Assembly (NCBI GenBank): GCA_963818475.1
Contig: CAWFSF010000005.1
Location: 320,001 to 384,000 of the forward strand
Reading direction: 5' to 3'
DNA from: Nitrospirota bacterium
GTDB lineage: Bacteria; Nitrospirota; UBA9217
DNA: 64,000 nt
Below are positions 1 to 64,000 of the stretch, in pieces. Numbering within the stretch: position 1 is the first letter of the stretch; each line of letters begins with the position of its first letter. Made by a program: the position numbers and the translations under genes. The notes under the pieces are model-generated. The model did not search any database and was not told the origin of the DNA. It saw nothing but the letters and a program-made list of their open reading frames with translations.

Positions 1-750
1 GCCCGGGACGCCATGCCGCGCGGCGGCGTGCTGTCGGTCATCACCGAGAGCATCATGATCGACGAGAGTTTCATAAGGGCCCACGGGTACGGGAAAGTGG
101 GGCACTATGTCCTGATCTCGGTCTCGGACACGGGGCAGGGCATGGACCGGGAAATACAGAAACGGATCTTCGATCCCTTCTTTACGACCAAGGAGGTCGG
201 CAAGGGAACCGGCCTCGGCCTCGCCATCGTTTATGGCATCATCAAGCAGCACAACGGATTCATCAACGTGTACAGCGAACCGGATGCAGGAACGACCTTC
301 AAACTGTACTTCCCGCTGCTCGGCGCGGCTGTTGAGGAACCGGCCAACCTGACGCACCATGAATCCAGGAACGGTTCGGCTATGATCCTTGTTGCGGAGG
401 ATGATGCGGACGTGCGGCAGCTGACGCGGACGGTCCTGGAAAATTTCGGCTATACCGTCATAGAGGCCATGGATGGAGACGATGCCGTTCAGCAGTTCAC
501 CAGCCATCAGGACATGATCCAGCTCCTGCTGCTGGACGTTATCATGCCCCGAAAGAACGGCAAGGAAGTCTGCGAAGAGATCAGAAAGATCAAACCCGAT
601 GTTAAAGTGATCTTCACCAGCGGATATCCCTCCGACGTGATCCGCCAAAAAGGTGTGCTCGACGAAACGGATCTATTCCTGTTCAAGCCGGCCTCGCCCC
701 GTGAGACCTTGCGCATGGTGCAGGACGCGCTGCTTCCCGCCCACTGCTGA
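1..750 (+). CDS. Hybrid sensor histidine kinase/response regulator, C-terminal part (HATPase_c + receiver); 5' end outside window
   Basis: G1/F/G2 boxes ([20 protein letters not shown]) followed by a receiver domain (ILVAEDD...LLLDVIMP...FTSGY...KP). Confidence 0.93.
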
Positions 751-869
751 TCACCTTCCCGACGAGCGCCCACAAGGGGGAATAAGACCGAGGTTGCTTT
801 TACCCTCGAGATTCAGAGCTATTTTCTGTTATCACTATGTGAAGATTTTTGTAATACGAATCCGACGTG

Positions 870-1502
870 CTACTTCACGGCGATGATCAGAAAGACCGGG
901 AAGGACCTGCTGCCACCTCCCGCGACCTCCCTCTTCATAGTTGCTGCAGTGGTATCACGAATGGAAGTAAATCCCGCATTCCTGAGCAGTCCCCCGAGAT
1001 ACTGCCGGTCAAAACCCAAATGGCGGACGCCGGTATTATCTCCATGAAATGAGCCGTCCTCAGTATCGAGGTCGGCCACTGCCAGCACTCCTCCCGGCAG
1101 CAACAATTCATGCCATTGCTTGAAAAGCCGCGCCGTATCCTGCACATGGTGAAGCGTCATGCTGCTCACGACCAGGTGGAACTTCCCCTCCACTGCTCCG
1201 CCCTGCTCAAGGTCCAGCAGACGGGTCTGCACGTTCGTGAGATGCTGCCTTACGGTCTTTGCTTGGAGCATGCCGAGCATCCCTGACGAACTGTCCGCTC
1301 CGATAATGGTCCTGACCAGCGGCTGGAGCCGGAGCGTCACCAGGCCGGTCCCGCATCCATAATCAAGGGCGTCCATCGCGGACGAAGGCCGCACCTCCCT
1401 GATGATCGCATCAACCACATCATTGGCAAGCTTGACCCGCCCCGGATTCTCGTCCCAGGCAGCCGCCTCTTTATCGAAATCTTTTTTTTCTTCAGCTTTC
1501 AC
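870..1502 (-). CDS. Class I SAM-dependent methyltransferase
   Basis: Motif I LDYGCGTG, ADSSSGML, SSMTLHHV, LLPGG. Confidence 0.9.
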   Translation of the reverse strand: MKAEEKKDFDKEAAAWDENPGRVKLANDVVDAIIREVRPSSAMDALDYGCGTGLVTLRLQPLVRTIIGADSSSGMLGMLQAKTVRQHLTNVQTRLLDLEQGGAVEGKFHLVVSSMTLHHVQDTARLFKQWHELLLPGGVLAVADLDTEDGSFHGDNTGVRHLGFDRQYLGGLLRNAGFTSIRDTTAATMKREVAGGGSRSFPVFLIIAVK

Positions 1503-1554
1503 GATGACCTCATCTTTCTTTGACTGCCGCGGGTTTTATCCTATGACTAGGTCC

Positions 1555-2208
1555 TCATTTGCTGTCGCTCCCTGGTTTCCCGGAGACGAGCGCTTTGCGA
1601 AGCGTCATCTTGGCACCGAATTTTTTCCGGAAAGCTGCGGCCTCTTTTTCATATTCGTCCAGGATCTGGATCCTGCTCACCTCAAAAAATTCATCGCGGT
1701 AATACGTGATGGTGCCGAGATATACGGCCTTGTCGCTTTTCCGGATATCGACCTTGTACCCGGACGGCAATATCGCCTTCTCCATACCGCTTCGGTGAAG
1801 GTCCATCATAATCTCGGACCTGTTCACATAGACAGGCCCGTCATTCTTGATACGCGCGTAGAACGTCTCTCCTATGGGTGCTTCAATTCTTCCCCGGTAA
1901 TCGCTGATTTTAGGATCATTTATGGTTTGCAGCTTCTTACCGGTCAGCAGAACAACCTTGTCCTTGTAACGACTCGCTGAGGGATTGACCATGAGGCCGC
2001 CGGAAGTTGCTTTTACCGTTTTCAAAGACTGCTCGATATCATCCAGAGGCGGTGAAATAACGATTTTGCAGACCACGATCGTTTCACCGGGTTCGACCGA
2101 GCTCGCGCGAGTAGCAAGGGGCTGCGATCGTCCCATGCATCCAGCAAAAAAGGAGAATAACGTTAAAAACAGGACAAGCCGCAGGGGAGCGCCAGATGGA
2201 TTTTTCAT
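1555..2208 (-). CDS. Hypothetical lipoprotein
   Basis: Lipobox FAGC after a hydrophobic leader; overlaps upstream gene stop by 4 bp. Confidence 0.7.
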   Translation of the reverse strand: MKNPSGAPLRLVLFLTLFSFFAGCMGRSQPLATRASSVEPGETIVVCKIVISPPLDDIEQSLKTVKATSGGLMVNPSASRYKDKVVLLTGKKLQTINDPKISDYRGRIEAPIGETFYARIKNDGPVYVNRSEIMMDLHRSGMEKAILPSGYKVDIRKSDKAVYLGTITYYRDEFFEVSRIQILDEYEKEAAAFRKKFGAKMTLRKALVSGKPGSDSK

Positions 2209-2744
2209 TTTAGCGCCTCAATTCTTTTTTTGATCAGCGTTTCCCACTGCGTGCCTGTACTGTAGGGAAGAAGCCTCGTCAGGACCTCTTTTTCCGTCGG
2301 TTCCTTGATCTGCTCTATGGTAAAGGACGGTTTCCAGAAGGTGCCGGTCTCCACATACTTGTATGCCCCCATGTAATACAGGCCCGCCTTCGTGATGACC
2401 ATGGCCGTTTCGTTTTTTGAGAAATCCGGAAGGTTGTAATTGGCCGACATGTTCTTCCAGTAACTGTGGCCTCCGAAGCCGACCAACTGATATGAACCGG
2501 GTATAAGCTGGTCGAACCAGAACATATTATCGACGCCTTTAGCCGTGTGGTAAGGGTTGTCCCCCTTGGGCTTTGGTTTATACTGCCTGATATTGACGTA
2601 ATCCGCATTTGTCGGTGCGTCATCCATGTCAAAGTAGCCATACACAAGAGATCCTTTCACATCTGCAGGATTGCGCATATGCGCGCCGCAGCCTGAGAGA
2701 AAAAGGACGCCGACAAACGCAACAAACCAGAGACTTCTTTTCAT
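2205..2744 (-). CDS. Hypothetical lipoprotein
   Basis: Lipobox LSGC; purine-rich RBS upstream. Confidence 0.75.
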   Translation of the reverse strand: MKRSLWFVAFVGVLFLSGCGAHMRNPADVKGSLVYGYFDMDDAPTNADYVNIRQYKPKPKGDNPYHTAKGVDNMFWFDQLIPGSYQLVGFGGHSYWKNMSANYNLPDFSKNETAMVITKAGLYYMGAYKYVETGTFWKPSFTIEQIKEPTEKEVLTRLLPYSTGTQWETLIKKRIEALK

Positions 2745-3171
2745 AATTGTCCCCCCCTTTTGTTTTGATAAACCACATGATTTTCAATTCCGTGCATTGA
2801 TCCGTATGATAAATGTTTTCAAGCGAAATAGATCAAGCAGGACCTCAGTGCGTTGGGCTGCGGAAAGCATGACTGTTAGATTATATTCATTTAGGAAAGC
2901 ATGCGTTACAAGGAAGAGAATACTAAAAAGCGGATTTCATAGCAAGAAAATAAACGGGAAAGACTCTAAATAGGCGCGCGTACGCACCCCAAACTTCTTC
3001 TCAATGCGGATTGACACCTCAAAATTGTTTTTTTTCATGGCCAAATATTGACCATGGTGTAAAAATGCTTACCAACAGAGCTGTTCGGCAGCATACGAAG
3101 AGAAGGGCTGGCACAGCGCAATTAAGGATATGAGCATGCCGATCATGACTCGAATTCGATAACTCACGACA

Positions 3172-3813
3172 TCACCTCCTTGACTGCCCCTCTACCGTCT
3201 CCGAGTGCAGAAGGCCTTCGATCTGCCGGTCCTGTTCTCTCGACAGCCCGAGCATGGCAACGACAGATCCAATAAAGCACATGAACATGTCCCATTGCGT
3301 GTCCCAGGAATCACCCTGCGTACCCAGGAAGTCATCAGCTTTCTGGCCCAGGGCCACGGCAGCGGCCCATTCGATCAACTCGTACCAGGCGCTGACTGCC
3401 AGGGCAAAGCAAATCGCCAGGAAAGAGGCCATGCGCCGGTTTGATACATACCCGAGGCGAAGAAGAAGTTCCCGCGCAAGGAGCGATGGCACAAGTCCTT
3501 GAAAAAAGTGTCCGAGCCGGTCATAGTGGTTACGGCTAAGATGAAACAAGTCTGCAAACCAGAACCCGAGAGGTACGCGCGCATAGGTGTATGCCCCGCC
3601 CGTGATCAGTATAATTGCGTGAAGAAAAATGAAAAAGTAAATGAGCGGCGTCAGGGTAAGTCGACGATACGTGAGGACCAGAATAGGTACGACAATCAGG
3701 ATCGGCGCCACTTCCATGAACCAGGTGGCTCGATCGTATGGATGAACTGCAGTGGCAATGAGTAAGCCACAGAGGATTACGAGAAAAATCATTTGGGTTC
3801 GTTCACGAGGCAT
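3172..3813 (-). CDS. DUF2238 (YjdF-like) inner membrane protein
   Basis: Motifs W.ME, GG.YTYARVPLG, RNHYDRLGHF, YELIEW, FLGTQGD.WDTQWDM. Confidence 0.88.
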   Translation of the reverse strand: MPRERTQMIFLVILCGLLIATAVHPYDRATWFMEVAPILIVVPILVLTYRRLTLTPLIYFFIFLHAIILITGGAYTYARVPLGFWFADLFHLSRNHYDRLGHFFQGLVPSLLARELLLRLGYVSNRRMASFLAICFALAVSAWYELIEWAAAVALGQKADDFLGTQGDSWDTQWDMFMCFIGSVVAMLGLSREQDRQIEGLLHSETVEGQSRR

Positions 3814-3886
3814 TGTTATTAATTCCTTTCATAAGAACCGCAGCTCACGCTATAACCTCAGGCAATCTCATTTTTTTATCGGCGAA

Positions 3887-4489
3887 TTACTTCGACGAGT
3901 AATTCTGAGAGAGCATCGCGCCCGGAGATACTACCGCCTCCTCGAATGGTACCTTGTTGCCGTATCGTTCTTGCATTTTGGCTTTCACATTTGGATCCGT
4001 AAGATCAAATTCTCGAAGTTTTTGAAGTCTTCCTATCTGGATTCCGAGGGCGTTGTAATAGATCTTCCATACCAATTCAGAACAGTAAATGCGGTCATCA
4101 GCCCACTCAAAGGTGAGATCGTAAGGTTTGCCCTCATACTTTATAGCTGCGCGTACAAGCCTCGTCACGGCGTCAAGTGTTAATAATCGGTCCGCATTCC
4201 GCAAGCGTTTGACTACATAATGCCCATCTTCGCCGCGAGCAATCCACTTTTTTAATGGGGTGTACCGCACCGTTTTGACGGCTTCGTACACATATGGGCT
4301 GCCATCCCGAATAAAGATGATGCCCATGTGGCTGTACTTCGAGTTCGTTGCCTTCTGAATAGTGATACTTTGAGCGGATTTTGAAGTATGAAAGACAATA
4401 TCGCCATCTCGAAGCCGTTCTCCCATCGAGTTTTGACACCCTAATGCCACAAGAAGAATAATTGGCACGAACAAAAGTATTTTCCGCAT
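3887..4489 (-). CDS. YiiX-family permuted papain-like (NlpC/P60) enzyme, probable lipoprotein
   Basis: GDIVF, SKYSHMG, GKPYD..F.W, YCSELVWK; likely start MRKILL with LGC lipobox. Confidence 0.88.
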   Translation of the reverse strand: MRKILLFVPIILLVALGCQNSMGERLRDGDIVFHTSKSAQSITIQKATNSKYSHMGIIFIRDGSPYVYEAVKTVRYTPLKKWIARGEDGHYVVKRLRNADRLLTLDAVTRLVRAAIKYEGKPYDLTFEWADDRIYCSELVWKIYYNALGIQIGRLQKLREFDLTDPNVKAKMQERYGNKVPFEEAVVSPGAMLSQNYSSK

Positions 4490-4550
4490 TAATTCCCCGT
4501 TAAATTTGGAGATGTCCTCGTGTCCATTTGGCAAGGTTTCCATGATATTT

Positions 4551-5366
4551 TCATCGTCCGGCTGAGTCACTGTTTCCTTGAATGAAGTCCGTGATCTCTT
4601 TCCACCAAGCCAAGGTCACCATCCCTTGCCAATCGTTATGACCTGCGCCTTTTATTATGTACATTTTTGCGGTTACCGGCAGTGATCGGAATAGTGCCTG
4701 TGCGTGCGGTATCGGGATCACCTCGTCCCGCTCAGCTCCAATTATTGCAATTCGTCCCTGATACTTTTTAAGGTTTCCTATTGAGTCATATTTATCCCGT
4801 AAAAATATTCGCACCGGGACCCAGGGAAGTTTTTCACTGGCTACAGAAAGAAGCGTATCCCAGGGAGTGATAAGTATGATTCCATCGATCTTAACGGGCG
4901 AATCCTTTGCAGCTGCAGCTGCAACGCCGCAGCCGAGAGATTCTCCAAAAATAAATATCGGGCCTCCGAATTTCTCTGAAACTAAGCGCAGGGTTTCCTT
5001 CGCGTCGTGCACAAACGTCTCTTCTCCCAGCTCTCCCTTCCGCCCTCCATAACCGGGATATTCCGCGAGTATCACGCGGTAGCCGAGATTGGTTAATGCT
5101 CTCACATAATATGCCCTGTCCGAGGCAGTGCCTGCATTTCCATGGAAAATTATGATCGTTCCTTTTGCCTCATTGGCTGCGGGATTACCAATGAAGCCAC
5201 GATAATCGTTTGGGTCAGTAGGCCAGAATTGCATGTTGTAAGATGAAAGGAAAGTTTGTGAGGGCAAATAGGTACTCGGGTAATAAAGCATGTTTCTTTG
5301 GAGATTACAACCGTAAAGGGTCAGAACTAAAAGTAAGAGAATTATGCGAGTGATGGTTTTGGACAT
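4551..5366 (-). CDS. Alpha/beta hydrolase (ABHD-like), probable lipoprotein
   Basis: FHGNAG, EYPGYG, nucleophile elbow GESLG, D...IP, GAGHND. Confidence 0.9.
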   Translation of the reverse strand: MSKTITRIILLLLVLTLYGCNLQRNMLYYPSTYLPSQTFLSSYNMQFWPTDPNDYRGFIGNPAANEAKGTIIIFHGNAGTASDRAYYVRALTNLGYRVILAEYPGYGGRKGELGEETFVHDAKETLRLVSEKFGGPIFIFGESLGCGVAAAAAKDSPVKIDGIILITPWDTLLSVASEKLPWVPVRIFLRDKYDSIGNLKKYQGRIAIIGAERDEVIPIPHAQALFRSLPVTAKMYIIKGAGHNDWQGMVTLAWWKEITDFIQGNSDSAGR

Positions 5367-5375
5367 ATGCTCCTT

Positions 5376-5422
5376 ACAAAACGAGTTGAGCGGTTTTTAT
5401 CGGGTCGAGCGGCCCGTTAGCG
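5376..5422 (-). mobile_element. Degenerate attC-like site
   Basis: Minus strand CGCTAAC GGGCCGCTCGACCCG...CGCTCAACTC GTTTTGT just before the RBS/ATG of the 4551..5366 gene; pairing is poor. Confidence 0.35.
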
Positions 5423-5502
5423 TCGATCGAGTCTTCTCTAAAAAAGCTGCCGTTTCAACAACGTGGGACATGGCGAGTAAATGGCCAGCATTGCTAACAA
5501 TA

Positions 5503-5739
5503 TCACAGCCGTTCACCGGACACAAGAGCCACCATGCCGCCAAGCGAAGAGCCGCCAACAACATCGTTTTCGTTTATTGAATTATCTGATATAACTCGCC
5601 GGGCTACTTCTGCATAGGTTTTTTCGCCACGATAGTCAGGCCAATTGATGAAGCTAATCTCGAACCCAACCGTGTGCCGAAGCGCGTTGTACATTGATGC
5701 CGATGCGCCCATTCCGGGGAGGATAATCCATTTGCTCAT
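5503..5739 (-). pseudogene. Truncated alpha/beta hydrolase (N-terminal fragment)
   Basis: LPGMGA...GGSSLGGMVAL, then the frame ends just after the nucleophile elbow. Confidence 0.65.
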
Positions 5740-5758
5740 CGATTAGGCTCACTTTCAA

Positions 5759-5817
5759 AAATAACACGCGGGTGAGCCGCGTGCTCCTTAGCGACGGATT
5801 CGACGCACCTGTTAAAT
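5759..5817 (-). mobile_element. Integron attC site
   Basis: Minus strand ATTTAAC AGGTGCGTCGAATCCGTCGC...CACGCGGCTCACCCGCGT GTTATTT; AAC...GTT bounded imperfect palindrome between co-oriented genes; arm nearly identical to 15148..15205. Confidence 0.7.
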
Positions 5818-5876
5818 TCTACCAAAGACTAGCTCCACAGTCCTTAGGAGTTGGCAACCTTTCGTGTGATTTTCAT

Positions 5877-6755
5877 TTATGGGGCGCTTGGCCGAATGCC
5901 TACAACCCTTGGTTCAAATAGTTTACCATAATAAAGCCTAATTTTGTACGAGGGCTCATCTTTATGCGTATCTGAGGATGAATATACTGTAGTTACGCGA
6001 TGTCCGGCCTTTGTAATGATGTCTTCCAGTTCGGTGCTCATCGGTATCGGAACGTGCACTTCAGAAATTAGGATTTCGTTGATGTACCCTTCAAGCTTAG
6101 GCAATCCTTTATTATCACTGCCATATGGCTTGGCAAACTGAAGCCTGACCTTCGCGGCCATGATGATGAAATGACTGCGGTCTGGATATTGTAGCCGAAG
6201 TTTTACAGGATCCTTGCCCACGTCAACAGCGAATAATCGTGAACGGGTTTTCAGCATGCGCTCATATTCTTCTTTGGCTTCTTTCAAATCCTTATCAGTG
6301 GCAGTGCCATTCTTATGTCTTTCTGCTACGGCCGAAAGGCTGAGCCGTTCCTGCTTGACCAGTTCATCCCATGTTTTTCCATCATACTCCAGCACTACAT
6401 ATGCTTTCCGTGGCAGCAACTTTTCATAATGAATCGCTGCATTAGTATCTGCAAGCGGCACAGAACAATCAAAGCCTGCTTCCTCGAGTTTAGCTTTATC
6501 GAACCAGTCATACTGAGACTCACCGCTCTTTCCCAGGAGGAATCTTCCATAAAAAGGATATTGATTCCAGATCAACCTCAACGAAATCCCGGTATTTTCT
6601 CTTTTTTCCTGATAGACGTCGAGCGGCAATTCCCGCTCGGTAAGTTCGACGACGGCATCAGGTTCGCCCGAACGATTGAGTATTACGCTTGCAAGGACAA
6701 TGATATTAACCAGCACAAGCAGAGCGATAGCGATATAAAGTCCGTACTTTCTCAT
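5877..6755 (-). CDS. DUF4824-like membrane-anchored protein
   Basis: N-terminal TM then NRSGEP...ELTERELP, SRLFAVDVG; start overlaps the DUF2157 stop. Confidence 0.72.
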   Translation of the reverse strand: MRKYGLYIAIALLVLVNIIVLASVILNRSGEPDAVVELTERELPLDVYQEKRENTGISLRLIWNQYPFYGRFLLGKSGESQYDWFDKAKLEEAGFDCSVPLADTNAAIHYEKLLPRKAYVVLEYDGKTWDELVKQERLSLSAVAERHKNGTATDKDLKEAKEEYERMLKTRSRLFAVDVGKDPVKLRLQYPDRSHFIIMAAKVRLQFAKPYGSDNKGLPKLEGYINEILISEVHVPIPMSTELEDIITKAGHRVTTVYSSSDTHKDEPSYKIRLYYGKLFEPRVVGIRPSAP

Positions 6756-7807
6756 GCTGCCACCTCCCGGTTGAGCGTCCGCAGCCGCTTCAGCATGATC
6801 AGGAGCAGGATGGCAACAAGTCCGATAAGGAGAAAGAAAAGATATTTCGGCATCCATTCCCACCACCAGTCATAGAATTTAGTATAGAGAAATATCGCAA
6901 AAAAAGTGCTGCCCAGGTTCGTGAGTCCCGTCCATTGGCGCGCAATACCCAGCCAGATAACGAGCCCGGAGGTAATGAAGCCCGCGATCTGGTAAAGGTA
7001 CTGCACGTGTTTGTGCGAAAGTGATAAGTAACTAATGTGGCCCCAGTTCGCGAGAATGAGCATTGAGATGAAGACTGCCAGTAAACCAAATACTCGATAG
7101 TGCGGCGGGAATTCATAAAAGGAGCGATGAGGGATGAAAGATATGGCGAAGAGAATAAGACCGGCTGCGATAAAATTCTCAGGCCGCTCGCCAAAATTTA
7201 ACCAATAACAACCGCTCCAGGTCCCGACAGTCGCCGATAGATACCCGGTAAGTGCAATGATTCCTGCCACGAGTAGTATTCTAAGACCATAGGTGTATGC
7301 CAGGATAAAAGCAAATAGCGCCCATGCAAGAAAGGCATTCTGTGACGGTGTGATGTTGAATATTTGGCCCAGCACACTCAGATTCAATACAAAGCAAGCG
7401 AACGCCACAAGGCCAATAATTGCGGAGAAGTAGAGGGTCTTCTCCTTTCGCGCTGCGACTTCAACGCCGAGTGCGGCAATCATGGGCGCGATGACGAGGA
7501 TAGCGACCTGAGATGGCGTGGAAATGAACCCCCAGATACGGTAAAAGAAGAAAAACATTGCCGCTGATATGGCTGCGGCGCCTAGAAATGAAATGATCCG
7601 CATACCCATAGACACCTGCCTCTGGGCGCTCGTTGTATCTATGTCGAATTGTCCAGCTAGCAAGCGGAGCATGTCATCGTGGTATTCGAAGAGATGACGC
7701 CGCTGGTCCTGGGGCAGAGAGAGGATTTTTTCCTTTTCCAGCGTTGTTAATTCAGCCTGAAAAGCACGAATGCGATCAGCCCGTTGCTGCGCTTGTTCCT
7801 TATGCAT
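6752..7807 (-). CDS. DUF2157-domain multi-pass membrane protein
   Basis: AQQRADRIRAF N-terminus, many TM segments, TKFYDWWWEWMPKYLFF C-terminus. Confidence 0.78.
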   Translation of the reverse strand: MHKEQAQQRADRIRAFQAELTTLEKEKILSLPQDQRRHLFEYHDDMLRLLAGQFDIDTTSAQRQVSMGMRIISFLGAAAISAAMFFFFYRIWGFISTPSQVAILVIAPMIAALGVEVAARKEKTLYFSAIIGLVAFACFVLNLSVLGQIFNITPSQNAFLAWALFAFILAYTYGLRILLVAGIIALTGYLSATVGTWSGCYWLNFGERPENFIAAGLILFAISFIPHRSFYEFPPHYRVFGLLAVFISMLILANWGHISYLSLSHKHVQYLYQIAGFITSGLVIWLGIARQWTGLTNLGSTFFAIFLYTKFYDWWWEWMPKYLFFLLIGLVAILLLIMLKRLRTLNREVAA

Positions 7808-7913
7808 AATCCTCCTGTGGCCCATCTCACGATATTGATATACTGCTTATTTCTGCTTTACCAACCACCTGCGATTTTACTTTTCGAAACGCCTGGTAAG
7901 CAGGAACGATGCG

Positions 7914-9122
7914 TCAGTCCGCGCTTACTCTTTGACGGCTTCGATGAACCATAATGCCCATTGCTGACGCCAGAATTATAAGACCAAAACCCACTACCGA
8001 ACGAGTAATGGGGACCCCTGAGGCATTCGCCAGAGAGTATCCGCCGAGGAACAGCAGCATGGCAAGGTTCTCCAAAAAGTTTTGAACTGCCAGAGCATTA
8101 CCCGCACCCACGGATTTATGTCCCGTTTCCTGCAGCAGGGCGTTGAGCGGAACCACGAACACGCCGCCGCAGAATCCGACCAGGACCATCAGGAGAGCGG
8201 CAGTCGTTAGATCGTTCACCGATGCCAGCGCAAAGATAACCGGGCCCAGAAGCACGCCGCCGATCAGCGCCCGGTTCGTGGTTTCCAGAGAGATCCAGAT
8301 TCCGGCGGCAGCGGCCCCGAGAACGATTCCGAGAGATACGATGCCCATCAAGCTCGCCGGCATCTGCGTATTTGTCACCGATAATGCTACCGGTACCCAG
8401 GCAAACAACAGCAGGCGCAATGTTACGCCACTACCCCAAAAGAGACTTGTGCCGAACAGGCTGAAGCGGGCATCCGGATCAGAAAACAGGGTCCTCAAAG
8501 AAGTAATAAAGTTCGGGATCAGCAGATGCGGACGAAAAGCGGTCATTGGCCGCTCCGAATCCAGACGCGGAATAAACAAGTTCGCACCTGCAGCCAGAGT
8601 ATAGGAAGCGATCACGCCCAGGAACGCCAGGTGTAGTGAATGATCGGTCAGCCAGCCGCCCAAAAGGACTCCCAGAAGAATGGCCACGATCGTGGAACCT
8701 TCCAGCATACCATTGGCCCGAACCAGGCGGCCGTGACTTACCAGTTGCGACAGGATGCCATACTTCGCCGGTGAATAAATCGTAGCGCCTATTCCGATCA
8801 AACTGTAAGCAATGAAGGGGTTGGGCACCGTTGCCATGACCAGAGCTCCCGTCAGCTTCAGCAAATTGGCAAACAGCATTACCCTCCCCTTCGGGTATCC
8901 GTCGGCGATAGGACCGGCAAATGGCGCCAGCAATATGAAAGGGAACACGAAGGCTGCCTGCAGGAAAGGTATCTGGTGGCCGTCGCCATTGGACCTGACC
9001 AAAGCAATGGCGAGAATCAGTACCGCGTTGTCCGCAAGGGCGGAAAAGAACTGGGCTGAAAGTACTGCCAGCATTCCAGGCGAAAGCAGTGAATGGTCCT
9101 GTTTTCCCGTGGTCGTTGTCAT
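7914..9122 (-). CDS. lplT: Lysophospholipid transporter LplT (MFS)
   Basis: AQFFSALADN, YSPAKYGIL, VVPLNALLQ, AVQNF.EN; coupled to aas. Confidence 0.92.
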   Translation of the reverse strand: MTTTTGKQDHSLLSPGMLAVLSAQFFSALADNAVLILAIALVRSNGDGHQIPFLQAAFVFPFILLAPFAGPIADGYPKGRVMLFANLLKLTGALVMATVPNPFIAYSLIGIGATIYSPAKYGILSQLVSHGRLVRANGMLEGSTIVAILLGVLLGGWLTDHSLHLAFLGVIASYTLAAGANLFIPRLDSERPMTAFRPHLLIPNFITSLRTLFSDPDARFSLFGTSLFWGSGVTLRLLLFAWVPVALSVTNTQMPASLMGIVSLGIVLGAAAAGIWISLETTNRALIGGVLLGPVIFALASVNDLTTAALLMVLVGFCGGVFVVPLNALLQETGHKSVGAGNALAVQNFLENLAMLLFLGGYSLANASGVPITRSVVGFGLIILASAMGIMVHRSRQRVSAD

Positions 9123-11260
9123 ATGGCCTCCGCCAGCAGCTTTAAGGTAACATAATCCACTTTGCCGGTTCCCAGGAGCGGCAGCGAGTCCACCCTATGT
9201 ATTTTCCGGGGAACCGCAAGCTCCGGCACTCCGAGCTTACGGACCGATTCGACAAGTGCTTCGCGGGTGAGCGCGACGGCGGTAGTAAACAGCACGATCG
9301 CCTCGCCTCGTGCGCCGTCCGGTTGTGTAGATACACCATGCATTGCTCCGGGTGCAGCCAGGTTTGCCGCCCGTTCGACGACTTCCAAGGATACCATTTC
9401 GCCTGCCACTTTGGCAAAGCGTTTTACGCGGCCAACGATGGAGAGGTACCCCTCGTTGTCGACGGTAACGATGTCGCCGGTCTCGTACCAACCATCGCCT
9501 GCTTTTGTAGCCGTAGGCTCAAGCTTGCCTGGTGCCTCGTACCGGTAGTAACCCGACATCAGGTTTGGTCCGCGCACGGACAGCATGCCGCCCGTTGTGA
9601 TCCCCGGGACCGGCTCCAGACGGTATTCGACGGCAGGCAGGAACTGTCCAACTGTGTCCGTTCTGTAGGCCATGGGTGTGTTGACGGCCAGAACCGGCGC
9701 AGTCTCCGTTGCCCCGTACCCTTCCAGGATGCGAATACCGAATTTCTCGAACCAATGCGTGCGTACTGACTCGGACAGTTTTTCTGCGCCGGCGACCACA
9801 TACCGGAGCCGATAAAAATCGTAAGGGTGTGCATACTTGGCGTAATTCGACAAAAACGTACCCGTGCCGAAGAGAATGCTGCACCCACGATCATAAGCGA
9901 TCTCGGGGATCACCCGGTAATGCAGGGGGGATGGGTAGAGAAAAAGGTTCATTCCCGTCATGATGGGCAAAAGCGCACCTGCGGTCAGGCCGAAGGAGTG
10001 AAAGATCGGCAGCGCGTTCAGCACCTTGTCATCGCTTGAGAAATCGATGACCGAACGGATCTGCGCGATATTGGCCAGCAGGGCTCTGTGGGAAAGTACG
10101 ACGCCCTTGGGCCTTCCTTCCGATCCGGACGTGAACAGAACGACAGCCGCGCTCTCGGGGTCTCCGTTTTTTTCGACCGCTCCCGGCAGCAGCATGCTTT
10201 TCAGTATCCAAAGTTTGTCACCCAGACCGATCTCCTGCTTGAGATCCTCAACGTACAAGATAGAAACATCCTGCAACGCTGCAATATCCCCTCCGATCTT
10301 TGCCTGCTCGATGAAGGCCCTTGATGCGAATATCGTTTTGATTCGGGCTGCTATGCAGGCATCCCGCATTCCCGAAGCTCCGGCCTTGTAATTCAGCATC
10401 GCAGGGACGCGGCCCAGGGCACTGGCGCCGATAAGCATGCCGACCGTTGCGGCAAGGTTCGGCATCAGGATCCCGACACACTCGCCGGGGGCACTGCGTT
10501 TTGCTATGAGACGTCCCAGGGCAAGGGTCATCTTGAGCAGGTCCGCGTAAGAATACTCGACTTGTTTCAGGTCCTCCACGATACGGCGGCGACGACCATG
10601 GATCGACATGGCGTTCAGCAGTCCTGCATAGAGAGTCTGCTTCGGCCGGGATTCGCAAAGCATCTTCTGCATGACGCGGCGCATTGCCTCTCCAGCCATG
10701 TGCCTCCGAGACCGTGCCGTGCCGCCTTCGGTCATCGTAAGCTTGGTCGGTGCCTGTATAGAAAGCGTGACTCGGGGAAAGAGTCTGCGCGGCTGCTGTT
10801 TCGAAAGACGGCTGAACCAGGACCGTGCAGGACCGTCGAGCCGCACCGGAAGGATCGTAGCACCTGTTTTCGCGGCCACGAATGCGGGGCCATCATAGAC
10901 CTTCATTAAGGACCCGGTCACGGTGATCCTGCCCTCGGGGAAAATCACAACGGGTCGTCCCTCTTCTATCAGTTTAATCACCTTCTTCACGGCCATGGGA
11001 TTGGTGGGATCCACGGCGAGATGGTCAACCTGGCTTAGCACCATCCGGAAGAATCGGTTGCGCGTTATGCCGGTATGCACCACGAAAACGGGATCAAAAG
11101 GGAGATAGAGTCCAAGGAAAAGACCATCCAGGAAGGATTCGTGGTTTGCGATGATCATCAAACGCGAAGAATCCACCTTGCCGGAAAACCCCTCGACTCT
11201 TACCCGAAAGAGTACCCGGAACAGCCATGAGAGTGTCCAACGAACTAATTTTCTTACCAT
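9119..11260 (-). CDS. aas: Bifunctional 2-acyl-GPE acyltransferase / acyl-ACP synthetase Aas
   Basis: PlsC motifs NHESFLD and IFPEGR; AMP-binding FTSGSEGRPKGV, EGYGATE, GRVKRFAKVAGEM. Confidence 0.95.
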   Translation of the reverse strand: MVRKLVRWTLSWLFRVLFRVRVEGFSGKVDSSRLMIIANHESFLDGLFLGLYLPFDPVFVVHTGITRNRFFRMVLSQVDHLAVDPTNPMAVKKVIKLIEEGRPVVIFPEGRITVTGSLMKVYDGPAFVAAKTGATILPVRLDGPARSWFSRLSKQQPRRLFPRVTLSIQAPTKLTMTEGGTARSRRHMAGEAMRRVMQKMLCESRPKQTLYAGLLNAMSIHGRRRRIVEDLKQVEYSYADLLKMTLALGRLIAKRSAPGECVGILMPNLAATVGMLIGASALGRVPAMLNYKAGASGMRDACIAARIKTIFASRAFIEQAKIGGDIAALQDVSILYVEDLKQEIGLGDKLWILKSMLLPGAVEKNGDPESAAVVLFTSGSEGRPKGVVLSHRALLANIAQIRSVIDFSSDDKVLNALPIFHSFGLTAGALLPIMTGMNLFLYPSPLHYRVIPEIAYDRGCSILFGTGTFLSNYAKYAHPYDFYRLRYVVAGAEKLSESVRTHWFEKFGIRILEGYGATETAPVLAVNTPMAYRTDTVGQFLPAVEYRLEPVPGITTGGMLSVRGPNLMSGYYRYEAPGKLEPTATKAGDGWYETGDIVTVDNEGYLSIVGRVKRFAKVAGEMVSLEVVERAANLAAPGAMHGVSTQPDGARGEAIVLFTTAVALTREALVESVRKLGVPELAVPRKIHRVDSLPLLGTGKVDYVTLKLLAEAI

Positions 11261-11327
11261 GTTTCCTCCTGGTCGGGATAATGTACGTGATCTTTAATTC
11301 GTGAGACCCGACCGAAAATCAAATGTC

Positions 11328-12431
11328 TTAATAGGTGGCGATGGGTTCCTGGTCATGAATGCTACTATGCGATTTATGAGACGCTAAACATCCTGCTGCA
11401 CTGGTAAAGATCTCCGGTGTCACACCTAATGCTTTCTTGAGCGCCACATCACGGTCCCAGGGATTGGTAATCCGTGCGATAGTGATCATCTGCCGGAACG
11501 AAAGCAGGAACGGAAAGGCAAAAGAAGATACGATGCCGGTGTTGATAAGCGGCATATCAGTGCCGTAAAGAAGGCGGCCCTTCAGCTCTTGCTGCTTCAG
11601 AACACGCTGCAGTCGGCCGAGCCGGTTGATCTGCGTAAGGGAAGAGATATCGCCGTAGAGGTTGGGGTACTCGCGGCATAGACGGATAAAGCGATCATAA
11701 TTCGATTCCCCGTGACTGTGGCCGCTGCATGCGCTATGGGCTGCGATCACGGTCACTCCCAGGCTAAGGGGAAGGCGCAGCAGTTCCGGATCTCCCAACT
11801 CATCCTTCGACCTGGTAAAGGTCCGCTCCTCTCCCGTATGCGTAAGGAGCGGCAGGCCAAGGTCCTTGAGCCTCAGATAGAACGCAATGAGCCGTGGATC
11901 TGAGGGATCGATATTCTGGATCGGCGGCAACCATTTGACTAACACGGCCCCGTCTCGTGCCGCTTTCTCCAGGCGCTGGATAGCGTCCTTGCGATAGGGA
12001 TTGATGCTTGCACCGAAGAGGAGATTAGGATATTTCCGGATCTCTGTTGCAACAAAGTCGTTCGGGATGTACAGTTCCGTTTGCTGTAAATCGAGTTCGC
12101 CATTTTCTCCCACTACGCCGTCAATCGCTAAAACTACAGCAGAGGAAACAGACTGGGATCTAGAAAGGCTCTCTGATAGGCGTTTCAGGATCAAACCATC
12201 CCCTTCGCGAAGGAGGTCCTTCTCGGTAACGCCGAAGGACTTCAAGAATAGACGATACTTCCAACTACGCCGGATCGGTTCTGAGACAAAGCAGCCGCTC
12301 CCCCCTGCGCCGATACCGGCTACATGACAGTGCATGTCGATGACGCTTTGGCTTGCGTCAACAGTCGAGCAGAACCCGGCCAATGTTAGAACTAAACTTG
12401 AAATAGTAAATTTCCTCATTAAGATCCTCAT
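11328..12431 (-). CDS. Amidohydrolase_2-family metal-dependent hydrolase, possibly exported
   Basis: IDMHCH, LLTHTG, IAAH, LYGTDMP; hydrophobic N-terminus. Confidence 0.85.
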   Translation of the reverse strand: MRILMRKFTISSLVLTLAGFCSTVDASQSVIDMHCHVAGIGAGGSGCFVSEPIRRSWKYRLFLKSFGVTEKDLLREGDGLILKRLSESLSRSQSVSSAVVLAIDGVVGENGELDLQQTELYIPNDFVATEIRKYPNLLFGASINPYRKDAIQRLEKAARDGAVLVKWLPPIQNIDPSDPRLIAFYLRLKDLGLPLLTHTGEERTFTRSKDELGDPELLRLPLSLGVTVIAAHSACSGHSHGESNYDRFIRLCREYPNLYGDISSLTQINRLGRLQRVLKQQELKGRLLYGTDMPLINTGIVSSFAFPFLLSFRQMITIARITNPWDRDVALKKALGVTPEIFTSAAGCLASHKSHSSIHDQEPIATY

Positions 12432-12455
12432 GTTTACGTCAGTCCCCTAATCTAT

Positions 12456-12471
12456 TTCAAGTTGTGTGCCA
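12456..12471 (-). promoter_or_regulatory. Sigma54 (-24/-12) promoter for amidohydrolase-aas-lplT
   Basis: Minus strand TGGCAC-ACAAC-TTGAA versus consensus TGGCAC-N5-TTGCW; 25 bp before the ORF and opposite a bEBP gene. Confidence 0.7.
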
Positions 12472-12553
12472 GCGACGAGCCACCAGCTATCATCATGAAA
12501 TGCTGTGCTTTTATTGTTGTCCACCGGCGTTGGTACAGGTTTAGATATTTAAA

Positions 12554-12583
12554 TTGACATAAATTGCACACATCATATACAAT
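12554..12583 (+). promoter_or_regulatory. Sigma70 promoter of the bEBP gene (probably leaderless)
   Basis: TTGACA-18-TACAAT, ATG 6 nt downstream, no SD. Confidence 0.6.
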
Positions 12584-12589
12584 AAATGC

Positions 12590-14080
12590 ATGAAAGATAT
12601 CCAGCCAATATCCAAAGAAGAATGGACCTTTTTCGAGACTGTCGCCAGCGCCGCTTTTGCCAATCCCTTTGGCGAAAGACGTGACAGCTTGGACCGCAGC
12701 ATCGGAGGCGTTGGTGTCGATTCAACGGGCACGGAAATTATTCAGGCTGTAGTGGACCGCGTAGCGGCCCGCATGAAAGAGATAACAAGGAAAGGAAAGG
12801 CCGACCTGCGACAGTACGAGGGCAGTCGCCGCGAGCTGATTCGCCGTGTATTCTTATTCCACGTTTTCCACAGCTACACTGATCAGTTCGATGAGTTGAT
12901 TCAAGTCCAGGTGAAGAACGGTGACGTGCCCTGCCGCGTTGAGTTTTCTGACAAGGCATTGAGCGAGCTGCGTGCATTCGGGTTTTCAGAAGCAGATAGT
13001 CTGCGCTACTTTGCGGTGTTCTACCAGTTGCGCAGGGCGTATTACTTCATACGGAACGGCCTTGTCGGCAATTCTCCCTCCATGAAAGCTTTGCGGAAAC
13101 ACCTCTGGAACTGCGTCTTTACCCATGACATGAGCTGGTTCGAGGCGCGGCTCTGGAACCGGATGGAGGATTTCTCCATATTACTTCTGGGGGAGACAGG
13201 GACAGGCAAGGGTTCTGCTGCTGCGGCCATAGGACGGTCCGGATTCATTCCCTTCGATACGGGGAAAAAATGCTTCACCGAAACCATCAACCGAAACTTC
13301 GTCGCCATTAACCTTTCCCAATATTCGGAAGGCGTGCTGGAATCGGAACTGTTCGGCCACAAGAAAGGGGCATTCACCGGGGCTGTGGACAACCACGAAG
13401 GATTATTTAGCCGGTGCGCTCCCCATGGTACGATCTTCCTGGACGAGATCGGCGATGCGAGCATCCCGGTACAGATCAAGCTGCTTCAGGTGCTGCAAGA
13501 GCGGGTGTTTTTCCCCGTCGGGAACCACGAGGCACGGCGGTTTAGCGGCAGGATCATTGCAGCAACTAACAGGCAGTTGGATAAACTCCGGCGGGACGGC
13601 AAGTTCCGGGATGACCTCTACTTTCGCCTCTGCTCAGATGAGGTCGTTCTCCCGACCTTGCGGCAACGGTTCCAGGAGGATCCGCGCGAACTGGACCTCC
13701 TGCTCGAGAGCATTCTCTCTCGCCTCTACGGGGAGACGTCATCATCGAGAGTCGAGTCGCTGCAACATATCCTGCTACGCGACGTCGGAGCCGATTACCA
13801 GTGGCCGGGAAATGTGCGGGAATTGCAGCAGGCGGTAAAGAGGATTATCCTTACGGGAAGATACCAGGGGGAACAGGACCAGAGAAAAAGAGATGCAGCT
13901 GTGGCTAACAGTTTGACCGCTGGAATAACTGATTGCTCGTTCGACGCAGAGACACTTCTGGCTGAGTACTGCGCTTCGATTTACGAACGGTATGAGACCT
14001 ACGAGGAGGTTGCCAGAATAACGAAGCTGGACAGACGCACTGCTAAGAAATACGTCCAGATGGGATTTAAAAAGCCATAG
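12590..14080 (+). CDS. Sigma54-dependent transcriptional activator (bEBP) with an unrecognised N-terminal domain
   Basis: Walker A GETGTGKG, ESELFGH.KGAFTGA, Walker B IFLDEIGD, WPGNVREL, C-terminal HTH. Confidence 0.93.
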   Translation: MKDIQPISKEEWTFFETVASAAFANPFGERRDSLDRSIGGVGVDSTGTEIIQAVVDRVAARMKEITRKGKADLRQYEGSRRELIRRVFLFHVFHSYTDQFDELIQVQVKNGDVPCRVEFSDKALSELRAFGFSEADSLRYFAVFYQLRRAYYFIRNGLVGNSPSMKALRKHLWNCVFTHDMSWFEARLWNRMEDFSILLLGETGTGKGSAAAAIGRSGFIPFDTGKKCFTETINRNFVAINLSQYSEGVLESELFGHKKGAFTGAVDNHEGLFSRCAPHGTIFLDEIGDASIPVQIKLLQVLQERVFFPVGNHEARRFSGRIIAATNRQLDKLRRDGKFRDDLYFRLCSDEVVLPTLRQRFQEDPRELDLLLESILSRLYGETSSSRVESLQHILLRDVGADYQWPGNVRELQQAVKRIILTGRYQGEQDQRKRDAAVANSLTAGITDCSFDAETLLAEYCASIYERYETYEEVARITKLDRRTAKKYVQMGFKKP

Positions 14081-14107
14081 CAAGTTTTGTCGGTAGAGCT
14101 ATAAATA

Positions 14108-14255
14108 TGTCGTATCAAGAAACAATTAAGTCGCTTGAAATATAGTATATAACCTATTGATTTTTGGCTCTCCAAAAAAACGCTTAAAAGCGCGAAGTCA
14201 CCGGCTTTCCCGACTACAAACAATAAAGTCGTCAAAATCGCAAACAATTAAGTCG
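14108..14255 (+). repeat. Left end: three putative transposase-binding sites
   Basis: AAACAATTAAGTCG 14120-14133, AAACAATAAAGTCG 14218-14231, AAACAATTAAGTCG 14242-14255. Confidence 0.78.
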
Positions 14256-14451
14256 GCCCTTTTTTTGCTTTGGACGAAGCTCGCAATAAGAACAACCTCG
14301 TCGACTTCACCTACAAACCCGCATTTCCAGACAGACGAAACACTTGTCGAATTCTGTTTATAGCTTGCACATGAACGCCTAAAGGTACGGCGTGGTTGAA
14401 ATCATCATGTTGGGTTTCGCCGTGATCTACGCGGCCTATTTGTTTTGCGGC

Positions 14452-15123
14452 TCACTTATGGGCTACAAATAAGGCATAGCTTCCGACTACGTCCACAGAA
14501 TATGTCGCAAAATTGGCGGCTAATATCCTTTCTAGATCATCAGCGTTATCTTGCAGATTGCTGAAAACCGAAAGCTTATTATATAGGGGATTGGCGTGCC
14601 GGAAGAGAAAACCAGCATCAACCCCCTGGCCGAGAACGGTAGCGCCAAAAAATACTCCGCCTTTATTCAGGAAACGATTAAGGTTCCTAAAAACGATTTC
14701 CTTGCCCAGCATACTGCCGGGAAGACAGTGGAGGAAATTCGCGGCGCCGATAGAATTGAAGATCGGCATATCCCCAGGATAGGGTTCCAGCACGTTCCAG
14801 TGGTGGGCGACGGAATGGTATCTGCTGATTCGGCCGGATGCTTTTTTCAGAGAATTGGTATTCAGGTCCATCAGGTGGACGATCGGATGGGCGACCGGGA
14901 ATCGGCACTTATCAAGAAAATAACCGGAGCCGACGCCTACATCGAGATGCATATCCGAGACATGCTTATTGTAAAGATCGAGTATTTTTTTAGCGGAACA
15001 TTTAAAAATGCACTGCATTTCTAAAATCAGGACTTCCCAATCATAGATAGACAAAAGGAAATTAGAGTATACGGCGGCGCCTGCAATTGCCTCCTTTGAT
15101 GCTGGAATGTCTTTTTGGACCAT
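14452..15123 (-). CDS. Class I SAM-dependent methyltransferase (cassette gene)
   Basis: HLDVGVGSGYFL, LMDLN.NSL, FLHCLPG, GVFFGATVLG, FSN..D. Confidence 0.87.
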   Translation of the reverse strand: MVQKDIPASKEAIAGAAVYSNFLLSIYDWEVLILEMQCIFKCSAKKILDLYNKHVSDMHLDVGVGSGYFLDKCRFPVAHPIVHLMDLNTNSLKKASGRISRYHSVAHHWNVLEPYPGDMPIFNSIGAANFLHCLPGSMLGKEIVFRNLNRFLNKGGVFFGATVLGQGVDAGFLFRHANPLYNKLSVFSNLQDNADDLERILAANFATYSVDVVGSYALFVAHK

Positions 15124-15147
15124 CACTTCTCCTTTGCAGCTATATGG

Positions 15148-15205
15148 TTTCAACACGCGAGTGAGCCGCGTGTTTTTCGCGGCCTACTCTAACCGCTTGT
15201 TGGAT
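15148..15205 (-). mobile_element. Integron attC site
   Basis: Minus strand ATCCAAC AAGCGGTTAGAGTAGGCCGCG AAAAA CACGCGGCTCACTCGCGT GTTGAAA, between glycosyltransferase and methyltransferase. Confidence 0.75.
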
Positions 15206-15254
15206 CATGCCGTCTATTTTCAGCTTTTATGAGACGGCCATGATAACAACTTCA

Positions 15255-16526
15255 TCAGGAAAAGAATCGCTTCTCTATCAGTTCGATAGCTTTTATAATT
15301 CCATTTTCCTTTTGCATCATCGCGCTGAGTTCTTCAGCTCTCTTTTTCATATTAGGATCGTCAAGAACTGTTCTTATGGCCTGGCCCAACTTGCGTGCCG
15401 TTATCTTTCTTCTGTGAAGCACATTTGTGGCAACACCCAGGCGCTGTAATTCGTTTGCATAAAAAGTCTGATCTCCAAAATGTTCAATGACAACCGATGG
15501 ACAGCCGTGAAGCAGTGCAGAATGAGTCGTACCCGCACCGCCGTGATGAACTACCGCGGAACAATAGGGAAAAATATATTGATGAGGCACGTTCTGGATC
15601 TTATATATATCGGGATAGTTGGGAAAGTCACGAAGTTCGTCCCACCGGGATTGGACAATGGCCCGGCATCCCGCAGACAATGCGCCCTGAACCAGGATTT
15701 TAGTAGTTATGTCCGGCGATGCGTCGAGAGAAAACATGCTGCCCAACGTTATAAAAACCGGTGGAGCGCCTGCTTCCAGAAACTGCTTCAAATTGCCAGG
15801 CATGGTCCATTTTTCAGCTGTGTTCGGGACAGTGAATACGCCACAAACATGATGATAGTCGGGCCAGTCCGGCTGTTTACGTCCGATTGCAGAAGTTTCG
15901 GCAACAAGGTTCAATTCTCTTGATATCCACACGGTATCTGCAATTTTCGAGGCTGGCGACAACCCAATCCTTTTTCTCAATTTATTCACTTCTAAACCGA
16001 TTGTACGATCTACTAAGTAATTAAACAATTTCCACCAAAAAGGGTTCATCCATTTCCCGAAATTGGGAACCCCAAAAATTGGGGTGTGCTTTGAATAGAT
16101 CCCGGCGTGGTTAAGCATCACGCTTGCGTAAGGCCTGTGCGCTTTTTCAGCAGCAGCTTGCACAGGGTAGTGGAGGAAGTGCCCAATGATTACGTCATTT
16201 TCGAGACAAAGCCGCTCTGCTGCGTCAAACATTTCCAATATAAGAGGATTAAAATAATACTCCAAGATAAGTTCAATTTGCTTGAGGGAATTAGGTGCTC
16301 CGATTATTTTGTCTTGAAAAAGACGAATTGTTTTATCATCATAGGTCAGCTTACCGATGTGTGATAAGGCAAAATTCATTTCTCTTCCGTAAGAGCTGTA
16401 ATCCTTGTTATCCACGCTCGTTACGACCATCGAAACGTCATGACCTCTGGTACGTAAGCCGCCTGCCAACGCAAGCAACGGGCGGATGTCACCATCACTG
16501 CCCCACGTTTGCAATCCGATCTTCAT
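15255..16526 (-). CDS. GT-B glycosyltransferase, family 1 (sterol/EryCIII-like), cassette gene
   Basis: MKIGLQTWGSDGDIRP, GHDV, ITLGS, HHGGAGTT, GDQ; true start follows the attC and an RBS. Confidence 0.9.
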   Translation of the reverse strand: MKIGLQTWGSDGDIRPLLALAGGLRTRGHDVSMVVTSVDNKDYSSYGREMNFALSHIGKLTYDDKTIRLFQDKIIGAPNSLKQIELILEYYFNPLILEMFDAAERLCLENDVIIGHFLHYPVQAAAEKAHRPYASVMLNHAGIYSKHTPIFGVPNFGKWMNPFWWKLFNYLVDRTIGLEVNKLRKRIGLSPASKIADTVWISRELNLVAETSAIGRKQPDWPDYHHVCGVFTVPNTAEKWTMPGNLKQFLEAGAPPVFITLGSMFSLDASPDITTKILVQGALSAGCRAIVQSRWDELRDFPNYPDIYKIQNVPHQYIFPYCSAVVHHGGAGTTHSALLHGCPSVVIEHFGDQTFYANELQRLGVATNVLHRRKITARKLGQAIRTVLDDPNMKKRAEELSAMMQKENGIIKAIELIEKRFFS

Positions 16527-16535
16527 CTTTTTCTC

Positions 16536-16596
16536 CTGTAACGCGCGGATAAGACGCGATACCTCTCCGCGTCGTCCTCGATCCGCATCGTTAGAA
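16536..16596 (-). mobile_element. Integron attC site
   Basis: Minus strand TTCTAAC GATGCGGATCGAGGACGACGCGG...CGCGTCTTATCCGCGC GTTACAG; starts 3 bp after the DUF4386 stop and is followed by GGAG-ATG. Confidence 0.82.
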
Positions 16597-16599
16597 TCA

Positions 16600-17325
16600 T
16601 CATGAGGATTCACTTCGTTCTATCCGACCTGCCGACTTGGAAGCGATTGCAGTAGGATTGAATCCTTTAACGATCAGCCATATTGACATAACCAGTTCTT
16701 GCAAGCCTATTGGAGGCGCAAAATAAGCCATGGCCTTCATCAATGGCATAGCACCGAATATATCGAACATGTGTAACAATGCACCTATTGATAAAAGAAC
16801 AGCTGCCAAAAACCCCCAACCTGATAGCCAACGAGGAATAAGCTTGGATTTAAATAGTAAATAGTAAAACAGAATAGCGCCTAAAGTATAAACGATTATA
16901 TAAAGCAGCGTGGCCCATTCTGTTCTTGCGTGAATTGAATTACCCAATACTTGGAAATATGAATCAGGCGGAGCTCCTGAGTGTAAATAGTCCTGACTTA
17001 AACTGATAAGTGACAGTGAGTTGATAGTGAGAAAAATATGGAGAACGCCCTCGAGGAGCCTGAAAACAACATACCCAAGCGCTATTCTTTCATTAAATAT
17101 TTTAAACAGGGGAAACAACATGATTGGAATCAGAATCATGGCAGGAGCACAAATGAAATCAAGTAGTATTCCTATTTTCACCGGAATTTTATTTGGATAT
17201 ACATTAACAATATAGTCCGGAGCATTGAGAATGGGTCGATAAATATTTGAAGCCACAATATTAAAGACAAGCGCAATTAGAAATAATACTCCTACACTTA
17301 TTGCGGTTTTTCTGTATGAATTCAT
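16600..17325 (-). CDS. DUF4386-family membrane protein (cassette gene)
   Basis: RKTAISVGVLFL, ALGYVVFRLLEG, SKLIPRWLS.WG, E...IWLIVKGFN. Confidence 0.85.
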   Translation of the reverse strand: MNSYRKTAISVGVLFLIALVFNIVASNIYRPILNAPDYIVNVYPNKIPVKIGILLDFICAPAMILIPIMLFPLFKIFNERIALGYVVFRLLEGVLHIFLTINSLSLISLSQDYLHSGAPPDSYFQVLGNSIHARTEWATLLYIIVYTLGAILFYYLLFKSKLIPRWLSGWGFLAAVLLSIGALLHMFDIFGAMPLMKAMAYFAPPIGLQELVMSIWLIVKGFNPTAIASKSAGRIERSESS

Positions 17326-17347
17326 TATTTCTCCTTTTTGTTCTTAC

Positions 17348-17467
17348 GTATAATCTCGGCGGTAAGCAGCCAGCCCCTGCAGGGGCGATCCGGCCGTCGG
17401 AACGCGAAGCGCTGAGGGAACCTGCAAGCCCAGCTTGCAGTTGGTCCGGTTGACCGAGAGATTAGGC
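17348..17467 (-). mobile_element. Long attC site with variant AAT/ATT cores
   Basis: Minus strand GCCTAAT CTCTCGGTCAACCGGACC AACTGCAAGCTGGGCTTGCAG...GCTTCGCG...GCTGCTTACCGCCGAG ATTATAC; the upstream ORF stop TAA lies inside R''. Confidence 0.75.
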
Positions 17468-17680
17468 CACGACACCAGGGGCATTAACGACACTCAGCAA
17501 CCACTGGCCTTGCGTGCCAGCGAGGTACTCGTTCCGATATTGGCAAAAGGCCGGATCCAGCGTCGATAGGGACGCCGCCGACCTTCCATAAGCAACTGAT
17601 GGATCTATGCTTTGAACCTTGGTATCCACCCGGAATGCGGGACACTTTTCGTTCCAAATGAAGCGCGTTCCAGGAGTCAC
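17462..17680 (-). pseudogene. Short or remnant cassette ORF
   Basis: 72-aa frame ending within the attC R'' box; no recognisable product. Confidence 0.35.
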
Positions 17681-17746
17681 GAATATGCCGGTTAAGTAGG
17701 AGAGACTCCGATCAGCCTGCGGCTCTTTCCAACGTGCTTAATTTGG

Positions 17747-17855
17747 AACTTAATTGTTTGTCTAAAATAAACTAGAGGGAGTTTTTAGATGACTTAATTG
17801 TTTAACGATGACTTAATTGTCTAAGTTACGACTTAATTGTTTCTCCATAGAGGCA
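17747..17855 (-). repeat. Right end: four putative transposase-binding sites
   Basis: + strand AACTTAATTGTTT 17747, GACTTAATTGTTT 17791, GACTTAATTGTCT 17810, GACTTAATTGTTT 17830 (19-20 bp spacing), terminus ...GGCA at 17855. Confidence 0.8.
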
Positions 17856-17861
17856 AAATCC

Positions 17862-19498
17862 TCAGCTCTCGCACGCAAGCTTCGCAAGCTCCTCCGAAAA
17901 CATCTCGAAATTGACCGAATAATCTACCGGGCATTCGATCACGACGAGCTTCTTCAGGGCAAAAGCGTCCCGCAGGACCTTCGTAAGATCGTCCCCTTCG
18001 CGCACCTTCACCCCCACCGCGCCGAAGCTCTCGGCGTATTTCGCAAAATCGGGATTCCGGTAATCGAGGCCGAAGGCCGGGAATCCCTTGGCCTGCTGCT
18101 CCCACTTGATGAACCCGAAAGCATTGTCGTTCAGGATAAGCACGACCAGCGGGATGTCATATCGGAGGGCTGTTTCCAGTTCCTGCGAATTCATCATGAA
18201 ACCGCCGTCGCCCACCACGGCAAGCACCTTCCGGTCCGGCCGGAGCATTTTCGCGGCGATGCCGGAAGGCAGCCCTGCGCCCATGGTCGCCAGGGCGTTG
18301 TCCAGCAGGAAGGTGTTGGGCTTGTACGTGCGGTACAGCCGCGAGAACCAGAGCTTGTAGATGCCGTTGTCCAGGGTCAGGATGTCCTCGTGCGCCAGGA
18401 CCTCGCGAACGTGCCGGACGATATCCTGCGGCGTCAGTGGGTATTGTTTGTTGAATTCGATCGAAAGTTTTCTGTCCAGGAATTCACGGACCTCCCGGAA
18501 GGTCTTGTCGCTCTTCCGGTCGGCCACCAGTTCTCCCAGCTGCTGCAGCGAGCAGGAGATATCGCCGATGACCTCGATGTCCGGGTTGTAGTACGTGTCC
18601 ACATCAGCGCCGCTGAAATCGATATTGATGATCTTCTTGTCGAGATTTCTGTTCCAGACGTAGGGCGGATATTCAACGATGTTATACCCGATGGTGATGA
18701 TCAGGTCGGCCCGGTCGATGCCGCAGTTGACGTAATCGCGCCGGTGGATCCCGGCTGCGAAGAGGCTGTAGTCCGATGCATCGCTCAGCACGCCTTTTCC
18801 CATCTGCGTGTGCACCACATGGATGCCGGTCTTGTCGATGAACTGCATGAGCTGCTTCGTGATCAGGTTGCGGTTCGCGCCTGACGACAGGATGATGAGC
18901 GGGTGCTTCGCTTTGTTGATCAGGTCGGCGGCGCGCAGGATCGCCTTGCGGTCAGGCGCGGGCCTCCGCACATAGACCCCGTTTCTGGATCTTTGCATTC
19001 GGTCTCGCTTTCGGCCACGTCCTCGGGCAGTTCGATGTGGACCGCGCCCGGACGCTCCGCCTGGGCAAGCTTGAACGCGTTCCGCAGCACCGTGGGGATC
19101 TCGCCCGGATCGATGATGGAAACGGCATCCTTGGTGAGCGGCCGCATGACGCTGACGATATCGATGAGCTGGAAGCGGGCCTGACGGTTCTCGCGCAGCG
19201 CCTTCTGGCCCGAGATGGAAATGAAGGGCGCGCCGATCAGCTGCGCATGGGCGACGCCGGTCACGAGGTTCGTCGCGCCCGGTCCGAGCGTGGAGAAGCA
19301 GACGCCGGCCTTGCCGGTCAGCCTTCCGTAGGTGGCTGCCATGAAAGCGGCTGCCTGTTCATGCCGGGTGATGACGACCTTGATGGACGACGTGCGAAGC
19401 GATTCGAGCAGATCGAGGTTCTCCTCGCCCGGCAGGCCGAAAATATATTCCACTCCTTCTTCTTCAAGCTGCCGCACGAACAGGTCTGATGCTTTCAT
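17862..19498 (-). CDS. Acetolactate synthase large subunit-like TPP enzyme (frameshift near 18990)
   Basis: GLPGEENL, TRHEQAAAFMA, GPGATN; TPP motif GDGGFMMNSQELETA; split over two ORFs. Confidence 0.9.
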
Positions 19499-19556
19499 GA
19501 ACACTCCTGAAAATAAAAGTTACCGCCGAGACACGGAGAAAGGCGAATGGCAACAC

Positions 19557-19649
19557 CTTTGACACGGATCAGCACGGAGAACAGCTATGATAACGGCGGA
19601 TTGAATCCGCATCTATCATATTTAAAATCCGCCCTTATCCGTGTCAAAG
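19557..19649. repeat. Intergenic palindromic repeat
   Basis: CTTTGACACGGAT...ATCCGTGTCAAAG inverted arms with internal CACGGA iterations. Confidence 0.55.
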
Positions 19650-19668
19650 AATTTGTGCTTCTTTCGAT

Positions 19669-21078
19669 CTATTCCCTCACCACGATCGTCTTCACGTTCA
19701 CGAACTCCTTCAGCCCGTGGTGCGACAGCTCCCTCCCGATGCCGGACTTCTTCACGCCGCCGAAGGGCAGCCGCGGGTCCGACTTCACCATGTCGTTGAT
19801 CGTGACGGTCCCCGCCTCGATCCGCGCGGCAAGCCGCTCCGCCCGGCCGATGTTCCTGCTCCAGATCGAAGCGCCGAGGCCGTATTCGGTCCTGTTCGCA
19901 ACCGCGATTGCCTCGTCCTCGTTCTTAACCACGACGATCGGCGCGATGGGGCCGAAGACCTCTTCGGTCAGGACCTTCATGTCCGGCTTCGTATTGATCA
20001 CCGCGCAGGGAGTAAAGAACAAGCCCTTTGGTGAAGGTCTGTCCCGCCATGAGCACCCGGGCCCCTTTCGCCTTCGCGTCGCGCAGCTGCTCTTTCAGGG
20101 CGTCGAGGATGTCCTTCCTGGCAACGGTGCCGATGTCCGTAGACTCGTCCATGGGATCGCCGAGCTTCATCTCCTTGAGCCGCACCATGAAATGCTTCAT
20201 GAACTCGTCAGCCACCTTGTCCATGACGATGAAGCGCTTTGCCGCGATGCAGCTCTGGCCGGTGTTGATCATGCGCGCATTGGCCGCCGTCCTGCCGGCC
20301 TTCTCCACGTCGGCGTCGTCCAGCACGATGTAGGGGTCAGAACCGCCCAGTTCGAGCACGACCTTCTTGATCCTCCTGCCTGCATGAGCGCCGATCTCCT
20401 CGCCTGCCCGGTTGCTGCCGGTAAGCGACACGGCGTCCACCAGGTCGTCGTCAATGAGCCTCAGCGTTTCCTGCACATCGATCAGCACCGTCCTGAACAC
20501 GTTCTCCGGGAAGCCCGCCTTGGTGAATGCCTCCTCGATCGCCAGCGCCGTCTGCGGCACGTTCGACGCGTGCTTCAGCAGCACCACGTTCCCGGCGGTG
20601 ATCGCCGGAACGCCGAAGCGGAAGGCCTGCCAGAACGGGAAGTTCCAGGGCATGACCGCCAGCACCACGCCGAGGGGCTGGAACGTGACGTAGCTCTTCT
20701 TTGCCTCGGTCTTGATCTCCTCCGGGCAGCAGGAACGAAGCGGCGTTTTCGGCATAATAGTCCGCGAGCACGGCGCATTTCTCCACTTCCGCAAGCGCCT
20801 CTTTGATGGGCTTCCCCATCTCCGTGGTGATGAGCTCCGCATAGCGCCGCTTCTCCGCGCGAAGCACCTCAGCCAAGCTTCTTCAGCAACGCCGCCCGGT
20901 CCGCGACGGGCATCTCCCGCCATTTCTGAAAAGCCTCGCGGGACCGGCCCACCTGTCCGTTCAACTCCACCGTGCTCATGACCGGGTACTTTTTCATCAC
21001 CTCTTCGGTGTAGGGATTGATCGACAGGATCTTCGTCGGTCTTTGTTGTGTTTTTGATTTCGCCAGGGTTGCTTTCAT
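19669..21078 (-). CDS. NAD(P)-dependent succinate-semialdehyde dehydrogenase-like ALDH (several frameshifts)
   Basis: SINP, EMGKPI, VMPWNFPFWQ, LELGGSDP, GQSCIAAKR, EEVFGP, PFGGVKKSGIGRE across frames. Confidence 0.88.
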
Positions 21079-21240
21079 CTTTTTCACCCCCTGTTTCGGA
21101 GGGACGAGATTTTTCGATCTGGAACGCAGTGTTCCATACTTCCTGTTCTCAACGCTTTCTTTCTTCCCAGCCATTCCCGTCCTCCAGTTTTTCGTTGCTG
21201 CCTTTAACTCCAAACGACGAACTCCGAACTCCACAACGCA

Positions 21241-22472
21241 TCACGCTCTCTTCTCCATCGGTTCATACACGCACCCGGTCTTTCCGCAGTAGTTCCCGGT
21301 ATAATCCGACGAAGGCCGGTACAGCGCCGGTTTTCCCTGGGCTTCGCCGAACTTCTCCTCGATGATATGCGCGGTCCAGCCTGCGATGCGGGACACGGCA
21401 AAGATCGGCGTCATGAGATCTGCGGGGATGCCCATCAGGTGATAGACCGGCGCGCTGTAGAAGTCCACATTGGGCTTGATCGTGGTCTTGCCCCGCTTCT
21501 CAAACTCGGCGACCGCCGTTTCTTCGATCTGCGTGGAGAGCCGGTGCCACTGTTCCTGGCCGAGCTTCTTGCCGAGCTGTTCTCCCATCTGCTTCAGGAA
21601 TTTCGCACGGGGGTCCGTGGTCTTGTACACCGCATGGCCCATGCCCATGATCTTTTTGACCGCTGTCGAGCTGCTGCCGCACCCACCCGGCGACGTTCTG
21701 TCTCGTTCTGCAGCTCCTGCAGCATCTTCATGACCCGGGCATTGGCGCCGCCGTGCAGGCTCCCGGAAAGGGCCCCCACGCCCGCGGCAACGCCGGCATA
21801 CATGTGCGCCTGCGTTGACACCACCTCGCGGCAGGCAAAGGTCGAGGCATTGAAGGAGTGGTCTGCGTGGAGCACCAGCGCCGTGTCCAGGTCGCGCGAC
21901 CATGTCCGGATCGGGCTTTTCACCCGTGAGCTGCCACAGGAAATTGCCTGCATGGGACAGCGCATTGTCCGGCGGCAGCGGTTCGCGGTCATGCCGTATC
22001 CGCTGCCATGCCGCAACAACAGCGGCGACTCCGGCGATGAGCCGGATCGCCTTCGCGTCATTGGCTTCCCGCGACTCGTCCTGAAGCTCGGGATCGGCCA
22101 TGGCCAGGAGCGGGATCGGCTGCCTGCAGCACATCCATGGGATTTGCGCCATGCGGCAGGTCCTCGCAGCGTTTGCAGAATGAAGCTCGGCAGCGGCCGC
22201 GCCTTCTCCAGCCGCTGCGTAAAGTCCTTGAGCTGCTCTTCGGCAGGCAGCTCGTCATGCAGAAGCAGATAGGCCGTCTCCTCAAAGGTCGAGTTTTCCG
22301 CCAGTTCTTCGATGCGGTATCCCCGGTAGATGAGGATCCCGTTCTCGCCGTCCACGTCGGAGATCCTCGTGTCCGCCACGGTCACGCCGCGCAGGCCGAT
22401 GTTCTTTGTCGCGATGATCCCGGTCCCCGGTTTTTTTAATGCAGGCCTTCTTGATTGAGATTTTGTAGCCAT
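21241..22472 (-). CDS. gltA: Citrate synthase (frameshifted)
   Basis: GLRGV, YRGY.IEEL, LHADHSFNASTF, LHGGAN, MGMGHAVY...DPR, PNVDFYS. Confidence 0.9.
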
Positions 22473-22490
22473 AAATGCCTTCTTTCGTAC

Positions 22491-22514
22491 GGGCGGGTAT
22501 AACCCCGCCCCTAC
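22491..22514 (-). repeat. GTAG-type REP hairpin
   Basis: Minus strand GTAG GGGCGGG GTTATA CCCGCCC between aconitase and gltA. Confidence 0.55.
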
Positions 22515-24476
22515 CGGTTTATATACCGCCTCCACCGCTGTAACTGATCCTTCACATAATTCAACGTCCCGCCCGCCAGCAGATGCTTCCGCTGACGGTC
22601 GGACACGTCCAGTATCGTACAGGATCGTCTGCCCGTCAACCTCCACCGGGATCTCCCGTGTCTCCCTGTTCAATGCGCTTCCGCACCTCCGGAAACCGCA
22701 CCTGCATTCCCTTTTCAATGCGGCTCGTAATCCGCCGGGTTCTTGAAGATCAGCGGCAGGATGCCGAAGTTGCAGAGGTTCGACTTGTGGATGCGGGCAA
22801 AGCTCTTGACGATCTTGGCACGCACCCCGAGATAGCCGGGGCGCAAGCGCCGCATGCTCTCTGCTCGACCCCTGGCCGTAGTTCTCGCCGCCGATGATCA
22901 CAACGGAGCCGGCCGCCCTGCACTCTTTCGCGAAATCCGGGTCGATCTGCGAGAACACGAATTCGCTGATCGCCTCGATGTTCGACCGGAGCGGCAGCAC
23001 CCTGTTCCCGGCAGGCATGATGGCGTCCGTGGAGATATCGTCCCCCACCTTCAGCACCACCTCGGCGCTCAGCGTTTCCGGCAGTGCGTCGAGCTTCGGC
23101 AGCGGTTTGATGTTCGGGCCGCGGACCACCTCGGTCTTCCGGAACTCATCGGACGGGAAAGATCACGGACCGGTCGTCGATCATATAGGCCGCCGGGTCC
23201 GCGATCGTCGGATAGGGCATCATTTTCGCCAGGTCCCGCGGGTCGGTGATCACGCCGGTAAGCGCGGCTGCCGTCGCGGTCTCGGGAGAACAGAGATAGA
23301 CCTTGTCGTCCCTGGTGCCGGACCGGCCGGGGAAATTGCGCGGGAAGGTGCGCAGGCTCACCTCGCCGGTGCCCGGCGCCTGCCCCATGCCGATGCATCC
23401 CTGGCATCCCGGCTCATGCACGCGCGCGCCGGCGGTGAAGAACGTCAGCAGGCCGCCCTGCTGCGCAACATTCTCGATCACCTCGCGGCTTCCGGGATTC
23501 ACGTGGAAGCTGGTGTCCGGATGCACGCGGCGGTCCTTCAAGCATCTTTGCCGATACCATCAGGTCGCGAAAGGATGAGTTCACGCTGCTCCCCACAATG
23601 GCCTGGTCGACCTTGATGCCCGCCACGTCCCGCACCGGCACGACATTCCCCGGCGATGACGGCTTGGCGATCAGCGGTTCGAGCTTCGACAGGTCGATCT
23701 CGTCGTTCTCGTCGTACTCGGCCCCTTCGTCGGCCGCGAGCGGGACCCAGGCATGGCCCCGGCCCTGGGCAACAAGATAGTCCCGCGTCCGTTCATCGGA
23801 GGGAAAGATCGACGTCGTTGCTCCGGTCTCGGTGCCCATGTTGCCGATGGTCTCGCGGTCCGTTGCGGAAAGCGTCTGCACCCCCGGTCCGTAGTACTCG
23901 ATGATCTTGCCCACACAGCCTTTGACGTCGTAGCGTCGCAGCATCTCCAGGACCACGTCCTTGGCGCTCACCCAGTCGGGCAGCCTGCCGATGAGCCTGA
24001 CGCCCAGCACCTTCGGGCAGGGCAGATGATAGGGATACCCCGCCATGGCCAGAGCAACGTCCAGTCCGCCCGCTCCGATGCCGAGCATGGACACGCCGGC
24101 AGCTCCCGGCGTATGGCTGTCCGAGCCGAGCAGCGTCTTGCCCGGGACGCCGAAGCGCTCCATATGCACCTGGTGGGAAACACCGTTGCCCGGCTTGCTG
24201 AAATGGATGCCGTATCGCGCAGCGGCCGTCTGGAGGAACTTGTGGTCGTCGGCGTTCTTGTTGTCGGTCTGCAGCAGGTTGTGGTCGACATACTGGGCAG
24301 CAAGCTCCACCTTGACCCGGTCAAGCCCCAGGGCCTCGAACTCGAGCATGGCAAGCGTGCCCGTTGCATCCTGCAGCAGGGTGTGGTCGATCCTGATGCC
24401 GATCTCTTTGCCGGGAACCAGTTCGCCCTCCAGCCAGGTGGGCTGCCAGTATTTTGTGCGTCAGGTTCTGTTTCAT
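22511..24476 (-). CDS. Aconitate hydratase (frameshifted)
   Basis: [66 protein letters not shown]. Confidence 0.9.
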
Positions 24477-24755
24477 GCCATTTCCTTGTTAATCGGGACA
24501 ACAAAACTCCGCTTTTTCAGGCACATCATTTGTGCGCTGCACGAGATACCATGAACAGTAGAAACCTTTTCCAATTCAATTGTATCACGGAGGGGCAACA
24601 TGTCAACGAGATTTAGCGGGGCTGTCAGCGTCAAGGAATGCGTGGGTGAGTGTGGACCTTCCGGAAGGTAAACAATAGATAAAATAACAGGCGCAGAAAG
24701 AGCGAGCAATCTCTCTGCGGCCATCCCGGTCATCGAAGCGTCGTCACAAAGGATC

Positions 24756-25292
24756 TCAGCGCGGATCAGTTTTTTGCTCCATCATCATCTTCATGCGCTT
24801 CATCTTTCTTTTCTCCCTGATCGCCCTCGTGTCATCGTACATATCTTCATAGGCCATCTTCATCGCCTCTTCAAAGGAGGCCATGATCCCCTGGTTTACC
24901 TTTATGAAGTTCTCGGCATCGCTTTTGCTCTCAAAGGCCCACTTTCCTCGTTTTGACATGACCCCCTGTTTGCTCCCGCCAACCACCCAGAAGGCCTTCT
25001 CCGCATCGATAAGATTTTTACTGTTGAAATCTCCCACCTTAATCGACTTCGGCGATTTGTCGATCTTGTTCGCGAGGTCCACGGCAGCACAGTGAATACC
25101 GCAAAAAGGCACTACCGTTCCATCCTCATATTCGATCAGCATCCGCGAGTAGTCGTAGGTCCCTCTGTCCATCCCGCAGTACACGCAGGCTTTATGAACA
25201 GCAATGTCCTCCTTTGCCTGCTGAGCATAGGCGAGCCCGCCCAGCACGAAACATACGGCGACTACCAGGTTCACGAAACGATCCTTCTTCAT
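24756..25292 (-). CDS. NosL-family (copper-binding) periplasmic protein
   Basis: Signal peptide, CVYCGM, FCGIHC, AFWVVG...GVM, AF....DAENF. Confidence 0.8.
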   Translation of the reverse strand: MKKDRFVNLVVAVCFVLGGLAYAQQAKEDIAVHKACVYCGMDRGTYDYSRMLIEYEDGTVVPFCGIHCAAVDLANKIDKSPKSIKVGDFNSKNLIDAEKAFWVVGGSKQGVMSKRGKWAFESKSDAENFIKVNQGIMASFEEAMKMAYEDMYDDTRAIREKRKMKRMKMMMEQKTDPR

Positions 25293-25436
25293 TGCACGCC
25301 TCCTTATATGAGTTGGTCTGTTGTGCGGCGCTGGCGCCGCCTGTCAAGCTGCAGCATGTTTTGCGCCCTTGAATGAAAAAACAAGGAGAGGATCGTTCCT
25401 CTCCTTGTGCCGGTCCTGCTGCATATTTCACCAGCA

Positions 25437-25862
25437 TCACCGGTGACGTTTCTGCATATGTTCTTCAATGTGCTTGACAAGTTTCTCACGCTGTTCCGGT
25501 GTGAGCATGTCGTGGATCTCCGTGAACTTGGCAGTGATAAAGCTGATCATGTCGTTCGCCTGTGCCTGGTTCTTTTCGGTCAGGGCATTCAGCCTGGTTT
25601 TGTCGATCTCCGCACTTCGCATGAGCTCATTTGCTTCTTTCACGGTCTCTTCGCGCAGTTTTGGCATTTCAGCGCGCTTGGCAAGGAATTCGTTCTTGAT
25701 CTTTTCAAGCTGGGCCTTCTGCACCTCATTCAGGCTGAGCTCCGCTGACATGCGCTTCACCAGGTACTCCGCCCGCTGTTCCGGGGTATGGTGGTAACAT
25801 GCGGCAAGGAACAGGGCAGTCAGCGCTGCCATTACGATCAGGATGATAGAATTCTTCTTCAT
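25437..25862 (-). CDS. Spy/CpxP-family periplasmic lipoprotein
   Basis: LAAC lipobox; LSLNEVQ and LTPEQRE (LTxxQ) motifs. Confidence 0.8.
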   Translation of the reverse strand: MKKNSIILIVMAALTALFLAACYHHTPEQRAEYLVKRMSAELSLNEVQKAQLEKIKNEFLAKRAEMPKLREETVKEANELMRSAEIDKTRLNALTEKNQAQANDMISFITAKFTEIHDMLTPEQREKLVKHIEEHMQKRHR

Positions 25863-25971
25863 GGCTCTCCCTCCTTTTTTGTATTGATCCATAAGATAAG
25901 ACAGAATCTGATATATCCTGCCTGTATCAATTGTAACACAGCTCGGGAATCGATCAGGTTCCTGGCCTTGT

Positions 25972-26703
25972 CTACTGCATCTTCCGAATCCTGACCTCTA
26001 TGCCGGTGTCGTTCTTGAGCAATTCAATAAGCCGGGCGGTGTCCGTATCGCCAAAATGATAGGGGTAGAGCACCCTGGGTTTGAACGCTTTTGCCGCATC
26101 AGCGACCATTTCGGGCGTCATGGTATACGGCAGGTTCATCGGCAGAAATGCGTAGTCGATGTTCCGAAGCGCCTTCATCTCGGGAGTATTCTCCGTATCG
26201 CCGGCAATATAGACCCGGGTGCTGCCGAAGGTCAGCACATAACCGTTGCCCTGCCCTTTGGGGTGGTACGGCTGGCCGTTCTCGCGTTTGTGCACCAGAT
26301 TATAAGCCGGCACTGCCTCGACCATGATCCCCAGGACCTGCCGAACATCGCCATTCTTCATGGTGATGCCGCCAGGCACCTTCTCCGCAGATGCCGCCAT
26401 GAGCACGACCGTGGTTTCCTTTGTGCGTATGGCCTGGAGCGCTCCGGGATCGAGATGGTCCCGATGCTCATGGGTGATCAGGATCGCATCTGCCTTCGGC
26501 AGCATCGCATAATCGGTCAGCTTGCTGAACGGATCGACATAAATGATCTTGCTGCCGAACTTCATCATGAGCGACGCATGGCCGATGAACGTTATCTCCA
26601 GGTCACCGGAAGCTGTTTTGATCACATCTTTTTCAAAGGGCTCCCCGGCCATGGCGGGTGCCGCGCATACCATCAGCAACAGTGCTGCGAGCATGATCTT
26701 CAT
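25972..26703 (-). CDS. MBL-fold metallo-hydrolase, exported
   Basis: GHAS, ITHEHRDHLD, YIAGDT, YPYH. Confidence 0.9.
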   Translation of the reverse strand: MKIMLAALLLMVCAAPAMAGEPFEKDVIKTASGDLEITFIGHASLMMKFGSKIIYVDPFSKLTDYAMLPKADAILITHEHRDHLDPGALQAIRTKETTVVLMAASAEKVPGGITMKNGDVRQVLGIMVEAVPAYNLVHKRENGQPYHPKGQGNGYVLTFGSTRVYIAGDTENTPEMKALRNIDYAFLPMNLPYTMTPEMVADAAKAFKPRVLYPYHFGDTDTARLIELLKNDTGIEVRIRKMQ

Positions 26704-26884
26704 AGTTTCTCCTCGTTCATGTGTCCCTCGGGTCATCGCCCTCGTTCCTTATCGAACATACAGACAAGTTAATTTTATTATAGCATGAGGACAATGCCGG
26801 GCCTGCCGGTCATCCCAAAGGAGTACTGTAATGGGACGAGGTGCGGTATTGTACACAATAAACCGGGCCGGCCCCTGATCTTCC

Positions 26885-26912
26885 TTGACACCTGCGGTGA
26901 ACGAGCTATACT
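26885..26912 (+). promoter_or_regulatory. Sigma70 promoter
   Basis: TTGACA-16-TATACT upstream of the 26981 gene. Confidence 0.6.
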
Positions 26913-26980
26913 TTAATCAGAAAGAGGAGTTGTTTTGTCCTGTTAATCGATTCAGTAAAGATTCACCAAGGAGGAACGCC

Positions 26981-27307
26981 ATGGCAACCGCAATTGAACT
27001 AAAAGAGAAGGTTTACTTCGATGCAGTGTATACCGCGCTCGAAGAGATCAAGATGAAACTATTCGTACTACGGGAGGAACTTGCAAAAACGTACGGAAAG
27101 GACAGCAAGATGTTTCTGGAGCATGAGCGGCATCTGATCGATATGGCAGAGTATATCGACTGGAAGCGTAATGTGCTTGAAAAAGGAACGTCCTTTGACT
27201 GGAAAATTGCGAAAGGGGACAGACCGGACATTGAGAGCGATGTTTCAGTACGGCCACCCGAGAACCGTACGGGACCGGATTTTTCCGGCGGGTATATCGG
27301 TGGGTGA
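26981..27307 (+). CDS. Hypothetical protein
   Basis: Strong RBS AAGGAGG, promoter upstream, terminator downstream; ends DFSGGYIGG. Confidence 0.7.
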   Translation: MATAIELKEKVYFDAVYTALEEIKMKLFVLREELAKTYGKDSKMFLEHERHLIDMAEYIDWKRNVLEKGTSFDWKIAKGDRPDIESDVSVRPPENRTGPDFSGGYIGG

Positions 27308-27334
27308 TAGATGAGCAACTATCGCGTGTTCAAG

Positions 27335-27364
27335 GCCGGCGGCGAAGATACCGCCGGTTTTTTT
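27335..27364 (+). terminator. Rho-independent terminator
   Basis: GCCGGCGG...CCGCCGG hairpin followed by a T run. Confidence 0.7.
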
Positions 27365-27688
27365 ATGTGGGTCCGGTCGGATCAGGTGACGGAAAAGCGT
27401 GATGATAAGCATAGATCCGCCCGGAACGGTTTATGGGGACGTGAGATGACTCAGAATCCTGCCGGGGAATGCCCGGTATGCAAGCTGCCGCTTAAAGAGT
27501 GCCTCTGTTGTCCTGAGTGAGGCCATGTCTGCCCCCTGGACGAGGGGGAAAGTTACTGCCCGATCTGCTCTCCCGATCCGGCATCGCCGGTACGGCCGGA
27601 TCAGGTGGTCAATCCCGACGGCGGGTAGTGCTCATTTTTTGGATAACAAAACAGGAGCTGTTTCAGGTTGCTGCTTTTGACATGAACT

Positions 27689-27952
27689 TTAGAGCTCAAG
27701 TGCTTCCCGGACTTTTTGAGCGACTTCGTCGTCCTGAAGATAGGCAATCGCCTCAATGAAGTCGGCGGGAGCTGCCTTTTTTTTCATATCAGCGGTCAGC
27801 GTATTTATTAACGACTTGCGCTGGGAAAGCGGCAAGGCAAGAATGGCTTTCAGTGTCTCATTCATCGCTGCATTTTCCCGGGCGGCAAGGATCATGGTTA
27901 CAAAACTGGCATTGCCTCCTACTGACCCCGGCTGATTACGAGATGACTTCAT
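27689..27952 (-). CDS. Small hypothetical protein
   Basis: 87-aa ORF with helical composition. Confidence 0.5.
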   Translation of the reverse strand: MKSSRNQPGSVGGNASFVTMILAARENAAMNETLKAILALPLSQRKSLINTLTADMKKKAAPADFIEAIAYLQDDEVAQKVREALEL

Positions 27953-28062
27953 AGTATTCTCTTAGAACACACAGGTGAGAAACTCTGCTTTTCGCATCAT
28001 TCTCAACGCAGTTCTTTTCTTTCTTAATTCGGAAATCCATACGTAAAGCAAACTGACCTATT

Positions 28063-28398
28063 TCAAGGTTCAAATACACTACCCGTCGCGGTCTCGTTCA
28101 CCCAGTCCAGGTACTCCTTCGAGCCCGCGACGATCGGCAGCGCGATGATCTCGGGAACGCTATAGGAGTGGAGCTGTTTCACCCGGTCGATGATCCGGTC
28201 CATGAGCAAGGACCGGCTTTTGCAGATCATGAGCGTTTCCTGCTCGTCCCGGGTCTTGCCGTCCCAGAAGAAGAGGGACCGGACGCCTCCGACGATGTTC
28301 GCGCAGGCGACGAGATGCTCTTCCACGAGCGCCCGGCCGATCTTCGCGGCCTCATCAGCCGAACTCGTTGTGATCATGACAACCACCTCGTCTCCCAT
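28063..28398 (-). CDS. cutA: Divalent-cation tolerance protein CutA
   Basis: LVACANI, S.F.WDG, HSYSVPEIIALP...G...YL.W. Confidence 0.93.
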   Translation of the reverse strand: MGDEVVVMITTSSADEAAKIGRALVEEHLVACANIVGGVRSLFFWDGKTRDEQETLMICKSRSLLMDRIIDRVKQLHSYSVPEIIALPIVAGSKEYLDWVNETATGSVFEP

Positions 28399-28416
28399 GG
28401 CATCCTCCCTGCTGTG

Positions 28417-30489
28417 CTACAGCAGCTTCATATCACCCAGGCCCTTGAGATCCAGGGTCATCATGTACTGTGTCTCGCCGGGCCGTTTGATGTACGAGAC
28501 GCCGAATCCCCAGCACTGCGACGCATAATGCGCACCGTATTCCTGCTGTGTTGTTTTCTTGTTTTCCAGATCGCGCCAGAGCTGCGTATTGAAATGCCAC
28601 TGGTCGACCGTGAAGCCGGCGCCACCGATCAGAAATTCGGTCCGGAGGTTGCCGGGTACCTGACCCACCGGCGTTGCCTTCAGATACCGGTGGGTCACAT
28701 CAAAATTCATCCCCTCGGTGGTCACTCCGAAGCTCAGGTTCGACGACGTAAGGCTGTTCGTGTAGGTATTGTACGTGCCGTTGGCGGAGACGCTCAGCAG
28801 CTTCGGGGTCCTCCAGAAGAGCTCGCCCGTGATCTCGGAGCGGGATTGGGAGGAGGAAATGGTTCCCGCTGACTTCAGTTCATAGGACTGGGCCAAACGG
28901 AAGACCATCATGTCATAGGTGCGGAATCCTGACGCATCCTTATAATGGGCAGTCAGCCGGTTGACCAGCACGGCGGTGACCCTGTTCTGCTTCGTCACCG
29001 TGTCCACGGCATCGAACTGGCGGATATTCGGAAGTCCGGTCGCCGGATCCGTTTGCTCGACCTGCGGTATATAGGAGTACGAGAGGGTCGGTTCGACCGA
29101 GTGCCGTATCCGTCCGATCCCGGACTCGGCATCCTGGCCGTAGACCCGCGAGATGCGGGCATTCAGGTCCGCACCGGCAAAGGAGTAGGTTCGGCTCACG
29201 GGCTCGGCGGCCAGCGCTCCTGCACCTCTGCTGTAGTAGGTCGTCCTCACGCCGGCCCGCGGGGTAAATCCGAGGCCGCCGCCGCCGAATGCCGCGGTGA
29301 GCTGCGGCCCGATATCCACGCGCCGCACGCCGTCGCCCTCCGCCACCGAAAAATTGACTGCCGACCCGTCAAGGCTGAGATGAAGGGGCCCGGCGATCTT
29401 TTCCTGAAATATGGTATAGCGAAGTTCGGGCAGCTTCTGAGGTGTTTCCCTGTTGTCCTGCGTGAGATTGACGGAGTACTGTCCGAGCAGGTACAGGGAG
29501 GCCGTGTCCCAGCGCTCGACATAGAACGCGTTCGAATCAAGATAGGGCAGGGACCGCAGTTCGAGCTTGCGCTCAAGATCACGATAGTAGAACTCGTCGC
29601 TCACGAGCTTGATATCGGCGCGCATCGAAAGGTCTTCGGCGATCTCCTCGTCGTGCTCGAACTTGAACTCCCACCGCGAGGCGGAAGAATGAATGGTGTC
29701 GAAAATAGTTGTAAGAGATGAGGCCCTGGGAGTCCCGGGAATTCACATAGCGGTACTCGATGCCCGTGCCATGGCCGTGCTGGGATCGATAATCGGACGT
29801 AAACGTCATGTCCTGATAATCCGATATGGCCCAGAACAGGGTAATTCTTCATCAGGAAGCCTTCACTGCTGCTGTAGCCGAGCATCGGGCATGAGCAGGC
29901 CGCTCTGCCGCCGCACCGGGAACAGGAGATAGGGCGTATAGAATACGGGCAGCCCGGCCATGTTGAACGAGACGCCGTTCGCCGTGGCATAGCGTTCCAG
30001 GTCGACGTCGATCCGGTCGGCTTTCAGGTACCACTCCTCCTTGTCGCACGTCGAGAACGTTCCGTTCTCGATCCGGTAGACGGTCTCGGAGTCCCGCTCG
30101 ATCTTCTCTCCCTTCAGATGATAGTTGTCCTTCTCCAGAAAGAGATCGCCCTGGGTGATGCTGGCTGCGCCGGTATTGATGTTGACCGTAATATGCTCAG
30201 CGCTGATGACGTCTCCCAGCTGGTTAAGAAACACCTTGCCTTCGGCCACGGCCTCGCCTGTCTTGTTGTTCAGCACGATACGGTCGGCCTGGAGCAGCAT
30301 CCCTTCCTGCTCGATCCTCACGTTGCCGACCGCGGTATAGACATCGCTTGTGCGGTCATAATCGAGCTTGTCCGCATTCACCTTGACCGGAATTTTCTTC
30401 GGTTCCTCGGCGCAGGCATGGCGGGAGAGGCCGGTCAGGATGCCGGTGCTCAGGAGAACGAATACTATGCACATGGTCGCGAACTTCAT
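28417..30489 (-). CDS. lptD: LPS-assembly protein LptD (frameshifted)
   Basis: N-terminal OstA jellyroll (ADKL.Y, A.GNV.I, GTFSTC), PVFYTPY..FP...RQSGLL.P, beta-barrel ending QCWG...LKGLG. Confidence 0.85.
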
Positions 30490-30730
30490 ATCAGGTTCAT
30501 CCTAAAAAACTCAACTATGCAGGTGTTGAGGCTGAAGACTGAAGGTTCTTCAAAAAATTCAACTGCGATACCTGGTAACCCAATTCAAGGGTCCTTATTC
30601 TGTAACTATATCAGGTTGAATGTTGTAAGGCTAAAGGCGGCAAAATGGGATGCCCGACCTTTCTGGTTCGGATTTTCTCATGTGTTTGAACTCACTCTTC
30701 GGCCTTCAGTCTATCCACCTGAATAGTAAC

Positions 30731-32075
30731 CTATCCTTTGAGCCCCTGCAGCGCGGGCGCATCAGGGTCCGGGCCCTGGAATACGGCACGGGCGTCGCCG
30801 ACCACATAGAGCGATCCCGTGATCAGGACCAGATCTTCCGGCGCAGCCCGATGACGGGCAAGCGCGATCGCCGCAGCGACGGTTTCCGCCGTTTCAACAG
30901 ACCCGTGCTGCTGCCGGATCCCCGTTGCCAGCGCTTCGACGTCCATGGCCCGGGAATAGTTCGGCTTCGTAACGATCACCAGGTCGGCCAGCGGCACGAG
31001 CTGCGACAGGATCCCTGCATGGTCCTTGTCGCCCAGGATCCCGATGACCAGCACCAGCCGCCGGTAGGACGGCTTCATATTCCTGACCGCTGCGGCCAGC
31101 TGCGCAGCCGAGGCCGGGTTGTGCGCCCCGTCCAGAAAGATATCGGGCCGCTCGGCGACACGTTCAAGACGTCCTTCCCACCGGGTCTGCGCCAGACCGC
31201 GGCGCATGGCCGCCTCGTCGACGACAACACCAGCCTCCTGCAGAACCTCCATCGCAGCCATGGCCAGGCAGGCGTTGTCGATCTGATAGCGGCCGATCAT
31301 CCCGATCTCAAGACCGGGAAAGAAGCTCTTGCGGCCGCGATAGCCGAATACCTGCGGCTGTCCGGCCACGATCTCTTCCGGAACAAAGTCCTTCCCCAGC
31401 CGGTAGAGCGGTGCCTGCACTGCCGCCGCCTCGCGCTCCAGGACCGCAGACCACTTCGGGCTGGACAACGCCCGTCACCACCGGCACCCCCTGCTTGATA
31501 ATGCCCGCCTTTTCCGCGGCGATCAGTTCGAGCGTCGTGCCGAGAAATTCCGTATGCTCCAGATCGATGTTCGTTATGACCGACAGGAGCGGCGTGATCA
31601 CGTTCGTGGCATCGAGCCGGCCGCCCATGCCGACCTCGATCACGGCCAGGTCCACCTGCTCCTCGGCGAACCAGGTGAATGCCATGGCGGTCGTGACCTC
31701 AAAGAACGTGGGAGCGGCGGGTCCGGCGCCGGGAACAGGGCGGGACGCGCACTCCCGCACACGCTCTGCGAGCGCTACGACCTGAGCTTCCGTGATCTGC
31801 ACGCCGTTGATGCGCATCCGCTCGGTGAAACTGACCAGATGCGGCGAGGTATAGAGCCCCACGCGGTAACCGGCTGCCTGCAGCATGCCGGTGATGAAAG
31901 CGGCGGTCGAACCCTTGCCGTTCGTTCCGGCAATATGCACCGAGCGAAAAGAGCGGTGCGGAGCGCCCATAAGCTCCAGCAGCCTGATGCTGTTCGAAAG
32001 GCCGAGCTTGATGCCGTGTTTCTGCAGGCCGAAAAGATACTCGATGGTTTCCTGGTATGCGCCGTGAGAAGACAT
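30731..32075 (-). CDS. folC: Folylpolyglutamate synthase/dihydrofolate synthase (frameshift near 31450)
   Basis: HIAGTNGKGST, YTSPHL, EVGMGGRLDATN, WEGRLE, LDGAHN, TGSLYVVG. Confidence 0.93.
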
Positions 32076-32150
32076 ATCGGTCCTAACCTGATCCTCCGAT
32101 TGAGCTGCCTGCTGCTGGGGAGCCACGGAAAAGCGTCCCCGGCCCGCTCC

Positions 32151-33053
32151 TCAGGGCTGGGCAGAGGGGGTGGGAGAAGTAGCCGCCGGCTCCTGCGGCG
32201 CAGGCTTTTCCGCTGCGGCGGCAGGCGCCGGCGGCGCATCCTTCAGCTTCATAACGAACGGGATCAGCTCCGTCGTTGATAAGGCACTGAACCGTTTCCT
32301 GCTGTAACTCACCCTGCCGGCCTGCTCTATCCGGCTGAACAGCGTCTGCAGTTCGCCGGAGGTCAGGCTTCCCGACACTTCCCGCACGGTATCGGTAAAG
32401 CGTAATTTCCTGAGCCCGGCGTGGCCCTTCATTATATCGTTGATGCGCCGCATCGATGACTGATCGTCGGGCGTGATCGTGATCTCCAGAGGCTTCACGG
32501 ATGGAACGGGAGCGAGCGCGCTTTCTCCGCCGGGGCCGGTGTTGGAGGCGGGGTTGGAGCCGCTGCCGGGGCAGGGCTCAGAGCGGGCTGGGACGTCGCC
32601 GGAGCGGAAACAACGGCAGCGGGAAGCGACCGCTCGATGCTCTCCAGTTCCGGGTCGTGACGGAACGGAACGATGCACAAAGAAATACAGGTACCCGGCG
32701 ACGAGGGCCAGGAGAAGTATCCAGAGGGGGCGGTACAGAAGCAGGCGAAGCTTTCCGAAGAACAGGAAGGTTGCCTCCAGGCGCGCGGCCATGCCCTCGG
32801 ACGGCGTGATGTCCTTCAGCAGCTGCTTCGTATCAGCGGCAAACCGAAGCGAGTAAAGCTCCGAGGTGCAGACCGGGCAGGCCTTGAGGTGCCGCTCGAC
32901 CCTGCGCGCCTGGAACAGGAACAGATGGCCCTGCAGGTATTTCGGCAGCGCTTTCCGGGTCCGCTCGCATTCTTTTTTTGTGTCGCGCACCTGCTCGAGT
33001 CTGGCGCCGCTCGTCTGGTGCAGCGTATCCTGGTCGATCCGTGTCTTCAGCAC
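32151..33053 (-). CDS. Zinc-finger (zf-HC2) anti-sigma-like membrane protein, probably frameshifted internally
   Basis: C......L..YL...HLKACPVC motif, single TM, Pro/Ala-rich linker. Confidence 0.6.
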   Translation of the reverse strand: MLKTRIDQDTLHQTSGARLEQVRDTKKECERTRKALPKYLQGHLFLFQARRVERHLKACPVCTSELYSLRFAADTKQLLKDITPSEGMAARLEATFLFFGKLRLLLYRPLWILLLALVAGYLYFFVHRSVPSRPGTGEHRAVASRCRCFRSGDVPARSEPCPGSGSNPASNTGPGGESALAPVPSVKPLEITITPDDQSSMRRINDIMKGHAGLRKLRFTDTVREVSGSLTSGELQTLFSRIEQAGRVSYSRKRFSALSTTELIPFVMKLKDAPPAPAAAAEKPAPQEPAATSPTPSAQP

Positions 33054-33856
33054 TATACACCCCCTACCTTCACCTGCTCGGCGCGCAGCAGGTCGTCACC
33101 GAGAAAGCGTTTGCCGATCTTTTCGAACCGTGCCGGCGTATCGGTCACAAAATATTTCCGTACGGTGCTTTCCCTGAAGGGCTTTTTCCATTTGAGCTTC
33201 CCGAGCACCTCCGCCACTTCCCTGGCCGTCTCGGTCGCTGAATCGATAAGGGTGATGCCGGGGCCGAGCACCCGGCCGATCACGCCTTTGAGCAGCGGGT
33301 AATGCGTGCAGCCGAGCACCAGCGTGTCGATGCCGGCGGCCTTGAAGGGCTCCAGATAGGTCCTCGCCACGAGCAGAGCCACATCGTTGTCAATCCAGCC
33401 CTCTTCCACGAGCGGAACAAAGAGCGGGCAGGCGAGGCTGTGGACCGTGATGCCGGCGTCGAGCCGGCTGATCGCCTTTTCGTAGGCCCCGCTCGCGATC
33501 GTCGCCTCGGTCCCGATGACGCCGATCCGACCTGCCCTGGTCTCCCTGACCGCCGCCCGGGCGCCGGGCTCCAGCACGCCGATGACCGGCAGCGGGAACT
33601 CCTTCTTCACCGCCTCCAGGCTGATGGCCGACGCCGTGTTGCAGGCAACGACCAGCATCTTGATCTCCTGGGCAAGCAGGAACTGCGTGTTCTCGAAGCT
33701 GTAGCGCGTTACGGTCTCGGCCGAACGGATGCCGTAGGGGACCCGCGCCGTGTCGCCGAGATAGATGATGTTCTCGTCGGGGAGCGCCGCCACGATCTCC
33801 TTCAGCACGGTCAGTCCGCCGATGCCGGAGTCAAATATGCCGATTGCTTTTTGCAT
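33053..33856 (-). CDS. murI: Glutamate racemase
   Basis: FDSGIGGLTV, GDTARVPYG, ACNTAS, LGCTHYPLL; the ORF extension upstream is a repeat. Confidence 0.96.
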   Translation of the reverse strand: MQKAIGIFDSGIGGLTVLKEIVAALPDENIIYLGDTARVPYGIRSAETVTRYSFENTQFLLAQEIKMLVVACNTASAISLEAVKKEFPLPVIGVLEPGARAAVRETRAGRIGVIGTEATIASGAYEKAISRLDAGITVHSLACPLFVPLVEEGWIDNDVALLVARTYLEPFKAAGIDTLVLGCTHYPLLKGVIGRVLGPGITLIDSATETAREVAEVLGKLKWKKPFRESTVRKYFVTDTPARFEKIGKRFLGDDLLRAEQVKVGGV

Positions 33857-33920
33857 GATAGTAAATCTTTTCTCGCAGATGCGCAGAGTGCGCAGAGTTT
33901 TTGGATCTGAAGCAATTACG

Positions 33921-34080
33921 AACCTGGACAAACCGGAACCAAAAGGCGTTTCTCGCAAAGGCGCAAAGCGACGCAAAGGAAACCTTGAGTCAAAATCTTT
34001 TCTGCTGGTTTTAAACCAAAAGCAAGCCGTGCCTTTAGGATTTTCTTTGCGACCTTTGCGCCTTTGCGAGAGACGCCCTT
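33921..34080. repeat. Palindromic MITE/REP-like element (CGCAAAG family), copy 1
   Basis: AAGGCGTTTCTCGCAAAGGCGCAAAG...CTTTGCGCCTTTGCGAGAGACGCC inverted arms; homologous to 38041..38172 and 62337..62400. Confidence 0.8.
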
Positions 34081-34112
34081 GACTCTGCATTGTTATTTCT
34101 GCCCCGAGATCG

Positions 34113-34700
34113 CTACTGCTTCACCAGGTCCATCCGCTTCGTGAACTTCCTCGAAAGCTCGATATGCCCGGCCAGCGTTTGGACCTCTCTGCCGTCGACC
34201 AGGAACCGGACCTGCCTGATCTCTTCAAAGTTCTGCGACAGCGTGTTCACCATCGCATACAGGGCGATCAGCTCTTCCCAGACCGAGGCCCGCACTTCGC
34301 GCTGTTCCACCGGCGCAAGGTCGATGTAGCCCGTGCCGGCCGCATCGAGATAGACGCCCCGGAGCCGCAGGTCCTTCAGCACCGGGGCCTGGCTCCCGGC
34401 CGGGTCCGCGAACAGGGCGGCCAGGGCCTCGCGGGCCAAAGACTGCGTATCAGGCTGCCGCGTGATCGGCGCCTGGACCGCGGCAAGCAGGCCGTCAGCA
34501 GGGACCGAGAGGGTGATCACGAGCGGTTCATTCAGCTGCGACGCCGCGGCAGCGGGCTGCTGCGCTGCGCCGGCCGCCGGAGGGGCGGCCCGCATCCGCC
34601 ACCAGAGGAACGCCGCCGACACAAGCACGGCCACCAGGACCAGTGCCACGATCGGCAGCAGCCGGTTGCCCGGCATTCTCCTATCGATCCTCTCGGACAT
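34113..34700 (-). CDS. GerMN-domain protein
   Basis: TM anchor; YIDL...E...LYAMVNTL...I.QVRFLVDG....TLAGH. Confidence 0.85.
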   Translation of the reverse strand: MSERIDRRMPGNRLLPIVALVLVAVLVSAAFLWWRMRAAPPAAGAAQQPAAAASQLNEPLVITLSVPADGLLAAVQAPITRQPDTQSLAREALAALFADPAGSQAPVLKDLRLRGVYLDAAGTGYIDLAPVEQREVRASVWEELIALYAMVNTLSQNFEEIRQVRFLVDGREVQTLAGHIELSRKFTKRMDLVKQ

Positions 34701-35722
34701 ACGACGCTATCCCCTCCGCCACCGTCTCGGCGACCCACGACCGGTCCTGCCCCATGCCGACCTCCACGACCACGGCCGCGGCATCGACCGCCTTGAGCCC
34801 GGCGAGCGGCGCCTGCACCGGCTCGCCGCCCGGCATGCCGAGCAGCACGCGCCAGCCGCCGGCCGAGATCGCCGCTTGCTTTGGTGTGCGCGGCCTGCTG
34901 ACTTCCCCAGAGGCGCTCCTGCTGCTCGTTGCCTGCGTCAAAATCGAGAAAGGTCTTGTTCGCCGTGGACGCGGCCGCAAGGGAGCCCTCGTCGGGGTCC
35001 ATGATATAGACCCGGGTTCCGGCGCCTGACGCCGCATGAATGCTCACGAACAGCACGGCGCCTGCCGCATTGGCGGCCCCTGCCCGGTCGTCGAGCGAGA
35101 GCGTCTGGTCCCGCTCCCTGGTCAGGGTGACGGCCAGATCGGCGTTCTTCTTCAGCAGCTGCCGTTTGATCGCCTCGGCGATCTCGAGCGTCATGGCCTT
35201 TTCCTGCCCCTGGGCGGTCACGATGCCGGCGTCCTTGCCGCCTCCGTGGCCGGGGTCGAGCATACGATCAGTTTTCGGCGCTCCGCCTGCGCCGCCGGAG
35301 CAGCCGAAGCAACAGCGCCCTTCATGACATCAAGCACGATCCGGTCCGGACCGCGCAGCACGAAATCCTTGACCTCGCCGGCGGCCGCGTCAAGCTGCAC
35401 CACGATCGTCGTGCGGCTCTTCCTCCTGGCGCACCTCCATGGTTTTCACGACCCCGTCCCGCACCGCAGGCATCGTAGCCGTGACCGAAAGGGGACCGTT
35501 GTAGGCGGAGAGCGTGACGCTTCGTCCATTGTCGCTTTTCATCACGACATAGGGTGCGGCCGCCTCGATCTCGAACACGATGCGGGTGAAGGCGGCATAG
35601 GAAAAGAACCGCACGTTCTTGACCGTCAGGCCTTTTTCGGAGGACAGCGCGTCGGCGCCCGGCGCCAGCAGCAAAACAGCTATGAACAGAGGGCAAAATG
35701 TTTCCGCATACGAGTGCGGCAT
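34681..35722 (-). CDS. N-acetylmuramoyl-L-alanine amidase (AMIN + Amidase_3), frameshifted
   Basis: TRIVFE...PDRIVLDV; LDPGHGG.DAG, EK..TL, LTR..D...L..R, FVSIHA, VVVEVG. Confidence 0.85.
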
Positions 35723-36041
35723 AGTAACATATCAAAAAGATTTGTGCAAGAAAAAGCCTTTATATAACCGCTGGTAAGCGCATTTTTACCACCAATTTTG
35801 TTGGCCGCGCACACGCTATCGGGGACCGGTTATCGCACGGAGCCGCAGGTAAGATCCGGTAAAAACTGTAAAGGACGGTTAGCAACATAAGCCACATAAA
35901 TAAAGCAAGAAGCACGTGCGTGTTCTTTTTTGAGAATTCTGTGCATTTTGTGGCTCAACTATTCTTTTCTTTTCGCCTTGCTCGACCCACTCTCTCTCCG
36001 TGTCTCCGTGGTAAATTGTGACCCGTTTCGAGTGCATAAAT

Positions 36042-36070
36042 TTGCTTTCCCGCCGCCCCTATGTTAAGCT
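36042..36070 (+). promoter_or_regulatory. Sigma70 promoter of the DinG gene (probably leaderless)
   Basis: TTGCTT-17-TAAGCT with TGn extension; ATG 8 nt downstream, no SD. Confidence 0.5.
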
Positions 36071-36078
36071 ACGCGACC

Positions 36079-38011
36079 ATGAATGCCGTGAAAATATTCG
36101 GGCCCTCCGGGACCGTGGCGCAGGCCATGCACGCGGCCTACGAACACCGGCCGCAGCAGCTGCAGATGGCCGAAGCGGTGGAGACGGCGCTTGCCGCGAA
36201 GACGCACCTCATTGTCGAGGCAGGCACCGGCGTCGGCAAAAGCCTGGCCTACCTCGTGCCCCTGGTCCAGTGGACGCGCGACGAGGGCTGCCGCGCCGTG
36301 GTCGCGACCTATACCAAGGCGCTGCAGCAGCAGCTCGTGCAGAAGGACCTGCCGTTCCTCAAGACGGTGCTCGGCGATTTCCGCTACGCGCTCTGCGTGG
36401 GCGGCGAGAACTACCTCTGCCTCCGCCGCTTCGACCAGCTCCGCATGGGCGACCTCTATGAGCAGAACGAGCGGGAAGCGCTGAACCGGCTGTTCACCTG
36501 GTCCACCATGACCCGCACCGGCCTCAGGAGCGAGCTCGACGTCGAGCCTGGCTACGCGCTCTGGGCCAAGGTCTGCCGCCAGGCGGACCTCTGCTTCGGC
36601 AAGGACTGCTCCTTCAACCGGGACTGCTACTACCTGAAGGCCAAAGTGATCGAGCAGCAGGCGCAGATCCTGGTCGCGAACCACCATCTGTTCTTCGCCG
36701 ACATGGCCACGGGCGGCAACGTGCTTCCGCAATACCGGGCCGTGGTCTTCGACGAGGCGCACCAGGTCGAGGACGTGGCCACCGACTACCTCGGCATGGA
36801 GATCACGAACTACTCGGTCCGCTATCTCCTCGATACGCTGCTGAGCCAGCGCACGCGCAAGGGCCTGCTGACGCGCCTCACCATCCAGAACGCCGAGGTG
36901 CAGGTGCTGCGCGGCATGGTGGAAGGGCTGCGCGTCATTGCGGACAACTTCTTCCTGAACCTCCACCCCCTGCTGCACAAGGAGCCCGCTCTGCGCATCA
37001 GGCAGCGCTACATCGTCCCGGACATCCTGAGCGTCCCCTCTCAGCGAACTGAAAGACGCGCTTCTTTCGCTCGAGGTCGACACCCACGAAGAAGAGCTGG
37101 AGGTCAAGGCCTTTGCGAACCGCGCCCAGTCCATGGCAGCCGCGGTCAGGATCAACCTGGAGCAGTCAGCCGAGGGCTTCGTGTACTGGGCCGAGCGGGA
37201 GAACATGCGCTACCGCCTCGTGGCCTCGCCCATCGACGTGGCGGCAACGCTCCGGGACAATCTCTTCGGCAAGACCGAGACCATCGTGCTCACCTCGGCA
37301 ACGCTCTCGGCAGCAGGAAGCTTCACCTATATCAAGAACCGCCTCGGCCTGGACGCGCCGACGGAACTGCTGCTCGACTCGCCCTTTGATTTTGAGAAGC
37401 AGGCGCTCTTGTACATCGCTCCGAACCTCGACGACCAGCAGGCAAGCGGGTACCAGGAGCGGTTCGACGCGGAACTGCATGCCGTGCTCACGATCACCCG
37501 GGGCAGGACCCTCGTGCTGTTCACGAGCTACGGCCAGCTCCGGAAGAGCGCCGAGACCATGCGGCGCGAGTTCCCGGACCTCGGCATCCTCTGCCAGGGA
37601 GAGATGCCGGCCTATCGCCTGGTCGAACAGTTCAAGGCGGTCCAAAACGTCGTGCTCTTCGGCACCGCGTCCTTCTGGCAGGGCATCGACATCCCCGGGG
37701 ATGCGCTCCAGTGCGTGGTGATCGCCAAGCTCCCCTTCGCCGTGCCCGACGAACCGATCATCGAGGCCCGGATGGAGCGGCTCAAGAACCCCTTCCGGGA
37801 ATTCCAGATCCCGCAGGCGACCCTGCTCTTCCGCCAGGGCTTCGGCAGGCTCATCCGCACCAGGACCGATCGGGGAGCCGTGGCCGTGCTCGATTCGCGC
37901 ATCATGACCAAGAACTACGGCAGGTCCTTTTTAAAGTCCATCCCGAAGTGCAGGATCACCGATGAGCGGGAGGAGTTCCGGAAGTTCTTTGAAGGGTTGC
38001 GGAAGAAGTAA
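36079..38011 (+). CDS. ATP-dependent DNA helicase, DinG/YoaA family (frameshift near 37040)
   Basis: R.QQ.QM, EAGTGVGKS, Fe-S cysteines, VANHH, FDEAH, TSATL, SPFD, LFTSY, SFWQGID.PG, QGFGRLIR. Confidence 0.92.
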
Positions 38012-38040
38012 TGGGGCAACCGTTTTCAAAACGGCAAGAG

Positions 38041-38172
38041 GTTTTCTCGCAAAGGCGCAAAGGTCGCAAAGAGAACCTTGAGTCTAACTTTTCTGCTGAT
38101 TTTAAACCAAAAGCAAACCGTTCTTTAAGATTTTCTTGGCGCCCTTTGCGAGCCTTGCGAGAGACGCCTTTT
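38041..38172. repeat. Palindromic MITE/REP-like element (CGCAAAG family), copy 2
   Basis: Same arms and AACCTTGAGTC...TTTTAAACCAAAAGCAA core as copy 1. Confidence 0.8.
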
Positions 38173-38213
38173 CGTTCATGCTTTCTATTCCAGGTTTCTG
38201 CTAAACTCAATAT

Positions 38214-40674
38214 ATGGAGACTGACCGTAACAGCGACCGCGCCATTTTGCGGCTCATCTTCGCAGCCTCGCTCGCCTGCCTTTCCTACGAACTGGCGCTC
38301 ATGCGCATCTTCTCCATCTCTCTCTGGTATCACTTCGCGTTCATGGTCATCAGCATCGCCATGCTCGGCATCGCAGCCAGCGGCACAGCCCTCGCCCTGT
38401 TCCCGGGCATGAAAGACATCCGCAGGGTAGCGCTCTATAGCTTTCTGCTCGCAGCCGCCATCCCCGCGTCCTATCTGCTCGCCAATGCCGTGCCCTTTGA
38501 CCCCGCCAGGCTTTCCTGGGACTGGACGCAGCTCTTTGCGGTGAGCCTCTACTACCTCATCCTCTGTGTCCCCTTCTTCTGCTTCGGGCTGATCGTATCC
38601 ACTGCCTACGCAACGATGCAGCGCGCTGCGAACGCGATCTACGCCTCGGACCTTGCCGGCGCAGGAGCCGGTGCGCTCGCCATGGTCTGGCTCCTTTCCA
38701 AAGGCGGTCCCGAGATGAGCGTGTTCATCAGCTCCACGCTGCTGCTGACCGGGCTCCTTTATTGGGCTGGCTGGAAAATGCGTGCGCTTGCCGTCGTTCT
38801 GATCGCAATGAATCTGGCTGTCCTCTTTCTGCATCCGGCCGTTATCAAGCCCAGGATCTCGCCCTATAAGCCCTTTGCGCTCGCTTTGCAGTTCCCCGAT
38901 GCAAAGCTGCTCGGCACAGCGTACAGCCCTTATGCGCGCGTCGACCTCTTTACCAGCCCTGCTGTCAGGTTTGCGCCAGGCCTGAGCTTTACCTACCTCG
39001 ACCCGCTTCCGAACCAGACAGGCATCGCCATTGACGCAGGCGAGATCCATGCCATGACCGATGAATCGGATACTGACAGGCTCGCGTTCATCCAGTCCCT
39101 CCCCTCAAGCCTTGCCTATCGTCTAGCCCGAAAGCAGGACGTGCTCGATCATCGAACCGCGGGCCGGCCTCAGTGTACTCTTGGCGCGGCAATTCGGCGC
39201 ACAGAACATCGTTGCCATCGATTCGAACCCCCTTGTCATAGACGTTGTGCGCGCCTATGGCGTGAAGTATGGTTCGCGCCTGTACGATGCGAAGACCTTC
39301 GACCGGACTTGCGCGTACAAAGCTTGCCTCATCGACGACAAAATTCGATCTGATCGATCTGTCGATCATGGGTTCGCTGCCCTCTGCGTCCTTCGGCTTT
39401 TCCGAGGATTACCGCTTCACGAGCGAAGCCTTTATGCAGTATCTGTCCCATCTCAAGCCTGACGGTATCCTCTCGATTAATTGCTACATCATTCCGCCGC
39501 CGAGAACAGAACTGCGCCTGCTTGCGACGCTGGCCCGGGCTGCGGAAGCGTCCGGCATCGGCGATTTTTTCAGAACACGTTGCCGCCATCCGGAGCTGGG
39601 ACACGCTCACCATGCTCGTAAAAAGATCCGCGATTCAGCTCAAAAGATGTTCGATCGATCAAGACCTTCGCAGCCGAAAAGCGGTTCGACCTGGTGTATG
39701 TTCCCGGCATCAAACCCGAAGAGAGCAACCGGCATATCAAGATGCCGGACAATGATTATGCTCTTGCCTTCAAGCGCCTGATCAACAAGGAGAGCAGGAA
39801 CCGCTTCATGGACGACTACCTCTTCGATATCCGGCCGGTCTCCGATGAAAAACCTTTTTTTCATTATTACCTGAAGATCGAGAACCTGCGGAAGACCTAT
39901 CGCATGATGGGAGAGAAATGGCAGTACTTCATTGAAGAGGGATTCCTCCTTCCGGTCCTCCTCGTACAGGTGCTCGTCGTCAGCTTGGTACTTATCCTTC
40001 TTCCGCTCCTGAAACTGAAACAACACGAGACAACTCAGGCTGAACAGAATCCGTTCCGGGGTCTTTCTTATTTCGCCTTGCTCGGCATTGCCTATCTGTT
40101 CATCGAGATCGCTTTGATCCAGAAAATGGTCCTGGGCCTCGAAAATCCGTCCTTCGCTGCAAGCACGGTCATTGCCTCGGTCCTGATCTGCTCGGGTATC
40201 GGCAGTGCGCTCAGCCTGCGCATCAAGGCGCTCCTGAACTCCCGCGTCCTTCTTATTCTTGCAGGCGTGGTCATTGCCACGAGCCTCCTGCTGCCGACGG
40301 TCATCGCATTCATGGGCCGGTTTTCCCTGCCAATGAAGATCGTGCTCTCCTTTATTACGGTCATGCCCGCAGGCATTCTCATGGGCATTCCTTTTCCGCT
40401 TGGCATCGCGGTCCTCAATAAAACTTCTCCACTGCTCATCCCCTGGGCTTGGGCGGTGAACGGCTGCTTCTCGGTGCTCGCCCCGATCCTCGCAGTCATG
40501 CTCGCCTTGAGTGTGGGATATCAATGCGTTCTGCTTGCGGGCGGAGCGGCGTACTTTCTTGCTTTTTGGGTGACCCGGCAGAATGATCGCATTGGTTTGA
40601 ACGCAGATCGGGATCGCACCATGATGGCGATTAACGGTTCATCTGCAGTTAGTCTTATCCGGAAAGAACGGTAG
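38214..40674 (+). CDS. Membrane protein with a spermidine-synthase-like SAM-binding domain (frameshifted)
   Basis: YELALMRIFS..LWYHFAFMVISIAMLG, YASDLAGA, HLKPDG, P.SDEKPFF, G.AYLFIEI.LIQK, WAWAVNGCFSV. Confidence 0.82.
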
Positions 40675-40678
40675 GTAC

Positions 40679-41173
40679 ATGGACATCCTTTATTTGGCTG
40701 ATCGCCGGGAAGTAACTCCGACTCTTGCCGGCTGGATATACAACGAGTGGTCCTATCTGTATCCAGAGATGACGCGGAACGATGTCTTAAACTTTTTGCA
40801 TGAGAGGAGCAATAAGGAAAAACTCCCGCTTACGCTCGTGGCCTTCGAAGCAGGAGAACCTATAGGCACGGCATCGCTGAGGACATTTGACATGGAAACG
40901 AGAAGAGATCTGCCGCACTGGCTTTCCAGCCTCTATGTCACCAAACCATGGAGGAGAAAGGGTATCGGCTCAAGTTTGGTGGGGGCTGTGGAGAAAAAGG
41001 CCGCCGAATTAAACATAGGCAAACTGTTTCTTTTCACAACTGATGCAGCTCTTCCCGGGCGCTTCTATTCAGGTTTAGGCTGGACTGTGAAGGAAACAAC
41101 AACGTATCACTCATATCCGGTTATAATTATGGAGAAAGATCTTCATCACGAAGCGATCGTGAGCATCGAATGA
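40679..41173 (+). CDS. GNAT-family N-acetyltransferase
   Basis: WLSSLYV...WRRKGIGS.LV, LFLFT, FY..LGW. Confidence 0.88.
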   Translation: MDILYLADRREVTPTLAGWIYNEWSYLYPEMTRNDVLNFLHERSNKEKLPLTLVAFEAGEPIGTASLRTFDMETRRDLPHWLSSLYVTKPWRRKGIGSSLVGAVEKKAAELNIGKLFLFTTDAALPGRFYSGLGWTVKETTTYHSYPVIIMEKDLHHEAIVSIE

Positions 41174-41186
41174 AAGACTGCAGTTT

Positions 41187-41305
41187 GTCGGTCGGGTAGA
41201 GCAAGACGAAAACCGACGTCCCTGTTGTATATGCTTGTTGCTGAGGTCGTTGTGCTTATTATAAACAGAGCTAGTGTTGGGTTTTTCTCGCTCTACCCAA
41301 CCTAC
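41187..41305. repeat. REP doublet (REPIN-like, GTAG family)
   Basis: GTCGGTCGGGTAGAGC...AAAACCGAC and inverted GTTGGGTTTTT...GCTCTACCCAACCTAC. Confidence 0.7.
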
Positions 41306-41325
41306 GAGTGAGAAGGAGAACGGAT

Positions 41326-41736
41326 ATGCCAATGCTTAAATTTTCCGATATCAAAGTCAAGGCTGTCATTGTCGGGGTCATTGCGGACAACGCAGGGACC
41401 TTGCTTCTTATGGCGCTCCTGGCTGCCGCGCTTAAGTCAAGAGGCCTTTCCGTGGACGAGGTCATGAGCCGGATGAAGAGCACGAACGGTCTGCTGCTGG
41501 GACTCATCCTCGGCCTTGGCTGCACCGTTCTGGGCGGGTTCTTCGCCGGAAAAATTGCCGGCAGGGCAGAGGTCCTGCACGGAGTGCTGGTCGCAATCGC
41601 CGGAATGGCCATGGCGCTGATCTTCCGGGAAAGCGGCACCCCGCTCTGGTTCGACGTCGCAGGTCTCGTTGGTATGCTTCTGGCAGGAATGGCCGGGGGG
41701 CATTTGGCGCAAAAGCACCGCGCACTGCTGAAGTAA
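41326..41736 (+). CDS. Hypothetical 4-TM membrane protein
   Basis: RBS AAGGAG; Gly-rich TM helices. Confidence 0.7.
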   Translation: MPMLKFSDIKVKAVIVGVIADNAGTLLLMALLAAALKSRGLSVDEVMSRMKSTNGLLLGLILGLGCTVLGGFFAGKIAGRAEVLHGVLVAIAGMAMALIFRESGTPLWFDVAGLVGMLLAGMAGGHLAQKHRALLK

Positions 41737-41785
41737 CTCAAGATAAATCGTTTTACCACAGGCACAGAGGGCCGGTCTCGAACAA

Positions 41786-42340
41786 TCAATACGTGCTGCC
41801 ACCTGCGCCGCTTTCCGATTCTTCGCTCATACCGCCTGCCGCGCTCCCGTAAAACGCATTGGCAAAGGCCTGCTTGATGCTCTTATGAGCGTAGTTCTCG
41901 AGCGTGCTCAGTTTGTTTGCCACCTTTCCAACATCGACGCCCAGGTCCTGCGCCAGCTGGCCCCAATCCTCCGTTTTTTGCCGCATGTTCGAGACCTTGG
42001 TGATGTTCGCTTCGGTGGCTCCTCCGGGCATCTCGGCGGCGAAGACGAGCATCGCTGCCACGTCCCCATACAGTTGCTTGTTGCTTCCGATCGCGGCGGT
42101 GGCACCGACCAGGCTGGATACCTTGTCGCTGTTGACCCTGAATGTATCCATCAGCTGCTTCGCAATGATCCTGCCACCCTGAGGCAGGCTCGCGTCGGAG
42201 TTGAGCATGGCGATCTCTGCATTAAGTCTTGCCAGGTCCTTCTGTGTCGGTGTTGATGTTGCTGTCAGAAGGCCGCTCAGGAAGACCAGCGTGACCGCAA
42301 CGACTGCCAGAATCAGCATTGCATGGGTAATCTTTTTCAT
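41786..42340 (-). CDS. Hypothetical exported protein
   Basis: Signal peptide, RBS AGGAGG, WGQLAQDLGV helix motif. Confidence 0.7.
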   Translation of the reverse strand: MKKITHAMLILAVVAVTLVFLSGLLTATSTPTQKDLARLNAEIAMLNSDASLPQGGRIIAKQLMDTFRVNSDKVSSLVGATAAIGSNKQLYGDVAAMLVFAAEMPGGATEANITKVSNMRQKTEDWGQLAQDLGVDVGKVANKLSTLENYAHKSIKQAFANAFYGSAAGGMSEESESGAGGSTY

Positions 42341-42424
42341 GACAGAACCCTCCTTTTTCTCTTATGCAGGTCGTCCCGCTCGCTCTTTTTAAAACAGCGT
42401 CGCATCGCAAATTTTGTTGTCTCT

Positions 42425-43552
42425 CTATCCAAAGTCGAGCATCACCGCAGCGCAGGCCGGTGTGTATTCAGAAACCATCGGTCGAGCAATACATGCCGCG
42501 AGAACCAGCGGCTTTCCATGAGCCTGCGGCTTATGAACCGTTTCATTGCCTGAGGCACTATCCCGGGAGTCGCGCGGCCTTTTCCGAAACGCCCGGCTAA
42601 CAGGGACGGATATCGTAAAAGCCTGCTGCGTTGATAATCCCCGGCAGCGGACAAGAATGACCTCCGCCGCTGTCAAGGCCGACTCTACTGCCGGCCGGAT
42701 CCCCTCCCCGCTTTTTGGATATGCCAGTCCGGCTGCATCTCCGATGAGCATCACGCCGTCATCGACCATGGTTTGCGATGCGCCGTTGTACAGCAGGTAG
42801 GCATGCCCCCTGAAGTTTGCGGGAGTATTCTCCGGGATCCTCTTCGTTTCTTTCAGATAACCGACGAACGACCGCACCTGCTCCGCAATGTTATGCTGTC
42901 TTCGCGGCCAAGCCCGATATTGAGAAAATTCCCTTTTCGTACACACCAGCGCATACCCCTTCAGGTCCTCGTAAAAATAAAGCTCGGGAGTGTCTCCCGC
43001 CACGGCGCACTCGCGCTGCTGAGACTCGTCCATCTCAAATTCCACTTCCTGGGCGATCACTGCTGATCCGTTTCGCTCCCGACCCCCCCTGAGGGATCGT
43101 GCAACGGGGCAGAAATGACCTCCTGCGCCGATCACCAGCGGGGTCTTCATGTCATCATTGACGATCCAGACGCCTTTTTCCCGCTCCATGGTCTTGAGCG
43201 GCTCCCCGAGCCGTAGACGCGCACCGGAGCGCTTGAGAAGATAGTGATCAAATTCAGAACGGCGGATGCCGTAGCTGATCGTGCGTCCATACCGGGTGAC
43301 GATCCCGGCTCCTCCGATCATGCCGGTCCTGAATCCGCTGATCTGCTGCAGCACCCGTCCGCGGGAATACTCGTCCTTGTCCAGATGCAGGAGGTCTGTG
43401 GTCGCGGGCGTGATCCAGCCTGCGCAGACCTTGTCCCGCGGGAACGTGCTCTTATCGAGGACCACTACGTCCAGGCCGCTGGTTCTCAGTTTCCAGGCAA
43501 GCGTGGAGCCTGCAGGCCCGCCGCCGACGATGAGGACGTCACAGGAGTCCAT
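42425..43552 (-). CDS. FAD-dependent oxidoreductase, geranylgeranyl reductase family (frameshifted)
   Basis: IVGGGPAGS, FPRDKVCAG, R.EFDHYL, LIGDAAG...P.SGEGI. Confidence 0.88.
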   Translation of the reverse strand: MDSCDVLIVGGGPAGSTLAWKLRTSGLDVVVLDKSTFPRDKVCAGWITPATTDLLHLDKDEYSRGRVLQQISGFRTGMIGGAGIVTRYGRTISYGIRRSEFDHYLLKRSGARLRLGEPLKTMEREKGVWIVNDDMKTPLVIGAGGHFCPVARSLRGGRERNGSAVIAQEVEFEMDESQQRECAVAGDTPELYFYEDLKGYALVCTKREFSQYRAWPRRQHNIAEQVRSFVGYLKETKRIPENTPANFRGHAYLLYNGASQTMVDDGVMLIGDAAGLAYPKSGEGIRPAVESALTAAEVILVRCRGLSTQQAFTISVPVSRAFRKRPRDSRDSASGNETVHKPQAHGKPLVLAACIARPMVSEYTPACAAVMLDFG

Positions 43553-44824
43553 GTTCCCTCCGGGAGCGGCCGGTCTCTGCATACAGACGGGGCCCGTGTC
43601 CAGGGCAGGTCGTTCTTGTTCGGACGCGCAAAGACCACCTGGAAGAGCTGAAGGTCCCCGGCAGTAAAGGACGCAATGGACCCGGCGAGATAGAGCCTCC
43701 AGGACCGTATGAACTTCTGATCGTACATCGTGCCGATCCGGTCCTTCGCCTGTTCAAATCTTGTCCAGCCAGTGCTCGCAGCGTTTTCGCATAATGCAGC
43801 CGGAGGTTTTCAACATCGAGGATGGAAAACCCGGAAGGCTCGAATATCTCCATCATCTCCCGCAGGGTCGGCATATAGGAGCCGGGGAAGATATGCCGTT
43901 CTATCCAGGGATTCATGGGTTCCGCCTTGTTTCGTCCTATGGAGTGGATAAGCCCTCTCCCGTTCTCCTTCAGCGAGCGTCCTATGATCTTGCCGAGCTC
44001 CCGGTAATAGCGGGTGCCCACGTGTTCCAGCATTCCGATCGACACGAAGACGTCGAATCTGCCCGATATGTTCCGGTAATCGTCCTCGACAAATTCCACC
44101 GCGGTCGTCCAGCCCTTCCGCCTTCGCCCGTTCACGGGCGCTGACGACCTGCTGATGAGAAATATTATAGGCCTTGACCTTGACGCCGTAATTCCTGGCC
44201 ATGTGCAAGCGCAAGGGTCCCCCATCCGCACCCTGCTTCCACGACCGTTTCCCCGGGCTTGAGCATCAGCTTTTTGCAGACATGGTCCATCTTGGCGAGT
44301 CTGGGCCTCTTCCAGGGTAGCGGAGGGCGTCCTGGAAATAGGCGCACGTATACTGCATTTTTTCATCAAGCCAGAGCCGGTAAAAGTCGTTGCCGATATC
44401 ATAGTGATCGTGAATGTTTTCTTTCGATCCGCTCAGGGTGTTCGAGCGGGGCCGGTTGAAGAACGTCGTTCTCTATGCGTTGACGAAACCGGCCTTGGGT
44501 GCCTTCGCCATGCACCTGAACAGGGAGTCCATGATCTCGGCCAGGTCCCCTTCTACCTCGATGCTTCCTTCGCTGTAAGACGTCTCCGAAGTGAAGTTCA
44601 GGATGGACGAATAAGTGCAGCAGTGTTTTTCGATCGCGGATACGAACCGTGCCGACCGATTTTCCCTTTGCCGGACAGACCTTGCTGCCGTTCCCTATGA
44701 CCATGGTGACAGGGGGGTCGCCTAAGAGCGCCATTTGTCTGCGGATCATCTTCTTCTCAATATCGATCAGTCTGTCAAACGGGAAAATGCTGCCAAGGCC
44801 TTTGGTGTCAGCTGATTCATCCAT
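43539..44824 (-). CDS. Cyclopropane-fatty-acyl-phospholipid synthase-family methyltransferase (frameshifted)
   Basis: [58 protein letters not shown]; exact product uncertain. Confidence 0.88.
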
Positions 44825-45060
44825 GTTTCTCTCCCTTACGCGAAGGATCAGAAGTTCTATGCAATTTCGTACCTAGTGGGAAGCGCCTCATCGCATAAAT
44901 ACAAATATAATACGCATTTATGCCTTGTCAACTCCGTATGCCTCATAACTGCAACATTCTGGAGCTGGTATACTCACAGAGTAGTGTTTTTGCCTCTATC
45001 ATCTGATGTAAGCTGCGGGTCGTGCAAAACGCCATCCTCAGAAAGAAGGTCAGGAGGACG

Positions 45061-46236
45061 ATGAAACACAATGCCTCCGCGACGTTGGCCAGGAATATGA
45101 TGCTTGAATTTGCCAAACAGACCGGGCTTGAACCGGCCAGGGAAGTGCCGCAACGCTACTTATGGACCGACGCTTTTGCCGTTTGCAACTTCCTGGAGCT
45201 TTATCGTCAAACGAGTGACGAGCACTACAGGGAACTCGCCCTCCGCCTCGTCGACCAGGTCCATGAGGTTCTCGGACGGCACCGTGACGATGACCCGCGA
45301 ACCGGCTGGATCAGCGGTCTCGATGAGGAGGAGGGCGCACTGCACCCCACGCGAGGCGGGTTGCGGATCGGCAAGGGAATGAACGAGCGCAAGCCCGATG
45401 ATCCTTATGACGAACAGCTGGAATGGGACCGGGACGGACAGTACTATCATTACCTGACGAAGTGGATGCACGCTCTCAACCGGGTGAGCCGGGCAACGGG
45501 AGCTCCTACCTGCCAGGGATGGGCGATCGAGCTCGCGAAGACAGCACATGCCAGGTTTACCTACAATCCTCCGGCCGGCGGACGGAAACGCCTGTACTGG
45601 AAAATGAGCATCGATCTCTCGCGTCCGCTGGTACCATCGATGGGGCATCACGATCCGCTCGACGGACTCATCACGTACCTCCAGCTCCAGACGACTGCGC
45701 CAACCGCTTCTGAGAGATCCGCACGACCCGACCTCAGCGCCGAGATACGGGATATGGCAGATATGTGCGAAGGGAAAAGGTGGGAAACAGATGACGCCCT
45801 TGGTATTGGCGAGCTCCTGAGCGCTACCTGCAAGCTGGCGCAATTGATGTTCATCGAAGGTCTTGAGCAGGCCGGCCTTCTGAACGCTCTCCTGGATTCT
45901 GCCCTGATAAGTTTACAGGCCTATGCAAGCAGCGACCCCTTAAAGCTTCCTGCCCGATACCGGCTCGCATTTCGCGAGCTGGGATTATCCATAGGATTAC
46001 ACGGGATCGAGAAAATGCCGGAATTGCTCGAACAAGCTCCGCAGAACATCACCGGGAAACATACGCTGCATTCGCTCATCGAACGCCTGATGCAGTATAC
46101 CGTGCTCAGTGACCGTATCGAAACGTTTTGGCTCGACCCTTCAAACAACCGGGGAAGCGGATGGACAGCGCATCGTGATATCAACAGGGTCATGCTGGCA
46201 ACCAGCCTGGCCCCCGACGGGTATCTCTCCCTGTGA
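45061..46236 (+). CDS. Conserved hypothetical protein (possible alpha/alpha-toroid fold)
   Basis: RYLWTDAFAV, GGLRIGK, DGQYYHYLTKWMHAL, WKMSIDLSRP, RLAFRELGL, HRDINRVMLA. Confidence 0.75.
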   Translation: MKHNASATLARNMMLEFAKQTGLEPAREVPQRYLWTDAFAVCNFLELYRQTSDEHYRELALRLVDQVHEVLGRHRDDDPRTGWISGLDEEEGALHPTRGGLRIGKGMNERKPDDPYDEQLEWDRDGQYYHYLTKWMHALNRVSRATGAPTCQGWAIELAKTAHARFTYNPPAGGRKRLYWKMSIDLSRPLVPSMGHHDPLDGLITYLQLQTTAPTASERSARPDLSAEIRDMADMCEGKRWETDDALGIGELLSATCKLAQLMFIEGLEQAGLLNALLDSALISLQAYASSDPLKLPARYRLAFRELGLSIGLHGIEKMPELLEQAPQNITGKHTLHSLIERLMQYTVLSDRIETFWLDPSNNRGSGWTAHRDINRVMLATSLAPDGYLSL

Positions 46237-46266
46237 CAGGTCAGTGATTTTATTTGCTTTTAACTC

Positions 46267-46449
46267 GGTTCCCATGCGAAAATTTAGCCAGGCGACCGAG
46301 TCCGAGGGTGAAGCATTTCGGACTGTCTGAGCCCGCAGGGCGAGTTTCCGAAATGTACCGAGGACGACTGAGCATGGCGTAAAGAATTATCGCCGGGTGC
46401 CCTTCTTTGGGTCACCTTTATTGGGCACGCAACAAAGGTGACAAGAAGT
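46267..46449 (+). repeat. 183-bp structured dispersed repeat, copy 1
   Basis: Reverse complement of 63291..63473 with about 6 substitutions; multiple internal hairpins. Confidence 0.9.
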
Positions 46450-46554
46450 GTATGCCATGTTTCTGGAAGAGCATTTTTTCGCAGGCGGCCCAAGCGATCA
46501 GCTGCCTTAAAAAACACCCTGATCCGCCCACACAAATGTCTGAAGCCTTATTTC

Positions 46555-47280
46555 TTATTTTTGAATCTCCCCCACCATCGGCACAAAGGCCACCGGGCTT
46601 AACTGTTGAACGTCCAGTTCGCCTTTTCTCTTGGTCGCCAGCGTCAGCGTCTGGAAATAGAGCGTGCTGCCGAGCGGCACGATGAGCTTGCCGCCCTCCT
46701 TGAGCTGCTTGATGAGCGGAGGCGGGATATGGTTTGCCGCTGCCGTGATGATGATGGCGTCAAAGGGGCCATACTCTTCCCACCCGAAATACCCGTCGCC
46801 ATACTTCACCTTCACGTTCCCATGGCCCATATCAGCGAGCACCTTCGCAGCCCTGTCAACCAGGGTCTTCCTGATCTCGATGGTATAGACGTCCTTCACG
46901 ATCCGGGAAAGCACTGCAGCCTGATAGCCCGAGCCGGTCCCGATCTCCAGGACCCGGTCTCCGGGCTTGAGCTGCAAAGCTTCGGTCATGAGCGCCACCA
47001 CATAGGGCTGGGATATGGTCTGGCCCTCGCCGATCGGCAGGGGATGGTCGGCGTATGCCTTGTCTTGATAGGAGGCATTCACGAACAGATGCCTTGGTAC
47101 CGTGCCCATGACGCCGAGGACGACAGGGTCCTTCACTCCTCTGGCTTTGATATCATGCTCGACCATCTGAGCCCGCTTGAGCGCATACTTGTCCGCGGCA
47201 GCAGACAGGGCCGGTGAAAGCAAGAGGATGATAAGGGTATATACCGGAAGCAGGAATGCGGTTTTCAGGTGTTCGCTCAT
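46555..47280 (-). CDS. pcm: Protein-L-isoaspartate O-methyltransferase
   Basis: [32 protein letters not shown]...PFDAI, FVPM. Confidence 0.95.
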
Positions 47281-47427
47281 CGGACTCCTTGCCTCCTCTG
47301 GATGCATCCGGCAAAGGCGATGAAAAAGAGGGACGCTTTTTTGCGGTAAAATAAAAAGTAAAAAAAGCACACAAAGCTATCGTCTTTCACGATCAAATGA
47401 TCTTAAGCGATTGTGTTTTTCAGATCA

Positions 47428-47679
47428 TTACGTCTCTACGTTACACACTTCATTGTCGCCGAACTGACAATCATCAGGAAGCACGGTCTGCTCGCCATGT
47501 CCTTTTATCCGCCCCTTGATGGACTGGATCGCGCCCGGCTCCGCATGGAGAATCTCCGGAATGGACGGTGCCGGCTCGCGTGATTCATCTGACTCGTCTC
47601 TGAATGCCCTCACTTCGTAGGCCTCGGTCAGCGTTTCACGTACCGCAGGTTTTCTTTTTCTTTTTAGCGCCCCTTTCAT
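47428..47679 (-). CDS. Small hypothetical protein
   Basis: RBS GAGG; 83 aa. Confidence 0.45.
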   Translation of the reverse strand: MKGALKRKRKPAVRETLTEAYEVRAFRDESDESREPAPSIPEILHAEPGAIQSIKGRIKGHGEQTVLPDDCQFGDNEVCNVET

Positions 47680-47918
47680 TGCCCTCGCCTCCTTTCTGTG
47701 CGACTCTCTCTTTCTTTAAGTATAGCACCGCCAGGGTCCCCTCTACCGATATCGTCAGCAAAAACGCCTGTCCGATACCCGGCACCGCACACCCGGGCCT
47801 ATCACCGAATTTTGCACTGACTTTGTCCGTTCCCTATGATATACTCCGACCTGTATTTGCAGAAGGCCCGCACTGCAGAAGCCGGGACACTCCACCACAA
47901 ATGGCAGGAGACCTCGTT

Positions 47919-48608
47919 ATGAATCAGAAAAAAATATTGATTTCCGAAGACTTGCAGCCCATGCTGCTGCAACAACAAGATGTTTTTTCCCGGTCGGATA
48001 TCGCTTTCTTTCCTGTTACTTCAAATGACGAGATCCTGAAGATCCATTTTCTGGAAAAGGTCAATCTCATCGTGACCAGGCTCAACATGCCGGGTCTCCG
48101 AACCGAAGAACTCTTCACCATCATCAGACAGACCCCGGACCTCCAGCACGTTTCCATTCTTATGCTCCACGATGACACGATCAGCCAGCGTGAACTGAGC
48201 AGGCAGTGCAGATGCAATGCGATCATGATCATGCCGGTTGCAGCAGACGCCCTGCACCGAAAAACGCAGGAACTCCTGAACGTCCCCGCCCGGCAGACCT
48301 ATCGCGTTGTCCTCAATGTGGCGGTTGACGGGATGTTCGGAAACAAGCCCTTCATGTGCCGCATGGAGAACATCAGCGCTACGGGCATGCTCATCAAGAC
48401 AGAGCAGAAGTTCGAAACGGGCATGACGATCTCCTGTTCGTTTTACCTCCCTGACGGCACCCGCGTCAGCACTCGTGGCGAGTTCGTGAGGACGGTCGCC
48501 CAGCATGGGCAGCAGGTCGAAAACCTCTATGGGATAAAATTCACGGACACCCTGTTTGAGGACAAAAAAGCGATCGAGCGGTTCGTTGCGAAATCGATGG
48601 CGAATTGA
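47919..48608 (+). CDS. Receiver-like + PilZ domain protein
   Basis: Degenerate receiver, then RQTYR (RxxxR) and NISATG (N/DxSxxG). Confidence 0.85.
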   Translation: MNQKKILISEDLQPMLLQQQDVFSRSDIAFFPVTSNDEILKIHFLEKVNLIVTRLNMPGLRTEELFTIIRQTPDLQHVSILMLHDDTISQRELSRQCRCNAIMIMPVAADALHRKTQELLNVPARQTYRVVLNVAVDGMFGNKPFMCRMENISATGMLIKTEQKFETGMTISCSFYLPDGTRVSTRGEFVRTVAQHGQQVENLYGIKFTDTLFEDKKAIERFVAKSMAN

Positions 48609-48816
48609 TGCAGTTATTGCGAATTGCGAAGGTTAATATGGCCCCTCCCGGAAGCTGAGGGTATTGGGAGAGTGGGAGCTGCTGAGACTTGGCAAGAATT
48701 ACTTCGTTCGTATTACATTGAACCAGGGCAACTGTCAGTACCCTGCCTTGGAAAACTTTCCGCCTTACTTCTTTTTAGGTGCAGATCAAATTCGGCCCAA
48801 ACTAGCTAAATTATTT

Positions 48817-48909
48817 AGCCACAGAAAGCACAGAAGGCACAAGAAAAGTTTGAATTCGCTGTTCGGGTTTCCGCTTTCCTTTGTGCTCTTTGTGATTTAT
48901 GTGGCTAAT
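48817..48909. repeat. Palindromic intergenic repeat (CACAGA family)
   Basis: TTAGCCACAGAAAGCACAGAAGGCACAAG...CTTTGTGCTCTTTGTGATTTATGTGGCTAA; related to 35890..35955. Confidence 0.6.
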
Positions 48910-48958
48910 CTGTTTTCCGGTGCGTACGGGTCTGGTTCAACACAGCTTACATCGATGC

Positions 48959-49339
48959 TTAATGCGCGCACCCGCCGTCTTTGCCGTGGCCCCCGCAGCA
49001 CGACCGGACCGAGTATACCGACAGGGCCTTCGAGGTGAAGAGACCCATATTCTCGTCGATCGTAGCTCCCTCTGCGCGGTACACCGTGATACCCATCTGG
49101 TTCAGCTTTGTAAGAGCGCCCGCCCCTATGCCGCCTACGACGATAACGTCGATACTCTGATTGTCCAGCGCCTTCATGGGGCTGCAGGCGCCGTGCGCAT
49201 GGTGCTGGTCGCCGTTGCTGATCGTTGAAACGCCGTTCGTGTCAGTGTCGACGACCACGAACTTCGGAGCGGACCCGAAGTGGTTGAACACCGTGCTTTT
49301 GAGCCCTTCATCGTTCTGTACCGGAAAGCAGATCTTCAT
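48959..49339 (-). CDS. NifB/NifX-family (FeMo-cofactor-binding fold) protein
   Basis: HFGSAP.F, VGGIGAGA, His/Cys-rich termini. Confidence 0.85.
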   Translation of the reverse strand: MKICFPVQNDEGLKSTVFNHFGSAPKFVVVDTDTNGVSTISNGDQHHAHGACSPMKALDNQSIDVIVVGGIGAGALTKLNQMGITVYRAEGATIDENMGLFTSKALSVYSVRSCCGGHGKDGGCAH

Positions 49340-49380
49340 GGTATATCCTCCTTAGTGGATGGCTGTAAATAATAAGTTAA

Positions 49381-49662
49381 TCAATCTTCATACACGATGG
49401 CCTTGCCCCGGGCAAGGGCCGTCACGACCTTCTTTCGCGCAGCCGACAGTATCCGCTGCACCGTGCCTCTCGACACCCTCATCTTCACACCGGCTTCCTC
49501 CTGCGTCAGGTCGTCGAGGTCGCAGAGCTTCATGGCCTCCAGTTCATCCCGCGACAGGGAGATCTGCTCCACCTCGGACATGGGTATGCCCGTGGGTTTG
49601 AACGCTTTGCCTTTGAAGCTGCACTTGCAGTGGCGCGGTTTTTTCTTCCTGGGGCTCACCAT
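49381..49662 (-). CDS. DUF134-domain DNA-binding protein
   Basis: FKP.G, DELEAMKLCD...LTQEEAG..M.VSRGTVQRIL. Confidence 0.88.
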   Translation of the reverse strand: MVSPRKKKPRHCKCSFKGKAFKPTGIPMSEVEQISLSRDELEAMKLCDLDDLTQEEAGVKMRVSRGTVQRILSAARKKVVTALARGKAIVYED

Positions 49663-49875
49663 GCCTCCTACTGATCTGTGTATATGCACAATAGCCTAAC
49701 AGGCGCATCCTCGCTTGTCAAGAGGATTGTCGTGCAACACGTGCTTTTCGCCCTTATTTTATGCGGATCAGAACGCTGTTTTACTTTTGATTGTCAACGG
49801 AGCAGTACGTAGGAGAGAGCCCGGGGGATTATAGAATGTCCCCATCTGTTTCCGACGCCCGGGCCCGTTAGACGG

Positions 49876-51373
49876 TCAAGGAGCGGAGATCGTGTGGATC
49901 GTGTTTATGCTAATAGTTCCCGACCCGGCTTTTCCTTTGAAGGAGGCTCTTATGGTAGCGCTTCCCGCTTGGTCGCCGCCAATGACGCGGCCCGCCTGGG
50001 CCTGGTCGATCTCCGCGATACTCGTGTCGGATGTTTCCCAGTCCACTGTTCCAGTGAGGTCCTGTGTGGTCCCGTCCGAATAGCTGCCGATGGCCCCAAA
50101 CCGCGCTGTCTCGCCCACCATGATCATCGCGCTCTCCGGCATGATCGTAATGGAAATAAGCTCACGCCTGACCTTGAGCCTGGCGCTTCCGCGCTTCGTT
50201 CCGAGCGAGGCCGATATCGTCACGGCTCCTGCCACGTTGCCTGCAACGGCGCGGCCGGTGGCGTCAACGACCGCAACCTTGGCATTGGAGGAGCTCCAGA
50301 CCGCAGACGAGGTGATGTCCTTGACCGTCTTGTCCGAGAACTTTCCCATTGCCGTGAACTGCTGGACCGCACCATTCACGATCGATCTTGAGGCAGGCGT
50401 CACTACGATGGACAGGATGTCTCGGCTGACGTTGAGCACGGTCGACCCGGTCATATCACCGATCGCGGCCGAGATAGTGGCCGCTCCAAGCTCTGCTCCT
50501 GCGGCGATCCCGGACAGGTCGATCTTCGCGACGTTGACATCGGACGAACTCCACGTTGCGAACCAGGTGATATCTTTTTCGATATTGTCCGGATAATGCG
50601 CAACGCCGGCAAATTGCAGGGAGGCCCCCTTGGTGATCGTCGGTGAAGCCGGCGCGACCGTTATTGATACGAGTTCCTCCCGCGCGTCCCGCTGCAGGTT
50701 CCAGCGGATCCAGTCGTTGAGCGTGGCCTTCGGATCGAAATCCTGCGGCAGCGATACGCCCTCCTGCGTTGAAACAGAAACCTGCTGCAAGGCCTGGACG
50801 CTGACGGGCCGGACCTCCGCAAGCGCGCTTGTCTGGCCAACGGTCTGGGGCGCTTCCCTCGCCGCAATCACGGCCGGAACAACGCCTTCGTACACGTTGA
50901 TCGTAGTGCTCGCGTCATTCCTCCGCATCCACACGGTAGACAGTTTCTTTTGCGGCGACGAGGCCGGTACTGGTGATCACCTCCACATAGGAGTCGGGCG
51001 TTGCGCGCTTTTTTATCTTCGCCCATAACTTGCCATTGTGGAGAAACGCCTGCAAGTACAGTATGCCCGTCCGGTGCTCGAACTGCAGCATCCGCATCGT
51101 GAGGCGCGAGTTTTCCGACAGTCTCAAGGAGCCTCCGTCGGGCAAGCGGAGCTCAAGCCTGGAATTCTCCTGCACTTCCACCCGATCGTTCTTTGCGATG
51201 CTGTCGTTCTTCCTGATCAAGCGTCCTGCAGGCGTTTCATCGGTAAAGACGCGGACGGTTCCCTCGACCTGTGTCGCAACAGCTACTCCGTCCGGCACGA
51301 CTACTTCGGATGCCACGTTTACGATCAGCATTACAATGACCAATGCAAGAACAAGAGAAAATAAATGCTTCAT
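49876..51373 (-). CDS. FecR-domain protein with three Ig-like (Big_2) repeats (frameshift near 50930)
   Basis: VEG.V, SRLELRLPDG..LRL.ENS; three repeats of SI...P.S..I..G...QF.A...Y.D...D.T....W.SS...VA.ID. Confidence 0.8.
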
Positions 51374-51445
51374 GCAGATACTATCCTTTCTCCGATGCGC
51401 GAAAACATTGCCGAAATTCAGGAAATCCTGGTAATGCGCATTGCC

Positions 51446-51769
51446 CTAAATTCGGATATACTTTCGCACCTTGACTTCCAGTAGATTAACAAGCTCTGGC
51501 TGCATTCGGTCGTAAATATCGGGAATATCCAAGCACACCAATCGTTTATTTTTCAGAAGTTCCCGATACTTTTTAGCTATTTTGTTTCTATGGCTATTCT
51601 CCATAACAAAAACCATGTCGGCCCACTCGATCAGATCACCCGATAGCGGTGTGGCGGCATCTGTGTTGGTGCCTGCGCCGATAGCCTGAACGCCAGGGTA
51701 CTTCGAGAATACCGCCTCGGCGGTTGGGCTTCGCAGTCGATTTTCGCTGCACACGAACAACAAGTTCAC
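51446..51769 (-). CDS. Low-molecular-weight protein-tyrosine-phosphatase family protein
   Basis: P-loop VCSENRLRSPTAE, WAD..FVME, CLDIPD.Y. Confidence 0.9.
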   Translation of the reverse strand: MNLLFVCSENRLRSPTAEAVFSKYPGVQAIGAGTNTDAATPLSGDLIEWADMVFVMENSHRNKIAKKYRELLKNKRLVCLDIPDIYDRMQPELVNLLEVKVRKYIRI

Positions 51770-52002
51770 GGTTTTCTATCCTCGGATGATGAGTCTGCAG
51801 AATAATTACCTTCAAAACATCTACGCGCCAGGCTTTGCTTAACTCGATTAAACATCTGCGACATCTCGCGATGATCGCCAGGTGAGGATAAGGCCGTTCT
51901 TCTAGCTCAGAATTGTTGCATTACTATTCTTATCTGCTTCAGTGGAATTACATCACTGCCCTCAAGGTATTAAAATGAGCCTTTTTAGAGGTTTTCCTAC
52001 AG

Positions 52003-52049
52003 GTTCAACGACGAGTTCACACGCCGCGGCGTGGAATGAGTTGTTGTCC
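52003..52049 (-). mobile_element. Integron attC site (loop deleted)
   Basis: Minus strand GGACAAC AACTCATTCCACGCCG CGGCGTGTGAACTCGTC GTTGAAC; arms match 60045..60101. Confidence 0.7.
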
Positions 52050-52202
52050 TCTATGATTTGCTATGTTCCTTTCTTTGTCCCAGTCAAATCAGATATGATT
52101 CAAATATTTACATTGTAAAGATAATATAATGACTAGTCAAATTGTATTATGGATGAGGAGTTGAAGAAAGGTTTGGATGAATCATTTCGGTATCGGGCTC
52201 AG

Positions 52203-52330
52203 GTACAACCGCCGATAATATGGACAAGTTGGTTCCGAAGGCGAATTCGCATGAGCTACTGGAAACGGTGGCATGAGCTGAGGAAACGTATCGCCCCCGC
52301 TACCCGATTGGAATAGTATCGCCGTTTAGA
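52203..52330 (-). mobile_element. Possible long attC-like site
   Basis: Minus strand TCTAAAC GGCGATACTAT...ATATTATCGGCG GTTGTAC, 28 bp after the 52359 stop; internal direct repeat GCATGAGCT..GGAAACG. Confidence 0.4.
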
Positions 52331-52358
52331 GGTACTCAACGAACTGCGCAAACAACTT

Positions 52359-53027
52359 CTACTCATCAGAGTTCGACTCTTTTTCATACTTCTTACATGT
52401 AATCTCAATCTTGTTCGCCAGGTCATGTAATTGTTTTTTTCGAAGGGTCTTTATCAGTTCTTTCAAGTTCATGTTTGATTCGATCGTCGGATTGATCCAG
52501 GTTAAACATATTTTGTCTGCGATGTATCCCATTGCTTTTGGGCTGACCACATCTTCCAGCTTTGTGTATTTCTCTAATACCGGTCGTATATACTCATCAG
52601 CGTATATTTCATCCAATTCGCCCCCGCCCAATTTCAAACCGCCATGACCGTCTGGATATACAAGGAGACTTGCCGCAGTCTTATCCTGCTTTTTAATTGC
52701 TAAAAACTTTATGTGATCTAGAACATCATAATTGATTGGCATAACGCAATCTGTATCGTGTTTAATTTTATCGTCCTTATTAATAATGTTTACAAGAAAT
52801 TCAAATTCTGTCTTATTAGAAAATCCGAAGCTTTCGGGAAACACCAGATCGCAGCACTCCCTGCATCGAACTCCCTTCTTGATGGAAATGCCATAGAGTC
52901 CGTTAAATTGGGATTTTTTTAAGGGCAAGGTTAATGGCGTTTCAGCAAAGACGGAAAATGCAAAAAAAACAGCAACAATAAAAGTTACTATCCGCGTGAC
53001 TAAGCACATTTGACACCTCATTTTCAT
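52359..53027 (-). CDS. Hypothetical exported Cys-containing protein (AT-rich cassette gene)
   Basis: Signal peptide ending VFA-E; a GTTGGTG half-site at 53036-53042 lies just upstream. Confidence 0.65.
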   Translation of the reverse strand: MKMRCQMCLVTRIVTFIVAVFFAFSVFAETPLTLPLKKSQFNGLYGISIKKGVRCRECCDLVFPESFGFSNKTEFEFLVNIINKDDKIKHDTDCVMPINYDVLDHIKFLAIKKQDKTAASLLVYPDGHGGLKLGGGELDEIYADEYIRPVLEKYTKLEDVVSPKAMGYIADKICLTWINPTIESNMNLKELIKTLRKKQLHDLANKIEITCKKYEKESNSDE

Positions 53028-53064
53028 TATCAGGACACCAACGCGCCGGTGTCGCTGTCGCAGG

Positions 53065-53430
53065 CTATATTACGCCTTCTTTTAGTGAACGTTGTGCTGA
53101 ATATGCCTTTATTGACTCGGCAATCAAACCAGCAATCTTATCAAGGGCAGCCGCATCAATGGTGGGCAGCTGTTTCGTAGTTGACGAAATACGGAAATCC
53201 ACTATGACAGTCGGCAAGTGGGCGTTCTTGAGAATATAGTCTTTGCCCCTCCATAATTCGATACAGGTAAAGGCAGACCCGATCTTAAGCTTCGCGGAAT
53301 CACACAGAGGCCCTACAAGCGGAAGAGCCCTTACTCTGATCAGCATTCTCTTTAACGCCATGCCCCGAATAGACCCGTCTTTTTCTTTCACTCGACGGCG
53401 CTGTGGCCGGAAATAGTTATGGCGCCGCAA
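53065..53430 (-). CDS. Hypothetical protein (uncertain)
   Basis: Open frame co-oriented with the array; no motif, start uncertain. Confidence 0.3.
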   Translation of the reverse strand: MRRHNYFRPQRRRVKEKDGSIRGMALKRMLIRVRALPLVGPLCDSAKLKIGSAFTCIELWRGKDYILKNAHLPTVIVDFRISSTTKQLPTIDAAALDKIAGLIAESIKAYSAQRSLKEGVI

Positions 53431-53950
53431 AATTATTATCCGATTTGACGATGTTTCTTTTGTCCTTGAATTTCGCGTAAGACAACCACATCAAAAGTGC
53501 CGACACAATGGTAAACGTCCAGTAATCAACAGGCATATTCAAGAACCATTGCTTATGCCAGGGTATCTTATTCTGGGAAAAATTATTAATTCCAAAGGCC
53601 GGGTTTAATACAAACCAGAGAAAGTCCTCTATGATCCAGAAGAGCATGAGTGCTGCGATTATTCTGGCTTCTGTCCTCAGTGACCAATAGAGATCGATAA
53701 ATACTCCGAGATGAAATACGAGAAACATAAAGCTGAACACCCACGCGTGATACCCGGTCATTGGCCTGCCACCCCAGAATATATCAAGCAGCCAGTGATT
53801 CTCGATCCTCCATGTTGGGAGGCTGGAAGCCCACCCTGCGGCGCCTTCAATTTGAATCTCTACTTCTGAGAAAAAAAATGCCGTCACGACGATCCACGAA
53901 AGGAGAAGCGCCAGCTCAACTTGCCATGATTTTTGTTTTATTTCCATCAT
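53417..53950 (-). CDS. Hypothetical membrane protein
   Basis: EIQIEG..GWA..LPTW, TGYH, EDFLWFVLNP, WH motifs; TM helices. Confidence 0.75.
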   Translation of the reverse strand: MMEIKQKSWQVELALLLSWIVVTAFFFSEVEIQIEGAAGWASSLPTWRIENHWLLDIFWGGRPMTGYHAWVFSFMFLVFHLGVFIDLYWSLRTEARIIAALMLFWIIEDFLWFVLNPAFGINNFSQNKIPWHKQWFLNMPVDYWTFTIVSALLMWLSYAKFKDKRNIVKSDNNFAAP

Positions 53951-53953
53951 GTC

Positions 53954-55009
53954 CTACTTCGTAACCATAGTAATGATCTCATCAAGCTTTTGGAACGTTT
54001 CAGTGTTGCCGTTCTGTTTATACCGACTGATATTGTTCTGAAACGTATCAACATCAAAAAGAAATGATTTTATTCCATCAGGGGAAAAATCATCGAGATG
54101 TCTTCCATATCCGCATTTTTCAATATACGCCGCATTAACATATTGCTCAAATTGTCCTTTTACCGGCACGCTGCACACAGGTTTTTTTAAATAAACGGCC
54201 TCGCTCAGAAGGGAAAAGCCTCCATTGGAGATTACCGCCTTTGCTGAAGCGAGGTCCTCAATGAACCCGTCTTCGCTGAATTTTTTTAAAATGACATTCT
54301 TACGAATTTCGCTTTTATTAAATCCATAAACGATAAATGGTATATTCGGGATCTGGTTCAGTACCTGAATGATATTGTTCTGGCTCGACGAAGTTTGATA
54401 AACAAGTATATGCTCTCCTGATCTACTGGTTGCATTGAGTATTTTCTCTCTGAGAATAGGAGGGATGAGCGAAGTGTTTTTTTTCTTTGCCTGAGCCTTA
54501 AAGAACGAGGTGATCAAATAATAATCAGCATTGGGCACTTTCGCCTTAATAATGTTTCTGGCAATTTGATAACTATTCCTCTCTGATGTAGGGATCGGAA
54601 AATCAAGTTTGCAGCGGTTTACCGCTTGTATATTATCTATGCTGATCAGGGGTATTTTATTAAGCTTAGCAAAAAAGAATGTAAAAGAGTCAAAATCGGA
54701 GATCACCAGGTCCGGCTTGAACTCTTTATGAACCAGCCGATACTTGTGGAGATTGGCAATCAGGTCCTTCGGCCCATTTTTCAGCAACAGCGATGCGGTA
54801 CGATATTTTGAAACGCTTCCATTCCTGTAAGCAAGATGAAATCCTTTTATTTCATAAACCCTGTCAGGAAAGCGCTCTTTCATGAACACGTATGCCCTGT
54901 CGCTCGTTGCTATCCTCACATCGTGTTTCTTTAGCAGGTGAGATATTATTACATTGCTGCGAGTGGCATGTCCCATGCCCTCGCTTGGCAACCCATATAG
55001 AATTTTCAA
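53954..55009 (-). CDS. MJ1255/VC2487-type GT-B glycosyltransferase
   Basis: MKILYG..SEGMGHATR, PDLVISDF, ISIDN, NGGFSL.SEA..L.KP...P..GQFEQ..NA. Confidence 0.88.
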   Translation of the reverse strand: MKILYGLPSEGMGHATRSNVIISHLLKKHDVRIATSDRAYVFMKERFPDRVYEIKGFHLAYRNGSVSKYRTASLLLKNGPKDLIANLHKYRLVHKEFKPDLVISDFDSFTFFFAKLNKIPLISIDNIQAVNRCKLDFPIPTSERNSYQIARNIIKAKVPNADYYLITSFFKAQAKKKNTSLIPPILREKILNATSRSGEHILVYQTSSSQNNIIQVLNQIPNIPFIVYGFNKSEIRKNVILKKFSEDGFIEDLASAKAVISNGGFSLLSEAVYLKKPVCSVPVKGQFEQYVNAAYIEKCGYGRHLDDFSPDGIKSFLFDVDTFQNNISRYKQNGNTETFQKLDEIITMVTK

Positions 55010-55025
55010 TTGTTTCTCCTTTTAC

Positions 55026-55081
55026 CGATAACGACGAGTGTGGCCGGAGTGTAATCGATCTGCCCAAACGATTGGTTGGGA
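55026..55081 (-). mobile_element. Integron attC site
   Basis: Minus strand TCCCAAC CAATCGTTTGGGCAGA...CCGGCCACACTCGTC GTTATCG followed by the AGGAG RBS of the glycosyltransferase. Confidence 0.6.
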
Positions 55082-55203
55082 AATACTTTTCATTCCTCTC
55101 CATGTCTGCTGTCAAGGACTGACCCCTCAGCCCCCTATTATTATGTATGCTCGTCCCTGCCCCCCCTAAAATCAAGCGTAAATATTTGTCCCCCGATTCC
55201 TCC

Positions 55204-56766
55204 CTATTTGCCCGGTGCCAACTCCTCCGGCGCCTTTTGGGTGAGAATGTGCCAGTTAGGGCGACGCCAGCTTTTTCGGAACTGCTCCAGCGTGGATTCT
55301 ACAGCTCGCATCTCCTTCTCAAAGCCGTCCAGAAAGAGCACAAAATCGGTCTGAGCGTCTCCGCCCCCGTATTGTTCATCGAATTGGCGCACCATACCGT
55401 TCGGGGTACTCACCTTTCTCCCCATTATCTCAGATAGGGGAAATCTTACTCCTTTCATCCCCGGCGCGGGCTCGTAGGTCTTGTACACTAATTCCGAACA
55501 GACCAGGGAAGAGTCGGTCTCGAAGTCAAAGTTGAAGTCATAAGGACGCCCGCTATAGTGAAAGGTCCGCAGGATAGCTGCGGCCTTTTCCTGTTTTGCA
55601 AGTCTAGGCCTGAGCACCCCTATGGAATCGGAGGCACCGGAATGTTCAAGAGAGGTGAATGATACCCCCTCGGAGATCGCCTCCAGAATGCAGGGCGCAT
55701 GCCCGTTCTCCAATGGGGTCGTGCCGGCAGCGTAAGCTTCTGGATAGCGCTGTTTCAGAAGTGTTTCCAGATCGCCGTCGGCGATCCCCTGGCCCTTTAC
55801 CCATGCTATCGTCTCCGGGTCGGAAAAGTAGGTTCGCCGCTCCTCGGGCGTGCCTACATACATGGCCGCATGGGTCCAAAAGCCAGGAAGTCCCATGTTG
55901 GACAGATACCATTCGTGCCGTTCAAAGAGGATATCGCCGGGCTGCAGCCGATTCCGCAATGAGTTGATCTGGTCGCCGGAGACAAGGTGCGTCCCTTTGC
56001 GGTGCACCTTCGTATCCCCCATCCATTGCGAGACGTTCTTTTGCAGGGGAAACCAGGTCGCAAAGCCGGCCTTCTGCACAACGGCCAGGGCATTCTTAAG
56101 GGTCATGATATGGCCTTTTTCCTTGCCCATCTTCCAGATGATCTTGCTGTCTTCGTCAATAGTCGTGCGAAGTTCCTCAGATACATCTTCTGTTGCGAAG
56201 CTCTTGCTAATTACCTGGAGTGCTGAAAATTCAGTTGCGGCAGCGACATTGAGGAAACGGAACTTGAAACGGCTAAAGTTGCCAACGGTGATGCCCAGCT
56301 CAGGGACAGCCTCGTCCAGGATTATATTTAGGGTGCGGTTCTTGTCTGACAGGTCAATGAATTCCAGAGCATACCTGTAGCTAGCCAGGAAAGAGGCGTG
56401 ATTTAGGGCAAAGGAAACGTTACGTCGATATTTGTCCTGGAACAAGTTGAAATCTTGCCACTCACTTCGGACAGTATCCAAGGCGGCCAAGCTAGCCAGC
56501 ACGGAACTCCACGTGTTCCAGATGGCCAACTTATCCTGCCGCGTCAAAAGGTCCTTTTCCCCATTCTTTTTCTGGCTGAAGAGGTCCGGCCGTGAACGGG
56601 CGAAATCGACAGCCCTCTGAAGTCCGGCACGGGCGATTCCAACGGCACGGCCGGCCTCCGTGATGCGGTTCTGAAAATCTGCATCAGTCGAGGCATCGGC
56701 AATGGATGCCATGTTAATACAGATAAGTGCGGCAAAGACTAGCATTGACCTGACAGTATGGTTCAT
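55204..56766 (-). CDS. Large YiiX/YebB-like permuted papain (NlpC/P60) protein, exported
   Basis: Signal peptide; LQPGDILF, PGFWTHAAMYVG, EAISEGV, GRPYDFNFDF, LVCSELV. Confidence 0.85.
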   Translation of the reverse strand: MNHTVRSMLVFAALICINMASIADASTDADFQNRITEAGRAVGIARAGLQRAVDFARSRPDLFSQKKNGEKDLLTRQDKLAIWNTWSSVLASLAALDTVRSEWQDFNLFQDKYRRNVSFALNHASFLASYRYALEFIDLSDKNRTLNIILDEAVPELGITVGNFSRFKFRFLNVAAATEFSALQVISKSFATEDVSEELRTTIDEDSKIIWKMGKEKGHIMTLKNALAVVQKAGFATWFPLQKNVSQWMGDTKVHRKGTHLVSGDQINSLRNRLQPGDILFERHEWYLSNMGLPGFWTHAAMYVGTPEERRTYFSDPETIAWVKGQGIADGDLETLLKQRYPEAYAAGTTPLENGHAPCILEAISEGVSFTSLEHSGASDSIGVLRPRLAKQEKAAAILRTFHYSGRPYDFNFDFETDSSLVCSELVYKTYEPAPGMKGVRFPLSEIMGRKVSTPNGMVRQFDEQYGGGDAQTDFVLFLDGFEKEMRAVESTLEQFRKSWRRPNWHILTQKAPEELAPGK

Positions 56767-56801
56767 ACACTCCTCTAAATTGGTTAATTCTCGTTTTAAT
56801 C

Positions 56802-56851
56802 ATTCAACATACAGGTTCCACTGGACAGCATGACAGTTGACCTGTATGAAT
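56802..56851 (-). mobile_element. Eroded attC-like hairpin
   Basis: Minus strand CATACAGGTCAACTG...CAGTGGAACCTGTAT GTTGAAT upstream of the RBS; R'' AAC missing. Confidence 0.4.
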
Positions 56852-57055
56852 TCGCTTTGTCCGAATCCCCCCGCAAGCTACATATTACCTTACTTTTACT
56901 TGACCTTTAATTATTAATCCTAAGCCAAAACAATAATAATTTGGCTAATTGTTTGAGACAAAGCGGCTTCTGTAAAGTTTAAGCCAAGAAGACCTGTGAT
57001 ACCCACAATAATACACGTGGCTCACTTGCGACTTCTTCAGATCGGTGATTTTGTC

Positions 57056-57112
57056 GGCTAACGACGCGGTCACTCGCCGCTTTTTGGCGAGTCGATGTGG
57101 ACGCGCTTACGC
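57056..57112 (-). mobile_element. Eroded attC site
   Basis: Minus strand stop TAA then GCGCGTCCACATCGACTCGCC AAAAA GCGGCGAGTGACCGCGTC GTTAGCC. Confidence 0.55.
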
Positions 57113-57697
57113 TTTCCTTTTTTCCCTTAGAGGCTTTTCCTCGAAATAAGTAGGCGCATTTATCTCGATCCCCATTTTGGGAGCGATCTTGTTTACCAGG
57201 TCCATTGCTCTCGCAAGTGACATCGCGCCAAACTCGCTCCAACCCAGGTACTCGATCCACCCGTCCTTGTATTCAAGCAATATCGCATAGTTGGTTGATT
57301 CATAATCGTTACGACCGACCGTAATACGCGTGAACTGATCAAAACCATCCGACTTGGTCGTGTCCGAGAACAGGGTCTTCTCATGCAGGATTACCAGCCT
57401 TTTGATGAAATCGATTTCAAGGGATCTGCTGGTAGTAAAGCTCCAGATGGCCGAGTAGGTAAAGGCCATAGCCAGTATATAAATAAAAATGCGGATGAAC
57501 AGGGGGACATCTTGCCGATGGGTCATGTGCCACGCGAGAAAGCATAAGAGACCTGCAAAAGGGGTCGTGCCGAATCCCCAAAGCCGTGAGCGGAACAGAA
57601 AGCGCAGGCGGGCATCACTGCTTTCCTTGAGGACCATGACTGGCGGGACAACCCGGATTTTCTTTGTCCATTTCTTGTCCACAGCGCCTTTTGCCAT
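57107..57697 (-). CDS. Hypothetical 2-TM membrane protein
   Basis: Two TM helices then a beta-rich domain; starts directly after the upstream stop. Confidence 0.65.
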   Translation of the reverse strand: MAKGAVDKKWTKKIRVVPPVMVLKESSDARLRFLFRSRLWGFGTTPFAGLLCFLAWHMTHRQDVPLFIRIFIYILAMAFTYSAIWSFTTSRSLEIDFIKRLVILHEKTLFSDTTKSDGFDQFTRITVGRNDYESTNYAILLEYKDGWIEYLGWSEFGAMSLARAMDLVNKIAPKMGIEINAPTYFEEKPLREKRKA

Positions 57698-57698
57698 G

Positions 57699-58244
57699 CT
57701 ATGCCGTCCTCGCCTTGGAGATGATGTCATAAACGTCCCGGGCATTCTCGATCATTTCGAACTGCGGCGCCGGAGTCTGGCCGAAGGGCAGGTTCTGCAT
57801 CCAGGAGGAGTAAGGATTTTCAGCGCTAAAGGAGATCGTGCCTTTCCGGTTCTCCGCCTCGATCAGCGTGAGGCCTCTTAAGAGGGAAAGGTCCGAAGAT
57901 TGGATTTTCCGGTTGAAGAGCCCCGTGATGATGATCACGCGTTTGTCCGTCACCCCATAGTACGTTGTCTCCCTGATCTTCGCATCCACAATAAAACGGC
58001 CGAACAGCATCATAAGCCCGACCAGCACGAAGGGAATGCCCCAGATGATCATCAGGACCGGGCCTCCTGTCCTGATAACGATTGTTTCCCAGACGATTGC
58101 GAAGCCCGCCCATAAGATGCTGAACGGTATGAGAACAAAGTCAAATTTGCGGAACAGGATGCCTTTCTGGGGACATCCTGCCCAGAGAAGCCTTTCATCA
58201 GAATCCAGTTCACGCTGCACTGCCTGTTCTGTTTCATGGTTCAT
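57699..58244 (-). CDS. Bacterial PH-domain membrane protein
   Basis: ERLLWAG.P, two TM, YYGVTDKRVII, GTI.F. Confidence 0.78.
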   Translation of the reverse strand: MNHETEQAVQRELDSDERLLWAGCPQKGILFRKFDFVLIPFSILWAGFAIVWETIVIRTGGPVLMIIWGIPFVLVGLMMLFGRFIVDAKIRETTYYGVTDKRVIIITGLFNRKIQSSDLSLLRGLTLIEAENRKGTISFSAENPYSSWMQNLPFGQTPAPQFEMIENARDVYDIISKARTA

Positions 58245-58350
58245 TATCTTAAGGCCTCCGTGCTGAATAGCTGATTATCAACAGCAGCCTTGCCAAAATG
58301 ACGATACCGTTTTGTATTTTAGAATCTTGTGTTTGCTTTATGCTCTTTCC

Positions 58351-58408
58351 TCATAACGCCGCCGTGAGGAGTGAGATTTTCGCGACTCACTCGACGCGCA
58401 GGTTGGCA
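58351..58408 (-). mobile_element. Integron attC site
   Basis: Minus strand TGCCAAC CTGCGCGTCGAGTGAG...CTCACTCCTCACGGCGGC GTTATGA, 15 bp after the LprI-gene stop. Confidence 0.75.
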
Positions 58409-58423
58409 TGGAATGGCAGATGT

Positions 58424-60034
58424 TCAATAACCACTTATCCATTGGCAATTTTTACTGAAATAGTCTTGAATAATGCAATATTCAGAAGTAGGATGTTGAA
58501 GCGGTTGAGAATATAATTCAATATATTTACTTTTACCATCAGCGATCCCTAATCCAACCATGTCACGTTCGAACATAAGGTATTCGACTATAGCGCGTTC
58601 ATCTTGACTCGATCCGTACTGCGTCGCAATTATCTTTGCATTATTTTTATCGATTGGTTGAATGCGAATGTCAGCGGGATGAAAGCTTATATCTTCTACT
58701 CGGATATACTTTCGGTTCTTATCCTGCAAATATAGATGCCATTCGGGCACGGCTGTTCCGAAAGGCCAAATGTTGATCGCAACATCCTGCAACCCATCAT
58801 TATTAAAGTCGGTAATAATTCGCACAATGTGCCCATAATCATCGTCTGCACTTAATTCTCGTACATCTGCAATAAAGTCTTCAAAGGGCTCAGAGATCGT
58901 CCCTTCCGGCAAAGTCCCGTTCTGGGCCTGAAGCTGTCTCAGTTTTTTAATTTTAGCTATGATCTTTGATCGAGATTCGGACGATAGTCTAAAATTGATG
59001 CCCCACTTGTAACGTTGAATTGCGTCTTCAACTTTATCCATTTCAGAATACAGGTCACCCAAAGTAAGGTTAGCCGACCAACGTCGTTCACCATCGGAGG
59101 TAGAATCAATTTTGATGCCAGCCTTTAAATATGCGTCCGCCTTATCGAAATATTCTTTTCCTTTTTTGTAATATGCATAACCCAGGTGATAGCTAATTTC
59201 AGGATTAGCAGACACATTAAGGCCAGGAATTTTTGTAAGTTCAGCAGCCTGTTCCCATAGTGCAATAGCTTTTTGAGACTGCTCTTTACCAAGAAGTGCT
59301 AGAGCAGCAGCGTTCATTTTATATGACTCGGCGAGATCGATCTGCTCATAGGTATGGCCGGTCCACCTGTAATATTGATTAAACTGGCCGAACGCATCCT
59401 TCTTTCCATAAATCGCTATTCCTGGGTATTTATCTTTCACGGGGTAAAAATACGCGGCATAGCCGCCTGGATCAGATATCAAAGACTTGCACTTGTTGTC
59501 TTCTTCTAAATAGACAGTCATTAGACGTTCTTTATTAACAACTCTCTCCATGATAATTAAACGTATTTTGCGGCCATTTTCCCAAAAAGTATATATCAAA
59601 TCGGGTCTAGTATATACTTTATTGCAATCAATATTAAAAGTGGGATTCTCTACCGTTTCTGAATTAGAGGTTGATTGTCTTTTTTTGAGAACTTCAGTTC
59701 GGTTTTTATAAGCGTCTTTTAGGCAGCCAATATTGTTTTTTTCGTTGCTGCAGTGGTCTCGCGCCCTTAGCCAGGAGAGCTGATCTTTTTTTAATTGGGT
59801 CTGTTCGGCAAAAGATAAGTCAGATAAAAGACTCTTATAAATTGACGCCATCACTACATCAGCTTCTGCAAGTTGCCGAACAGTACAAATCGTTTTCTCA
59901 GTTGCAGATGAAGCATGCGCGCAATCAAAACTTGCCTTGAAATTTTCTTTATTTACTGTTTCAGAGAATGCACTTGATATGGTCGCTGTAAAAAGGATTG
60001 AGAGAGCGATAAACATTAATACACAGAGTCTCAT
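58424..60034 (-). CDS. Exported protein with an LprI/DUF1311-like N-domain and a TPR region (cassette gene)
   Basis: ASFDC..A...EKTIC...L..AD, Q..WL..RD.C...C....Y..R; TPR-like YHLGYAYY and LGDLY; AT-rich. Confidence 0.78.
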   Translation of the reverse strand: MRLCVLMFIALSILFTATISSAFSETVNKENFKASFDCAHASSATEKTICTVRQLAEADVVMASIYKSLLSDLSFAEQTQLKKDQLSWLRARDHCSNEKNNIGCLKDAYKNRTEVLKKRQSTSNSETVENPTFNIDCNKVYTRPDLIYTFWENGRKIRLIIMERVVNKERLMTVYLEEDNKCKSLISDPGGYAAYFYPVKDKYPGIAIYGKKDAFGQFNQYYRWTGHTYEQIDLAESYKMNAAALALLGKEQSQKAIALWEQAAELTKIPGLNVSANPEISYHLGYAYYKKGKEYFDKADAYLKAGIKIDSTSDGERRWSANLTLGDLYSEMDKVEDAIQRYKWGINFRLSSESRSKIIAKIKKLRQLQAQNGTLPEGTISEPFEDFIADVRELSADDDYGHIVRIITDFNNDGLQDVAINIWPFGTAVPEWHLYLQDKNRKYIRVEDISFHPADIRIQPIDKNNAKIIATQYGSSQDERAIVEYLMFERDMVGLGIADGKSKYIELYSQPLQHPTSEYCIIQDYFSKNCQWISGY

Positions 60035-60044
60035 TTTTCTCTCC

Positions 60045-60101
60045 GACTAACGATGAGTTCACACGACGCGAAGCGAATCGGCGTGGAACAACATGTTGGA
60101 A
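60045..60101 (-). mobile_element. Integron attC site
   Basis: Minus strand TTCCAAC ATGTTGTTCCACGCCGATTCGCTTCGCGTCGTGTGAACTCATC GTTAGTC, then GGAG RBS and ATG. Confidence 0.85.
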
Positions 60102-60130
60102 CACTATGGCCAGGATTTAAAGCACGCGGC

Positions 60131-61054
60131 TTATTGGCAGTCCGCTATGGATTGTCTGGTTAAAGGCCGCAGCGGCATTGTTAGTTCTTTTCGCATCCCT
60201 ATAATCGTGTTGTTTACATATATATCATTGACAGCCCAGTCCGCGACGTCGTTATAGCACGACTCTATTTCCTCCCGGAATTTCTTCGCATCTTCCGCCG
60301 CCCACACCTCGAACTTCGCATCTTTGCTTGAACATGTAAAAATCCTGCAAAATATTTCGGTATTGTCCGTTAGTGAAATGAGTCTGACCTGGACTTCTAG
60401 CTGCACGTAAAGATCGGGCCGCACCTTACCCCAACCTGAGAGCGTTAACTTCCTGACATCGATTTCATTCACCGAACTGATGCCACTCGATTTAAATTGA
60501 CGGTAATCCGGTTTCTCGCCTTCGATTGTAGGTCCAGCTTCATATATGATAGTAAACGGAAATGATTTTAGTTCGGACAATCGAGATACAAACTTCTCAT
60601 GAATATTTTCTTGCATTCGAAGTGTTGCAAGAGCATCCTTGACCTTTACCTCCCGCGCTGTAACAGTTTCCGCAGCGTCAGCAGTAATCGCGCCACCCAC
60701 GCTGCCGACGATGGCGCCTACCGGTGCTAACGCGAGACCGGCAAATGGAAGGAGGAGACAGTAAGGATCACCGCATTCCTGCATGGCTTCAAATGACATT
60801 GCAAATGGTGTAAGAGCACCAACCTTGGCCCCATCTTTAGCCCCTTCTTCAGCGCCTTTCGACGGTGTTTTCACTTCTACACGTGGAACATCTCGTGCTC
60901 CAGTTACGCCGATCAATCCGAGTTTCGTTTTTAATTCGCCAATCTCCTGCGAGTTCATTGTTTCTGGTCTGCGATGCGTCGCACATCCGCTGCTCAATAA
61001 CAAAAACAACGATACGATTATACTGACTTTCCGAATTATTAACGTCTTCTCCAT
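60131..61054 (-). CDS. Hypothetical lipoprotein with a glycine-zipper segment (first cassette)
   Basis: Lipobox SSGC; GAEEGAKDGAKVGA...GAIVGSVGGAI. Confidence 0.7.
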   Translation of the reverse strand: MEKTLIIRKVSIIVSLFLLLSSGCATHRRPETMNSQEIGELKTKLGLIGVTGARDVPRVEVKTPSKGAEEGAKDGAKVGALTPFAMSFEAMQECGDPYCLLLPFAGLALAPVGAIVGSVGGAITADAAETVTAREVKVKDALATLRMQENIHEKFVSRLSELKSFPFTIIYEAGPTIEGEKPDYRQFKSSGISSVNEIDVRKLTLSGWGKVRPDLYVQLEVQVRLISLTDNTEIFCRIFTCSSKDAKFEVWAAEDAKKFREEIESCYNDVADWAVNDIYVNNTIIGMRKELTMPLRPLTRQSIADCQ

Positions 61055-61392
61055 GATTTCAGCATCTCTCTAAAACCAGCGATTTTACCATACTTCACGA
61101 ACCAAAGCTGCTTCTCGGGATTCCACCTTCCTCCTGCAGTTTTGGCTTGCAGGCGAGCCGGCATGTCGTCAGCTTTGATGCGAACAGGCACCAGCGCTTC
61201 CGCATATCGCGGAGGCGGCGGCTTCCAGTCAGTTTTTTCGACGAGCAAGTTCGACCGTCTTCAGCCGCTGCCGTGAGCTCAGCATCATACCTGAAACGAA
61301 CACAGAGCAGAGAGTCGCCGTACTTTTCCGTACTTTTCCGCCAGTCTCTTGGTGCCGCGCTGCCCTGGTTTGAGGATCAGCCGTGTTTTCAT
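61039..61392 (-). pseudogene. Small basic hypothetical protein, frameshifted and possibly 3'-truncated
   Basis: Across frames MKTRLILKPGQRGTKRLAEKYG...CVRFRYD...LKTVEL.VEKTDWKPPPP...GGRWNPEKQLW. Confidence 0.6.
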
Positions 61393-61550
61393 CAGAGCCG
61401 CCGTGAACAACATTCCTGTTCATATAATTATGCACGGCACGGTGAACAACTTTAGCATCGTTCCTTGTTTTTCGCAACACAGAACTGAGCGAAAACGATA
61501 CTGACCAATCCCCTGCAGCATCGTAATAACACAGGCATCATCATTGCGAT

Positions 61551-62039
61551 TCATCGATACTTCCTCACCACCGCGGTCACGACCCCGGCGATCTTGAGCT
61601 CCACCTTCGGCCTGATCGGCTGATATTTGGGGTTCGCCGGCAGCAGGACCACGTCCTCTCCCCGCTTCCTCAGGTACTTCATGGTCCACTGGCCGTCAAC
61701 TTCGGCGATCACGATGTCGCCGCTCTTCGCCACCTGCCCCTTGTCCACGATCACCATGTCGCCCGGCATGATGCCGGCGCCGGTCATGGAATCGCCCGAG
61801 ACCTTGATCAGGAAGCTCGCTTCGCGGTTCTGGATCAAGAGGTCGTCGAGGGAGATATTGTCTGCAAGGGATTCTTCGGCAGGGCTCGGGAACCCGGCCT
61901 CGATGGTGCCGAGCATTTGGAGCGGTGCGGCATGCGACAGGGGAATGAGCCTGAATTTCACGTCTTGCTCCAGAACATCGGGATCTATGAGCGTTCCGAT
62001 ACCTGGCAGGAGCTGCTTTTCCTTCTCATGAGTAAGCAT
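61551..62039 (-). CDS. LexA/UmuD-like S24 peptidase lacking a full DNA-binding domain
   Basis: Cleavage site AGFPSPAE, catalytic VSGDSM and TMKYL; only about 40 aa precede the A-G site. Confidence 0.88.
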   Translation of the reverse strand: MLTHEKEKQLLPGIGTLIDPDVLEQDVKFRLIPLSHAAPLQMLGTIEAGFPSPAEESLADNISLDDLLIQNREASFLIKVSGDSMTGAGIMPGDMVIVDKGQVAKSGDIVIAEVDGQWTMKYLRKRGEDVVLLPANPKYQPIRPKVELKIAGVVTAVVRKYR

Positions 62040-62045
62040 GCCCCC

Positions 62046-62074
62046 AGTATAGGTGAACATATGTTCACTGTCAA
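62046..62074 (-). promoter_or_regulatory. Consensus sigma70 promoter with an operator palindrome (putative SOS box)
   Basis: TTGACA-GTGAACATATGTTCACC-TATACT; perfect 16-bp palindrome containing GAAC-N4-GTTC. Confidence 0.8.
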
Positions 62075-62336
62075 GGCGGATTAAAGGACCAGGTATGTTT
62101 CTCGCAATGGTCTCAGACCACGATGAGCTCGCAAAGGGAACCTTGAACCAAAAGATTGGGTTCTTTCGCATGCTAGTTAATGAAGCAGATTTTAGAAAAA
62201 CCTTTCAGGAGAAATGGAGAAGGATGGTGAAATGGGGGATTAACTCTTATTAAAAGGCTGTTACCCCTTTTCTCCCACTTCCCCCTTTCTCCTCTTAAGG
62301 TTCTTGATCTAAATTTCGATTTTCATGTGGTTTAAG

Positions 62337-62400
62337 CTTTTCTTGGCGACCTTTCCGAGCTTGGCGAGAGACGCCTCAGGGTTTTGGTTTGTCCGGGTTA
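62337..62400. repeat. Partial copy of the CGCAAAG-family element
   Basis: Reverse complement AACCCGGACAAACC...GGCGTCTCTCGCCAAG matches the 33921-33975 arm. Confidence 0.6.
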
Positions 62401-62403
62401 GTC

Positions 62404-63204
62404 TCACCCGATCTGAAAGCAGCGCATCGAGATCGATCCGTGCTGAAACCCCTCATGGATGAACGTGATCGGCTCGCCCTTTTCCTGGAGCGCGATGGCG
62501 TAGATCATCGGCAGATAGTGGTCCAGCGTCGGCACTGCCAGAGCAGCGGCTTTTCCATTGCCCAGGTACTGGATGAGGCCGCGATGCTCTCCGCGAAGCA
62601 AATGCTGTTTGACCTGCTCATCGAACTCCTGCGCCCACGCATAGGGCGCCGCATCGATGTTCTCGAAATCAATATGCCTGAGATTATGCACGATGTTGCC
62701 GCTCCCGATGATCAAGACGCCCCGGTCCCGCAATCTCGCCCAGCTCGGCAGCCAGATCGTAATGATACTGCAGCGGTTTCGGATGCCAGTCATTGAATGA
62801 ATAATCGAGGCTCATCTCGAAGACCGGGATATCGGCGTCAGGATAGATATGTTTGAGGATCGCCCAGGACGCATGGTCCAGCCCCCAGTTGCGGTCGCAG
62901 CCCACCTTCGCTTTGTGCACAACGCTCGGTCGCAAATTCCGCTTCAGCAGGAGAGCCCGGACTCGGATAGGTCTCTTCGTAGAGCTCTTCGGGGAATCCG
63001 TAAAAATCATAGATCATGCGAGGCTTGTCAGCGCAGGTGACGAAGGTGCCGTTCGTGAGCCAGTGAGCGGAGACGACCATGATCGCTTTGGGTTTCGGCA
63101 GGCTGCTTCCCGAGTGCGGCAAGACTTCGCGTGAAGGTATTATCCAGCACGATATTCATCGGCGACCCGTGACCGATGAAGAGGACTGGCATTTTCATGG
63201 TCAT
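62404..63204 (-). CDS. ygiD: 4,5-DOPA extradiol dioxygenase (YgiD/LigB family), frameshifted
   Basis: LFIGHGSPMN, VSAHW, IYDFYGFP.ELY, WGLDH.SW, GSGNIVHNL, PT.DHYLP, SISMR. Confidence 0.88.
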
Positions 63205-63290
63205 AATTTCTCCTTTTTACTTTCTGGTCTTATGACTTTTGTATGGTCGTTAAATTGTCTATGGGTTTATTTATACCATACAGTGGCTTT

Positions 63291-63473
63291 ACTCCTTGTC
63301 ACCTTTCTTGCGTGCCCAAGAAAGGTGACCCAAAGAAGGGCACCCGGCGAAAATTCTTTACGCCATGCTCGGTCGTCCTCGGTACATTTCGGAAACTCGC
63401 CCTTCGGGCTCAGACAGTCCGAAATGCTTCACCCTCGGACTCGGTCGCCTGGCTAAATTTTCGCATGGGAACC
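63291..63473 (-). repeat. 183-bp structured dispersed repeat, copy 2 (inverted)
   Basis: Near-identical reverse complement of 46267..46449. Confidence 0.9.
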
Positions 63474-63510
63474 AAACAACAAGCTCCGCTTCTAATCCTT
63501 ACCCAACCCC

Positions 63511-63701
63511 GCACGTCCCCGGAGCGGACCTATGAGATTTTTGGGCACCAGTCTTGGCCTAAGGAAGCGTCCCGCAGGGCGAACGCGCACTGTCTGAGGC
63601 CGACCTGTCCCGACAAAGTCGGGGAGGCCGAGTTTGCGCGGTCGAGCGGACGTGGCCTTAGACGGGTCAAAAATTTCATTAAGGACGCGAAGGGGATGTG
63701 C
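63511..63701. repeat. About 190-bp long-hairpin element sharing a core with the 183-bp repeat
   Basis: Arms GCACGTCCCC/GGGGATGTGC, nested stems, core ACTGTCTGAG...CGAGTTT. Confidence 0.6.
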
Positions 63702-63776
63702 AAAAAAAACATACCTCATTCTTTTTAGGATGCAACCAGAATAAAAACGGTAACATCAGGCCCGGAAGACCCGTAT

Positions 63777-64000
63777 TTACCGTATCCGCACTCTGCCGCC
63801 GTCATGCACGGCGTCATCAGGGTGGGTGATGACGACCTGTCCTTCAGTAAGTCCCGGACCGGATCTCCGCGACCAAGCCATTGCGCTGGCCGACCTCAAC
63901 ACTGCGCTGACGGGCGGTCTTCTGTTCGACCGTGAATACCGCCCAGCCTTCACCTTTCCGGAACAGGGCGCTTGCCGGGACCTGAAGTACGTCAGCTCCC
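63777..64000 (-). CDS. Efflux transporter periplasmic adaptor subunit, C-terminal part
   Basis: Manual translation VLQVPASALFRKGEGWAVF...VEVGQRNG..AEI.SG/LTEGQVVITHP, with one frameshift. Confidence 0.75.
   Translation of the reverse strand, partial: ELTYFRSRQAPCSGKVKAGRYSRSNRRPPVSAVLRSASAMAWSRRSGPGLTEGQVVITHPDDAVHDGGRVRIR

Follow-up and report, generated by a model that had tools for sequence, protein, structure and literature searches.

The window analysed here is a 64,000-nucleotide stretch of a Nitrospirota genome (contig CAWFSF010000005.1, positions 320,001 to 384,000), and all positions below refer to it. Next to a gene for the large subunit of acetolactate synthase, it holds a 3,737-bp segment (14113-17849) with arrays of short repeats at both ends and four genes in between, all read in one direction, in the order 72-aa ORF, DUF4386 protein, glycosyltransferase, and methyltransferase. 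G+C content is 38–51% in the interior and about 52–66% in the genes beyond both ends, in agreement with an AT-richer interior as described in an earlier reading made from the sequence only. From left to right, the features are as follows, with attC scores from the covariance model R1 described below:

14113..14262, + strand: left end, with the terminus TAT at 14113 and three TnsB-type sites
14120-14133, 14218-14231, 14242-14255, + strand: cores of the left-end sites, start-to-start spacing 98 and 24
14180..14193, - strand: hairpin plus T run resembling a terminator, between the first and second left-end sites
14385..14450, - strand: degenerate attC remnant after the methyltransferase cassette, with short similarities to attC_b and attC_c
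14452..15123, - strand: class I SAM-dependent methyltransferase cassette gene, 223 aa, ATG at 15123
15144..15207, - strand: attC_c, ending the glycosyltransferase cassette (29.8 bits, rough E 7.8e-06)
15255..16526, - strand: family-1 glycosyltransferase cassette gene (EryCIII-like / UDPGT), 423 aa, ATG at 16526
16532..16598, - strand: attC_b, ending the DUF4386 cassette (26.8 bits, rough E 5.6e-05)
16600..17325, - strand: DUF4386 membrane protein cassette gene, 241 aa (Pfam DUF4386, 1.3e-35)
17348..17467, - strand: attC_a, an atypical long attC-like palindrome with the layout R''-stem-TCAAC bulge
17462..17680, - strand: first array unit, a 72-aa ORF without a known family
17747..17849, - strand: right end, with sites starting at 17747, 17791, 17810 and 17830 (spacing 44, 19, 20)
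17850..17861, no strand: 12-nt gap separating the right terminus from the synthase stop codon (att position)
17862..19504, - strand: acetolactate synthase large-subunit gene, the attachment-site gene (Pfam TPP_enzyme N, M, C)

Both ends are built from a motif, AAACAATWAAGTC(G), that occurs three times on the + strand at the left (14120, 14218, 14242) and, allowing one mismatch, four times on the - strand at the right (17747, 17791, 17810, 17830), exactly as the sequence-only reading had placed these sites. Scanning the window for the motif gave 5 matches against 0.01 expected, and 0 of 100 shuffles gave 5. Across the 4.66-Mb genome (91% complete), the 13-mer matched 12 times when one mismatch was allowed; 7 of these matches fall at this locus, and the remaining 5 are isolated singles, not above the backwards-read control (15). 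Given that the motif forms an array at this locus only, it is not a genome-wide factor site. The hairpin at 14180..14193, which on the gene strand follows the cassette array, comes from a consensus scan only, which called 6 such sites in the region against a shuffle mean of 3.9.

The imperfect terminal inverted repeats reported earlier are present (21 nt, 90% complementary, 14113-14133 against 17829-17849), at corrected positions. Termini had been placed at 14108 and 17855, but duplications around the elements of two relatives, together with a contig of a public run (X1) that joins the ends head to tail, set the true ends 5 and 6 nt further inside: the left one at 14113, from an AGCAG duplication in G003 and the X1 junction, and the right one at 17849, the last base of ...CTCCATA, with the X1 junction at 17848. 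TGTCG and GAGGC, the 5-mers that flank the corrected termini, differ, which leaves the window copy without a target duplication, and the AAATA/AAATC pair (4/5) proposed as one was a chance match from the wrong register. The termini of the window copy read TAT/ATA, whereas those of Tn7 are usually TGT/ACA; among relatives, the right ends of G014 and G016 also have TAT, and those of G003 and G044 have TGT.

An autonomous relative was found in another genus (G014), as a 33,209-bp element with a perfect 5-bp GAAGG duplication that encodes TnsA, TnsB, TnsC, and two TnsD proteins (Pfam). Its left end has the same 98/24 spacing as that of the window, and its right end has the same 44/19/20 layout and is 84% identical to the window right end. 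The decisive check proposed along with the sequence-only reading, the search for a TnsB-family element with identical ends, was positive: G014 shows identical spacings, the same insertion site at the orthologous gene, and a perfect duplication. Given that the same arrays bound this tns-bearing element, the repeats are Tn7-family transposon ends, as had been proposed, and the sites would probably be bound by TnsB. G014 TnsB matches Tn7 TnsB (PDB 7pik) at E 8e-95, TnsC matches Tn7 TnsC at E 9e-68, and the larger of the two TnsD proteins matches Tn7 TnsD at E 1e-18; among solved structures, the Tn7 proteins are the best matches of all three. The cognate TnsB occurs in only 1 of 64 genomes of the family.

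The right terminus lies 11–12 nt past the stop codon of the orthologous synthase gene in the genome studied here (G000, 12 nt) and in G003, G014, G016, and G044 (11 nt in each), which together represent three genera (g1, g10, and g12); the AGCAG duplication at the G003 element is perfect. The synthase gene was found in most of the 40 relatives searched, at 70–92% identity that tracks kinship. In the window assembly it is split into two overlapping frames (17862-18998 and 18920-19504), and its C-terminal part scores 494.9 bits against NCBIfam NF006187 (cut-off 509), compared to 799.5 bits for the intact G014 orthologue. On the other side of the element, five congeners lack a close counterpart of the 7-kb left flank, and the native left flank of G003 maps to a different G000 contig. 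Progressively decayed remnants stand at the same place in G003, G016, and G023.

The cargo is an integrase-less cassette cluster (CALIN) of four co-directional units, and the separating attC sites appear to match the type found in integrons of this bacterial family. Model R1, a home-made covariance model used in place of the attC model of IntegronFinder, was built from 11 attC sites of a single integron in another genus (G021), and its E-values are rough; it recovered a held-out attC of the G021 integron at 56.6 bits and had 0 matches in 279 kb of unrelated control loci. The two window sites that it detected are among the weakest of 50 matches in the genome, the best of which score up to 69 bits. 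One of them, attC_b, begins 1 nt past the stop codon, and its 5' half contains the TCGAG bulge typical of the lineage; its homologue in G010 scores 25.8 bits. The other, attC_c, reaches 29.8 bits on the - strand, compared to 11.4 bits on the + strand, with R'' ATCCAAC and R' GTTGAAA (- strand) and a hairpin z of about -3. By comparison, attC_a has AAT/ATT in place of the attC-typical AAC/GTT, folds with z -1.5 (- strand) and -2.5 (+ strand), and was not detected by model R1, while the remnant at 14385..14450 shows no significant fold (z -0.2 to -0.3) and was not detected by the attC model either. The three attC sites counted previously therefore become two recovered by an independent covariance model, an atypical third that this model did not detect, and a degenerate fourth.

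Among the array genes, the 72-aa ORF had no Pfam or PHROGs match and no likeness to TnsA; its homology to other organisms ends at 17677, where contigs of runs X1 and X3 diverge. The glycosyltransferase matches Pfam EryCIII-like_C (1e-18) and UDPGT (1e-09), and the methyltransferase matches Methyltransf_12 (E 5.7e-07). In G010, contig C6 carries the DUF4386 and methyltransferase cassettes (90% and 91% identical DNA) adjacent to each other, without the glycosyltransferase and joined at attC, and the glycosyltransferase cassette lies on contig C11 (78% identical DNA). Contigs of run X4 have yet another order: DUF4386, methyltransferase, glycosyltransferase.

A domain search of the four internal genes returned no transposase, resolvase, or integrase domain, tblastn of the five G014 Tns proteins against this genome returned nothing below E 0.1, and searches of the genome for PF09299 and PF06527 gave no match. 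No intI above the curated cut-off was found in this genome either, which is 91% complete, so that a helper or an intI could sit in the missing part; intI passes that cut-off in 28 of 64 family genomes and in 0 of 6 in this genus. Both an element without transposition genes of its own and integron-type cassettes without intI had been read from the sequence, and both descriptions stand. The whole mini-element was not found in the 63 other genomes of the family.

Taken together, we consider it likely that 14113-17849 is a non-autonomous member of the Tn7 family, close to prototypic Tn7, that carries a CALIN, uses the synthase gene as its att site, and is now stranded. Other identities for the parts of this locus fare worse. 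The repeats could be transcription factor sites unrelated to transposition, for instance for the neighbouring sigma-54 activator, the gene of which ends 32 nt left of the array; this is next to impossible and was ruled out, given that the same arrays bound the G014 tns element with its perfect duplication, that they occur nowhere else in this genome, and that the activator gene is not kept beside them in relatives. Scarcely more credible is membership in the Tn5053/Tn402 family (TniABQ plus a resolvase), the alternative label of the sequence-only reading. That family shares multiple short end repeats and 5-bp duplications with the Tn7 family as well as a historical link to integrons, and TGTCGT is indeed present at 14108-14113. 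However, with termini at 14113 and 17849, TGTCG belongs to the flank, outside the end; TnsA and two TnsD are among the proteins of the autonomous relative, the TnsB and TnsC of which are nearest to the Tn7 proteins, no resolvase was seen, and insertion occurs behind the end of a conserved gene in a fixed orientation with no res site targeted. We therefore rejected this label. Finally, the palindromes might be terminators or other repeats and the genes an ordinary small operon. The modest scores of attC_b and attC_c, the third site without AAC/GTT, and the lack of a detected intI in the genome would agree with this, but a model from the integron of another genus matches the gene strand only and nothing in the control loci, the sites share the layout of the G021 sites (R'' ending AAC, stem, TCGAG bulge, R' starting GTT), and gene order varies between genomes with breakpoints at the palindromes, which makes an operon improbable.

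For the origin of the present copy, we give about an even chance to decay in place, whereby internal deletion removed the tns module and most of the cargo from a full G014-like element, a rearrangement replaced the left flank, and the mini-element itself never transposed. The copy sits exactly at the family att site where the full element lands, without a duplication and with a left flank that is not syntenic with that of five congeners; the remnants in G003, G016, and G023 and the absence of the whole element from the other family genomes searched point the same way, and Tn7-like insertion remnants at att sites are described in passages of PMC11014353. On the other hand, nothing is missing from either end, and all seven sites are spaced as in the autonomous element, whereas the real relics in G003, G016, and G023 have lost most sites, and a contig in run X1 abuts the two termini. 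These intact ends and the layout identical to the autonomous element could also indicate a natural mini-Tn7, mobile in trans via a rare autonomous partner and shuttling integrase-less cassettes between hosts, which we regard as possible but doubtful. The X1 junction, in which 6 letters separate 17848 from 14113, keeps this idea alive, based on 1 contig of depth 2.8 with 43 letters on its shorter side. Run X1 also has short cassette contigs about 90–99% alike (3 to 35 differing letters in the eight listed pieces of 240–524 letters), and elsewhere the site motif recurs in elements whose length leaves no room for transposition genes: a miniature of about 350–470 bp found in two differently flanked records (L076, L083) and elements of 1.8 and 3.5 kb behind one conserved gene end (contigs L087, L103). 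Against such mobility stand the single copy, its missing duplication, and the lack of tns genes found in the genome. The X1 junction may instead be a tandem of two different elements, and given that one X1 contig departs from the window sequence at 14251 and that 17677 is a breakpoint of the cassette contigs, this run does not tie the ends to this cargo. Furthermore, Tn7, which TnsA and TnsB transpose by cut-and-paste, is not known to form circles.

Prototypic Tn7 encodes TnsABCDE, inserts at attTn7 behind glmS, and carries a class 2 integron. The window element resembles it in its asymmetric ends (spaced sites left, packed sites right), in the orientation of its right end towards the 3' end of a conserved gene, in the 5-bp duplication of its relatives, and in its cargo of integron cassettes. 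It differs in having neither tns genes nor intI, in its TAT/ATA termini, and in its att gene, acetolactate synthase instead of glmS, with insertion 11–12 nt past the stop codon; in G014, no tnsE was seen and there are two tnsD instead. Directly upstream of its tnsA, a Tn7-annotated element on plasmid OW849012.1 shares the 9-nt terminus and then has three sites spaced by about 20 bp. According to passages of a survey of 6,549 elements, which it delimited and all called Tn7-like transposons, 10% have an intact or partial integron (PMC8649781), so that the transposon-integron pairing is not the new kind of event suggested earlier. A difference from the survey is that the window cassettes encode no resistance function, and the word acetolactate is absent from the main text of the survey. 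As a class of IntegronFinder, a CALIN is described in passages of PMC4889954 as an attC cluster without an integron integrase; 15144-15207 and 16532-16598 form such a cluster in a genome with no intI over the cut-off, here inside transposon ends. Laboratory mini-Tn7 and mini-Tn6022 donors transpose with Tns proteins in trans, and an att site occupied by an immobile copy is closed to further insertion (passages of PMC11014353). The window element has a similar anatomy, in which a left end of about 150 bp and a right end of about 100 bp enclose unrelated cargo, but it is natural, and no helper was found in its cell. Remnant Tn7-like insertions behind nrdB in Acinetobacter baumannii (same passages) parallel the decay at a fixed att site in G003, G016, and G023, in contrast to the complete ends of the window copy. 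Each ingredient is of a known kind and their combination is a modest novelty, given that Tn7-like elements with partial integrons are already documented.

In its autonomous form, as seen in G014, this lineage encodes TnsA, TnsB, TnsC, and two TnsD and inserts with its right end towards the gene, with a 5-bp duplication. The window element probably arrived at the att site via TnsABC+TnsD transposition, TnsD presumably recognizing the site, and an integron integrase from outside may have inserted its cassettes and changed their order. Read-through from the synthase gene would be the likeliest source of cassette transcription, given that both share the same orientation. The element now appears stranded, since searches of this genome revealed no tns genes and no intI. 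Nevertheless, a helper of the G014 type should still be able to mobilise it, and its ends may protect the att site of its host through target immunity.

The repeats that a sequence-only reading of this stretch had placed at the two edges of the cassette cluster are present. The plus strand carries AAACAATWAAGTC(G) at 14120, 14218 and 14242, and the minus strand has inverted copies with at most one mismatch at 17747, 17791, 17810 and 17830. The motif matched five times in the window compared with 0.01 times in shuffled sequence, and with up to one mismatch it had 12 matches in the 4.66-Mb assembly (7 contigs, 91% complete). Seven of these 12 lay at the element, and the remaining five were isolated and no more than the backwards-read control gave. 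A 21-nt terminal inverted repeat pairs 14113–14133 with 17829–17849, and the ends are asymmetric as in Tn7-like elements, with left sites spaced by 98 and 24 and right sites packed at 44, 19 and 20.

A DNA search of 40 relatives found the right-hand gene, an acetolactate synthase large subunit, conserved across the bacterial family at 70–92% identity tracking kinship. In one genome of another genus (G014), the likeness continued through the entire right-hand array, where four sites at the same 44/19/20 spacing stand directly behind the orthologous gene; three sites at 98/24 spacing form a left end about 33 kb away, so that both ends of this element have the spacings of the window. Between them are tnsA (PF08722, 9.6e-19), tnsB (PF09299), tnsC (TniB/AAA_22) and two tnsD genes (PF15978, up to 3.4e-67, and PF06527); paired tnsD/tniQ genes are a frequent arrangement, with 1,048 such loci in one survey (PMC10293859). 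In searches of solved structures, the G014 TnsB matched Tn7 TnsB (7pik) at E 8e-95 and the nearest CRISPR-associated TnsB at 2e-19, TnsC had prototypic Tn7 TnsC as its best match (9e-68), and the larger TnsD had Tn7 TnsD (1e-18). Given that the same arrays bound tns genes whose proteins, within that set, best match prototypic Tn7, sequence homology identifies the window arrays as ends of a Tn7-family transposon, and the TnsB-family element with the same ends that had been proposed as a check does exist. A Tn7-annotated plasmid element (OW849012.1) follows the same plan: just ahead of its tnsA, a 9-nt terminus leads into three sites at intervals of about 20 bp.

The G014 element extends from position 6306 of locus record L039 to 19515 of L027, and about 11 kb of cargo separates its right end from tnsA; in Tn7, tnsA adjoins the end. 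Its cargo includes a type I restriction-modification system (HsdM/HsdS), a ThiF/E2 pair (ThiF with a prokaryotic E2), an M78 peptidase with an HTH partner and a ResIII helicase, and lone extra end motifs lie in its interior at L039 13829 and 16111. Elements of the Tn5053/Tn402 type are marked by TniA, TniB and TniQ together with a TniR resolvase and a res site, and lack TnsA. This affiliation, raised as an alternative, fails because the autonomous relative carries TnsA and TnsD; no resolvase was detected among the 15 G014 ORFs scanned. MITE-like miniature transposons are very short, non-coding and present in many copies, a class rejected for the window element, which measures 3.7 kb, carries four genes and is the single copy in its genome.

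The exact termini had to be moved. Initially set at 14108 and 17855, they lie 5 and 6 nt further in by the geometry of the relatives, at 14113 (TATCAAGAA...) and 17849 (...TTCTCCATA). Some of the duplications, termini and box sequences were read off the printed sequence by eye. A perfect GAAGG stands on either side of the G014 element if its left end is 5'-TGTCGCGAG followed by the site and its right end is a site followed by ...CTTTATA-3'. A 4.7-kb decayed element in G003, a genome of the window's genus, has lost all but its first left site and the terminal 16 nt of its right end, and has a perfect AGCAG on either side. Both share an end geometry of nine nucleotides followed by ACAAT, and the original register yields no duplication in either. 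Public reads provide an independent cross-check: in one contig of sequencing run X1, 17848 and 14113 are joined through a six-letter spacer. Since the corrected termini put TGTCG and GAGGC as the flanks, the window copy has no 5-bp target duplication, and the AAATA/AAATC pair that had been taken for one is a chance match. The window copy also lacks TGT...ACA termini, reading TAT at both ends; among relatives, the left end in G014 and the right ends in G003 and G044 have TGT, and the right ends in G014 and G016 have TAT. Mini-Tn6022 was immobilised by mutated TGT/ACA (PMC11014353).

The insertion point is fixed relative to the synthase gene, whose intact G014 orthologue matches NF006187 at 799.5 bits (cut-off 509). 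From the stop codon to the right terminus the distance is 12 nt in the window and 11 nt in G003, G014, G016 and G044, and the right end is gene-proximal in all five genomes; in G023, one site is kept, closer to the stop. Insertion behind the synthase, repeated in three genera (g1, g10, g12), thus has the pattern of TnsD-type homing to a fixed site in a fixed orientation. Acetolactate synthase was not found by name in the main texts of two surveys of Tn7-like elements (PMC8649781; PMC10293859), and their supplements might list the site. The right end in G044 (L127, contig C154, 1498–1560) is 98% identical to that of the window over 53 nt and has a canonical ...ACA terminus; the contig ends 125 nt inside the element. 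In the window, the synthase gene (17862–19504, minus strand) is split into two overlapping frames, 17862–18998 and 18920–19504, where relatives have a single 555-aa frame; this frameshift near 18920–19000 reflects either a real pseudogene or an assembly error.

On the left side, the 7-kb flank had no close counterpart in five congeners, and the native left flank of the G003 element maps to another contig of the window's genome, the likeness stopping about 880 bp before the left end in G003. For these two reasons, the left flank appears to have been replaced in the window's genome, and no simple rearrangement could be reconstructed from the comparison with G003. In run X2, a contig that lies over the synthase gene with 86 other letters in 740 departs from the window sequence at 17861; it has no end motif in the 30 letters shown and possibly represents an empty site.

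The element carries the following genes and attC-type sites.

Features of the element (window positions)
14113–17849, minus strand: four genes, namely a class I methyltransferase, a family-1 glycosyltransferase, a DUF4386 membrane protein and a 72-aa ORF
14385–14450, minus strand: attC remnant, a degenerate stretch after the methyltransferase gene
15144–15207, minus strand: attC_c, model score 29.8 bits (plus strand there, 11.4 bits)
16532–16598, minus strand: attC_b, model score 26.8 bits
17348–17467, minus strand: attC_a, same plan with AAT/ATT for AAC/GTT, no model match

The interior has 38–51% G+C compared with about 52–66% in genes beyond the two ends. The 72-aa ORF matched no Pfam or PHROGs family and showed no likeness to TnsA. 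We scored attC sites with a covariance model whose sole source was one integron in G021, a genome of another genus, which supplied 11 attC sites. The E-values of this model are rough, and it stands in for the model of IntegronFinder. Two of 13 candidates from that integron (L055 11680 and 12526) were dropped before model building because their 3' halves did not align. The model recovered an unused attC of the G021 array at 56.6 bits and had no match in 279 kb of unrelated loci; its search of other loci covered 42 of the 58 newly fetched ones, which excludes the 15 shortest and the plasmid locus. With all filters off, the 64-kb window gave four matches, all on the minus strand and two of them within the element. 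The other two attC-type sites are at 5755–5819 (29.6 bits) and 58347–58410 (30.6 bits).

Both attC_b and attC_c start right after a stop codon and have in their 5' half a five-nucleotide bulge, TCGAG or a near variant, and because this bulge marks the top strand in the G021 array, their strand agrees with that of the genes. Two of the three attC sites originally proposed are supported by the model, while attC_a went undetected. When the four palindromes were compared with the genome by short-word BLAST, the search returned scraps only and was uninformative, since attC sites are too diverse for such a search; an Rfam search of 13900–18000 found no family at E up to 5, and the attC model had no match in the G014 or G003 elements.

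The integron-type cargo without intI also held up, with two model-supported attC sites 1.3 kb apart on the gene strand. In the window's genome, TIGR02249 had 13 matches, none above the 265-bit cut-off (best, 105 bits) and none within the window (contig C5, 320001–384000), so the array is not a complete integron with an adjacent intI. Integron integrases above the curated cut-off were found in 28 of 64 family genomes and in none of the six of the window's genus. The same genome had 50 attC-model matches (E ≤ 0.01), which are scattered in small groups on five contigs, and is thus littered with integrase-less cassette clusters. A CALIN is defined by at least two attC sites close together with no intI nearby (PMC4889954); as scored with our own attC model, the array is a CALIN by this published definition. 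Its cassettes behave as separate modules. G010 has the DUF4386 and methyltransferase cassettes (90–91% identical) side by side and attC-joined without the glycosyltransferase, which lies elsewhere in that genome (78% identical), and joints at 15144/16632 and 16547/14442 in contigs of run X4 give the order DUF4386, methyltransferase, glycosyltransferase. Given that no convincing promoter was seen (7 found in the scan, 6.5 expected), the cassettes would be transcribed by read-through from the synthase gene.

A domain search agreed with the first reading that the four genes include no transposase, resolvase or integrase, and tns genes were found neither in the element nor in the 91%-complete assembly. 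The five G014 Tns proteins gave nothing below E 0.1 by tblastn, and the PF09299 and PF06527 profiles found nothing in searches run with no positive-control genome; the G014 proteins do match both profiles. Given that no tns genes were found in the element or its genome and that the homologous G014 element has them, we class the window copy as a non-autonomous derivative rather than a full Tn7-like member. In the mechanism we propose, TnsB would bind the seven sites, one of the two TnsD proteins would read the end of the synthase gene, and the element would have arrived via TnsABC+D transposition, with its cassettes placed by an integrase acting in trans. The window copy would now be stranded, yet mobilisable by a G014-type helper, and its ends may confer target immunity, by analogy with the immobile mini-Tn6022, for which such immunity was demonstrated (PMC11014353).

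The same type of end is found more widely. The right-end doublet, two cores 19–20 bp apart, turned up in 38 metagenome contigs and in the genomes of 19 species from several phyla; the left-end pair pattern had no match in metagenome contigs. In the 5 of 19 genome records examined, the doublet neighboured a sigma-54 response regulator, an ammonium transporter, an MFS transporter, ExbB and a solute-binding protein, and as acetolactate synthase was absent beside the doublets in these five records, its use as an attachment gene appears specific to this bacterial family. A doublet in a Deltaproteobacteria MAG (L068, 5032–5084) lies about 11 nt from the stop of its sigma-54 response-regulator gene, and the window has a sigma-54 activator gene whose end is 32 nt away from the left end; the resemblance is probably a coincidence. 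Some carriers are small. Two loci with different flanks (L076, about 6418–6885; L083, about 2915–3285) contain a miniature element of about 350–470 bp whose bounds are inverted sites with the same core (ACAATTAAGTC), and which from its sequence looks like a Tn7-type end reduced to a MITE-like form; the copy in L083 stands between 7-nt direct repeats (CATATGT). Two metagenome contigs have elements with near-identical ends, L087 5880–7680 (about 1.8 kb) and L103 95–3650 (about 3.5 kb), both immediately behind the stop codon of one and the same conserved gene, whose protein ends in ...EREPNW. The latter two are too small for tnsABC plus tnsD, and the miniature elements far too small, from which it follows that tns-less derivatives of this end type recur.

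Several histories could have left a copy with ends and cassettes only. Decay in place of a larger element, such as the 33-kb element of G014, has about an even chance in our view, and the remnant in G003 stands at the same site. Arrival as a mini-element, the state in which the small carriers are found, we consider possible if rather unlikely. A natural mini-Tn7, tns-less but with intact ends, still mobilised in trans by a rare autonomous partner and ferrying integrase-less cassettes to a safe position behind the synthase, is a doubtful reading; a cognate TnsB was found in 1 of 64 family genomes, and two more hold only 23–25% identical relatives. If the mini-Tn7 reading is true, the small tns-less relatives in other phyla would make non-autonomous Tn7 derivatives a recurrent, overlooked class, and the junction of exact termini in run X1 would be a trace of recent activity, as a tandem or circular form.

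That head-to-tail junction (17848/14113) is on a single contig of depth 2.8. No public run contained more than 0.15 of the sampled words, and parts of the stretch left uncovered in the four runs compared (X1–X4) do not count as absence. Run X1 also has short contigs of the cassettes, with 3 to 35 other letters over the eight listed pieces of 240–524 letters. Given that contigs of this run depart from the window sequence at 14251 (one contig) and break at 17677, its ends may not be linked to this cargo, and the junction may represent two neighbouring elements in tandem at the attachment site rather than a circle or dimer. Breaks at 17677/17678, the start of the 72-aa ORF, are common to contigs of X1 and X3, and in X3 a stretch of 816 other letters connects the region of this ORF with the synthase gene.

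That Tn7 carries an integron is well known. An intact or partial integron was reported in 10% of 6,549 Tn7-like elements (PMC8649781), and Tn7-like remnants at attachment sites have been described (PMC11014353). None of our findings overturns current understanding; what is new is a lineage that homes to acetolactate synthase, together with a natural copy pared to its ends and cassette cluster. For engineering, a candidate homing system is offered by the G014 proteins, the defined ends and a landing point fixed at 11 nt past a conserved gene. The element shows integron cassettes housed in a Tn7-type element of an environmental lineage, in a genome with about 50 scattered attC sites and no integrase found, and acetolactate synthase joins the attachment-site genes through a Tn7 lineage that stands near the prototype.
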